DNA of 64,000 bases from Camelus dromedarius (lineage: Eukaryota): assembly GCF_036321535.1 (NCBI RefSeq), contig NC_087436.1, positions 46,440,001-46,504,000 on the forward strand, read 5' to 3'. The translations under genes were made by a program, and so were the position numbers. Of the stretch, positions 1 to 64,000 are shown one piece after another (within the stretch, counting starts at the first letter, position 1; the number at the start of each line of letters is the position of its first letter). A model generated the notes under the pieces. The model was not told the origin of the DNA. It saw nothing but the letters and a program-made list of their open reading frames with translations, and ran no database searches.

Positions 1-2157
1 AAAGAAAAGGAAAGACAAGGATGCCCACTATCACCACTCCTATTCAACATAGTCTTGAAAGTCCTAGCCACAGCAATCAGGCAAGAGAGAGAAATAAAAG
101 GGATTCAAATTGGAAAAGAAGAGGTAAAAGTGTCGCTATATGCCAACGACATGTTACTATATGTAGAAAACCCTAAAAGGTCCACACAAAAACTACTAGA
201 GCTGATCGAAGAATTCAGCAAAGTAGCAGATTACAAGATTAACGTTCAAAACTCAGTTGCATTTCTTTTCACTAACGATGAATCAACAGAAAAAGAAAGT
301 AAAGAAACAATCCCCTTTACAATAGCACCCAAAGTAATGAAATACCTAGGAATAAATCTAATCAAGGAGGTGAAAGAATTATACACAGAAAACTATAAGC
401 CATTGATGAAGGAAATTAAAGAAGACTTTAAAAACTAGAAAGATATCCCATGCTCTTGGATTGGAAGAATCAATATTGTTAAAATGGTCACACTACCCAA
501 GGCAATCTACAGATTTAATGCAATCCCTATCAAATTACCCAGGACATATTTCACAGAACTAGAACAAATCATAATAAAATTCATATGGAACCATCAAGGA
601 TCTAGAATCACCAAAGCGTTACTGAAGAGAAAGAAAGAGGCTGGAGGAATAACTCTTCCAGACTTCAGACAATACTATAGAGCTACAGTCATCAAGACAG
701 CATGGTATTGGTACAAAAACAGACATATAGACCAATGGAACAGGATAGAGAGCCCAGAAATGAAACCACAAACTTTTGATCAACTAATCAATGGAATAAA
801 GACAGTCTCTTCAGCAAATGGTGTTGGGAAAACTGGACAGCAGCATGTAAAGCGATGAAGCTAGAACACTCCCTTATACCATACACAAAAATAAACTTAA
901 AATAGATCAAAGACTTGAACATAAGACAAGATACAATAAACCTACTAGAAGAAAATATAGGCAAAACATTATCTGACATACATCTCAAAAATGTTCTCCT
1001 AGAACAGTCTACTCAAGCAATAGAAATAAGAGCAAGAATAAACAAATGGGACCTAATGAAACTTACAAGCTTCTGCACAGCAAAGGAAACCATAAGTAAA
1101 ACAAAAAGACAACCTATGGAATGGGAGAAAATTTTTGCAAATGAAACAGACAAAGGCTTGATCTCCAGAATATATAAGCAGCTCATATGACTTAATAAGA
1201 AACAACCAAACAACCCAATCCAAAAATGGGCAAAAGACCTAAACAAGCAATTCTCCAAGGAAGACATACAAATAATTAATGGGCACATGAAAAAATGCTC
1301 CATATCACTAATTATCAGAGAAATGCAAATCAAAACTACAATGAGGTATCACCTCACACCAGTCAGAATGGCCATCATTCAAAAATCCACAAATGACAAA
1401 TGCTGGAGAGGCTGTGGAGAAAGGGGAACCCTCCTACACTGCTGGTGGGAATGAAGTTTGGTACAGCCACTGTGGAAAACAGTATGGAGATTCCTCAAAA
1501 GACTAGGAATAGACTTACCGTATGACCCAGGAATCCCGCTCCTGGGCATTTATATAGAAGGAACCCTACTTCAGGATGACACCTGCAGCCCAATGTTCAT
1601 AGCAGCACTATTTACAATAGCCAAGACATGGAGAAGCCTAAATGTACATCAATGGATGACTTGATAAAGAAGAGGTGGTATATTTATACAATGGAATACT
1701 ACTCAGCCATAAAAACCAACAACATAATGCCATTTGCAGCAACATGGATGCTCCTGGAGAATGTCATTCTAAGTGAAGTAAGCCAGAAAGAGAAAGAAAA
1801 ATACCATATGAGATCGCTCATATGTGGAATCTAAAATACAAAAACAAAAACAAACAAACAAACAAAAACAAAGCGTAAATAAAGGACAGAAATAGACTCA
1901 CAGACAGAGAATACAGACTTGTGGTTACCAGGAGGGTGGAGGGTGGGAAGGGATAGACTGGGATTTCAAAATTGTAGAATAGACTACACTGTATAGCACA
2001 GGGAAATATACATAAAATGTTATGATAACTCACAGAGAAAAAAATGTGACAATGAGTGTGTATATGTCCATGAATAACTGAAAAATTGTGCTGAACACTG
2101 GAATTTGACACAACATTGTAAAATGATTATAAATCAATAAAAAATGTTAAAAAAAAA
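1..2157 (+). mobile_element. LINE-1 3' portion (ORF2 RT/C-terminal region, 3'UTR, poly-A), inactivated; continues off the left edge
   Basis: ORF2 peptides [62 protein letters not shown]. In-frame TAG at 436-438, further stops, and a frameshifting deletion near 790. ORF2 stop at 1834, G-rich 3'UTR, AATAAA 2136-2141, A-tail 2149-2157. Confidence 0.97.
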
Positions 2158-2159
2158 GA

Positions 2160-2800
2160 TACTGAGATGAAAATTCAATACAAGTCTTATAGCTATTTGG
2201 ATGTAGGGGCTGAAGTCGAAAAAGAAGATAGAGGTGAGATTTCTGGCTTGATTATTTATTGGTTAGAAGAGAGTTAGAAAGATAAATGATAAGTTGAATT
2301 TTAGTTAAGTTGAATTTGTGATCTTGATGAATTATTGCATTGGATTCACGAAGCAGACAGTTGGAAACCCGAGACTAGAATTCTGAGGTGGTGTCACACC
2401 TGGAGGTAACAGTTACATAGCTGAACTGTCACAGAGTAAGAATTGAAACCATAGGAGTAGAAGAATGGAGGGTGAAAGAGTGAAGATAGAACCACTTTAG
2501 AAATATCCACATTTAGGGAGTAGGATGAAAAGGAGAGTCAGAAAAGAGAGTGAGCATTCAAAGTAAAAAACAGGACACTGCCATGTTTGAACAATAAAGC
2601 AGATCAACTGAAAAAAAAGTGAGGGTGGTCAACAAAATGTTCTTAATAAAAAGAAATTCACAGGGATGGGACCTATAAAAAGCTCTTGGATTTGATGTTC
2701 TGGAGTCTTGGGATATTAACGGATGCATTGTGTTCAGCCGTGAGAGTGTAAGTCAGATGGCAAGAAGTTAAAATGTAAATAATAGGAAAGTTGACTATCT
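2160..2800 (-). mobile_element. Degenerate LINE-2 fragment
   Basis: Purine-rich antisense-L2-like text (GATAAGTTGAATTTTAGTTAAGTTGAATTTG...CAGACAGTTGGAAA...GTAAGAATTGAAACCATAGGAGTAG); boundaries approximate. Confidence 0.55.
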
Positions 2801-3309
2801 TTGAATATTGTTGATAGCATATGATTTAATGCAGAAGAAATGGCTAACTTTTTTGGCATGAGCTTTCTGTCAGTATACATTGAACCAATTTCAAGCCTAC
2901 AATTTTAGGTATAATATAACAACCATAGATATCATTTGCTTTTATTCTACAAGACACTGAGTGTTAGAGTTCTGTAGATGAATGCATCCTGACATGAGAA
3001 TTGCACTTCTGTCCTTGATTCTTAGGGAGACATCGTTACAGATTTGCCATTAATCTTCGATTCGTTTTTGCCATCAAACACTGCACTTCAGCAGTTCGGC
3101 CTTTTGGCTGTATGGTCAGGAGGGTGCTTTTTCTGTGCTGTCAGTTACCATGTTTTCTCATTTCATCCTCATAGATTTGTATTTCAGAATTTTGAGGCTA
3201 AGGCTTTACTCTGTATTCAAGCAGAGATTGGAGACCCGCCGTAAGGGAGTTGTAGGGGGATTCCTAGGCTGAACAAAAGTTGGACTGAGAAGCAATACCT
3301 CACAAAATA

Positions 3310-4260
3310 ATTATAATTACTAATTACTGAGAGTCTTACAACTTGCAGAACATCTTTCTAGGTAAGTTACCCACATCATCCGTAAGCCTTACAACAGTTG
3401 AGCAAAGTAGCTTATTAGGGAAGAAAAATAGGAAAAGTGAATGCAATAGAGTGAGATGATTATATCCACATGGGCTGGGGTCAGGCTGGACAGGGATCAA
3501 ATTCTAACTCTGTCATTCTCTGTCTTTATGGTTATGAGAAGGATTAAATAAAATAATGCATGAAAAATCTGTGATAAGCCCTCAATAGATCATAACTAGT
3601 TATTCTTCTCAAGTTTCACATGAAGAATCTGGAGTAAAGTAACTTGCCCAAGTTCACCTAAGTTGTTAAGTGGTAGAATGGGATTCAAGCCCAGCTCTCT
3701 CAGCCTCTGGTTTGTGCTTCTCCCAGGGGATCATGCTGCTTCTCTATCAGTAAGGTAGTTAGTATAGTCATCAACCTCACTGTGGAACACAAGAGGTTAC
3801 CAAAATTTCCATGGCTCAGTTTATAACATCAATAATAGCAATAAATAATTCTTTGTGAGTCCTTAAATATGAACTCCAGCCACTCTATGAAGAGGTGTAT
3901 TATTTCAATAGCTCTATGAAATAGATACTTTTATTATTTCCATTTAATAGATGAGGAAACCAAGATTTAAGAAATTTAAATATTTTGTCCAAAAAACAGC
4001 CAGTCAGTGGCAGAGCCAAGATTTGAGCCTCAGTACTTACAAATTACATTTCCCATGGGCTCCCTCTTTTATCCTCAAAAGTAACTCAAAAATGAGATAG
4101 TACCACACATTCTAACATGACCAATTTTTTTTTTCTGATGAGGATTGAGGTCATGCAGGTTAAGTAACTTATTCTAGTTCTTTCACACACATTTACCAAA
4201 AGACAATGCTGGGACTCAAGCACAAATGTCAAGCTGCCCTCTTTCCACAATGCCAGGCTG
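3310..4260. mobile_element. Cluster of degenerate MIR SINE fragments, mostly antisense
   Basis: MIR core-like motifs, e.g. TTTAATAGATGAGGAAACCAAG...GTCAGTGGCAGAGCCAAGATTTGAGCC (3943-4029), AAGTAACTTGCCCAAGTTCAC...GGGATTCAAGCCCAG, GAGAAGGATTAAATAAAATAATGCATG. Confidence 0.65.
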
Positions 4261-7200
4261 CCTCCAGATGGCTGGTAGGACCCTTCTCAACTTTAAGATT
4301 CTGTGCCTCTGAATCAGCTTGGAAAGTCTGAGGAGCACAAACAAAAATAGGTGAATCATTTTCCTTGCAATCATGAAAGTCATAGTCTTTACAATTCATG
4401 CACTGTCAACCCTCCAGCAAACAAAAGAATGGATGAATACTGGTTAGTAACACCCTAGAACCTCTCTACATTGAGCGTAGGGAGACAGGGCAATGCTGAT
4501 TCTTGTCCAAGGCACATCAGAACACCTGATTAGCTTGTTATAATACAGTTTCATGTTTCCCCTCAAGGGCACCAATTTGAAAAGTGTAAAATATCAAGAT
4601 CCTGGTATATTTGCTATTAGTGATTTTTTTCTTTAGGATAATCAGATGAATAAAGTCTGTTTTCTGCTGTTCATAATGCTGTCATTTACATGGTCTACAA
4701 GGTATTTTGTTGATTTTACATTTATTCTGAGCTTCTCATTGCAAAAGATTGAAGTACATTTCTTGATTCGTAGCAGAACCAGAATGTCAAGTGTAAACCG
4801 CTCAGAACTTTTCAGGATTTTCCCATTGTCATCTGCACCCATTGCTACGACCACTCTCTTCTTAATGAAAGAGGACTTGTTGCCTAGTTCATAAGGGCCT
4901 CTGCTCTCATCATGAACCACAGCCCTGGGCTTTAATGTTAATGGCTAAGATTTCTTTTCTCTATCCTAGTGACTTAAAAACATAGCCTTAAAAATAAGCA
5001 AAGCTATTTTCATGTTTAATACTGTCTTTTTAAATTAGAATATCATGTTGTTCAGAAATTGTGGTAAATTTGTTAATCAAACTTAGGCAATAAGATGAAC
5101 AAACATCATGAAGTTATCTTCTGACCATAAATTAATCTTCTAATCAGTTGGCTACCATCACCTTGCCAAATAACACAGAGGCCTGATAAAAGATTTAGTG
5201 GTTATTGGTCTCAACATCATCAGACAACAGCTGGTTTTAAATGAGTCCTGAGCTCTCACAGTTTCAGTAAGCCACCCAGGAGCTCTGCTTAAATACTTTC
5301 ATAAAATTCTTTTCTCTTTCCAGTATATGCAAGTAAATTTTCATAACAGCTGGGACTATCCAAAACTGATAGCATCTTAAAAACATCTTCGGCAAGACAG
5401 ATTAAGTTCCAGAAAAGGAAAGCATTTAGAAGTTTATTTTATTATCTTAACCTTTGTTGACTTGAATGATTAAACAGATTCTTTGGCTCTGCTAAAGCAT
5501 TTAGGTCTGGATATTAATTTGATGTTCTTATTTACTTAACCCTTGCCTTTCTCTTTAGCCCTAATGAATACACTACTCATTTGGTGCTGAATGTATTGCC
5601 TGTGAAAAGGGAATGGCTATAACACAATGGAAAGAACTAAATTGTGAGAAAATTATTTTAATGATTTCCAGATTCAGCAGAAGTTGGCATGGAAACAGCA
5701 AGCTCGTTAAAATTTGCAAATGTTCTTGTTATAGTTCATAATCAACGTTCTCTTTTGAGTGTTCTGTCATACTTCAAACCACTAAGAGCCAGGAGCATTT
5801 ATAAATTTGTCCTAATGTGGGTTAATTTTAAAAATAGTTTATTTTTGCAAACAACCATTGATGTGTAGACAATACTTCCCTTGGAATTCGGTGTTGCAAA
5901 TTATATCTCAATTATTGGTTGTATAGATGAACCCAGTAAGGAAAAGAAAAAGAGATATTACAAAAAGTTGAGGAAGTGACTCTACCTATTTTACATCACT
6001 TTAAATCTTGACATTTTTGTCTAATGTAAAGTATTATATAAGGGAATCTACACATATAGTAATCCAGCAGGATAAGCTTTTATACAAAGTATTTGGAAGT
6101 TAGAGTGAACATTTCACAAAACCCTTATATTTAAAAAAGAAAAACACACACACAATAGGCAGAAGCCTGAAATTTGAACCCTCAACTGAAAATTCTATTA
6201 ATGACCTTAGATATATTAAAATAAAACCAAGATCCAACCCCAACCATATCCTCTGACAAAGAATTCTGGAGAATGATGCCAGCTAGTTTAAATAGTGGCT
6301 GGATTTCCTTTTAATCTTTTTAATGGACTGACCTTCATGTTAAAAATAGCTACTCATTATATTTTATGAAATAAGGGAAAGATTTCATTTGTCCACACTT
6401 TTGTACTCATTTCTCATTTCAATTACACTGTTCTTTTTACTTATTTCACTTTTTTGTGTGTGATTTATATATCTGGATATATACCTTATAGTTTTTTCAG
6501 GCTAATGTACACCATTTCATATTTTTCTTGAAAATGAGTGGAATGAAAGATTTTAGGTAAAATATGTATATATATTTAATATTACTCCATTTATATTTCT
6601 TTGTTTGAATTTTGCAAGTGCTACTATCTGTGAAATGTTTTCTAAATAAATAATTCCTTAGTAAAATAATGATCTTTTCTCAAACACAAAGCTATACAGA
6701 CAATTTTGTTCTCTTGTCTCATACTTAAACAAGATAGTTTACGCATGAATTCAGTTAGGTTTATTAATCCATATGATGTGGAGCTATGATTTGCATTTTT
6801 GCCTGCAACTGAAACGTATAATAAAATGTGGAGGGAAAGACAGATGTGGGGTTGGTGACTTTATATAAGAAAGAGGAAATAAGCCTTTAAGTGAATATAT
6901 TAAAATCTGTATTTGAAATGCCTCAAAAAAATCCAACATCCTATAGTTGGTAATATCTATAAATAATAAGCATACTGCTAATAGGAAATACAGCAATTTC
7001 TATGCAATTTATGCCAACAAAATCCAACACAATTACCACCATTCTTTTTCTATCACTCCCAAATGCAGAATTATAGTTGCAACAAAATGTTAATGAGGTG
7101 GATTAACCAAATAGGAATCAAGAAAGTATGAAACAGCAGATTTTTGATGGTACATCAGGATTTGCAGAAGGGACTAGAATGCAAGACTGGATTTTTGATT

Positions 7201-10200
7201 CATCCCTTTAGAATGAGTGGAATAATGGCTTATGCATTGACAGATCATGCTCTGGGAGAACAGTTCCTGCAGGTCTGAATGATATGGGTCTCTGGAAAGT
7301 CATTTAGTGCCAGACAGCAGCATCCTTTCATAAGCATACCTGCACTAATGTGTCCAGCAGTTCCTTGTAGCAGACAGAGCCTGTAAATCACAAGTGGCAA
7401 ACAGGACTGGCTTTGTAGGAGAAAGACGTCAGTGGCACCGTCCTACTTCACATGCTGTTCTAAAGCAGCTTTGGAGGGAGTCAGGAAGCTTTGATTTTCA
7501 TTCCTTAGAAGTTAGTTAAATTTTGTCTGAAAAATGTTGGTATTCAGAGGAACCCTTGCTGACCACTATTATTTTACTAGCACAAGTAGACTTTTGAATG
7601 ATAATACTAATAATAACAATGCAGCACTATTGTTTTTATATTCCACATACCAAGGAAACTTCTGGGCATTCTTACCATATTTTATTACCTTGTAGTTCAG
7701 TATGAATCTGTTGATAAGAAAAAAAAAAAGAAGTCCAAGTGACAGAGAAGATGATATCAAAACCCTCCAATGAAGGCACTCAAAATACCAAAGAACTAGG
7801 AGCATCAGGCTCTCTTGCTATGACAGAAACTATAGTTAGCTATAGGCCTGAAGGAATTCTTTAGAATCAAGAATTAAGTTAGGGAAATGGTGGTGAGTAA
7901 GCAAGAGGAGAGAGAAATTGACGCTGCAGAGTGTCACTGCTGTTCTGGCTCGAAGCCTATGTGATGTGATGTGAACTAGCAGGAACTAAGTATAACCCTA
8001 GGAAGTACAAGGGGACAACAGGTGGCAATTCTTGCCTCATTCACCATGTCTTCAAAAGAACACATCAGCCTGAATATTTCAAGTTTATTGGCAGGTGAGA
8101 AAAAAGGCTACAGGAGACACCACCAGATTTTTAATTAAGAATACGTTCAATTGTTTTTTAAAATAGCTTTATTCTTTGGGCCTTTCATCAGGCTTATTTT
8201 TAGAAGTTGAGTTAATCTGTTTTTCTAGACTATTGAAATTGTGGCCCAACTTTGAAATATCACACCCAAGTCTTGACCCTATCGTGACTTAGAGGAGGAC
8301 ATCACCATGTGAGATGTCTGGATTGCTGAAAGGAAGTTCTTTCACTGGTGAAGTAGAAAGTACGGAATGCAGGATGTGACTGAAGGAGCTATGCCGAAAC
8401 CCAGAACACACCAGAGAGTCTTCCAAAACACACCTAGTTCTAAGTTACATGGGTTGTGTTGTTTTGTCTTTTTCCAGATTTACAAGTGGTTTCTCACATC
8501 AAACACTTGCTTTTTTCACAAACAATTGCTGAAAATATTATACAGTATATCATTCTGTATGTAGATGTTAGTACATATACCATTCTCCTCAACAGGAATT
8601 ATTCTATCTCTAGAGATAGATATATACACATATGTGTGTGGATGTTGGCTTACAATTACACTCTGTATACTGTCTTAATGAAAGAGTTCTCCATAGGTAT
8701 AGATTAGTATTCATGTCTACAAGACCTAAACAGGTTCCAACGTGAACCAACCTTCTCTTGTTTATACTCTGCCTCCTATTAAGAAAAGATGGGTAAATAT
8801 TCAAAGCAATTTGTTAAGTTTTGGGAGGGGGATAAAGTTGACATATCTTCCTTAACTGTTCATTTAAAAAGCATTTTTGTGTTCAGTACGGAATTTCAGA
8901 ATTGTTTAAAGAGAATAGGGATTAACTTTTAAAAATTTAGTGCTTAATTTTTCTTTGTGTATGACTTTGCCTGCAGGGAACACCATTTTCAATGTTCCTT
9001 AGCAAAGTTAGATGGAAATGATCACGGTGACGGTCCTTGACTATCATATCAGATTGGCTCTGACTTACTGAGTAAGCTTTTCAACAATCACCTTTGAGGG
9101 GCAAATACTTGTCTCAACTTGAATATCAGAGAAAAGTTTGAGACCTAGTTTAGAACTCATTACCACTTACTAGCTATCTTATTTCTTTATATTTCTTAGT
9201 GGCTGAGGAAGCCAGAAGTTTCTAGAATGCCAGCACCAGAATTTTCTTTTCGGATTATAAACTTTTCCATATGGAAGGGACTCGAACATGTTCCTGGCAT
9301 TTAAGATAAGTCATAGCAGCACCTTGTAACTTTTCAGCCTTGATTCTTCCTTACTTTTAATTTACTCTTATCCTACTGAGATAAGTTCTTTGAGAAGGTA
9401 AATGCTGGAAAGATTGTAAATCATTAACATAGTTTCATCAGATGTTTTGAAAATCGGAAACTCTTTTGTCTTCATTAGCAAGGCTGATGATTAGCACAGC
9501 ATGGGACACATCATCTGGCCAAAAACTGCTAGCTATAATTTGACCATTTTTATTATTTTTAATTTCTTTGATATTATGTCTTGTTTAAAGAATTTATAAT
9601 CTCTATGACAATCACAATAAGCTTGATAATGAAAATAATAGTAAGGAATACTTAACCTTTTTTTATAACGTTATTTTTTCTTTGCCAAGTAGGTAACTAC
9701 TGTGTTTAAATTAAGAACTTCACCTCTTACACACACTACTGTCATTTTTGGCATAGATAAACATAAATTATTCCTACTTTGACAAAGTGAAGTTTCTAAA
9801 GAATCTTTAGTGTTAGGAAATTCTAGAGTATAACATTATAAAACCATTTTTGTTACTTTTTGGCTCATTATAAAATTACTTTTCAGTCTCATAACCTTTT
9901 GTTTCATAGTCACTCACAATTATTCAATAATATTGTAAAAGGAAATGAATTTTGAGGAGTAACAGGAAGAAGGGAGTATTCAGAGATCTATTAGACATTT
10001 TGGATTTGTTCAGAAAATTAATGTAGGGATTTACAACTTCAGCTTTCATTTTACACTTTTAGGCAGAAAAGTCAAACAAAATCGAAATGGGAAAAGCTTT
10101 CTATGTCACCAGTACAATGTTGAATATTAATGCTGTAACTCTATACTGGTCTTTGTTATTACTTACACTTTGGAGCCCTGTCGTTCTAATAAAATGTGTC

Positions 10201-10494
10201 AGAGAAGAATGCAAAGTTTGAGTCATGGTATCTACCCAGAATTTTATATAGTAACTGTTATAATAACTCAAGATTTTTAGAATGTGTCAAATGGCATGTG
10301 CCAACAGGCCTGTAGTTTGAGAAACTGTCACAACTTATGTGGGATTTCTGTTGAGGGTAGAGAATAACTCCCTCGCTTGTAGCTGGGGAAAGGAAGTCAA
10401 TGTCTTAATTTTTCCTTATTTTTGAAATGTCATACACTATTTTGTACAGTCTTCCTTCTCTGTTTTGTTTGAATCAATAATTCTCACAAGGCAA

Positions 10495-10812
10495 ATTTGA
10501 AGCTACAAACTGGTAGCCTGTGGACAGTTTCCAATAGTAGACACATTTTATTTGGCTCAACCAAATTACTTGCTAATACTTTAATATTGGGCAGTTTCAT
10601 ACAAAATCTTATTTTTTTAGTTCCTCTTGGAAAATCAGAGGCCCTGACACCATTGGGTACATATTCTTTATAATTTCAGTTGACTGAAGATGGATGGAAT
10701 CTATCTGCTTTAGATGGGGCATACATTCCACATTACACACAGTGACCCCCCGCAGCCCACTTCAGTTATTTACATAAGTGCACAGTCCCTGTCAGCACTG
10801 GAGTTTCCAGTG
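10495..10812. mobile_element. hAT-Charlie DNA transposon remnant (MER102-like)
   Basis: CTCTTGGAAAATCAGAGG...CTTTAGATGGGGCAT...CAGCCCACTTCAGTTATTTACAT...GGAGTTT resembles remembered MER102 consensus; a related copy lies at about 15870-16415. Confidence 0.55.
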
Positions 10813-12671
10813 TGTGAATTACAGAGATTAAGATAATTTTGCTTCTGATATTATGATGACAAAGTCCATCAAAATATGCGGACCCAGGTAACAAAACAAC
10901 AATGACAAATCATTTATCTTCTAGGAAGAAGACTAGATTATTGTCTTTAATTTAATTTACATATAATTTGTTTTAAAATTACATAGAATTCTTCTTGCAC
11001 TGGTGATTGTCAATCTGTGGTATTGTAGGATTTTTTTTTATTAGTACACCAAGTCTGTTCAAAGGATAAATTAGGACTAGTTCAAACTTGATAGTTTTAT
11101 ATCAAGATGTCAATATAATTGATGCTATTTTTATGAAATATGAATTGTAAATAACAGAATTTTTGAAAAGTTACCCCATTGTATATAGAATAGAATAGCA
11201 ATTCAATAACATGCAAATAATATTTAAAAGATACATTTTAGCCCTTTAGTTATATATGTTTAAAATTAGAAACAGCACAGACATTGAAGGCTTGTTAAAG
11301 TCTTGCTCTTCAGAGTCACTCCTTTGAGGAAAAATATAGCCCCTAATTTCAGAATTTCCTCTAGGTTTTTCTTAAAAGCATGTAGTATGTTGGTTTATTA
11401 ATTAAGATGATCTAGCTTAGACATCTATACAGGTTATAGCCAAAGTTCATAGATATTTAGAATCATAATACAAATTTAGTTCCATATGTTTTTATTGAAC
11501 CCAAATAATTTCCTTTATAATACTAGTCAGTATACTTCTAGAAACATTCATACTTTAAGGCACTCTGTATTTCTTCTGGGTTTTTGTTGTTCTGGTTGTA
11601 TGGTTAGATTAATGGAAACATCTCCCCTTATAAACCTTTCTAAGGAAATTGCCCTTATGGAGCACCAATAAAAAAAATAAGTTAACAAATTGTTTGGATT
11701 TGTCCTTTATAGTTATGCTGACATATCTTAAGAAAAAGAATTAATTTGAGTCAGTATTATTTGATCCTTTGTTCTCTGTATCCTCCTTGATGTAAAAATA
11801 AATTGAAAACTGATTTCTCTGAGTGTAACAAATACAGAATTTGAGGGTGTTGTTCAAAGAATTAAAAAAAATTTATCATAAAAAGGATCCCATAAAGTAG
11901 ATCATATTTCCTTTTATGCAAAAGAGTTGTATGCATTGGAAACATTTTTTTTCTTATAGTGTTTTTAGCTGTTGGATAATATAGGAGTGAAAAATTAACT
12001 TTTCATTAGAATTATAAAATCTTTTGGCAATGTCAGAAAGGGTTTCTGATAAATCTTGATTGTCCTATTCTAAAAGGGTGGTGAGGGAGGAGATGATATG
12101 GGTAAGAGAAATTCACTTACTGCTCTATTAAATTTTCTCTTATAACTGCAAAATAAACCCATTTTATAGCCAGCCAGTTGACTAAAAACTCATTCAGGGT
12201 ATCCTAAGTTCATGGTTCCTGAGTTTTGTTCAAACACCTTTGGTGGCAAGGAACTCACTCTCTTGAAAAGCAGACTATTCTAATTATGGACAGTTCTAAA
12301 TATTACAAAGTAATATAATCATTCATTCATTCAACAAATATTTATTGTTCCTTCTTTTGAATTAACACCTGCTGTTCTCTACTTCCTGTCATTCAGTCTT
12401 AGTCCATTCCTCTTCCACATGACAACCCTTTCGTAATTTTATAGAAACACTGAATGAGGTTCAGGGTTGGAATGAACCCTAAAGCCCTGCTTGTCCAAAA
12501 CTTACTTCCCTCAACAAACAATGGTACAGCGTAAGCCTGGACACTCCCTGTGATGGTGGTGGTGGTAATGCTCCCAGGCAGTTCTGAGCCTCTTCAAATT
12601 AGCTCTCCCATCCCAGCTCACTTCCTCCCGCTCCCACCCCAGCTCCTTCATCCATTCCACGTGTGACACTT

Positions 12672-12753
12672 GGTTTTTTTTTGATGAAAGTACTGGGGAT
12701 TGAACCATGCTAAACATGTGCTCTACCACTGAGCTATTACCCTCCCTCTTCAA
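12672..12753 (-). mobile_element. Camelid tRNA-derived SINE (vic-1 type), short copy with internal deletion
   Basis: Reverse strand GGGAGGGTAATAGCTCAGTGGTAGAGCACATG...GGTTCAATCCCCAGTAC (Pol III A and B boxes), A tail, TSD GTGACACTT at 12663-12671 and 12754-12762. Confidence 0.88.
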
Positions 12754-13700
12754 GTGACACTTTTGTATCTTCGTTCTCTCCTGGTTGTCCTCTATGTATG
12801 TTTCTATCTATGTCCTCCTTAAAGGGTAACTCTCAGAAATTAAACATATTAATTCAGGTGTAGGCTGGCCTAAGTGAGACAGAACCTAACTGCTTATGCT
12901 TCTGTTTATGTTAATATTGCCTGGAATTAGATTAGCTTTAAACCACATTGGCAATCATGTCATGCGTTTATTATCAACTTAAATTCTGAAGTCTTTTTTT
13001 CCCATTGTTACTAGCCCTTAGCTCCTCAGTTGTGTATCTAGATGGCTTGTTTATTGGATTCAAACACTGGCCTTTACTTTTATTCCCACATTATTACTAT
13101 ACTCCATCCTGTTGAGAGCCTCTCTGGAGTCTGATTTTGCCACCCAGCAATTATTACATCTCTCTTCTGTCCCATTTTCTAAAGATTTGAGCCATAGTAT
13201 AGAAACATATACACACATCAGGAGAAACCATTCTCAGACCCAAAGTTTGAGAAAACTAATTCAAACCATGATACAATGTTGAGTGGAATAAAACTGAACA
13301 TGAATTGTAGGACCAGTTAAGCAGTATTACTAAGGTAAATTGTTCAACCAGTTATAAATCCCCCTTTTTATTAGCTTTCAGTTCCTATTTCTCAATTTGG
13401 TATCTAAGAATAATATAAGATTGACATACCTCTTGCTGATATCCAGTTATATATGTACATCCATCTGCTAATAACCCTTTTTAAAAAGGCAGTAAGATTG
13501 TATTTTTAAACTGCACTTTTCTAAATTTTCACTAACAAACCTTTTAATAATCTTTTCTACTCTTAAATCAATAAAATTCTACCAAATTGTCCATATTTTG
13601 CAAGATTAGCCTTCTCTTTTGTTTTTTTCCTTTTATTATTTCTCTTGCTTTCTACAGTTTCTGAAAAACAATCTGAATGGTTTGGTAAATTTTTTTGTCA

Positions 13701-13774
13701 AATGCTTAGTATTTTGAAACTATTTCTTCTAACTTAGATGCTCAGTATTTTGAAAGTCATTTCTTCAAACTAAT
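13701..13774. repeat. Degenerate tandem duplication of about 37 bp
   Basis: ATGCTTAGTATTTTGAAACTATTTCTTC followed by ATGCTCAGTATTTTGAAAGTCATTTCTTC. Confidence 0.75.
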
Positions 13775-15959
13775 TTATCTAAAACTTAAGATAAGTTTTC
13801 ACTTATAGTCTCTTCCCTTGGCATTTTATACTAATGTTTGTGCCATTTTTAATCCAAATATTTATGTTTGTTTTGTTTGACAGAGAATTAATTAGAAACT
13901 AAATAGGAACTGGCTGCTGTTGACTTCTTCTGTCAGTTATTAACACTGTACTCTCAGCTGACCGAAGCGGGGAGGAAGGCCTATTCTTTTATTCTTCTCT
14001 TTCTGATTCTAACAGCAAATGCTCTTCTTGGCCTTCGTGTTTTCCCCGAGACCCCAAGGTGGCCTTAGTATTCCTGACACAGACCTTACTGTTCCAGGCC
14101 ACTCTTCTATGTTAATCCTTACTTTAACTGTCATGTCCTTTTTCCTTCCCTTCCTTACACTTAGGTATGATAGTCAAAACAAAGGAAATCCTGCAAAAAA
14201 TAGGAGAGTAGAAGGGAAATTAAGGCCCTGATAATTCACAAATTTGTTAATGAGTCCTTATACAAAAGTCAACTCGAGCAATTTCTTTGAAAATAATTTT
14301 TTTCTTAGTCATATTTGTTTCATGGCATTTTCCCAACATTTAACAATTTTTCCAAACGTTTCACAAGTTAAGAAACATGGACAGTCGTACTGTTAATATT
14401 TAGGAAGCTTCACCTCAACTGTAGGTAATGTTGCGAAGCTTCATCCCAAAGCTGGAAAATGGTATATTATTCCTCTTCACTTTTTGTTCCATAATTGCTG
14501 ATACTCCATAGCACACGAGGAGAAGAGCTGACAGTGCCTTATGAGTAACTAAGTAATTCAATTTCAATAATGATATGATAGGCATACATCTTGTATTTTT
14601 TTAGTCACATATGGGAATCATAAAAGTTGAGGCTGATGAGGTGGTAGAACTGGTTACTTATCTGAGTATACCAGATGCTCCCTGGTTTTTAAAATCTAAA
14701 CTTTATTCTTTATGGGTACTGAAATTGGAGACCCACTGAATTAAAAATAAAACTGTTTTTATTTTGGAAACTGGACTATTACTTTTATCTTGTAAGACAT
14801 CAGAGAAATATTTTTTCTTGATTTTGCTTATGTATAATACCATCATTTCATGGGTTCAAACACAGAATACAGTTATTCACTGTTCTCTCTTTTTTACTAT
14901 TATTTTCTAATAAATAAGGCAAACATTTTATTTAATATTTACTAAGTTAAAGGACAATGTAACACTTTGAGTTAATTCTTAGAATCATAGAAAGAAAAAA
15001 TCTTGCTTTTGTTATATGTGGCAAGTTCCTCTGATACATGGAATACCAAGTACACTTAAATAAAGAGAGAATTGATCCTACCAGAAATTTTAATTACAGC
15101 TTATTTTGAGCTCTCATTTTCAGTAACTGTCCAAGACAAGTTAATATTTACTCTTAACATTTCTGATTGGCTTATTATCAACTAATTATTTGAAATTGGG
15201 AGGTATAAAGGGCAATTTGATATAAAAAAAGAGTCTGAATTTCGTCAGTGTAGTTATTTCAGGTAAATTAGATGTGCAAATGAATATCACTTTTAAAGAG
15301 TAAATATAATAAACATCCTAGTATGTTACAACTTAATATTAAAAATGTATCGCATTTCATTCAATAACATCATCACCAACCACAGCCAGGAAATGAAAAC
15401 CAAAAAGTAGAAAGTTCATATTATGATTTCTAATATCCATATCATTATAAAGTTTAGATTTAATTGTACAGAAGTCAGGAAATTCTGTTCTGAGATTCCC
15501 AAAGAAACCATAATTCTGACATAGATTACAACAGCCTCTTTCATTAGGGGCTCAAATCATGGGACTCTCCCGAACGGATGCATCACTATGGGATGGAGTA
15601 CTTCCTTTTCAAGAAGGAATTACACCCTGTTCTGTCCTTCCCTCTGGAAGTCCTGTATAACAATTGTATTTTGAAGGTTTTATGATTGAAGAACCAGTGG
15701 TCTGAATTACAACAGGTGATTGATGCAATGAGAACTTGTAGCCCTTTTTTTCAAATGTTACGGCAACAAAATAAACTTCCTGCAATGAACTAACTGCATG
15801 ACTTCCTTTCCGAAGCAAAGCCCTTCCACACTTATCTTGTTTCTAGTTAAGCATTCAGAAGCGCTAGATCAGAGATCTTTACCTGGGGCCCTGTGGGCCA
15901 AATTGTCCCCTCAAATGTATTTTCATTTGGACTATAAAATGTTTTAAAGTAAATTTGAA

Positions 15960-16106
15960 GGGGGGAGGGCATAGATCAAGTAGTAGAGCTCAAGCCGAGC
16001 ATGCATGAGGTCCTGGGTTCAATCCCCAGTACCTCCTCTAAGAATAAATAAATGAATAAACCTAATTCCCCAAAAATAAAAAATTCTGCCAAAAAATAAA
16101 AAAAAA
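15960..16106 (+). mobile_element. Camelid tRNA-derived SINE (vic-1 type), long form
   Basis: GGGGAGGGCATAGATCAAGTAGTAGAG...GCATGCATGAGGTCCTGGGTTCAATCCCCAGTACCTCC, A-rich tail; perfect 15-bp TSD TAAAGTAAATTTGAA at 15945-15959 and 16107-16121. Confidence 0.93.
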
Positions 16107-16154
16107 TAAAGTAAATTTGAATTGGTAGCAAATGTTTAAAATATGAAGCAGTCA

Positions 16155-16156
<2 letters not shown>

Positions 16157-16188
<32 letters not shown>

Positions 16189-16209
16189 CAAAACAAAACA
16201 AAACAAAAC
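16157..16209. repeat. (AAAAC)n microsatellite
   Basis: About 10 perfect AAAAC units. Confidence 0.95.
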
Positions 16210-17599
16210 CCTCAGATTTCTGGCTTCTCTTGAAGCTTGTGAAGATGTAGCAGTACCAGATAGGCTCTCTCCTGTGGCCAAATAAATCGAGTCCTTGTTT
16301 TCGTTTAGCCCCAGCTTGAATCCTATTCAGCCAAATCTCCCCACTTCCTTTTGTCTTAAACCTGCTCCCTTATTTATGTTATCTGCCTGGTCCTTGTCAC
16401 CATTTGAGTTCACTCCATATGCAACAAATGACATAAAACATAAAGATAATTATACGGCATTCAAACGTGTCCTAAATTGCAATCAATATTTTAGTTTCAT
16501 GTGAAAACATGCAAAATTTCAGGGATGCTGTCAAGCCACAGGCTGTTTTAGTTTTGTGTAGTTGAACAGACGCTGGGAAAACATTAAAATTTAGCATATG
16601 GACTAAAGGGGGGCATTAGAGAATAGAACCAGTTAACCAGTGGAGGAAGGTACCTGGAGTGGTACTACTCCAAGTAACATTACTCTCTGGTGAACTCTTC
16701 CGAACACTCCTTTATCTTTTGTTGCAAAGTTCATTTTTGAAGACTTCCATTGTCCCAGAGGGCTATCAGGTGTTTCCTATGGGATCAAGTTTATTCATGG
16801 GGGAGGGTGAACTTCAGAGGTAGATTAGGAAATACAAGGATCACTGTGCACTTGTTATAGGTGAGGCCAAGGGGACTCTCACCAGCTCTTTATAGGCTGG
16901 CTTCCAGCCACCTGCCTCTTCTGTAGAAGGAGAAGGGAGGCTAACAACCAGGGAGCATGCCCAAGGAATTTTAGAGTCAACTCAATTTAATATCATACAA
17001 AGGAAGTTTAGCAAATATCCATTAACCCAAACACTAAAAAGGGTCTCTAGGGAATGCCAGGGTACTTCCACTTTTCTCCCAGAATTAAGAAGGCAAAAAA
17101 GTTGAGCTTATGTCACAGGACAAATGCCGATTTCCCCTTCAGTATATGGTGCCCTTGTCAGCAAATGAATCCCCTGTTTGCTTCGTGCTATTCTTTCCTG
17201 TTCCTACTGTGCCTCCTCACCCAGATGTAGACTCCTTCCTTCCAGAAAATGAGTAGAGTATATTCAAAGTGAGGTAAGCCCTTGACCTGGCAGCCTCAAC
17301 TAGAAAGCACCCTTGGTTTTATAGAAGTATAGGTGCAAAATATTATTGTATTGTATGTTATCATGATACTGTACCATCTTTGAGGGAAGATTCCTGGAGA
17401 ATTAAAAGACTATTCGTTTGGGCTTCAAAATTCAGAATTTGTATTTCAGATGCAAATTGCATGAAAATCAGATGGGTGGAATTAAAGCTTGCTTTTGCAT
17501 GATTTATTTTTTAAAGGGGGGTTGTTAAGCAAAGTATTATGCAGGGTTTAGTAATCAAATTGATGTACTAAACAAGACTTACAGATTTTTTTTAAAGAA

Positions 17600-17622
17600 T
17601 TTTATTTATTCATTCACTCATT

Positions 17623-17658
<36 letters not shown>

Positions 17659-17778
17659 GTGGGTGGAGGTAATTAGGTTTCCTTATTTATTTACTATTAG
17701 AGGAGGTGCTGGGGATTGAACCCAGAACCTCATGCATGCTAAGCATGTGCTTTACCACTTGAGCTACACCCTCCCCCC
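17600..17778 (-). mobile_element. Camelid tRNA-derived SINE (vic-1 type), long form with long poly-A
   Basis: Reverse strand GGGGAGGGTGTAGCTCAAGTGGTAAAGCACATGCTTAGCATGCATGAGGTTCTGGGTTCAATCCCCAGCACCTCC; T run of more than 30 nt near 17625-17657. Confidence 0.93.
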
Positions 17779-18164
17779 TTAGATGTTTTTAAATTTCTTA
17801 AAAGAACAAAATTTTCATGGGTCTGTTTTTGCATTTACTTGCAAAACATATATGCTGATTACAAGGTGCTTATTCATTAAAGCAATTAATTAAAAGACAC
17901 TTGATAATAGCTGATTAGGCTAGTTCTGATTAATATATAAAATTGAAATCATAAATTGAAATTTATTTATAACTACTATAAACTACCATAAATTATAATG
18001 TATAATTCAGATTACCATGTATTTAGAGAGGCCATTTGCCACATGGCCTATAGTAACAAGTTTCATTGTTCAAAATAAAATTCCTTGCCTTAACTTCAAA
18101 ACTTACTACTCTTTCTATAATTTTTAATTCTGTTTAAGGGATCTTTCTCATCAACTTTGGAACA

Positions 18165-18512
18165 AGCTTACAATCTTTTCTTGAAACCCTCAAAGTCAAA
18201 TATGTTTCAGAATTTAGAGTGTAGGCATTAGAAAGTTAATATTGTTCATACACCACGTATTGTCTGACAGACTTAGAGAGGCCTGAGGCACCCTGTAATC
18301 AAACCATCAATTTCTTCAGTGAAACACATGCGTGTCCACACTAAGAAGGATTATTAGTGACCATAAATAGCCTCACATCTGTTCAAATATGTTGTTTGCC
18401 ACCAAATGAATTTGCTCCTAAGTTAGAAAAATCTTTAGTGAAACTTATGAAGAAAGATTTTATTTTCAGGGTGTTTGGCTTTTGGAATTGCAGATAAAGG
18501 ATCATGGACTAC
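18165..18512. mobile_element. TcMar-Tigger non-autonomous element (MER46C-like)
   Basis: ATAAATAGCCTCACATC...TTTGCCACCAAATGAATTTGC...TTTTGGAATTGCAGATAAAGGATCATGGAC resembles remembered consensus. Confidence 0.6.
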
Positions 18513-18519
18513 ATCTTGA

Positions 18520-19080
18520 TTTCTAATCTGTTCTTCATAGTCTTGCCAGGGTTGTGGTCCTCACACCCAGGCGTTCCATGGCACCTTCGTTGTGTCAACA
18601 TCTTCATGGTTTCCCACTACTTCCCCCTGTAGGCTTCTTGGAAGACCTCCCACATCCATACCCTATCAATTTTTCTAGGCTCTTCCCTAAAATCTATGTG
18701 CTTCACTCCAACCCAGCTCAACTTACCAACAATTTCCACGTATACCTTCCACCTCCTTGCTCACTACACTTCAGACTGGAATGCCTTCCTCCAGAGACCC
18801 CCAAGTCCACATCCCACCTCAGATACTGTCATCCTTTTCCTCCTTCCTTGCCCGTCTCACATCCCATCTTTATAGAAGCCTTGCTCCTTTCCCCAGTCAG
18901 AAGGTGCTTTAAAAGCATACTGCCTGCACCTCTAAATACAGCACTAATTTATTTTCCATTTGAATTGCTATTCGTATGATAACCTCTCCTCCCACTAGGT
19001 TTAAACCCCTACAGCTTCTTTCACTCCTTTTGGATTATAGTATGTATTTAAGAGTCGTTAGTTAGATGAAGGAGTGAATG
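18520..19080 (+). mobile_element. LINE-2 3' fragment
   Basis: Pyrimidine-rich L2-like text, CTGGAATGCCTTCC, CCCACTAGGTTTAAACCC, ending GAAGGAGTGAATG. Confidence 0.55.
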
Positions 19081-20219
19081 TCTTAGTTAATCTCTCTTGA
19101 TCTCATAAATCTAACCTCCCATGGGAATCCCACGCCCCAAAGTCATTGCCATTGCCCTTATTCTAACCTTCCCCAAGTGGAGAATAAGGTCTAGACCTCA
19201 AGGGCACACCTTGAACAGGACTCAATCTTTGTGTACAGGTTTTGATTCAGCATTTCTTTGGAAAAGAAAAATACACTTTCTCTTTGGTTCCAGTATTCAC
19301 ATTGATGATACTGTCAGGAAGGAAGGCGTCATGCTGTCTGAGACTGGCAGGCACTATCAGCTACTTTGTTCTGCAGGTCTCCACTTAAACATCACTTCCC
19401 TGGAGAAGTCCTCCCGGACCGGCTGACCTCGGTCAGGTCTCCTTGCTGTGCACTCTCATAGCTTTTGTCTTGTTAACAGTCATCGTGTTCACATTGGGAA
19501 TATGATTCCCAGTCCAAGAACTCAGATGAGTAAGAAATATGATTTAATTTTCTATAGCAATTTGACTTCTGAATCTAAACCTCCATTCTTCTGAGCTGAC
19601 AAAACAACAAACATCAGTCTTCTTGGGATTTCCACACTTTCTTCCTCCTTTTGGATCGATTCACATTCCTGGGGTCTTGTAGCATCAAAAGGTCAGGAGG
19701 TGGGAATAGAGAGGCACCCGGTCTTCTGTTGCCAGTCCACACAGTTTGCTGCTGAGAAGGCAGCATGGCCTGGCTAACCTGCATGGCCCTTCAGAGACAG
19801 TGTGTCACTGCTGCATCTCTGGGACATGGGGAACTCTCTGCTGTTTCTGTGCTACACTTCATACTGAGAACACATTTGTAAGGCTGCCCCTGATCCTGTG
19901 CATCTAGACATGTCACATAGCCATTTCTTCTTTGAGATATTGTCTTCCTGGAAGGTGCTACTGGAAAGTAGGGTTTAGGCTCCCTCTGCTCTTGGAGACC
20001 ACAGATTTCTTTCCTCTCTTTCAGTTTGGGGACATACTTTCCTAGATATTTTTGGTTTCTAGCTATGTCAGCAAACAAGTTTTGTTTTCCATCCTGCCGT
20101 CTCATACCTTTTCTGAGGCAATAGCAGACGGCCAACAAAGAGCTTGATTGAGAGGCAAAGGAAATGGAAGAGTATGAGAGAAAAAGCATAGATAGGTATA
20201 TGAAAAGAGATCCCAGTCA

Positions 20220-20390
20220 CATTTGTAATTGCTTGTTTAATGTCTGCCTTTCTCAGTTATAGTCTAAGCTCCATGAAGCCTGGGATAAGGCTTTCTGATC
20301 TCAATGTCCAAATATTCCCTTTTTATAGTTAACATAAATTCTTATAGTAGTATAAATTCTTCTTGAATAAGTGAATGAATAAATAGGAAT
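20220..20390 (+). mobile_element. LINE-2 3' end
   Basis: TTGTTTAATGTCTGCCTTTCTC...TAAGCTCCATGAAG...TTGAATAAGTGAATGAAT. Confidence 0.65.
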
Positions 20391-20427
20391 GAAATTCAGA
20401 GACCATGAAGGATTTATGGAAAACCTA

Positions 20428-20635
20428 ATGGCTAAGAAGGTGGACTCTGGAGCAGATGGCCAGGTTGTGAATCTTGACTCTGCTACTTACAGTTAGGTGT
20501 GTGAAACCCATAACCTCTTTGTGCCTCCAATTCCTCATCTGTCAAATAGTTGTTGTCAGGATCAAAAGAGTTAACATTTATAAAGCTCTTGGAACTATAC
20601 CAGGCACATAGTAAGTGTCATATGACTGTTGACCA
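20428..20635 (+). mobile_element. MIR SINE
   Basis: GACTCTGGAGCAGA...TCTGCTACTTAC...AACCTCTTTGTGCCTCCAATTCCTCATCTGT...GGCACATAGTAAGTG. Confidence 0.85.
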
Positions 20636-22139
20636 CTATCAGTACCATCATCATCACTATTTGTTTTCTCATTATTATTAAGAAACCCTAAGACAAGACT
20701 GGTCCAAAGATAGCAAAGTCTATATACATAAAATTGAAATAATGTTATTTTTGCACAATCTCCCATACTGCGAGGTTGTTTTATTTTTCTTCCTTCTATC
20801 CCACACCTACACTACTCTGGTTCCATCAGGCTGGGGCAGTACTTCTCCAGGAATCCTACTTCTTTTCTCGGGGTCACATCTTTTGTTGGCATTTCTTAGC
20901 TGTACATCCTTAGGAAACCTGACACCCCCCCCCCCCTAGAATCCCTTCTTAGATCGTATGTAACAGGGAGAGCCTTTCTCAGTATGTGTAATTCATGTAG
21001 TTTTTCTAATTCTTTAACTTGTCAGCGGTGGAGTTTATCCACCATCTTTCTGCTTATTTGTAGCATGGGTCCTTTGCAGTTTGCCTTTGCTTCCTTAGCA
21101 TTACAGTAGATATAGTATTTAATGACGTGACTTTGTCTCTGTAGAGATTGCATTGTTCTCTTTCTCTCCGCAATTATTTATGAATTCACCTTTATCATTT
21201 ACATATAAAAAGGTAATTCCTGGAGTGACTGGGGTTAACATTCATGATAGAACACAACAGCATGGGACTTTCAAGTATCTATAAAAAAGAAAAATTAACT
21301 TTTTGAGCCAAGTATTTTATTTAACTAGAGAGTTTATTCCTTCCATAATCATCATAAGACAGCATTTTTCAGTCAGCTATAAATTCTGATTCTCACAGGC
21401 TCCACTGCTCATATTATTTGGTTGTTCAAAGGATTCGTTTAGCTATTTAGCTTCTTACAGTTGATTTTTCTATTCAGATAGATTATACCATCTACTGCAA
21501 TATGGAATGATTTAGCAGCAAATTTCTTTCTCTTTCTCTTAATTTTTTCCCCTTATTTAGCCTTCTAAGAGTTCCTGCTGTTAAACTAAAGTTATTCTTT
21601 TACCTAAATATTTTTGCATTCTATTTGAATATTTCCCCATCTGGTCTCTCTTAGTTAGAAATCATTTTATCAACTTCTAGGAATATTCGTCTTTATTTAT
21701 GCTGCACACATACTCACTGTAATGACTGTATTGCAATGCATGATATATTTTGGGCAAACAGAATTATGATACTGTTTATATTATGGAGAAACTCAGGATT
21801 CTTATTTCTCAGCATAACACGTATCTTTTCTTCCAATACGATTTGCCGTTGGGGCCCCTTAACCACCTTTGTGATTAAAATGATTGTTTATTTTTTCCTC
21901 CAGACCTCTACCACCTCAGGGACACTCCCACATGCTTATTAGTGAGCATCCATTATCAGTGACATTGGCCATTGTTTGCCCTTTCTTACTCTGGGTCATT
22001 TATGTACATTTATTCAGCACAATTAATGGTGCAATAAACAGTGAAGTCAAGTATGTGTCTAACATTTTGAGTCATTCGCCTGTGTAGAATTTTTGTGAGG
22101 AGAGTTGGCATTCTTCCTGTTTCTACAGCCACTTTTTAT

Positions 22140-22900
22140 TAACCCTTTTTGTAGTTGCCTCTTCCTCTGCTCATCCCTTAAGTCAGAGTCTTTCCAGGGG
22201 TCCCCTCCTAGGTCTGTTCTCTCTACAGCCTCCCGAGGTGACTCCATGCGGCCCCGTGATTTGTGGCTCCCACCTCTCTCCTGACTTTTTAAACGCATAT
22301 CCAATGGTGGCCCCTTGGCTGTCCATAAACACCTCACATTCAGCAAGCTAACTGAATTCATCATCTGAAACCACCCGCCTGCCCCCAGAAAGCCCCCTGC
22401 GTACTAGTGTTCCCCTACCATCCTTCCACTGTTCAAGCTAGAAACCTGGGACTGCTCTCTGCTCCTCTTCCTCCCTTATGTTCCCAGCCAAGCTGCAAGT
22501 CCCGTGAATCCTACCTCCTTAATACCGCAGGAAACTATGCATCTGTCCTCCCCTAGTTCTAGGACACGGTCCCTCAGCTAGACTACTGTAACCTTTTCCT
22601 GAATGGTCTTTCTTTGGTTCTACTGTTGCTGTGCTGGCCCGCATCCCCTCGTTCGCCCGGCTAGGGGGTCTTCCAGGGCTCTTGGAACCTCACGCTAGGT
22701 GCATGCTTTATTTCTGTGCAGCCCTTGCCCTTCTCCAGCATAATGGGGTCACTAATGATCGTTACTGCCTGCTTATTTTAACCTTCTCCCCACCACACGT
22801 TAAACCCTGTGAGCTAGGGGTCTAGCTCACCGTTCAATCCCCAGGGCCTGGCCCAGTAAAGCCTGCACAGAAGGCATTCAGTAAATACTTCTTAAATATT
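22140..22900 (+). mobile_element. LINE-2 fragment
   Basis: CACCTCACATTCAGCAAGCTAACTGAATTCATCATC, TCAAGCTAGAAACCTGGGA, ending AGGCATTCAGTAAATACTT. Confidence 0.75.
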
Positions 22901-23923
22901 GTTGTATGTTAGTCAATTTTTAAGCTTTCTAGTGTTTAAGCTATAAAACAAATAGAAAGAAATTATAAACACATAAATTTCATGATGACAACGTCTGGAA
23001 TTAGAACTCCTGGATTAAGTTTCTGGCTCTCTCAGTGCCCTATTGAATATTTTTGACAAAACATGAAATTTTCTCACTATAATGTAATCATATAACACTC
23101 ATCATTACTGAGTATACAATAAAAATGACGATAACATCTTTAATTTATGGTCCCAAGTAGTTAGAAGCATTTCTTAGGAATTATTTATTTGTTCAATGTC
23201 CCTTTGGGGTAGGCCAGCATCTTTCCTTCCAAAAGGCAGTGAAGGGAGATAGAGTTCCTCCTGTAATGATGTTAAAACACTGGTCCTGGATGGTTACCTA
23301 CTTCACAGAATGTGGGGAGGATTCGTGAAGTTATCTGGGTCTTCATGCTAAGGATAAAGCAGTTTTATCCTCTTGTATATCCAGTTTCTTAAGAACTCAA
23401 AATATTTGGGGGTGAAAATACATACATAGCTTATTCCTGGACTCTGTCTCCGTGTTTTTCTGGAGACAATTTTTTTTTTCCACACCCACTCGAACCATCT
23501 GTGTACCAGGCAAGTTTTCCGAGATGTAAAACCAAGTGAAATATGTCCACTCCATTTATTTAGAAAGGACTATGACAAATGATACTGGGAAAAATGGCAT
23601 GGTTAATGAAAAAGCTCACTCCCTGCGTGAACAGCGAGGGCAGCCTGGCAGTTATGGCCACGCAGAGCCTAGACACACAGACAAGTTCTCAGCACCGATG
23701 CTTTTCAAGCTTACCCTCCAAAGACCACCTGCAGGGAGCAGAGTCGGTTCAGTGTCTCTGTGCGATCTGGAGGTAGCCCCTGTGAGGTGAGGTTCTCCAC
23801 CACCATCAAACAGTAACATTTTTAAAGGTTTGTGCAAGTTTTGCATTCTACCCCAAGTTATGTCAATGTTTGCTTTATATAAAAAAAGGCTTCAAGTTAT
23901 GTATCATCAATTAAAATGGACTC

Positions 23924-24010
23924 CAGGGAGGTGAGTATAGCTCAGTGGCAGGGCGCATGCTTACCATGCACAAGGTCCTGGGTTTAATCCCCAGGACCTC
24001 TATTGAAAAA
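23924..24010 (+). mobile_element. Camelid tRNA-derived SINE (vic-1 type), short form
   Basis: GTATAGCTCAGTGGCAGGGCGCATGCTTACCATGCACAAGGTCCTGGGTTTAATCCCCAG plus A tail; TSD AAAATGGACTC at 23913-23923 and 24011-24021. Confidence 0.92.
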
Positions 24011-26210
24011 AAAATGGACTCTTAAGGAAGAGGTACCATATTTATTATTGTGTTTAAACGCTCCCCAGGACACTGGCATATGCCCTTGTTCAAACATTAC
24101 CCTAGTTTGAAAAAGCACAGAGTCTTAGGATATTGCCACCCAGGCCATGGGATTTTTGTTAGAATTTAGAAGAATTTGTCCAGCTGTCCTCTTTCTACTT
24201 TGCTGCATGTAAACTCCTGAAGTCTTTTTGGCTAGCTCACTAATGAATCTTTAGAATGTTTCTCTAAGCACCTAACTGGTAACATGTCCACAGTTAAGAT
24301 GATTGAGGACTATAAAATCAGCTTCCTCAAACAGAGATTTTCTGTTTGAGAAAAAAGATCTATCTGAGATGAGCATTACCTACCCACTTCTCTCCTTAGG
24401 TCTCATTAACACTGGAAGCCAAACTAAATTCTTAAACTTCATGGGGTTTTTTGGATGTGTATGTGAGCATTCAGAAGGTATGATCAAACAGCAAGCTGGT
24501 CATGCTCAGATATGAGTACGAGAAGTGACTTATTTATACATGCAAATTGCAAAACTTTTGTAAGGCCTGCCATGTGTGCTGTTAAAAGGTTTTTACTTTT
24601 AAATGATTTTTGTTAGATAATCCTGTTTCAAGTGACACTGATTTATCGCCACTAATCAAGATTCTGATCCCTCATAGACTTCTTGTTTGTATCTGTTTTT
24701 GTTCTTTGTTACATAAATATGAGGTTTATATATAAAATTCTGACTGTGTAATATAGGGCTAATGAGTCACAGATGGAAAGATGCTGGCACATCACCATCT
24801 AATAACATTTTAAACTCATATTCCATAGTAAAACAAAAGCAAATTGTACACATCTGTTTTCCAACTTGCAGCGTTTCTGAATTGGTGGAGAGTCAATGTT
24901 TAAGGCACTTTTGCTTGGGGAGAAGAAAAAGAGGGTACAGGTCACCTCAAAACTGTCCGGCCTCTTCATAGCCTTATCAGAAAGGATTTGGCAAAAGGGT
25001 TGAGATTCCCTCAGCTTTGCCTCCTGAGAAGTCCCAGCTCTAAAGAACAAGAGTCAAAGGCATTGTGGCTGAAGAGGTGCCTCCAACTACAAACATAATT
25101 TTCTTGGCTCTCTTAAAAAGAAAAATATATCCCTAATAAGGGGCAAAAAGGGAGAAAAATACACTAGAACTAATAAAATTTAAAGACAAGAAAATTTCTG
25201 GCTTTTTCTAAATATATCCTCAAAATTTGAGAGGGAAAGGGGGAAGGAAAGCGAGGAGGAGAAAACACAGGAGGGAAGCCTGCAGACACTCGAGGTCATG
25301 TATTGCTGTGGTTGCTATTTGGTTTTTTGTACGGTAAACGTATTCAGTTTGGGAAAAAAATGGGAAGAAAAGGCTCTGATAATCACACGTTGTTGGAAAA
25401 GAAAGAACACAGGCAAAATTTCTCTCTCTGACCCACGCGATTGATAATGCCTGTGGGGATGAGTTAGTACAAGCTGGGGAAGTACCATCTCTCCCCTTTT
25501 CTCCTCGGTGAGGAAATTCTAAACCACTTTTCTGCTTCAAGGGGGTGTGTGAACTGTCAAGTTCTTTCAGAAAAGTTACGTGACACAAGTGATTACTGCA
25601 GAGTATGACCATAAATCCCTCTGACATGGAATCCGCATGTTATAAGAGACAGGTTTCCATCTGCCACCTCTGCAGGAATTCCTGAAACAGGAAAGACCTG
25701 AGAATCATCACATGATTGGAGAGAGAAATTTTGATGTGTGGGTGGTAAAATTCTATTTTATGAGGCATACTGCATTTCTTCTGAGGAATACGTCTGATCT
25801 GACTGCAAAATTCTGTTCACTGTTGTCCAGAAAAAGATTTAACACATGTATTGTATGTCCTGAGTCGTAAACAGAATCTGAAGAGAGGGAAATTACAGTG
25901 TTGTGTTTATAACAGAGTCTGCAGTTATCTCCATTTTGTACTAACATTTTGTTTGTAAGAGTCCAGAAATCTTAAGGGTCTATGCATGGAGCCCGATGTA
26001 CCTGAGTTCTCGGCCTGATCATTCCCTAAAAGGAATGCGTTTGGCTTGGGGGCTTCATGCGTCTGGTTTTGTTTAGGGTGTGTCAAACGAGGCAGGACTT
26101 AGAGCCGGGATGGGGTGGCATTAGGTACATGCTTGTTTTGTTTGTCCGCCAGTGGAATGTCTGTGTGACGTTTTGTGTCGTGTTGTTTTGGTGCTGTGCT
26201 GTGTCCATAG

Positions 26211-26270
26211 GGTCTGCCAGGCTTCCCCACAGTTGCTGCTCTGCACAGTAATCAGATCCTCACCGTCAAG
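26211..26270 (+). CDS. COL25A1: Probable alternative COL25A1 exon (60 nt, GLPGFPTVAALHSNQILTVK), NC2 variant A
   Basis: CATAG acceptor after a UG-rich tract; AAG|GTTTGT donor; phase 0/0 with no stop; begins with Gly-X-Y (GLP GFP); similar to the COL13A1 NC2 segment AALRSSQIIALK as recalled. Confidence 0.8.
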
Positions 26271-27024
26271 GTTTGTGGTTGGCACCCATGCCCGCTCGGT
26301 CCGAGCCCGCAATCAGCATAAGAGTGAGCAAGAATAGCCAAATTGGCTTGCAGAGTCCAGTCACTCCCTTTCCTCACGCAGAACATCAGGCTATTGGGCA
26401 CTTAGGACCTTAGCTACATGGATGAGGTCAAATGCATATTAAGAAGAAGAATCCTGAGCATATTAAGAGAGGAGGATGTTGAAGTCAAGCAGGAGCAATG
26501 AGGTACGGCGGGCAAGCTCTCTAGGACTGTGCCACGCCGTGGTGGCTTAATTGGCATGCATGGTAGTGCTCTGTGATATTTTTCAGTCGATTAAGTAATC
26601 CTAAGTACTCTGGAATTCAGCATCAATAAAATGGCCATGGCGTTCGTGCCCTATTATGCTGGTTGACGAGCTGACGGAAATTGAACTGGCGCTTTGTCTC
26701 TGGACTTTCTGCTCAGAGTGCAGGAGGCGGGTGATGCAAGGTTACCTGCTTCTTTAATACATGGCACTAAAAAGGCCCAACACCCACAGCAAAAAAGATT
26801 CATTTCTAACTAAAAATCTGGTTCCACCTTCCCGTTTCAAGGTTTGTATTCCTTTCAAGAAGAGCCAGAGGGTCTGATGTCAGACACAAGTGCCAGTTCT
26901 GTTTTGTTTGATGGTTATTACAAGTCTAATGTGTATCTTTATTTCTTTCTTGGGGCCTTCTGATGCCTATTCTTCAACTCTCTCATCTCTGAACTCCAAC
27001 CTTTGACCTCACCTGACTGATCAG

Positions 27025-27096
27025 ATGGTGTTTCCTAAAATCAATCATGGGTTTCTCTCTGCTGATCAGCAGCTCATTAAACGCCGCCTGATTAAG
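27025..27096 (+). CDS. COL25A1: COL25A1 NC2 exon (72 nt, MVFPKINHGFLSADQQLIKRRLIK)
   Basis: CTGATCAG acceptor, AAG|GTAGTG donor, translation matches collagen XXV NC2 as recalled. Confidence 0.96.
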
Positions 27097-27838
27097 GTAG
27101 TGCTTATTCTTGCTCGAGTCTGATTTCTCCTTTGCATTCAATTTTTACTCTGTATACTGTTGCTTTGCCATTTACCTCTCATGGGGAGGGATGGGGTGTG
27201 GGCAGTGGGCATTTATCTTAAAATATCCTAGAGCAAAATTATGTCTAATGAGCTGCAACTGTTTGAAATATATATGAAAATATCAAAATCAATAGGTAGA
27301 GAAAGCCTATCTAATTTTTTCTTAAACAAACCAAAAACAAAAAAAAAGCTTTAAAGTTATATCCAGTGATAGATCCAGTCTCTAAGCTCTCTAGCTTCGG
27401 TAATTTATAAATTATTACGCAGCATGACAAGAGCCTTGTATGCTTAATTTTATAGGTTATGAAAAAGTAAATATTTGTCCGACTATAAATGCAGCCACTT
27501 TACTAAGCAAGATGAATATAACTGATGCAGCATTGTCATGGATAAAGTTATGCAAAAGTTTTCTACCAGCTCTGAGTGTGATGATAACACACACACTGTT
27601 TCCAAGAGCTGGTTTCTGAGCGGCTTTGATTTTAACAGCGTCTGCCCCGCTCACCAGCATGAATATTTATTTGCTCCCCGCTGGCAAGCAAATTGCCTAC
27701 AGCCTTTACGTTTCTGGTTGTTCTGGTTCTTTTCATCGTGTAAATGTGGATTAGATAATACAGTTTAAAGTGCTGGAAAGAAGACCTGGGTCTTTACCTT
27801 TCATGGTTATTGTTGGTCTGTCCCCTCCTCCACTGTAG

Positions 27839-27946
27839 GGCGACCAAGGACAGGCGGGGCCCCCAGGCCCTCCAGGCCCTCCAGGCCCTAGAGGGCCTCC
27901 TGGGGACACAGGGAAGGACGGCCCCCGCGGAATGCCAGGAGTGCCT
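27839..27946 (+). CDS. COL25A1: COL25A1 collagenous exon (108 nt, [36 protein letters not shown])
   Basis: Pyrimidine tract plus CTGTAG acceptor, CCT|GTGAGT donor, 12 perfect Gly-X-Y triplets. Confidence 0.98.
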
Positions 27947-30271
27947 GTGAGTTGCTTTTTGAATCAGTTGTTCTCATGGGTTTTGTTTCATTTTAAGTGC
28001 TGAGAATTGGGATGGAGTTGGGGGGGGTGAGGCAGAGTGGAGTGGGTTGAGGGAAGTGGGATGATAAGAAAGTCCCCAAGCACAGAGGGCACTGCCAGAA
28101 GGATTCTGCTTTACCACCCACCCCACGGGGCACCCACGCCAACCACAAAGAGAGGCCTGGAGACAGCAACTGACCTGGTTTCCAGGTCAGGATCAAGAAG
28201 TCTTCCACTGGAGGTGACTGGTCTCACTTGTGACCTGAGTACCATAGTGTACCTCAGTGCCTTTGGTGTAAAACTAGGTGGGAGACTGATAACATTTTCC
28301 AAAGGATCAATAACAGAGACAATATAGTCCCATGCAATTTATGGAAAGTAAAAGAGGTAAGTCTTTCTACTATGTAATCCCTTGTAAGTAACTTGACCCT
28401 CTAAATTGCTGATAAAACAGTAAAATTAATGGTTAAAACATCAATGGGTATGGTTTGAATATCATTTGTCCTTTATATGTGAAGTTTATTAATAGAAATG
28501 ACTTAAAAGTGATCTCAGCGCTTAGATTCAAGTTACTTAGTTACTAAGATTGGCCAAGTGTCAATAATAGAGCAACAGAGGACACTAGATAAATGGTTTG
28601 GTTTGTTGGAGGCAACTCAGCAATTTAAAGAAATACATGGAAAATGTCAAAAATTTGTACACTTCAATTATGACTTTAGGACTTGAAATTCAGGTTTATT
28701 GCTGAATTAAATTATTTAATGTATTGCTTTAACTTAAATGATTTTCAGTAGTGTTTTTGTAATACAAAAGTAGTAGTGAAATTATTTATCTACAAAGTAG
28801 AAAAATTTGAAAATAAAGACAACTAGAAAAGAAAAAAAAATCAGCCATAGTCATTAATGTTTTGGTATATTTCATTTTATATTCCTATATTTATGTATTT
28901 TGAGTGATTCTTTTCTAAGTATATAGGGTACTTCAAAACTTTTCTGAGACAAAACTTTTTATAAGCCCCTTCCCCACCCACCCTTAAAGCTGCCGTAAAT
29001 TCGTCATGTGAAATAAGGAATTGACTTTCCACATGATCTGCTGGTTGTTAGGACTGATTTCACTGGACTATCCAAGGTAGTGGGTTCATCCTAAAACTGC
29101 CTTCTAGGGTCTCACATTTTCTCAGGATGAGACCCCAAGAGACAGAGAAAGCTGTAGCTTCAAGGACACTTAAAGCTCTCCAGTTGATTGCTGGTTGCCA
29201 ACAAAGATAGAATGAGTGTTTCTTCAAATAAGAATAGTTAAACCACTGTGATGGTACAAAATCAGTCAGATCCTTGGGCATTGTATACCTCACAGGAAAT
29301 TCAAGGCATAAATTACTTTTAAGAAACAAAGGTAAAAGGTATGACAAACTGTAACACATCCAAATATTATACCACCCTTCAAAGGAATAGAGTTTATTCA
29401 TTTAAGTGAGAAATGACTCTAAAAAGGTTCGTGAATATTTTTTAATTCCACAGATATAATTTGAACTGGATTTATGGTCTTAGAGTTAATTTGTATGCAC
29501 TATCACAACCACTAGAAAAAGATTCTATAAAAATAAACTGAGAAGTACTTATTTATAAAGTCCAGCAACATCTGTATGTATTGGCATTACAAGCATAGTT
29601 TTTCCAAAAAATATCTGAAGCCAATGGCTACCATTATAATAAGATGACAGTGAAACATGATATGAATTCTGTATTAATCTGAGTGTTAGGAATTAGTATA
29701 GCAATATGGCATGGCAGAATTTTCTCTATCAATGTTAATAAAACATGTTACTTCAACCATTGTTAATCCAGGAGGATCAAAGTTCAAGATCAATCTCTGC
29801 TCATTTTATTATTTAATTCCTGCACTAAGAGCAATTATCTCTCTCTCCTGTAATGTGGTAGTTCTGATTTCTCATAAAAAGAACATGTCATCATCTTTAT
29901 GTCATCATAAACAGAACATAATAATGAAATGTTACTGTAATTATCATTATTAATTTTCTAGGACCATTTGTTGATTTCCAATATACTATCTCCTACTAGC
30001 TTTATTTAAAATAGCTTCTTAGCATAATTCTTAAATCTCTACTGTAATCTGAACTCATTTTGTTAAATCCTAAAATTTTATAAAATGCATTTGGAGAAAG
30101 AACATCAGCTCGCTCTAATTTTCATTGCGTTTGCATTCCTCTAGTTAGCCTGAAAAGTATATATTTGACGTTCATGAACCCAAGTGGATATTTTGAAAAA
30201 GGAAAAAAAAAGATTGAAATTGGTTTTTACTGTTTACAGCACTAATAAAATTATCACTATTCTTTTTTAAG

Positions 30272-30307
30272 GGTGAACCAGGGAAACCAGGAGAACAAGG
30301 CTTGATG
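30272..30307 (+). CDS. COL25A1: COL25A1 collagenous exon (36 nt, GEPGKPGEQGLM) with GC donor
   Basis: TCTTTTTTAAG acceptor, 4 Gly-X-Y triplets, donor ATG|GCAAGT. Confidence 0.95.
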
Positions 30308-31954
30308 GCAAGTATTTCAATTTATCTTGTTCTACACTGAAATGAATAGAAAGACAAGTTACTCAAAACTGTGGTCAAGATTTTGTGTAATAAATGTGTC
30401 TGTCGTGTGACCTATGACAAAAAGAATGAGAATTAGTTAAAGTTTAAAAATGATAGGGCCTGTCCATCATATGGTAAGGATCACATGACAATGCATCTGC
30501 AGAACTGATACAGGAAGGAAACAGAAAGAGGTTCCAGGTGGAGTGAGTAACAGAGAGACTCTGAGGAAGACTCTGCTACAAATTCAGGGATAAGCCTATT
30601 AGCTTAAACAAAAATGAGTTTTCAAAGGATCCAGGAGTGACTACCTGTGCATTAGTACAGCACATCTTCTTTTTCTTTTGCTGAAGGTCTACAGCCAGAG
30701 AGAAACAGTTGTGCCTTCTTGATCCCTGTCATTACAAAAAATCATCAAGTGAGTCCTCTTGGGCTTTCCCGTAGACCTGCAGGTCCCAGCTCCTCAGGAT
30801 TGTGTGTCCTTTGCCAGTGAAAGAGAAGTTGGGGCAGCTGACTGAGCCCCAAAGAGTAGAATTCCTTCCACCAACTTCTCCCTGTCTCTTCCCCTCTGTC
30901 TCTGGGGCCACCTTTCTTCATGCCATAAACAATATTGGGGAACACAGAGTGATCCTATCTAATAACCCGAATTCCAGAGGACAGCTATATCTCACACTCT
31001 GTCTGGATGCAGTGATCACAACTGGCTTGATCACATCCATTCCACACGATGCGTGGCATGCAGCCTGCAGGTGTTCAGGATATAAAATTTATTTTTAAAA
31101 AATAGTTAGCTAGTCCTAGTGAAATGAATGCACAGGAACACGCTAGTCAGTCAGGAATTAAAACAAATGTGTGTTTGGGTTAAATGTCAAAGGCTTCTCC
31201 CCGCACAGGATGCCTTCAACAGCCCTCCTGGGGAGACACTCAGCAGGCTGCAGTCTTAGCTGTAGGGTAGCTCCCCTCGAAACGTCACTGGTGGAATGAA
31301 AGCATCCTGGGACCCAACCTGACCTACCGCTTGGAAGTTCTCTGTTCCTGACCTGTAGTATCAAGATAGATATTTGACAGAGATAATCAGGGGTGCTATA
31401 ATGGATTCTCTTTTAAAAGAATAAAATGAAAGAAAAAGAATAACAGAAGGACCATATGTGAAAATTAAATCCGTCATCCGTGGTAACTTCACATACAAGT
31501 ACAGCATTAGCTCTCAGGGTTATAGGATCATAGTGGGTGGAGGATTTTGGGAGAATGACAATATAAATTTTGAAATTGCTTTAAGCATTTGAATGCACCT
31601 GTAGTTTCTATCGTGGATAATGGTCAAACCATATTCCTCCCATACTTCCTTACACTGAAGGCTACTTGGGATTCTCAGGAGCCCTCGTTCGTTCCCAGGC
31701 ATGCAGAGTCCACCTAGTCCTAAATGAATTATCTTATTATCTTAGTTTGCTCCAATTTCCCATTTCATATAGCAACTTTTCAGGTAAAGATGATCCTGGA
31801 TATTTTTTCTCTAAACTTTTTCTTCTCCCTTTAAACTAGTCAGATTTAGTTCATACTCTCATTTCAAAAAATGCAGCTAAGAAACTCAATTGAAATCACA
31901 AATGTTCAAAGGCTATGTAATGTAATGATCTTCTAAAGTGCACTCTACTGTTTT

Positions 31955-32270
31955 TAATTATATAAAAAATTCTTTTTTAAAAGAAAATTTGTAACGTATA
32001 TAAAGAAAAGTAGACAAATCATAAGTATACGTCTTAGTGAATTTTCACAGTGAGCATAACTGTAACCACAAACCAGATCAAGAAATAGAAAGTTATCATA
32101 TCCTAGGAAACCCCCTTTATCCCACCCTCCGTCACTACCCCCTCTTCTGCCTTTGCCAATGTAGATTAATTTTGCGTGCATTTGAATTTTATATTAATAG
32201 AATCATACATGTAACTTTTGTGTCTGGCTTCTTTCGTTTAACATTATATTTGTGAGATCATCCACCTCTG
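31955..32270 (-). mobile_element. Old L1 (L1ME-like) 3' end
   Basis: GTGAATTTTCACAG...GTAACCACAAACCAGATCAAGAAATAGAA...GTCTGGCTTCTTTCGTTTAACATTATATTTGTGAGATCATCCA. Confidence 0.75.
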
Positions 32271-32374
32271 TTTTAATAGCCTTCACAGCTGGTTAAAAAA
32301 AAATTAAGAGGAAGAACCTTACTTCCTTGACTACCCTGTTAAAACTACATCACTCAAATAGCAGTAAATGAATG

Positions 32375-32550
32375 AATAGTCTGTCTGACCTTGGGCAAGT
32401 CACTTAACCTCTCAATTTCTCATCTGTAAAGAAAGGATAGTAATACCCTCTCTGCCTCCCTTATACGGCTGCCAAAGACAAATGCAATAAATTAGGAGAA
32501 AGCACTTTAAAATATATAATGAAGAACTACATGAGTATGTTATTATTATC
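32375..32550 (+). mobile_element. MIR SINE
   Basis: TGACCTTGGGCAAGTCACTTAACCTCTCAATTTCTCATCTGTAAA. Confidence 0.85.
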
Positions 32551-32581
32551 ATCACTCAATTATTCCCTCTAGAATAAATTA

Positions 32582-32856
32582 CAGGTGAGCACAGATTTAT
32601 ATAACAGATGTATTCCTGTAAAGTTCTATATGAATCAGATTTTCATAAATCAACATATCTTAAATGTGCTGGGGAATTTTGCTATTAAAGCAGTCCTATT
32701 CAGAGTCTTTTTGTAAAGCAATGTAATCCCCTAATTTCTCTTTCCAGCAAAACTGAGTTTTTATATATTATATTTGCTTAAAGTGAAATATTTCTATTAT
32801 TTTAAAAAGTATCATTTTAAAAATATCACTATGTTTGTTAACTTAAATAGCACCTG
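32582..32856. mobile_element. Small TcMar/Tigger-type DNA transposon remnant
   Basis: Terminal inverted CAGGTG...CACCTG flanked on both sides by TA (32580-32581, 32857-32858). Confidence 0.5.
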
Positions 32857-35800
32857 TATATTTTAACCCATCTCAGAGACAGGAAGATACTGCAAATATA
32901 GTCACAGCTGTTAGGAGGAGAAAATTTTTCTTAGAAATTTTCTTTTTTCTTTCAAATATTACGTGTGTGTTTGTGTGTCTGTGGGGGTGTGTGTTTTGGC
33001 TCTAAGTCTGGTAGAAAGAAAAGTACATTGTATCAGTAATCCTGGCCTCAGAACAATTTAGGAGTTTGTGACTATACTCTGTGATCCTTTTTACTGATCT
33101 ATAAAATATAGGCAGTAATTCCTCTTCTACCTATCTCACCTGCAATATGGTGAGAAGCAAGTGAAATAATAAAAATATGAAAATGCTTTGTGGAACGAAG
33201 ACTTCCATAAATGAGAACTATCGCTGTTAAGACAGAAACACCAGATGGCGTAAACTGGTGTGCTGAAAGACCTCTATAAGGGCCGGCAGCAGTGTGATAA
33301 TATCTGTCAATTAAATTAGAGTGTGTCAAATACTGCGACTGGTAGTGCAGCTTATTCCTTTTGTCCTGTTTGTTGCCATCGTTTTGGCTTTCTGTATATC
33401 ACATCATCTTACATTATCAGCTTTTCATATCGCACCTCTGTTCATCCACCAATTCGAACAAGGGAAGAAAAATAATAAGCATCACTGCTCTCATCTTTTC
33501 CATGATGTACAAAACCCATTACATTTATTGGTTTGTGTTGTGGAGGAGTGTTTGCTTACTTGAGGATCTTGAGAGGCACTGGAGAATGCTTTAAAATTTA
33601 AATTGTCTCTAATGATGGAAAAAACTAGGAATGATCTAAAATTAGCTCTGACAAAACTGTTTATGAGTGTGTCCGGTGGGGAATTAGTTTTCATAATCCA
33701 GGCTGTGTATTTTATACTGCAAAAATAGTCATCTGAAGATTAGCAGCATCCCTGATAGAATGAAAAAGAGGTCCTGCCTCTCAAGCAGTTTCACATTTAT
33801 TTAATCCTGCTGTGCCTCTATTCCGTAAACAAGACCTTCAGGTTTTCTGAGAAGTTCTGGAGGAGATTTTAAAAGGCAGAATCTTGAGCTAAAATAAACT
33901 GGACTCCATCTAAATCAGGAGAGAATTGCTCTGGCTTATAAAAGTTGACTCAAAAGTCAAACCAAGAACTAACCCACAACTGGAACTGCTAAAGTTCTGA
34001 ACCCTAGCAGGAATGATCTTTATTTTTCAGCTCTTCAGAAATTTTAATAGTTGTTAAAATAGTATTTTTTTTATCCCTACCTCCACTTTTGTGATAATGA
34101 TGCTGCTAAAGCTGTTAATAGTTGTTAAAATAGTATTTTTGAAAGTATCTTTCCTTTTCATGTTCTTACTGTTTCTTTCTTTGACAAATTAGTAGAAATT
34201 CCCCAAAGCATAAAACATAGATGATATATATTCAACATACCAACTAATCCAACTTTCCTGGAAATTATTTTTTCACCCAAAGTGTCTATAACCAAGATTT
34301 CATAGACCGTATCACTTTCCCTACTCTGAAACCCTTCCTTCCTCTCCCTCCCCCCAAATATATGCAAACTCCATAGCAAATCCATACGTCTCTTTCTGAA
34401 TTATGAGTACTTAAATTGTCACTCATTGGGCCCTGGTGGTGTCTGAGAGTTCAAAACTCAGAAAAATGCTTCTGTTATTGCTCCTTAAAGTGAAATTTGG
34501 ATTGTGTCCAAAGAGGTTAGAGATGTTTTTTAGTTTGTTTTGATTTTGCCTGCAAACACATTGAATACATTTGGGTCAAGTGAATATAATGTATTTTATG
34601 TTAGCTAATAACATAAGCATAAATAGTTGCTTCTGCTTCATTTAAGATAAAATTGAATTAACCAATATATGAAGATTTACTTTATCATATTTAGTTATAA
34701 TGCATTGCTAGCCCAGAGATTTGATAAAACTAATGATTTTACTTAACTGTGCTTTGCTCTGCCAGCCATATTAATCAGCAGGATGGCAGACATCGGAGAC
34801 AACAGCAGGCTTCCCTTTGTGACTTTAATCTGGCGGAGAAAACAAAACTTCAAATCACAAATAACCAAAACAGCCCAAATTATCTTAGGATATTTCGTTA
34901 TTAGACTAGATTTTAACAATGAAATCTTGTTTGTTAAAACTACGTTAACTGAGTTGTGCGCGCTGCCCGCTGGGACGCCCTGGCAAGCGTTCTGGTGCTG
35001 CATTATCCTCACTTAGTCTGGTTGTCCATGAAGCACATGTAACGGCCGCATCAACGGAGCCCTTCAGATCTGCTTGTGCTTTTGTCTAGAGCCTCCAATA
35101 CTTGGTTTTCCAAGTGGAGAATAACGCCTCCCCTTCTGCTGCTCTCCCACTGCCCCGTCCCGTTGCTCAGCTCTGGTGGATTCCTGTGTGCACGTGAACT
35201 TCTGTAGTGGTGTCTCAAGGTCGCGTTAGTATGGGGACAGAGAGGAGCACTTGACTTTCCTTTAAAGTTGATTTAGTCTTTCAGAAATAAAAAGCTGACT
35301 TGTGGGGAGCATTGTCAGGACCAATTTAAGAACACAGTCAAGTAACACAAATATGAAAAGAGAGTCTAAAAGGCTGAATAGATGACTGTCTGTAGTCTTC
35401 CCTAACTCATTTTGTTTTTCTTACCAACTTCCAGGCTGTGGATAAGCTCTATTTTTAATATTTTTCACTGGTTTCAGTCAAAGGTCTAATAAGCTATATC
35501 ATATTAGACATATTAATATATCTAGGCCTTAGATTCCTCATGTATAAAAGTGGTGAGACTAAATGACACCTGAGCCCTGTCCAGCTCTAAAGTCTTGTTA
35601 TCCAACTATATTTTCATTATAAAAGCATAGACATATATTAGATAGTCATTTGTCCATGTTATATATGTACACCACTATATTCTATAAATAATTAGATGCA
35701 ATGAATACAGTCATAATTAAGTTTTAATGCAAGAAAGACTTAAAAATTGTCTCTTTCAAATCTATAACCAATGTCTCTAATTATTATTTCTTTTAACAGA

Positions 35801-35949
35801 ATCCAACTTACTGTAGCTAAACTAATGCAAAATATGTCACTTATGTATAAGAATATTAATGAAATTGTAATTAATCTCTTTTACCAAATTCTCGTATCTT
35901 TTCACTAGATTAAGAAGAAACTTTTCAAAATAAAGCTGGGTCTGTGTTA

Positions 35950-36632
35950 GTCCTTATACCTGCAGATTAAGGGCAAATGTACAAATTTCAGGGCAAGAGT
36001 ACAAATGGAAATCTTTATACAGTAAGTCTAAATATTCAAAAGGCATAAACCAAATGAATTAAATGGTACGTAAAATACATTCTTTCCTCTAACCTTGAGG
36101 ATATGTCCTCACAAGGATAACCATGAGACATGTCCTCATAATGACTCAGAAAGTTCAAATGCAGAATGGTTGCACTCCTTGGAGATCCAGACCAGAGTGT
36201 GGCTCTGTGAAGAGAGCCTTAAACCAGCCCAGCTTCTGGCTGTGGCCTGCTCCGTTGGTCCCTCACACCTCCCTCCAACCCACATCTCTGTGAGACTCGA
36301 GCTCTCATGTAGACGTTTGGGATGCTCACAGGATCCAACTCCATCCACACGCTTCAAAATGCCCACCTCTTTGCCCCATCTTCCAGTTTATTGTCCTGCA
36401 CACCTGCAGTGTGGTTCTCCTTCAGAAGAACAAACCTGGGAAAAAGGCAACTCACAGTCTTTGAAGTGAGTTCCGGTCACTGGGGTAATGCATTCCAGGG
36501 TCCTTCATGCCCAAAGCACAGTCTCAGGTGGGGGTGGGCTCCCACAGGAGGAGGAATGCAGCCAAGGAAGAGTGCCCTAAAGCATGGGCCCCAAAGCAAG
36601 AGCCCTCTTGTCAGGGCTAAGGACAGTACTGG
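35950..36632. mobile_element. hAT-Tip100 DNA transposon remnant (MER115/Zaphod-like)
   Basis: GGGCAAGAGTACAAATGGA...GTCTAAATATT and terminal GCCCTCTTGTCAGGGCTAAGGACAGTACTG resemble remembered consensus; family name uncertain. Confidence 0.45.
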
Positions 36633-37284
36633 GCCATGTGTCTACAGGGACTCAAAAAAATAGACTTCTATTTTGATCACATCCTTGGAAAAAGCTTCAC
36701 ATACACTCATTCACAGATATGCAGACTCTTCCAAGCTAAGATAGAAGCTGTCTTCTCCTCTCCTCCGCAGCATTTATCACATCATATATTGTGTTTGGTT
36801 CTTAGTGTATTCAGTAAACTGAATAACTGAATGACACGAATCAATAAATCAATACATCAGGTACTAATGCAAGGAAATCCGGTTTATATTTTCTCTCATC
36901 CAGTATCATTGCACACCAGGAGTAGGATTAGGCAGGATAAATCCAATTACAGAACTCCCTTTTCTTCTGCATCTTTGTATAGTCATTCACGTATTATAGA
37001 TTATTTAAAGTATAAGTGTGTTATGAATATATACGGTGTAACTAAGAGACTGATTTTCATGGGGACAGTGGAAAAGTGTGTCAATTTTTAGTCACACTCT
37101 GTGGCTATTTCTACAGTAAAGTGTAAAAGATTTAGAAAAAATCTTAGGAATCATCTAGTTAGTCACTTCACAGATAAAGAAACAGCATCAAAGTGAATAA
37201 ATAACTTGGTCAAGCTCACAAAGTAGTCAGTGGCAGAATGGGGTCCAGTTCACCTGCCTGTAGCCTTATGCATTCTTCAGACTA

Positions 37285-37505
37285 GAGCTCCTACATCTAC
37301 ACTTTTCAGTATAGTAGCCATTAGCCCCACATGGCCATTCAAACTGAAATTAAATAAAATTAAACAAAATCTAAAATCTAGTTCCTAGCAATCGCACTAG
37401 CCACATTTCAAGTGCTCAATAAACCACATGTGGTTAGTGGCTACCATACTGGATTGAGCAATACAGACCATTTCCATTATTCCAGAAAGTTCTGTTGGTG
37501 CTGGT
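37285..37505. mobile_element. MER3-like hAT-Charlie element
   Basis: GTAGCCATTAGCCCCACATGGC...CACTAGCCACATTTCAAGTGCTCAATA...CACATGTGGTTAGTGGCTACCATACTGGA...CAGAAAGTTCT. Confidence 0.8.
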
Positions 37506-38489
37506 CTAGATAGAAAACAGATCTAAATAGTAAATAAGTGTATGTTATGGTCCTAAATTTCAGTCTTCCTTCTACCTGTTGTGGGATATTTACATTTTAG
37601 TAGCTAATGTTTCTTAGCATTACTGATTTAAAATAGGAAAAGCACTTACACTTTCTTCAATAGAAATATGTTTTACTGAGCATCATGTAGGGTGATAGAC
37701 CTTTGCAAACCACAAATTTATTTCCTTTATGGCGCGCTAGGGGAAGCATGCTTAATCACAGAGGGCAGAGAAAGCCTGTTAATTTTTCTTACTTTCCGGA
37801 TCATTTCCATTTTGGATGCAGCAGTGAGAAACAATTTATTAAATATTTAGAAGGGATGGAGTGAGCTAATTTCAGCCCTGGATATCTGGTGAGAGGTGAC
37901 AGAGTATCTGTTTGGGGACCTAATCGGAACATAGATTCTCAAATACCTAGATCTGTCTTTAATCTGCTGGTGGTAGTTAATGTCCAAAATTTAGTCTGGG
38001 GTCCTGGTTTTGTCAAGTGGTAAGAAAAATGAATAGCTTCTTTAATTTCCTGAATGTTAAGAGACCTCTCTTAAAGAGGTCAGAGCATGATTTTGAGAAA
38101 TACCAACAAATAAATCATCTGGGTTTAATATTTTCCCCGAAAGTCAGCACATGAGATAAAAAAGTCAAAAAGAATTTATTCTTTTAAAAAAAAATTACTG
38201 CATTTAAAACTTCTTTCATCAAGTATTCGTGAATTAACATAATAATGTGTCATCTAACTGACAATCTCTAAAGGAGACCTGTTTTAGAGGAACTTCTTCA
38301 AATAATAGAAATTATGGAGTGATCTTATTGAAACAACAAGAACAACAAAAAAAATCCCAAATACTTAAACAGAAATAACCATCTCAAAAGTAGGAACTCC
38401 TTCCAGTGATGAGAAGTATGACAGTTTGAGTGGCAAAACAATGGAGGAAATTCAGAAAGAATTGAGTAATTTTCATATTCAATAATTCA

Positions 38490-38840
38490 TTGTTTTAATG
38501 TAGTCATAATTATTTATTTGCTAGGCACTGACCTAGGTGCTGAGGATGTAAAATATATGGCTTGAAGAATCTGCTGCCTAGTCAAGCAGATTTTATAAAT
38601 ATGCAAATATATTAAAATACAGCCAGTTAAAAATGTGCTTGAGAAACATGGAGGACAAAAACAAGCCCTGTCTGGGTGCAGTGGAGAAGGTTCACAAAGG
38701 AAGTGAGTTATGGCCACTGAGCCTCGAAGAATGATTAAGACCTTTACATGGAGATTAATTTGAGACTGGTTGGGAAAATACAGATGCTTCAGGGTGACTG
38801 AAGACAGAGTTCATAGAAGACTCGAAACCAGAGATGAGGC
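38490..38840 (-). mobile_element. LINE-2 fragment
   Basis: TGCTAGGCACTGACCTAGGTGCTGAGGAT...AAGGTTCACAAAGGAAGTGA...CTGAGCCTCGAAGAATGA. Confidence 0.65.
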
Positions 38841-40329
38841 TCTCCCGTCTCAGCACGATCCCACTCTTTTCTTGTTTATGCTGTGTTCCTTCATACCCCG
38901 TTCAACTAAATCATGGGCTTTTACACTGAAAACATGTCAGCACACTCTCTTATATTCTAAACATTTCCCAATAGTTGCTAGTTTAGCATTTCCACACACT
39001 TAAGCTATGAAATCTGAATCTTGTAAAACATTGTTGAATTATACTCCAGACATACATATAATAGGGGCTAGAGTTTATATTTCTTGACCTTCCCTCATCA
39101 AACATCCAAGGAGAACATGGAATTTTATATAAGTACATCTTAAATGAATCTTTCTTAAGTAAGACAAATTTCCAGTCTTTATTTCAAATTTCCTCTTACT
39201 CTTTATAAACCAAGTTTATGTATTTTCTGATCTTGTGACAAGGTTAATAGCTTTCAAAAAGTTGTAATTAAAGTCTGTTGCACCAAACCCTTGAGAAAGT
39301 CTGATACTCACATTTTATGACTCCAATAAGTTAGATTACATGTGTTATCATTTTTCCCCATAGAAACAGACTTTTAAAAGTATTTTCTTCATTTTGCCTA
39401 GCTTTTATTAAATCATGGAAAAATTCTTAACTCAGAAAGGAAATAATTTTAAATGGCTTAATAGATTGGGGCTTTTATTTTCACCTTCACAGATGGGCCA
39501 CCTCTTTTTCGTTCCCTGTGTCTTTTATTACAGAAGCTGGTTGTATATTCTTGTATGCAGAAGTGACCAGCAGCTTTCACAGCTTCAAATTTTACTGTTA
39601 GCCATCAGGGACAGAACAGGAACTATGTCCGCCCCCTGCTCACACGAGCATCATTTCCTAATAGCAGACAAACCAGAACTTGCCTTAAAACACCTCCCAA
39701 GAGGCGCCCTAAAGCACATCATTTAGAAACTCTGCATCCTGTTTAAGTAATTAATACCTCAATCAAATTTGTGCTAACATCAGTAGTGTCAGAAAAATTC
39801 ATTATTTTTTCCCATTCCATGATCTATCAAGCAAAAGACTTTTTTTTTAATTAAAAAATGTTATTTTTACAAACTGGGAAGTGTAGCCAATGCATAATGG
39901 TTATAGCAACATCCATTTCCTAACTGCCTGCTTTGAAGATTAACATGGATTGATAATTCGACCTACTTTTTTCATAATGGCTTTCTGAACTGCATTAGAA
40001 ACCTTAGACCTACATCCACATCTACAACACGCTCCGTGTTAATGAGACCATGTAACTAAGATGATTTCTGCTTTGCTGTTTTAATACAGAAGTCCTGAAC
40101 TGAATTCCTCCACTGGCTCTTGTACTGAGAGATAATCTCGAGGCCTTTAGGATAGGACAGTAGCTCTAGGATGACTCAAGTGAATGCTCATGAAAAATCT
40201 TGTCATTCCTATCTTGAGACACCACTGTCTAAGGTTTGAGGAAAATCTTGATTTACTCTATGTGTTCATTATTCATTCCTATAATTTTTATCATACTCAA
40301 AGTCAGCACCATTGTGCCTACAAGCACCT

Positions 40330-40795
40330 ACGAGGCCATTCTACTATCGCCCTTCCCTCTCCACATGCCCATCTTCTAATATCTACCTGTTGCGTCCTCT
40401 GTGCTCTTTGAACACACTCAGCATGTGCCTGCCTCTTGGCCTTCGCACTTGCTGTTCCCTTGCCTGGAGCATTCTTCCCCCTTCTATATGTCCGGCTCTC
40501 TGCCTGACCTCTTTCAGAGCTCTATCCAGGAGTCACTTTTATCCTAAAGCCCTCAGTGAGCCCCTAATTTAAAATATCGCCACATCTACTCCCAGTCCCT
40601 ACCCCCATGTGCCACCTGACACAACTTTATATTTTACTTGTTTATTTTATTTTTTCACTGTCTTTCCCCATTCACTAGAATAGGATGTCCAGGAGGGCAT
40701 GCTTTTTATTTATTTTGTTCACTACTGTATCCCCAGTGCCTAAAACATTGCCTGAAATTCAATGGGCATTCAATAAACTAAGTGGGTGAATTCAT
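40330..40795 (+). mobile_element. LINE-2 3' end
   Basis: GCACTTGCTGTTCCCTTGCCTGGAG...CACTAGAATAGGATGTCCAGGAGGGCA...TTGTTCACTACTGTATCCCCAGTGCCTAAAACA...CATTCAATAAA. Confidence 0.88.
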
Positions 40796-41301
40796 AAACG
40801 ACCCCAAAAGGATTCACTGAGCAATTACTCTATGCCAGCTCCAGTACATGAGAAAAGATGTTTAGGGTACAGAAAGAAGTAACCCGACAATCACAAAACT
40901 GTTGGTAAATTCTGGGAAAGAAGTGCTGTCATAGGGGTGCTTTGGAGAACAAAAGAGGGGGACCTAACCCCAGGGGCAGGGGCACTGAGCTCTGAGTTAT
41001 GGAGTGGGTGGAGGAGGGAGGACTAGACAGGAAAAGCCTACTAAAGGGACAGACTGTCAGAGGGGCAGAGGGGCAGAGGTGTCTTATGCGGCGAACCATA
41101 ACTACTGCAAGAGCTCGGGCTTTTCTCAGAAGCCATGGAAAGCTGTGGAAGGATTTTCCAGCCCAGGAAGGGTATGTCTTTTAGAGATTAGTCTTTTAGA
41201 AAGCTCTCTCAGGCAGCACTGTGCAGAAAGGACTTAAGAGGACTCAAAACACAGTGGCTTTTTAGCTGGGTGTCACATTAGCTTCCGTGAGAAAGAGAGT
41301 T

Positions 41302-41359
41302 TGAACAAGAGCACAGCAATGCAGCTGAACAAGAGCACAGCAATTCAGCTGAACAAGAG
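41302..41359. repeat. 24-bp tandem repeat, about 2.4 copies
   Basis: TGAACAAGAGCACAGCAATGCAGC / TGAACAAGAGCACAGCAATTCAGC / TGAACAAGAG. Confidence 0.9.
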
Positions 41360-42624
41360 GGCTGGATCAGAGACATATGCTGAGTAAGTACAGGATCTGG
41401 TGGACCCGGAGTAGGAGGCGTGAAGGAAGGATCGCTCTCAGGCCCGAGTAACACGCCTTTCATAAAGGCGATCACCAAATAGGAACTCTCATATTTCTTT
41501 AACTTACTTGCTTGTCATATTCTACACAATATTTTACATGATGTTTAGAAATGAAATCCAGCAGGGGCAGGGGAAGACAGGAAAGGAAATCAGTGCACTG
41601 TATGATTTCTTACTTGTTTCCAACTTTTAACTTTCTATAGCTCTCCATGGTCTTTTCTGAGAGATCATGAAATCTTAGATGTAAAATTTTATCTGCAGAT
41701 AAGGGATGTTACTACACACTTAGAATTTTTCAGTGGCTCATCTGGATTTTATCTTTTGAAGAAAGTTATTGCCATTATGCAAAAAACCTTTAATGAAAAA
41801 GTTAATACATTCTACATTTCCCAGGACCTATACTGAAATGAGTATATTTCATGGTTTAAATGGTAGTTTAACACTTATGGAGTTAAACTGAAAGAAATTT
41901 AGTTTAATATGGTGAGATTTTATATGTTACACAGTTCTCAGTCCTAAGACATATACAAAGAAATGATTACATAAAATAAAGGAGACCAGATTATTCTCAT
42001 CTTAATTGGTTGTATACAAAGAATATGCAGATATAAAAGTGCCCGTCAAGAGAATACCTAAGAAAGAACAATTCATTGATTGATAAAAATGGACTAAAAA
42101 GATTGACTCTTTGGTTGGAAAAACTATTTGATTCAAACTTTTTAAGGCATGGGGATAACAATAACAGAATTATTTTAGAATATTAGAACACAAGAACAAT
42201 TGGTTTTAATTTTAAGAATAATAAGAAGCACTAGCTTGACTGGTGAATAATGAGTTTATGACATTCTTCATTCAAGTCACTATTCAGGCTGAGAATATAA
42301 GATTAAGATAAGATAGAATATAAGATTAAGATGAAAATACACGATTAAGATTAGATAAGCCAGTGAATGGTTCTGTGGCATTTGCCCATTATTTTATAAA
42401 TTTGTATTTGTACTAGAAACTGAAAACTAATCAAATGTAGGTATCTTAACCAACTGGTAGTGACAATTCTAACCTTAAAATCAATTTTTGATCTGTGAAG
42501 CTTTCATTTGTAAGCTTAAATCTAATGACTGCAATGTCACAGATATATAATGGGATTATTAATCAGTGGATACTCAAAAAAAATACATTTAAGCAAAATA
42601 TTGATTAGTAAAATAGCCCTTTGG

Positions 42625-42680
42625 GGAGAGAGAGAGTGAGTGAGTGAGTGTGTGTGTGTGTGTGTTTGTGTGTGTCTGTG
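42625..42680. repeat. Compound (GA)n(GAGT)n(GT)n microsatellite
   Basis: Direct reading. Confidence 0.9.
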
Positions 42681-44966
42681 CTTTAACTCGAATGTATGTC
42701 TGTGCCTTATGTTCAACATCACTTTTTTCCCAGTTCCTTCCTAGTAATGGCTGACACTGTCTTTGGCTTGCTACCATCTTTCCTGCCAGTGGGATCAAAG
42801 GAGCATATGCACATTTTTGGTAGCTGAGGCTATATCCTTGGCAACATAGTTATGAACAATATGTGTATTCACAATGCAAAATTAAAGTTATATCTTAAAA
42901 TCTGCTTTTATTTTTGGAGTTTAGCAAAGAATGGCAATAGTTTTCTAACAGTGATAAATATAGTATATTAATTTTTTAATAGCCATCCCTTGACTTTTAT
43001 TAAATATAGTGTTAAAATATGCAACTAATGTAATTTCACAGATTTCAGAGTTGTAAGTAATCTTTCTAAATCTCTGACTTACTGTGATCATGCAACAAAG
43101 ACCTAATTAAAAAATACCAGATGTTTGTCTCTAGTTAAAACATTTGATTTAAAATTTGCTCTTATTTTCATCTGAAATATTTCTTTCAAGGGTTATACAT
43201 CAATATAATGAAATGTCCAGTTTTAGTGAACAATATTTTTTCAAGTGACAGTTAGGTTTATAATGGGAAGCAAACCTTTTTGAATTGAACATATACATTC
43301 TCAGTCTAAACACTGAATTAATGTACTTTTGGTTATATGGTTTCCTTTCTAACATCAACATTTTCAGAAGTGAAATACTCTGGAGACGCTTGGAAAAATG
43401 GAATCATAGACAATAATAAAACCCAAGTCTTTTCTTCACTCTCAGATCTCCTATCACTACAATTTCCAAATTCTGCCTTTGCTTAGCATTAACATTCACT
43501 TCCCAAACAATTTACCCAAGTGAGGAAATGATTAAACATGTTTATATGCTAAGGGGAAGGAATTAGCTGAGAGCAGAAGGTTCTGATGCAGATGCAGGGA
43601 TAATTGGTTGAGATAGATCCCTGAGGGCGGAGGCAAAGATGAATTCCAGAGTGGACTGGATGCATTTGCCCTGTCTGGAAAGAGAGCATCTTCTTCCTCT
43701 GATGTAGTGAGGAGGTCCACATGGGTTTGAATCAATGAGAGACATGACGTCGGGGGAATTTATACCTGAAAGCCTCTGTTTTCTCTGCAAAATCTTAAAC
43801 AGGGAGAATTTTAAATGGAAGGAGTGAGATAAGTGAAGAGAAAGTCAGACTACTCATATATTGGATCACAAGCTCATTAAGAAGGTGGTTGGTTGAGGAA
43901 ATACAAAAGGAGTATATATAAGGGTGATATTGTGCAGTGTACTTTCAATAACCTAAATCTGACCATATGAGGAAATTATTAGTCTTCCTGTGAAGATTAT
44001 GAAATAATTTATGAGGAACAGATTCTCAGAATGTTCCTAAATGTTGTGTATTTCTAATTTTTAAAAAATGTTGCATGACCAATTCTTCCTCTAATTATCA
44101 CCCTAGTACTTTATTTTATGGCAGAGTCTAAATGTAAGGTGCTGATTATACTGAAATGTCACACATGGAAAATAAGTTAGCCATTAGTTAAGTGTAATGG
44201 AATAAAGAGTTTTTTACATGGGATGATGGGGAATCTATAACTTTGTTTAAATATACTAAAATTAAAAGTAGTTTTTAAAGAATTGGAAGAAAAGTGCTTA
44301 ATGTTTTTATTTTAAAATAGACATCAATAGTCAGAACTATAGCTCTCTTTGTGTTCTTTTCCACTCTTCCAAAGTGTGCCTTGCTCTAAATAAAGCCAAC
44401 AGAATCCCAACACTGACTTTGTGGTCAAAAACTGCTAAATCTCAGAACTGCCACATTTTCATTTTAAATGTAAATATTCCCATTCATCTTCCTAAATATT
44501 ATATTTCTTCTTCCCCTCCCTCTCTGGCCCCAGTGTCATAGTTTATGCAACAGCTGACAGCATCTTTTGTTCCCTTTTCTGGTGCACACTAGGTGTCACA
44601 AATGACCTTGGCACCCCCTAATTTGTAAACAAGTTTTTGTGCAAGTCAATTGGCCACGTTTCCTAAGAGGAAGAATAGAACAAAACATGTTTCTTTGTAA
44701 TGCCATTCAATCATTTCCTTTGCAAATCTGCATACTGAAGTTTTGCAGATGCAGATGTCCTAGAACACGTCCATTTGCTGGGAACTGCATTGCATTTTAA
44801 GTGCTTCTGGCAGCAACATCTCCAGCCTTCTAAATGAGATTGATGTGATAGATTTGCAGGTATTTGAAGAAACAGATGCGCTGAAGCAGCAAAGATTCTT
44901 TCTCTTTTTAAAGGATAAATCAGAATCCTACTGCATATGCTTAATTTTCTTCAAAAGAGAATGAGA

Positions 44967-45048
44967 CAACAGGTTTATACTGTACAGCACAGGGAACTAT
45001 AGTCAATATCTTGTAGTAATCTATAATGAAAAAGAATATGAAAACAAA
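44967..45048 (+). mobile_element. Very short 5'-truncated L1 3'UTR insertion
   Basis: TATACTGTACAGCACAGGGAACTATAGTCAATATCTTGTAGTAATCTATAATGAAAAAG is related to 1990-2030 of the L1 above; flanked by AAAAGAGAAT at 44953-44962 and 45049-45058. Confidence 0.75.
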
Positions 45049-45236
45049 AAAAGAGAATAAGAGAAAAGATCCACTGTGTATTTCCAACCGAAAATCTTCA
45101 TTTTCCTTGATGCACAAAACATAAGCAATATTTCAGCGTGGTAAAGAGAACCTTACAGAATAGGACAGTTTTAATTGATCATTTGAGTTTAAATGGTTAT
45201 GGTATTATGGTAATTGAATTGGTTTTCTTTTTTTAG

Positions 45237-45263
45237 GGTCCTCTGGGGCCTCCAGGACAAAAG
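45237..45263 (+). CDS. COL25A1: COL25A1 collagenous micro-exon (27 nt, GPLGPPGQK)
   Basis: TTTTCTTTTTTTAG acceptor, AAG|GTAGAG donor, 3 Gly-X-Y triplets. Confidence 0.95.
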
Positions 45264-47322
45264 GTAGAGTATAAACAATACTGTGAAAGTAATTATACTC
45301 CCATCTCCTAATGGCTAACCTGAGAGGGGAATGGAATTAGCTACTGTAAGCCACGGGGAAGCAGTCTGGCTTGTGCATTCTGCTTTCTAAAAATACAATC
45401 ATATAATGTGAATCATTAGATTTCTAATCAATTCCAGTATAGAAAGTCCAATAAATCCAGAGCACACTCTTTAAAATAAGCTGTCTGCTCAACTTGTAAG
45501 TTATGGAGTTTTTAATTCAAAGACTGGTAAAGCATCATGACAAAACTTAGAATGTGAAGGGTCATACAACATCGCAAATTAAATGCATGGTCTTGCACAA
45601 TATGTGATTGTCAAATGAGGATTAAACATAACAGAACAAAGGATATACTTGTGCTTGGTGGCTGTATTCAAGTGGCCCGCTAGTGTCTTCCTTCACTGAG
45701 GTAACCTGAAAAGTGGCTTCCTGATTATCATTTCAACATTATCCACTGCCATCAGAATTGACCATTGCATTCTGATGGACAGGGTCTAGCACGTCTAAAA
45801 TTCCATCAGTCCTATAGTAGTGAATCTATCAATAGCAGGAAGATGGCCCTTTGCCAGCAAAATATCACTAAGTCCCCATTCCCCATCACACCTCCCACCC
45901 GACAAGGGGGACAAAAAAGGATATTTAACTTGCGGAAAACTAAAGAAAACAATTGTATTACAACAGGTGGAAAAGTGATTATTCTTTATCTTTGGAATCC
46001 ATCAAAGATAGAGACTTTTTATCCCCCAAGCTTGGGCATGTGGCATCTGTTGAAACATAATCCTACAAACCAAGTAAGAGCCAATGCATTGTGAGACAAC
46101 TTGTGTATAGGAACACGTTGTCCTTCGCAATAATGTCTCTATTAAGCATGGTGTGAAATTGTAAAGCTACCCTAATCCACATGCCACCAGGATAAAATTA
46201 CTGCCTCAGGCTTCGGGAAGTCCTTTAATGACCCACTCAATATAATCACCGAGAAAGCACTAAGGAACTTGCCATCTGATTTTGCTTTGCATATAATGAC
46301 TACATTTTAACAGATTTTATTTTGGGGAACAGTTTTAAATTTAGAATTACTATTTTAACTTTTTTCCCATTGTTATTAAAGAAATTTCATATCATACATC
46401 TATGAAGAAAATATCTGTTTTCTAGGGCTAAACCAAAAAGAAGCACATTCTATTTAAAAACGGTTTCCCCAGAACCTAAAATGGAACTGTATGGAGGGAA
46501 ATGACATCACTATTTGAAAACATTCATTAATGTTTCTGTATCCAGTTGAATGTCAGATTTTCTCACGTAATAATTAGCTTTCTCATTCTCGGTTCAACCA
46601 CATATGTCCAACTGTTCTAATCACCCTAGTGCATGTGTGCACACATCCAAGCAGGTATGCGCGTGCACACACACACACACACTCTTAACATAATGTTTTA
46701 TGTGTAGAAGTTGTGTTGTTCCTACTCAGTGTTTAAAATTTGTAGCATCCTTTTTAGTCTACTTTGGAAGATCTATTCACACTCATGTGGTTTAAATATA
46801 CTCCCTGAGAGTCTGGGAGAAATGCTTCAAATACAACAAATTTGAGTTTACAACATGGGTTCCTTATTTAACTAATTATGTAACAAGCGGTTGTTATTTT
46901 AGTTACCTTTCATTTTATGGTATTTAAACCATAAGAGTTAACTGCTACTGTTGGGCTTTTTCCAGATGAAACTAAGCCTATTTAATTCTTAAAAGCACCC
47001 AAATTTAGTGTCATGTGACCTTTTGATAGATACAGATCTCAATTTATGATATGTTTCTTTAAAATCATAGTAGGATTAAGTAGATATTTAGAAATATGTT
47101 TAAATTTAACTTCATGGTTTCTGGAAAAGCTTGATAAATCTGTTTGCTTACATTATTGTGTACTTGAACACAGCAGATAAGGTCTGAAAAACATAGCCTC
47201 CCAGACATGTTTTAGCAATTTAATGAAGTAAATTTATGGCTGATATAACTAACGCAATATAAATTTAGAATTGAAATATTTTGTGATTATGATATCAATT
47301 TAATATAATCATGTCTCCTTAG

Positions 47323-47367
47323 GGTTCTATTGGAGCACCTGGAATTCCAGGGATGAATGGGCAAAAG
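47323..47367 (+). CDS. COL25A1: COL25A1 collagenous exon (45 nt, GSIGAPGIPGMNGQK)
   Basis: TCTCCTTAG acceptor, AAG|GTGAGT donor, 5 Gly-X-Y triplets. Confidence 0.97.
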
Positions 47368-48354
47368 GTGAGTTCTATCAAAAATGCTATTTTTGATAAT
47401 TTGGAGGGGATTAAAAATCAAAAAATTATTTTAGTCAGTGATGTTGGCAATAAGTTTATCTGCTTATAAAAATATTACATATACTTTTGAAATATAGGAA
47501 AATTATGGTGCAAATGATCAAATTAGTTTAACTTTTAAGCTAATGCATTAAATAGCAAGAAATTCTTAGACATTTCTCCATTTTATTTTGCTATGTATGA
47601 GATATAACTATCTTTCTCATAAATATATGTGGAGTATGGGAAATGCTGTATTTACTATCAACTATAATAAATAATATGTGTTCTAGTTTGTTCTTGCTAT
47701 GGCTGAGTAATATGTATTATTTCTTTCATTAATGAAAGTTATTCCTATAGAAGGACTCTATTAGAATCTTGTGAGTTCAGAAGCAGGCTTTTTCCGTGTT
47801 AAGCAAAATTAGGAGTTAAATGGACTTGCTAAGCTCTGGTATTACACTTTCATTGTACTGTTTATAATGAAGGGAAAAATAAAGTTAAAAAAAAAGCCAA
47901 CAGCTCTACATAGACATATCTAGGTGCCCATGTACATTTATTCTTGCAACATACTTACCAGTTGGACAAAGCATCCAGCTTTATCCCACAGGTGGATCTG
48001 GTATTCTGTGCTCTCTGATAGTGCTGATTGGCTTTTCAATCTGGAACCTCTACAGAGACCAGGAAAGCCATTGTGGTGGCTACCAAAGCCACTATCTGGG
48101 CCAGTTTGCCAGGAGCCAGAGAGCTGAGCTGGGGACTTTCCTGTCTCCCTCAGAGCTTTTGGACTGGCCCTTTGAACTCCTGTGATTCATCAGCTTGTTT
48201 TCCCTGAGGACTTTAAATTCATGCACTCTGAATTGAATTCTAAACTCATGAGGAGTCCAACCCTTCCGGATAGAATAAACCTCCTGGTGAACTGTTCCAT
48301 CCTGTCCATCTTTTCTTCTGCAATGAGATGTAAACAATAACCATTCAAAACCTA

Positions 48355-48525
48355 CTGAGTCTGCCACTTAGAGTCTATGTGAATTTTGGTGAAGTCCTTG
48401 AATTCTCCAGCCTCTATTTCCTCATCTGTAAAAGGGAGACAATAGCAATCCCTACCTAATAAGGTTAATGTGAGGATTAAATGAGGAACTAGGCATAAAA
48501 CCCTTATTACATGTTTAATATTACT
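48355..48525 (+). mobile_element. MIR SINE
   Basis: TCTGCCACTTA...TTTCCTCATCTGTAAAAGGGAGACAATAG...TGTGAGGATTAAATGAG. Confidence 0.85.
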
Positions 48526-50550
48526 ATTAAATTTTCCTTCATCTCATTTTACTGAAATTCTGGAAATTTGATTGATCTCTGTTTTGAGAGATGCTCTATT
48601 TCCAGAATTCCTCCATTCCCAAGTGAAATTAGTATTCTCAACCAAATCTTGAGGTAGCTTGTAGTCCACAAGTCAAACACTGGGCACTCCTCAGTAGTTA
48701 AATGCCCATGTCACAGCCCTATTTTCCACTTAGTGAAACGCATACCCATTTGCCTCACAAATCTTGGTAAAGACAGAAGATTAACTTTCTGTTTAGAACA
48801 TTGGAGACCATGGAGGGAAACATAAGCAAACATTTGAAAGTGTATTCATTCTATGATGGATTTGAACATCATATAATCCAAGATGATATTTAGAAAGGAC
48901 AAAACATGGATATAACATAAATGTTGTTTTTAACATTTGATGAAAAACAAACCTTGTACGCCTAAGGTTAACATTTTGCTTTTTCTTCTTTGTTCCTTTT
49001 CTTTTTTCAACACTGAGACAATCATGAAAATTTATAGAAACCTTTAACCTGAAACAAAACAACTTTAAAACTGTCACATATATACTTATGAAGACTGCAT
49101 ATTCTTTATTTTTGCAAAGGAAATATGCAATTTCCTTAGCAAGAGAAAGGAATGTGACATTTTCTTGTCCTAGTCACCAAGTTTAAATTATATTTCAAGG
49201 AAATAGACAGTTAATACTTGCAGTTTTATGTCTTGTTATACATCTTTATGGCATTTTAAAGTGTTTTCTGTAAAACCAAGGGAAGCTAAATGATTTCATA
49301 CTTTTATGAAGGTATCAGCAAAATGAAGTTCAAGATTTGTTTTTCCTATTTAACCTAAAACTTTGTGTATGGAATTTCTGTTAATCCTAGCCATTATCTA
49401 ACATTTGTAATATTTGTTGTAGCATCTTTAGGAAAATAAGGTGTAAAAAACATGAGTCCAATTCAGTGAAACAGCAGGACACCTAGGTAGTAAAAAAAAA
49501 AAAGTTGAAAATAGAGTAATCATTCTATACTTAGAGCTTTGGAATGTGCCTTGGTTCTCTAGAATTTATTTTTCTAGAAAGAGAGCTTACAATGACATTA
49601 GTAATTTTTAAAGCACCTCGATGTCCTTAAACTGTCTTGAGAAAATTTTTTTTTTGCACGTTACAATTTCACTTTTCCAAAGAAGTACTTTAGATGCTTT
49701 GAAGATAATTTTCAAATAATGGTTAGGGTAGGATATGATTTCTAAGCTATCAGAAACATGACAAATAACAGCCAGAAATAAAAAGATTCCTCAATTATAA
49801 AAAAAGAAAGAAAAGTAAAGGGTTTTAAGCAAATATGGTATTTGTTTTTTATTAAAATATTTTTTATCCATTCAGATTGATAAAATTGGTGATTGGTTTT
49901 GGCCAATAACTTGGTGGTAACATTTTTTACCCTATTTTCCTTTAAATTTTGGTCAACTTGATTACTGATCTGAATATTTCTTATTTTTGTAATGGTCCCC
50001 CAGTTCCTCAGACCATGTTAGGAAAAAAGACTCACATAAGCAGTAACATGGCATTAAACTCCAGTCTAGCTTCTTCTGGTCTCACAATCTATCGAGGGCT
50101 ACTAAGCACCCTTCTGTGGAAGTGGAAGGTGGTGTAGAACATGGTCTCTGCAGTCAGAGAGAATTCTTCAAGTCCTTGTCCTCCCCTGGGCAAGTTATGT
50201 AATGTTTCTAAGGCTCAGGAGTAAAATATTAATAGAGACTTTGGAGTATTAACTAGATAATGTATCTAAAGTGAACATAATGCAATAGGCGCTCAATAAA
50301 TACTATCAAGTGTCTGTAGTAGTATTAACACACTTTAAGAATTTCAACAAATGAGCCCTAGACTTACGCTCAGGCAGGAAGCAAAGCAAATTGAATTTAT
50401 GACTGGAAGAAAATAAATATGCAGTTACACATGAAGTGCAATATTTCTCTGTCCCCTAGCTCTCTCCCCACTCAAGCACCCCATTCTCAGTTGCTGGAAT
50501 TCAAGTACAATAGATAAGGGAAAGAGAAGGAGAAAGAAACATGTCATATT

Positions 50551-50745
50551 ATTTCTTTCTTTTTTTGTTATAGTTGATTTGCAGTGTTGTGTTAATTTCT
50601 GGTGTACAGCAAAGTGACTCAGTTATAAGTATATGTATATTATTTTTCATATTCTTTTTCATTATAGGCTATTACAAGGTATTGAATTTAGTTCCCTGTT
50701 CTGTACAGTAGGGCCTTGTTGTTTATCAATTTTACATACAATAAA
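50551..50745 (-). mobile_element. L1 3'UTR fragment (artiodactyl-type)
   Basis: ATAGTTGATTTGCAGTGTTGTGTTAATTTCTGGTGTACAGCAAAGTGACTCAGTTAT...AGTTCCCTGTTCTGTACAGTAGGGCCTTGTTGTTTATC. Confidence 0.85.
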
Positions 50746-51218
50746 GCTCAGTCACCAGTGTGGGGTCACATAGGAGCGCTGTCCCGGAGTCAGGATGCTC
50801 TGTGCTCTTCCACCTTATGTGCAGCTTTTGAAAGTTCCTTTTCCTTCCTGGGCTCAAGGCAGCTTTATTTTTAAATGAGAGAAAGGACTTTACTAATTTA
50901 TTTTCTAAGTCTCTAAGAGATACGGTGCACTCACAGAAAATCACCCATGTCTTTTTCCAATTCAACCAGTTTCTAGCATCTTCTGGTCCCAATTCTGAAA
51001 GCAGTTGTTTCCAAAATTTGGACTTGTTTCCAATAGCCAAAGCATTTAGAGCAAATTTAAAACTAGGTCTTACCTAAACATATGAAATATTGCTTTCTTT
51101 GCCTCTCACTAATTGTATTATTGGGCACAAAAACTTTTGTAATTCTCATGAGTAGATCTAGTTGATTCAGAGGTATAATAAACATTTTATTTGTGCTCTG
51201 TGATTCATTCCCTCTCTG

Positions 51219-51249
<31 letters not shown>

Positions 51250-52677
51250 GGCACGTGCCTGAGATGTATATCTGAATATTTGTCAATTAAAACCATACTT
51301 CTCAGATATACTGGAGAAGTGGCCTTTTAAAATAATTTTGTGGTAGAAGCATTTTTTAGACTAAAGAATCCTTTGACAAAATTAAATGCTGTCCATAATT
51401 TTTGTTTGTATTTATATATATATACAGATATATATGATATATATACACAAATGTGATATATAGGTTATATATCACATATATACATATATCTACCTATATA
51501 TCAGAACTTTAATAATTTTAATTCTTAGTAGGTGTTATTAGAACATTGCATTTTTCTGCTTTTTCCACATTTTCACATTAATTGGCATCCATAAGAATAA
51601 ATCATTACAATGACCCTGTATTTGAATAGCAAGCAGTGTCCAGCACTGCGCAGACACCATAGAAGAAAAGGTCTGGGAATAGCGATAAGGCACATTAAAG
51701 GGCTACTTTGTGCAGCTCTTAGTTCATATCCTTAATGTTAAATAAAGAGTTTCAGGATTAAAAACAAATTATTTTGTCTAAGCAAGCTAGAATTTTTCTG
51801 AGGACCCAGAGTCAACGGTTTGTTTCCAAAGCAAAAGATAAATATCAGATGATCTTTTTTCATGTATTTTCCAAATACTTTCTGGAGTTTCATTATATTT
51901 AAAACCAAAATACAATGTAAATGAAATACTGATGTTAGTGTATCATCTTTGAATCTATCCCAGATAGCTATGTGATTTTTAAGTAACATTAAAATTTTAT
52001 TAGTTTATAGTTATGGTATTTAGAGTTCCTTTTCATCTCCTACCCATGAATCTCACAGTTCTTCGCTGACCTTAATCCTCACAGCATACTTCTAATGACA
52101 TTTTTATCATAAGCATATTTAGAGAGCAGATAAATGGAAGCTCTCAGACTTCCAAAGGTCAAGTTGCTTATTCAAGCCTGTACGGTGGGCTGTGTGCAAT
52201 AAACTCGGTATTTTTTATTCCTGATTCACTTTCTCTAGCCACTAAGTACACTCTTTTCTTTTGCTGCCTTGGCTTTATCATTAAAAAGTCTGAATTAAAT
52301 TCCTGAAGGATTTGAATATGTTGTAGTTCTTATTTTCTGGTTAATTAGCTTAAACTTACCCAGTGATCTATTACCCAATATATTTATAACTTCCCAACTT
52401 TTGACTTTAAGAAAAGATATCTAGAGTAAATGAAGTGATTGATTTTTTATTTCAGAGGAGTTTAATAGTTTAGGGAAAGTATCTTACGGCAGTTTAATCC
52501 TTTGGGGATTAAAGCTGAGAATTAAACTGTTTTTATTAATTTTTCTACCTTTTAAAGTTAGTGACTGTACACATAAGAATTCTAAGAACGCATGACTTTT
52601 TTTCTCCAGTAACTATGGTAATAGGATGATATCTTTCTTCTTGAAGAAACACTATCACTTCCTATTACTAGGTATTC

Positions 52678-53683
52678 TTTTTATCCAGTTTTATTGAGAT
52701 ATAGTTGGCATATATCACTGTATGATTTTTAGGTGTATAGCATAAAGGTTTGACTTACATATATAGTGAAATGATTACCACAATATGTTTAGTTAACATC
52801 TATCATATCATATAGTACAATAAAAAGAATGTAAAACAGAAAGAAAAAATTTCTCCTTGTAATGAGAATTCTTAGGATTTATTCTATAAACAGCTTTCAT
52901 AGCTGTCATGCAACAATGGTAGCTATAGTCATCATGTGTACATTACATCTCTAGTATCTTATAACTGGAAGCTCTTGGCTTTGGTGCAGGTCATCTTCCT
53001 GAAGTGCTCACCTTCCTTCAGTTCCCTACACACAAAACCCCCAGTCCTCCACCGCTAGTGACTACAAGTCTGATCCCTTTTTCTATGAGTTTTTGTTTGT
53101 TTTTTGTTCATTTTCTTTTGTTTTTTTAAGATTCCACATAAAGTTAAGGTCATAAAGTATTTGTCCTTCTCTGTCTGACTTATTCCACTTAGCATAACAC
53201 CCACAAGATCCATCCATGTTGTCGCAGATACCAGGATTTCCTTGTTTATTATAGCTGAATAATACACTACAACTTCTTCATCCATTCATCTGTGGATGGA
53301 CACTAGAATTGTTTCGATGCTTCGGCTATTGTAAATAACGTTGCTGTGAGCATGGGGTGCAGATGTCTTTTTAAGTTAGAGTTTTCATTTTCTTTGGTTA
53401 TATTCCCTGAAGTGGAATTGCTGGATCATGTGGCAGTTCTATTTTTAATTTTTTGAGGACCCTCCAAACTGTTTTCTGTAGTGGCTGCATCAATTTACAA
53501 TCCCACCAACAGTGCGCAAGTGTTCCCTTTCTCCACATCCCCACCAGCACTTGTTACCATGTGTCTTTTTGATAATAGCCATTCTGACAGGTGTGAGGTG
53601 ATATCTCACTGTGGTTTTGATTTGCAATTCCCTGATGATTAGTGATGTTGAGCATCTTCTCATGTGCCTGTTGGCCATCCATA
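52678..53683 (-). mobile_element. Older L1 (L1MA-like) 3' end including ORF2 C-terminus
   Basis: Minus-strand peptides [34 protein letters not shown] and ATTWMDLVGVMLSGISQTEKDKY; typical 3'UTR. Confidence 0.93.
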
Positions 53684-54264
53684 TACAGAGTGTTTCATAT
53701 AGTAAAATCCCATGATCTCTGAGTTTGATTCATACATCATCAGGTATTTTTATATACAAGCTTACTCTTAAAGGGACTTTTCACTCAATTTTACTTATTA
53801 AGTGAATATATATATATATCTTTTATATAATTAATTTTAAGTTCCTTTAGAAAGGAATAAAAAGTTGGTTGAAAGAAGTAATGTAATGCTGGCTTGAAAT
53901 AAAACAATTCTAGCAGGTTTTTTAAAAAAACCTATTTCCCCCTGACTTCATTTGGGCATGTTACTATAATATTTAATACGAGTTATCATTCTACTAAATG
54001 CAAATATTGGGGAGGGAAGAATAAATAGTTGAGGAAATGAGATTGGTAAGGGAAGGGGTTTGAGAGGAAGGAAAGTGATCACAGGCTGTTGCAACAACAA
54101 AGCAAATGTATTTGAATTATGACATCACCAACTCCACTTGTTTTCCATTTTAACTGAAAAGACACTATATTTAATAGACAGGATCACCAAAATATTTATT
54201 TACTAAATCTGATTAAATTACATATTTTAAAAAAATCTGGTGTTTTTTTAAAACTTACTTTAAA

Positions 54265-54585
54265 TGTATTCATTGATTCATCTACCAATTTCTTCAATCT
54301 TCCATTCGACAAATCTTTATTCAGCCCTTACTACTAAGTCCAAGACACCATCTGAGCACTGACATTAAAGCTGTCTCTGCCCTCATGGAATTTCAGCTAA
54401 CTGTGGGATAGGAATATTACATGAACAGTCATACTAAAAATCTGTTAAATGACAGTGCTTTTAAGCACTACAGCAGAGAAGCACAGGGCATCCTGGCCTG
54501 GTGCAGAAAGGTCAAGGGATGCTTCCCTGAATAGGTGATTTTAGGTGAGACTTAAACATTTAACGGCAGTTGGCAAAGGGAAGAG
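54265..54585 (-). mobile_element. LINE-2 3' fragment
   Basis: CATTCGACAAATCTTTATTCAGCCCTTACT...GTCTCTGCCCTCATGGAATTT...GGTCAAGGGATGCTTCCCTGA. Confidence 0.7.
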
Positions 54586-55044
54586 GAAATATTACTATGT
54601 TGCAGTACTTACAGATTAACATAGACAATCTTGGTCTTAGCGTTTTGTTTCTAAAACACCATATTATGAACCACTGTAAGGTTTTTGTATTCATCATGGA
54701 CTACTTTTCTTTCCAAGTTTCTGACAACTAAAACAGTAAGTCAATATCAATCACAAAGCCTGTTCTTGTATCATTAGATCTGATCTCTAAATGACACTCT
54801 TGATTCTGAATTTTGCACTCAATATGAGGCTGCTATGAAATAACTTATTGTGACAATCAGAACAGCTTAACGTTACCCAGTTCCATCCGTTTGATACCAG
54901 GCCAAGTTGCCAAGGGGTAGGAACCATTATCCAACTGTGAAACAGCATCAGTGGAGTTAATTTAGGAGAAACTGAATTTCTTTCAGGATCTTCTTCTCTG
55001 TCTTCTCTGCACGATGCAGAGAATAGAAGAGTGCAATGTGTAAT

Positions 55045-55395
55045 AATTACTGACGTGTATTCAGCATTTACTGTCAGGCACTGTCCTAAGTTTTGTGTGC
55101 CTGTTACCTCCCTTATTCCTCACAGCAATCCTGTGGAGTGGGTCCTGCTATTATCTACATTTTATTAATGAGGAAACCAAGGCACAGAGAGGATAAATAT
55201 TTTGTCCAGGGTCACCTAGGTGCTTGTGGTAAAGTTCAACTTGAAAGCCAGTCAGTCTGCTCCAACTGTTAAGGAGTGTAGGTTTTAAATTCAGAAGATC
55301 CCAGCTCTGCTATTCAGTATTTCTATGACCTCAGAGCAGTTACTTTCCTTCTCTGAGTCTTAGTATCGTCATTTGTCAAATGAAGATTATAATGT
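55045..55395. mobile_element. Two adjacent MIRs, antisense (about 55045-55265) then sense (about 55270-55395)
   Basis: AGCATTTACTGTCAGGCACTG...ATGAGGAAACCAAGGCACAGAGAGG, then CCCAGCTCTGCTATT...TTACTTTCCTTCTCTGAGTCTTAG. Confidence 0.8.
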
Positions 55396-55789
55396 TTACT
55401 TTAAAGTTTAATCAGACAAAACAAAGGAAGTAATGAATGTAATTGTTTATTAAAAGACATTATTAAATTAGAACAGACTGTTTTCCTCTTTGAATTGGGG
55501 GCATTAAGAACGCCATGACTCAGAAACCTGGGTGTACGAGTGGGTGTTAGTAAGAACCTTTGTCTCTTTCTACTACTCTTCACTGATCTTTCAAATTTTT
55601 CCAGCTAGACATAACTATTTAACATTTCTATGAATAACTAGGCACATTCTCTTCCCATGTGAAAAGAGTAATTTATCATTCAAACTATACATAGATCTAC
55701 TACTAGGAACTATACCTTAGGAAAGAAGAAATTAGCTGGGTTTTTAAACTTTAAAAATAGATATATTATCAAGGGCACATTATAAGTCA

Positions 55790-56230
55790 CAGAATACTTA
55801 ACAGAACTAGTCTTTAAATAAAGGTATTTATTGGCCAAGTAACTTGAAACTCCAGCCCTGACTCAGGCTTCAGCTTTGCGTTGCCCTGGCACCTAAACCT
55901 CACCACTGAGAACTCGGTTCTTCCATCTCTTCACTCCATCTTCCACATTGCTGCCTCCATCCTAAACCTCCTCTCCTCTTGGTTGGAAGGTGGCTGCCAA
56001 TCCACCTGGGGCTTCATTCTTTCCTGTCTGCGTCCAGAGAGTGAATGAGGGTCTTTGCGCAAACATCCGACACTCCTTTTGAGTGTCTTTGTCATTGGAT
56101 ACACACGGGTCACCGCCTCTCCCTCCTTCCCTTGCTGGGGGAATGAATGTCGGATACTGATTAGCTGCTGCCACTGCAGTTTCTTTTCCAGCAGCCCCAG
56201 TCATGCGGAAAGTCGCAGTAAACACTAATT
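55790..56230. mobile_element. Probable MaLR LTR remnant (MLT1-like)
   Basis: AAATAAAGGTATTTATTGGCCAAGTAACTTGAAACTCCAG...CAGGCTTCAG resembles MLT1 LTRs; heavily diverged. Confidence 0.45.
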
Positions 56231-59200
56231 ATCTAATTTAGAAGAGTCGTGTAGCACAAGGGAGCTGAACGAGTGTGCTGTTGCTGACTTATCCCAGTCC
56301 TCACAGACTTTTCATTTCACGTACGTCCTTCATCCATTTTGCTACTTTGTCTTCCTAAAACATGAGTCTTTGTTCTTAATCTTTTTTTTCCATAAGAGAA
56401 CACACAGAGAACAATTTCTTTGCTACACAGAAAAGAGAAGCCCTCCACCTCACCGTGGCATCATGTTCCCTGGCTGGTTTTTGCTGACTTTTGTGCCTTT
56501 TATACATTATTTAAAAGGGAAATACTGGACAGTGTTTCCCTTAGACCCTCCTCTGCCCTGCTCCTCTTCTGCCATCTCTAAGCCCTCTTATGGTGTGACC
56601 CTCCCATGGGGTGAGGAGTCTAGAGGGCCAAGAAAACATGCCCATGCAAAGCCCAGCTCCCCACTTCTAGATCACAGCCCAGGTACCCAGGGCCCAAGAA
56701 TTCCTGCCTCCACTGTGCTGAGTCCACTTCTACTGCCTATATTGGCCTCTCCCCCAGATCTGTTTTCCCCCAGGTGAACCACAAAGCAGGCATGTGCCCT
56801 GGTACACCTGCGGGTGTCCTGGAGCAGCTGCTGGTGGGAGCTGTGGGCAGAGCTTGCAGGCTGCGGGGTCAACACGCAACCCCCAAGGCCCTCCCTCATG
56901 AATCGGAGAACTGTGGTTGGGACGAGAAGGGAGGACTGAGGCAGGGAGGGTTGAGATGGGAGGTCATCCATGAGTACTTCTCCCCAGACCTTCACTTTTT
57001 AAGGGAGATGTCCTCAAGGCAGTAATTCTTCTCATTTGTGTAAATTTCACCCAAATAAGCTCAACTTAGCTATTTCCTGTGACCTCTAAATGCTTAACTA
57101 TCTCTTTGCATTTGAATTTCTTTGTTCAAATTATATTTTGTACATTTCTGTCTACATTAGAAGTATAGAAAACTCAGATAAGAAGTATTAACCAGCAGAC
57201 TTATTTCTGAAATAGTCCACACTGTAGTATTATTGATACAACTATCATGTTTTCTTATTTTACATTTTTATACATTTATACTTTTAAAAAAAGCATAATG
57301 AAGGTTTGGTTATTAGGTTTAGTTAGATATTACTTTAATCAGCTTAAGACCCATTTCAGTAAATTATCTGAAATGAAATATTTTCATTAAGTTTCTGGCT
57401 AATAGAGCTGTCTGCTTTTCTGCTAATTATTATTTATATTACCAATGTGGACAAAGAGATTTTAATTTTAGAGAAGGAGTTTGCTGATAGAATAAATGAA
57501 GCCAACCTCCCCTGCAGGGATACCAGTTCTCTGATGCGTAATCGAACCTAACTGCCCAGGCTGGGTTTTCTGTTTCTCTTTTACCATGTTATGAAGACTC
57601 TGCCTCCAGGAATGAAACAGAAAAAGCATTAGGTGCTGAGTATGCAAGGAGGAGCTAAAAATGACCGAATTGCTCCGCATTAGAGAGAGTGAAGCTAAAT
57701 TCCCAGGATAGCCTAGGAAGGAGGGAAGGAAGGAGGAAGGGGAGATGGAAGGGGAGAGAGGAGACAGCAGACATGACAAGAGACTGCATGCTCCATGATG
57801 GGACAACTTTCATGGACACCAGAATTCAACCTTGAGCTCATAAAAAGCCTGAAGAGAGTGGATTTTGTCTCTTTCTTTTTTTGATGTAAAAGTAATATAT
57901 TTTTATAGAAAAAATTTGGGAAATTCATAAAGCATAAACCAGAAAAATAAAGTCACTCACAATCAGCTTCTTAGAGATAACTATTGCTAACATTTTAGTG
58001 ACATTTAGATAGCTCTTTTTGCCTATGTGCAAATATAGATTAGATACTGAATTTTCACTTGCATAAGATTATACAAAGTATTTTTGTAATCTGCCTTTTT
58101 AACTGAAGAATATGTAGTGGATATACTTCTATATTGATAAATAGATATCAACATTAACTTTAATGGCTACATGGCATTCTACAGTGTAGATGTACTTAAC
58201 TGTAACCTGCTTGGATGATCACCTATTGGTGTATTTTAAGTGCTTTGTACTTTTGAGAGTGGATTTCTTGATGCAACTGGTGAAGACCTGAGTGACCCAT
58301 CTGAATTGGTCTGGAACAAATAGATATGATTCGTACAGATGCAAGAACTCGAGCAGAGAGGCCCGGAGAGCAGGTCCTGGACTTCAGGATCCTGTGGAAT
58401 TAGAACTTGAGGCAAGTTTAATCAGATGTCTGAGGAATAAGGAGCCACCAGAGACATCTTTAGTCCAACAACAACAACAACTAATCATAATCATAATCAT
58501 AATACAAAATCTTAATCCTTTAGAGCTGGGAGAGGGCTAGCATTTAATCTATCCCTACCCACTGCATAGAATAAAAGCCATGCCCCACAGAAGCTCAAGA
58601 AATTTGCTGTGTCCCAAGACCAGAAGTAGAAAAACCTGGGATTAGACTGGAGGCTTCCTGAAGCTGCTTTCCTATTTTATGTGAAAATTAAAGGCAAAAG
58701 AAACATTAGTATGAAGGAGTTTTTAAGAAGCAATTACTCAGAAGGAACACAAGATAGAGAATCAGAAGACCTGGATTCTAATGTCACATCTGCCTCTTTG
58801 CAGCTCTTTGCTTCTGAAAAAGTTAATTCCCCTCTCTGAATGTGTTTCTTCATCTATTAAGAATGACTGGCCTGGTTCCTTTCAACTAAAACATTGCCCT
58901 GTTTTGTGAGTGCTTCTGCTTAGGGAGAAGCAGGTGTCAAAATGAGTTCATGGGGTAAATGGTGACGCATGTAGGTTCTGAAAGGGTCTGTGGGGAACTT
59001 GAGATGACGTGATCATTTACACAGCCAGTGTTGCCCCAGCTACTGCTCACCCTTCATCCGAGGCACATGGGGCAGATAGAGGTGGGGAGAAAACCAAATG
59101 TATGGAAATATTTATAATGGCCGGGTCTCTGTACCCATGGGCAGCTGTTGCACCTTTAGTCCTCTAGGCAAACACTCTTCCCCTGACATAGTCCTGGAAT

Positions 59201-59544
59201 GACTCAGGGCTTTTCCTCGGAAATAACGAACGTTCTGCTCATTCCCAGCATCCTGCCTTTCACAGGCTCCTCCCCCAGCGAACCCTGACCCTTCATTTAC
59301 CTCTGCTTTTCAATTCTGTTTCGGTGTTACCTGCAGGACTTGGATGCGTCACTGCGGGGTTAACATCTCTCCCATCTTCTTCCTGGGTCCCTGTCTCTTT
59401 TCCCACCACTGTCTTTTGCCACAGCTGAGACACAGAACCATCTCTTGCCACTGAAATTATAGGTCTTTTCCAACTTCCCAGTAGAGGAGTCTTGCCATCT
59501 TCATCTCTCACCAGAGCCATAAGGGCTTCATGTATTTGCCTCTC

Positions 59545-60350
59545 CTGTATTCATTCATTTCTGTAACATAGATGTGCTGGACAATTATTATGTGCAAGGT
59601 ATGGTTTCTAGGTAGTGTGGAAAGAGGCATAAACAAAATAAAGTTCATATTCTAGTGGTGGAGAGGGTGTGGGGCTGGGAAATGGAGTGGCCAAAAAAAA
59701 CAAAGAATGCCCAATCAAATTTGAATTTCAGATAAACAACCCATCATTTTTAATATGATATGTCCATTCAATATTTGGGATATACATAACTAAAAATGAC
59801 TTGTTTATTTGAAATTATAATTTAGTTGTGTGTCTTGCATTTTTATTTCCCAAGTCTAGCAATCCTACTGGGGGACATAGAAAAGAAACAAAAAATTCTG
59901 CCTTAGGTGGTAATTAACGCAATAAAGAAACCAAAGATAGTGGGCATAGGGAGTGGTGCTGTGTGTGTGGCGGTTGCAGGGTGGATTCCAGGCAACCCCT
60001 GTAATAAGGGGACAGTTGAGCCAAAGCTAAGAGGGTGAGAGAGTAAATCCCTGGATATCTGAGGGACGATGTTCCGCGGGAGAGAACCCCAGGTGCACAG
60101 GCCCTGGGCTGGCTCCTGCTTAGCATCTTGAAACAGAGTTCAGTGTGGCTGGAGTGGGTGAGAGAGAAGTGGCAGCAGGTGAGCTCAGAGAAGCAGCAGG
60201 TACCAGACTAGCAGGGGCCCTGCTGAGGATTTTGACCTTCTCAGTGCAATGGGTCAGACTTGGAGAGAACTGAGTGAAGGAATTCTAAGACTGACTTGTT
60301 TTTAGGAGAATGCTGGAGATGGCTGGGTGACAAGGAGACAGGTTAGGAGG
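59545..60350 (-). mobile_element. LINE-2 fragment interrupted by MER53
   Basis: TATTCATTCATT...TATGTGCAAGGTATGGTTTCTAGG...GTGTGGCTGGAGTG...GGAGACAGGTTAGGAGG. Confidence 0.7.
59684..59867. mobile_element. MER53 palindromic hAT MITE
   Basis: AAATTTGAATTTCAGATAAACAA...TATGTCCATTCAATATTTGGGATATA...TTGTTTATTTGAAATTATAATTT; the arms are mutually complementary. Confidence 0.85.
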
Positions 60351-60616
60351 TCCCTAAAGTCAGCTGCTAACCTGCACGACTGTGGCTCCCTTGGCCCCTC
60401 AACATCCTCTACTCCAGAGCTGTCTTCTGCTCTCGACCTCACACCCATTAACCTACCTTGGAGTCCTGTGGTGGGTGTTTACTCCACAGTGGTGTCTCCA
60501 TGGTGAAGTCTCACTGGATGTTGACCTGCTTGAATACTGATTGTGTGCCTTCCCTGCTTTTAAAGGCTTTTGGTTGATCACATCTCCTAATAATTATAGA
60601 ATTTCATCATTTAAAC

Positions 60617-60964
60617 CAATGCTGTTTGATAGAAATATAACACAAGCTCCAAATACAAGCCACATATGTAACTGTGAATTTTCTAGTACCCACATTTTTT
60701 AAAAGCTTTTTTTAAAAGCAGGTGATGTTAATTTTAAGACTATATTTTATTTAACTCAGTATATCTAAAACGATCATTCCAACATCATATAAATCAGTAT
60801 TTCAAGATTAATAGTATTCACATTAATGAGATATTTTACCTTTTTTTTTTAACAACTAAGTCTTCAAAATCAGTTTATGTTAAAACATCACATCTCAAAA
60901 ATGAGCCTCATTTCCAGGGCTCAAAATCCACACGTGGCTAGTAGTACCATATTAGACAATACAG
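60617..60964. mobile_element. MER33-like hAT-Charlie element
   Basis: GCTGTTTGATAGAAATATAA...GCCACATATGTAA...CACGTGGCTAGTAGTACCATATTAGACA; 8-bp TSD-like ATTTAAAC (60609-60616) and GTTTAAAC (60965-60972). Confidence 0.8.
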
Positions 60965-62286
60965 GTTTAAACTCTGCCCATTTTCGAGGGTTAGCCCATG
61001 TGTAGTCTTTATGGCATGGAAGCAGAAGGTCAAGGAGAAGTGGGACAATCATCCAGAGAACAAATGGAATCAAATAATGTAAGACTGAGAGCATTTTTTC
61101 ATATAAATTCTAAATACATTGGTGCTAGACATCTATAAAATGGTGTATATTCCCAACAAAAAATAGATGACCAATTTTGTGATTATTCAGTTTATTTATA
61201 CAGTATAAGAATCTACTGTGGGCTACTCTGCTTTTATTAAGGCTATGTGGCTCGATTTCTGGTTTTTGATTCCAACTTGTCCCTCTACTTTGTGCTACTT
61301 AATACCAAGCTGCACAGTCCTAAATATGTTTAACTGTAACATCAACAAAGATTTTGTTTCTCATTGAATGCAGTGATTGGCAATCTCCAAAATACCGGTG
61401 GGTTGTGTTTTAGATGTCACGTCTGTATATAGACAACACATACAGACAAAACTGTTCTAAGGATGAATTAGTTCAGCGGGCCAACTCACACAAACTTAAA
61501 AAGATGGTGGAGCTAAATCGTAGTATTAATGGAATAATCTGGATCTCTCTTAAGTCAAATTTCTTAAACTACGGGTGTGTATTCCTGGGAGCTCATGGAA
61601 GTGTGCAGGAGCACAAAAAGACAAAGGGATTATCCAGGGCATTGATGACACTAAGTTTGGGGCTAGGATTCTTAGTTTATATTTTTGTGTGGTAAAATGC
61701 TACGTTTCTAGAAATTTCAAGGTAAAATATGTTGGTCATTTTCTGCCTCCTGCCTTCACCCAAGTTTATGTTCATACACACTTGCCGTTATGGAGCTAGA
61801 GTGAAAGCCTAAACTCAACTTAAGTAGAGAGAGAGAATAAGTACGAACGGAGAACAGAAACCCCATTTTCGTGATTCTTCCCAAATAGTTATATCTGAAA
61901 GCCCCTGTGGGTGCCTCACTGCCTTCAGAGACCCCTCCTCTACCAAGGGTTGTTTACCCAGTAGCTGCCAAAGCCTCTGAGGCCCTGACACCTTACAGAG
62001 GGTCGCCCCACTCCCCACCATGCCCGCCTGCAAAAGAGGAGGGACTAACAGCCGGTCCTGCTCACCACTCGAGCCACTGCAATCCTTCTGCTCACTGTCG
62101 CTGTCGGGAAGAAAGGCCCAGTCCACCCAGTGTTTTACAGAGTTATCAGCGACCATCTTCAGTCTATTTTATTATACATACAGACCAACCCCACTCACTC
62201 CAGAGGTATGAGAACAACCTTAAGACTGATACCATATTATGCTCAGTATCACTCCTTCCGTCTGCAGCTGGTATATGTTCCTTATA

Positions 62287-62779
62287 GAGCAGTCCGTGCC
62301 TTGTCCACCAGGAATATGTTCAAAGACCCCCAGTGGATGCCTGAAACCAAGGACAGTACTAAACCCTATACATACTATGTTTTTTCCCTATACGTACATA
62401 CCTATGACAAAGTTTAATTGAGAAACCAGGTACAGTTAGAGAACATCCAAATTGCCAGCATTCAGGGCCATTATTAACTGAAATAGGAATTACTTGAACA
62501 CAAGCACTGTGATACTGTGACAGTCCATCTGATAACCTAGCTGTGGCTACTAAGTGACTAACGTGCAGGATATGCTGGACAAAGGGCGGATGAATCACGT
62601 CCTGCGTAGGAGGGAGCAGGGTGGCACTGGTTTTCATCATGCTACTCAAAACTGTGCACAGTTTAAAACTTCTGAATACTTTGTTTCTGGAATTTTCTGT
62701 TTAGTATTTTCAGACCTTGGTTGACCACGGATAGCTGAAATTAAGGAAAGCAAAAACTGAGGATAAGTGGGGACAATTG
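62287..62779. mobile_element. MER44 / Tigger7-derived DNA transposon
   Basis: AAGACCCCCAGTGGATGCCTGAAACC...GTACTAAACCCTATA at one end and GGTTGACCACGGATAGCTGAAA...GGATAAGTGGGGAC at the other; TA on both flanks. Confidence 0.85.
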
Positions 62780-64000
62780 TAGTTATTTTCGTCTTCTGTT
62801 TAGAGGAGTGCTTTCTGAAAATGCAGTGCTTAAGAGAAACAAATCTGTATCGGCAAGGTGAATATAACATTATACTATGCTAAACATTTAAAGCTATAAA
62901 CCATTTTAAATTCCCATCACCAGAATGGAAAGCAATTGTGATTGAAGTAACAGTGAGCAATATTACTGTTAAAGACATTTCTCTTTAACACTCAATTTCG
63001 TGAAAAAACTACATTCCTTTCTATCTTTAAGTGTTCTTTCAAGCTGCACATGAATAGCAGTACCTGAAATAATTGTAAGAGCCCTGAGTGATGTTTTACA
63101 TTAGAGTTCTAAAGAATGTCTGATCTAAAAAAAGAAAGAAAGCAGTAGCATCATTCTTAAAAGTCCGTCCAAATTATTTTTAGCTTAAATGCAAAACTTG
63201 TCATTTGTTACTAATACACTAGGAATAGCCTTAGAATTTAAAGCATAGTACAGAAAACCCCGTCAATCTATCTGTAGTTAAAAGGTTAACTGCTGTTTTT
63301 CTTTATTCCTATCTTTGGAATGTCCTTGGTACTTGTGAATACGAGATGTATTCAGAAATAGATGAACAGATTATCCAATTAACATGAGACTAGCTCTCCA
63401 CACACACACAATCTAATTCTCATTTTTTCTGTACTTTTCTGATATATCTTTCTGTAGGTGTACATTTTTACTAAATTGTGTGGTACTATATCATTGTAAC
63501 TTTATTTGAAGAGGCATCATAATAATATTTTGTCCTCTTACACCAGAAAATATTCATGCCTCCATGACAAATGCTTCATTCTTCACTGAGACTTCCCTTT
63601 GATTTCTGTTTATTGGGCCTCTTTATAAAGTGCAAGAAAACTTTGCTCAAAGTAAAAAGTTCCATCCCATTTAGATGTCTCCTAAGTTATTTATGCAGAT
63701 ATCTTTTTTTTTTTTTTTTTGCAATCAAAAATAAGCTCTCTGAGCACAGGCACCTATCATGTCTATTTCATCTTTATGTCCCATGAAACACTCAGCCCAA
63801 AGTAAAACATATAATAAATTTTCACTAAATGTTAGTTGAATAAATTAACGTCTTCCAGAATCCCACTGCTTGGCCCTAGTACTCAGAGTTGTATAGCATT
63901 TCTTATTTAACATTCTTTTAATACAACCTGGGAAACTACATTTGAACAATCACAGAATGTTCCACAACCTCCTAATCTGAATTTGAATGTATTTTTCTTG

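Follow-up and report, generated by a model that had tools for sequence, protein, structure and literature searches.

Does COL25A1 carry a second coding exon for its NC2 segment and, if so, how old is it, and does it alternate with the canonical one? Motor axons require collagen XXV to enter muscle, and the protein forms part of amyloid plaques (accessible parts of PMC7848082 and PMC7720522). The question arises in a 64,000-nt stretch of the Camelus dromedarius genome (G000:C1:46440001-46504000, hereafter the window), where a preliminary description had proposed a hidden NC2 exon, possibly exclusive with the canonical one.

Anatomy and conservation of the optional NC2 exon

Exon A (26211..26270, plus strand), the optional NC2 exon, has 60 nt in phase 0 and encodes 20 residues with a net charge of +1 and a C-terminal L-x-S-N-Q-I motif. 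By inspection of the window DNA, its reading frame is open and it is bounded by an AG acceptor and a GT donor. The canonical NC2 exon, exon B (27025..27096, plus strand), has 72 nt, also in phase 0, and encodes 24 residues with a net charge of +4; its peptide is identical to human COL25A1 residues 165-188 (human sequence from the PMC8373072 supplement). Between them lies a 754-nt GT-AG intron (26271..27024, plus strand) with one TGCATG and two ACTAA as candidate motifs, and branch-point-like motifs for exon B are found at most 120 nt from B and more than 600 nt from the exon A donor. The coordinates, frame and peptide first proposed for the 60-nt exon were thus reproduced, as were the AAG at the end of both exons and their non-consensus donors.

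A 742-nt intron separates exon B from exon C (27839..27946, plus strand, 108 nt), which opens the COL2 triple helix and serves U, A and B alike as acceptor. The upstream exon U (27 nt) lies outside the window, about 4.2 kb before its start, and the U-A intron measures 30,421 nt. Three later plus-strand exons, at 30272..30307 (36 nt, the exon after C), 45237..45263 (27 nt) and 47323..47367 (45 nt), match human COL25A1, and together with B and C they match its residues 165-260 (PMC8373072 supplement). Exon A sits in order and phase among U, B, C and these three exons, and its region is single copy in the genome. By exon count, exon B probably corresponds to human exon 9; the count uses the end of exon 3 at c.367, a 45-nt exon 4, two 27-nt exons, a presumed 8-nt exon 5, and the positions of the optional residues 141-146 and of NC2 (165-188) given in the accessible part of PMC2807601. 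To judge by the human protein and the following bases, the exon at 30272-30307 has a GC donor (GC-AG intron). In addition, the region around exon A and the A-B intron (26001-26800) has a G+C content of 0.41-0.58, compared to 0.29-0.37 in its flanks, and higher CpG counts.

To judge from sequence comparison, exon A is a real, ancient and conserved coding exon. First, a bird COL25A1 model (P0054) contains its peptide at 20/20 residues, spliced directly to exon C. Second, a vole model reads the exon A DNA in another frame with four differences, each with one single-base explanation, and the implied substitutions are all (4/4) at third positions and synonymous in the frame of exon A (chance 0.015, or 0.095 with transitions only, in a small sample). 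In the same model, 7 of 15 codons beyond the exon A donor match as well, so that the flanking DNA is conserved too. The bird peptide and the vole changes point to purifying selection on the reading frame, in keeping with the conservation of frame in orthologs that the preliminary description had asked for. Third, eight of 371 database proteins carried an A segment and three a B segment, leaving out three more motif matches in unrelated collagens. Poecilia, Sinocyclocheilus and elephant shark models contain homologues of A with 16-20 residues, as do two Logan proteins; the contigs of the latter (1108 and 1139 nt) extend over many exons, and for that reason we take them as spliced transcripts. 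Support for the splicing of exon A into dromedary mRNA comes from models of other species and from these two short contigs, whose paralog is uncertain. The ten A segments compared all have a net charge of +1 and an invariant L-x-S-N-Q-I core, with a variable N-terminal half. The two additional Gly-X-Y triplets that exon A was thought to bring to COL1 are seen in mammal, bird and shark, whereas teleosts differ and the COL13A1 counterpart has none. Nor is the exon hidden, as had been assumed: public models of bird, teleost and shark already contain it, in keeping with the accompanying remark that predicted isoforms might already include it.

The fish and shark proteins deserve caution. Their U and C exons score nearer to COL25/COL23 than to COL13, and a transmembrane-exon tree (13 rows) placed them on neither COL23A1 nor COL25A1. 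We therefore do not claim conservation of exon A to shark within COL25A1, and these homologues would date the exon within the MACIT family, not within COL25A1 itself. Seven teleost and shark MACIT proteins (P0040, P0072, P0123, P0240, P0234, P0254 and P0255; 125-309 residues) end within or shortly past NC2 or exon C, several of them on long contigs, and eight fish-like transmembrane exons group as a single clade (97/97). Split gene models could explain the short proteins, as could a short isoform or the fourth paralog, which Tu 2015 considered lost.

The protein searches returned no ordinary full-length mammalian COL25A1 entry. A region search with the bird model found, among 18 candidates, the bird model itself as sole match, and nearly all matches of a further protein search were unrelated collagens. 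Models P0022, P0054, P0005 and P0111 were predicted automatically and contain evident errors. Further along the contig, an 81-nt collagenous exon at G000:C1:46563886-46563966 shares 96% identity with a 27-residue part of the bird model. A 24-nt second NC3 exon (L033, G000:C1:46550411-46550434), which the bird model lacks, resembles exon A in its hydrophobic run at the end, directly before a Gly-Pro-Pro start.

Paralogous genes and the age of exons A and B

The dromedary genome contains a COL13A1-like gene on C8 and a COL23A1-like gene on C27, named by likeness to human COL13A1 sequence and by source labels. The former has the same U-A-B-C order, with U' of 27 nt, A' of 57 nt, B' of 66 nt and C' of 108 nt, and the layout of the latter is U (27 nt), B (72 nt) and C (117 nt). 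Homology was assessed by shuffle tests (3000 each). First, COL25A1 A and COL13A1-like A' are identical at 9 of 19 residues (p=0.0003), and their donors are alike at 8 of 9 positions. A' was the best A-like match within 60 kb (score 32.2, next 25.2) and, reciprocally, A was the top match of the last 13 residues of A' in all six frames of 104 kb, that is the window plus 40 kb upstream (45, next 24). Second, COL25A1 B and COL13A1-like B' share 5 of 22 residues (p=0.04), without B being the top match in the 104-kb scan, and both have a net charge of +4, while COL25A1 B and COL23A1-like B are identical at 11 of 24 (p=0.0003). The exon B donor reads AG/GTAG in all three paralogs; the donor patterns, which were defined post hoc, are found 5 and 4 times over the 104 kb. 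Third, no exon A was found among 136 candidate exons of the COL23A1-like gene, the best scoring 8 compared to 37-46 for true A exons, and exon A appears to have been lost from this dromedary gene. Its exon B homologue (L013; minus strand, G000:C27 about 23.968 Mb) is intact, with 72 nt and a net charge of +3, and lies 1117 nt into the 3262-nt intron that follows the exon at 8586-8560 of L013. Canonical human COL23A1 joins the exons flanking this position directly. The three-gene comparison suggests an NC2 exon for COL23A1 as well.

According to the accessible part of Tu 2015 (PMC4678570), COL13 was the first to split and the paralogs arose before cartilaginous fish. Since A is homologous to A' of the COL13A1-like gene and COL13 split first, exon A predates the COL13/COL25 split. 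Exon B very probably does so as well, on the strength of its position, phase, donor and charge. Hence the proposed kinship of A with the NC2 exon that occupies its place in COL13A1 holds, whereas the wider claim that the pair predates the duplication stands for A and is marginal by sequence for B. The weak donors have been retained since a time before cartilaginous fishes diverged.

Alternative NC2 splicing of COL13A1 has been known since 1992, reportedly from the work of Juvonen in 1992 and Peltonen in 1997 on alternative splicing of this gene, to go by the titles, and the cassette exons concerned are presumably numbers 12 and 13. Cassette exons as old as A are not rare. The alternative splicing of the COL13A1 NC2 exons is also noted in the accessible part of PMC12669723. 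The COL13A1 pair is similar to that of COL25A1 in its place between COL1 and COL2, order, phase 0 and sizes (57/66 compared to 60/72 nt), in the homology of A, in nearly identical donors and in charges of +1 and +4. Moreover, two human COL13A1 transcripts in a supplement drop A' and retain B', as canonical COL25A1 does. However, A' lacks the Gly-X-Y start, B' is strongly diverged from COL25A1 B, and with both exons skipped NC2 of COL13A1 retains residues of the upstream exon, whereas COL25A1 would fuse COL1 to COL2.

Splicing states and the question of mutual exclusion

Sorting the proteins and models by their NC2 exons gave an A-only state in P0040 (Logan contig of 1108 nt), P0072, P0123, P0240 and P0054, and a B-only state in the human canonical form, P0111 and P0005. 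The A+B state has a sole case, the fish protein P0254, which is one predicted RefSeq protein, and neither exon is present in the bat model P0022 and at the human exon 8-10 junction. This junction is reported for 42 human fibroblast samples in the accessible part of PMC12669723 and, exon 9 being B by count, is read as skipping of both A and B. All four NC2 states therefore occur somewhere among vertebrate MACIT models or transcript sets.

We compared the pair with the grounds for mutual exclusion named in the accessible part of PMC5740500: steric hindrance below 50 nt, a U2/U12 clash, frameshift followed by decay, and a competing RNA duplex. No mechanism was found by distance (754 nt, in agreement with the earlier remark that the exons are too far apart for steric exclusion), by splice-site type (GT-AG ends), by length (60 and 72, both multiples of three) or by RNA duplex. 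Regarding the duplex, a 23-nt stretch (26318-26340) can pair with 26964-26986 or with 27105-27115, that is with either flank of B. The pairing at the B donor was rejected as a candidate: 8 of 40 shuffles paired at least as well, a constitutive-exon control did better (0/40), and in the paralogs 17/40 and 28/40 shuffles were as good or better. Furthermore, A and B resemble each other at chance level in shuffle tests (p=0.30, and p=0.89 for COL13A1-like A' and B'), with an A-group to B-group score of -7.9 against -9.5 +/- 2.3 expected, and so they are not tandem duplicates. Together with the A-B joining in P0254 and the skipping of both in human fibroblasts, as far as the source is accessible, these data do not support strict either-or splicing of A and B. 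In short, the preliminary description correctly spotted exon A and linked it to COL13A1, whereas the exon is already in annotation and mutual exclusion is not established.

The tandem-duplicated mutually exclusive exons catalogued by Hatje 2017 and Martinez Gomez 2021 (events of the latter: 50 in COL25A1, 49 in COL13A1) are likewise adjacent, similar in size and phase, alternative versions of one region and of jawed-vertebrate age. In contrast to them, A and B have no mutual homology and can co-occur or both be absent. We also considered whether A and B might already be in such catalogues and rejected it for the readable COL25A1 entry, that of Martinez Gomez, which is a different pair of 26/29 residues near the C-terminus. 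COL25A1 is listed in at least two catalogues of mutually exclusive exons according to the accessible part of bioRxiv 10.1101/2022.06.15.495552 (section 12), and the accessible part of the DZF preprint leaves the COL25A1 pair unspecified. Hatje cluster 2215 had no sequence in the PMC5740500 supplement files examined, COL25A1 is absent from the Lam supplements, and a search of the PMC7954323 supplement gave no matches. The literature covered, which includes accessible parts of PMC4678414 and PMC6752227 and leaves aside most subscription papers, contains no description of COL25A1 exon A or of the three-gene comparison.

We consider it moderately probable that A and B are unrelated, frame-preserving cassettes that yield up to four NC2 states under tissue-specific control. 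Both exons would have been inherited from a single MACIT collagen gene predating the vertebrate genome duplications, and each, with its weak donor, would be included or skipped by tissue-specific control, so that the COL1-COL2 break would be absent, neutral (A), basic (B) or long (A+B). All four states may occur in mammalian COL25A1 itself, with regulation through ordinary RNA-binding proteins acting on weak sites. The candidate regulatory region at the exon A acceptor (25961..26210, plus strand) is UG-rich and pyrimidine-poor: TGTG occurs 6 times with 1.3 expected and KGGKG 6 times with 0.8 expected (8 motifs in 3 regions, uncorrected), the acceptor is 60% pyrimidine, and YTNAY is absent within 120 nt. 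Ordinary regulated cassette splicing, based on weak donors and this UG-rich, pyrimidine-poor acceptor, is thus the likely mechanism. An RBFOX-type GCATG cluster was rejected, its 3 occurrences in 1400 nt being equalled by 11% of windows.

An alternative to which we give nearly an even chance is that non-neuronal cells mainly use A for NC2 and neurons or muscle use B, so that A is no minor variant and the canonical sequence reflects cloning from brain. The accessible text of Harms 2025 (PMC12669723) describes human NM_001256074.3 (isoform 3, 645 aa) as having exclusive exons and as predominant in the 42 fibroblast samples, and the fish and shark proteins retrieved are most often A-only. However, this count of states is biased, because the search that gathered them started from a protein containing A. 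The exon 8-10 junction and this transcript agree with our exon A in that exon 9 (B by count) is skipped and further exons are exclusive to isoform 3; in the same accessible text, the exclusive exons are neither named nor translated, and the exon pair of COL13A1 is not linked to them. From the wording of the Fig. S3 legend, as far as that source is accessible, exon A is quite probably among the exclusive exons. The length arithmetic of isoform 3 (654 compared to 645 residues) was left unused, since several exon sets fit, and this weakens it as an argument for the alternative. A division between non-neuronal and other cells would be compatible both with independent cassettes and with exclusion in practice.

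Exclusion in practice would mean that one regulator or cell-type programme promotes one exon of mammalian COL25A1 and represses the other, leaving A+B rare though mechanically possible. In its favour, of the ten database proteins that contain A or B only one has both, the same Fig. S3 legend (accessible part) seems to imply that one human RefSeq transcript replaces exon 9, and the stretch after A can pair upstream of B or beside its donor. Nevertheless we regard it as rather improbable: the exons are not duplicates, their lengths and GT-AG ends allow any combination across 754 nt, the duplex at the B donor is no better than many shuffles, P0254 joins both exons while fibroblasts, in the source as accessible, skip both, and the COL25A1 event of the tandem-duplication catalogue is the C-terminal pair. 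Finally, mammalian exon A could be conserved at the DNA or RNA level, as a relic or a regulatory element, and rarely be translated. This would fit its weak acceptor without a clear branch motif, its loss from the COL23A1-like paralog and the conserved flank in the vole model, but is very unlikely given the identical bird peptide, the purely synonymous vole changes, the intact COL13A1-like homologue and the apparently spliced fish contigs that include A.

NC2 charge, ligand binding and arthropod MACIT collagens

The six B segments compared all have a net charge of +2 to +4, next to the uniform +1 of the A segments, which fits the contrast first drawn between a neutral and a basic exon. The amyloid-beta-binding motif attributed to B is on less even ground: Soderberg 2005 is reportedly its primary paper, known to us by title, whereas Osada 2005, going by its title and a citing passage in a source accessible in part, is said to assign amyloid-beta binding to COL1. 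The string LIKRRLIK itself had 0 occurrences in the literature searched. What stands, at second hand, is that the accessible part of PMC2807601 cites NC2 as carrying a basic amyloid-beta motif and a predicted heparin-binding property. The same part reports that deletion of COL25A1 residues 165-188, a study that used the B form, left trafficking normal and abolished BACE1 induction. In the reading with two cassettes, B would offer heparin-like or amyloid ligands a basic surface; A would remove that surface and keep the hinge, and its conserved C-terminal half might cap or register the start of COL2. Structure prediction for a fish protein (9 sequences) was uninformative, with a mean pLDDT of 52.6 and values below 50 over the A segment. 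Should A replace B in some cells, these would shed an ectodomain that lacks the basic motif of NC2, and annotation against the MANE transcript would overlook exon A variants or class them as intronic.

Short segments at the same kind of break were also seen in arthropods. Among the Tetranychus MACIT (CG42342-like) proteins examined, segment 1 was present in 5 of 6 and segment 2 in 1 of 6, and for 15 of the 19 members of a Glossina cluster, 12 had both segments, one had segment 1 only and two had no match. Each mite segment has a matching counterpart in the fly (p=0.0002 for each). Their resemblance to A is weak (p 0.008-0.14 in 8 tests, uncorrected), and they show no likeness to B (p 0.34-0.66). 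Like A and B, these cassettes form a pair of short segments where the helix first breaks, each with hydrophobic residues and Lys at its end, before Gly; they differ in that neither resembles B, the likeness to A is weak, and the exon borders are deduced from isoform comparison. A bolder reading, which we hold to be improbable, is that the MACIT two-cassette break has existed since the bilaterian ancestor, that A and the arthropod segments share common descent, and that the mammalian choice between A and B toggles a ligand site deciding amyloid-beta, heparan sulfate or axon-receptor binding. If it were true, most published binding work would concern the B form, and fibroblast-type cells would make the A form. 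In isoforms P0161, P0374 and P0283 of Tetranychus and P0185 and P0382 of Glossina, the two conserved short segments are swapped or stacked.
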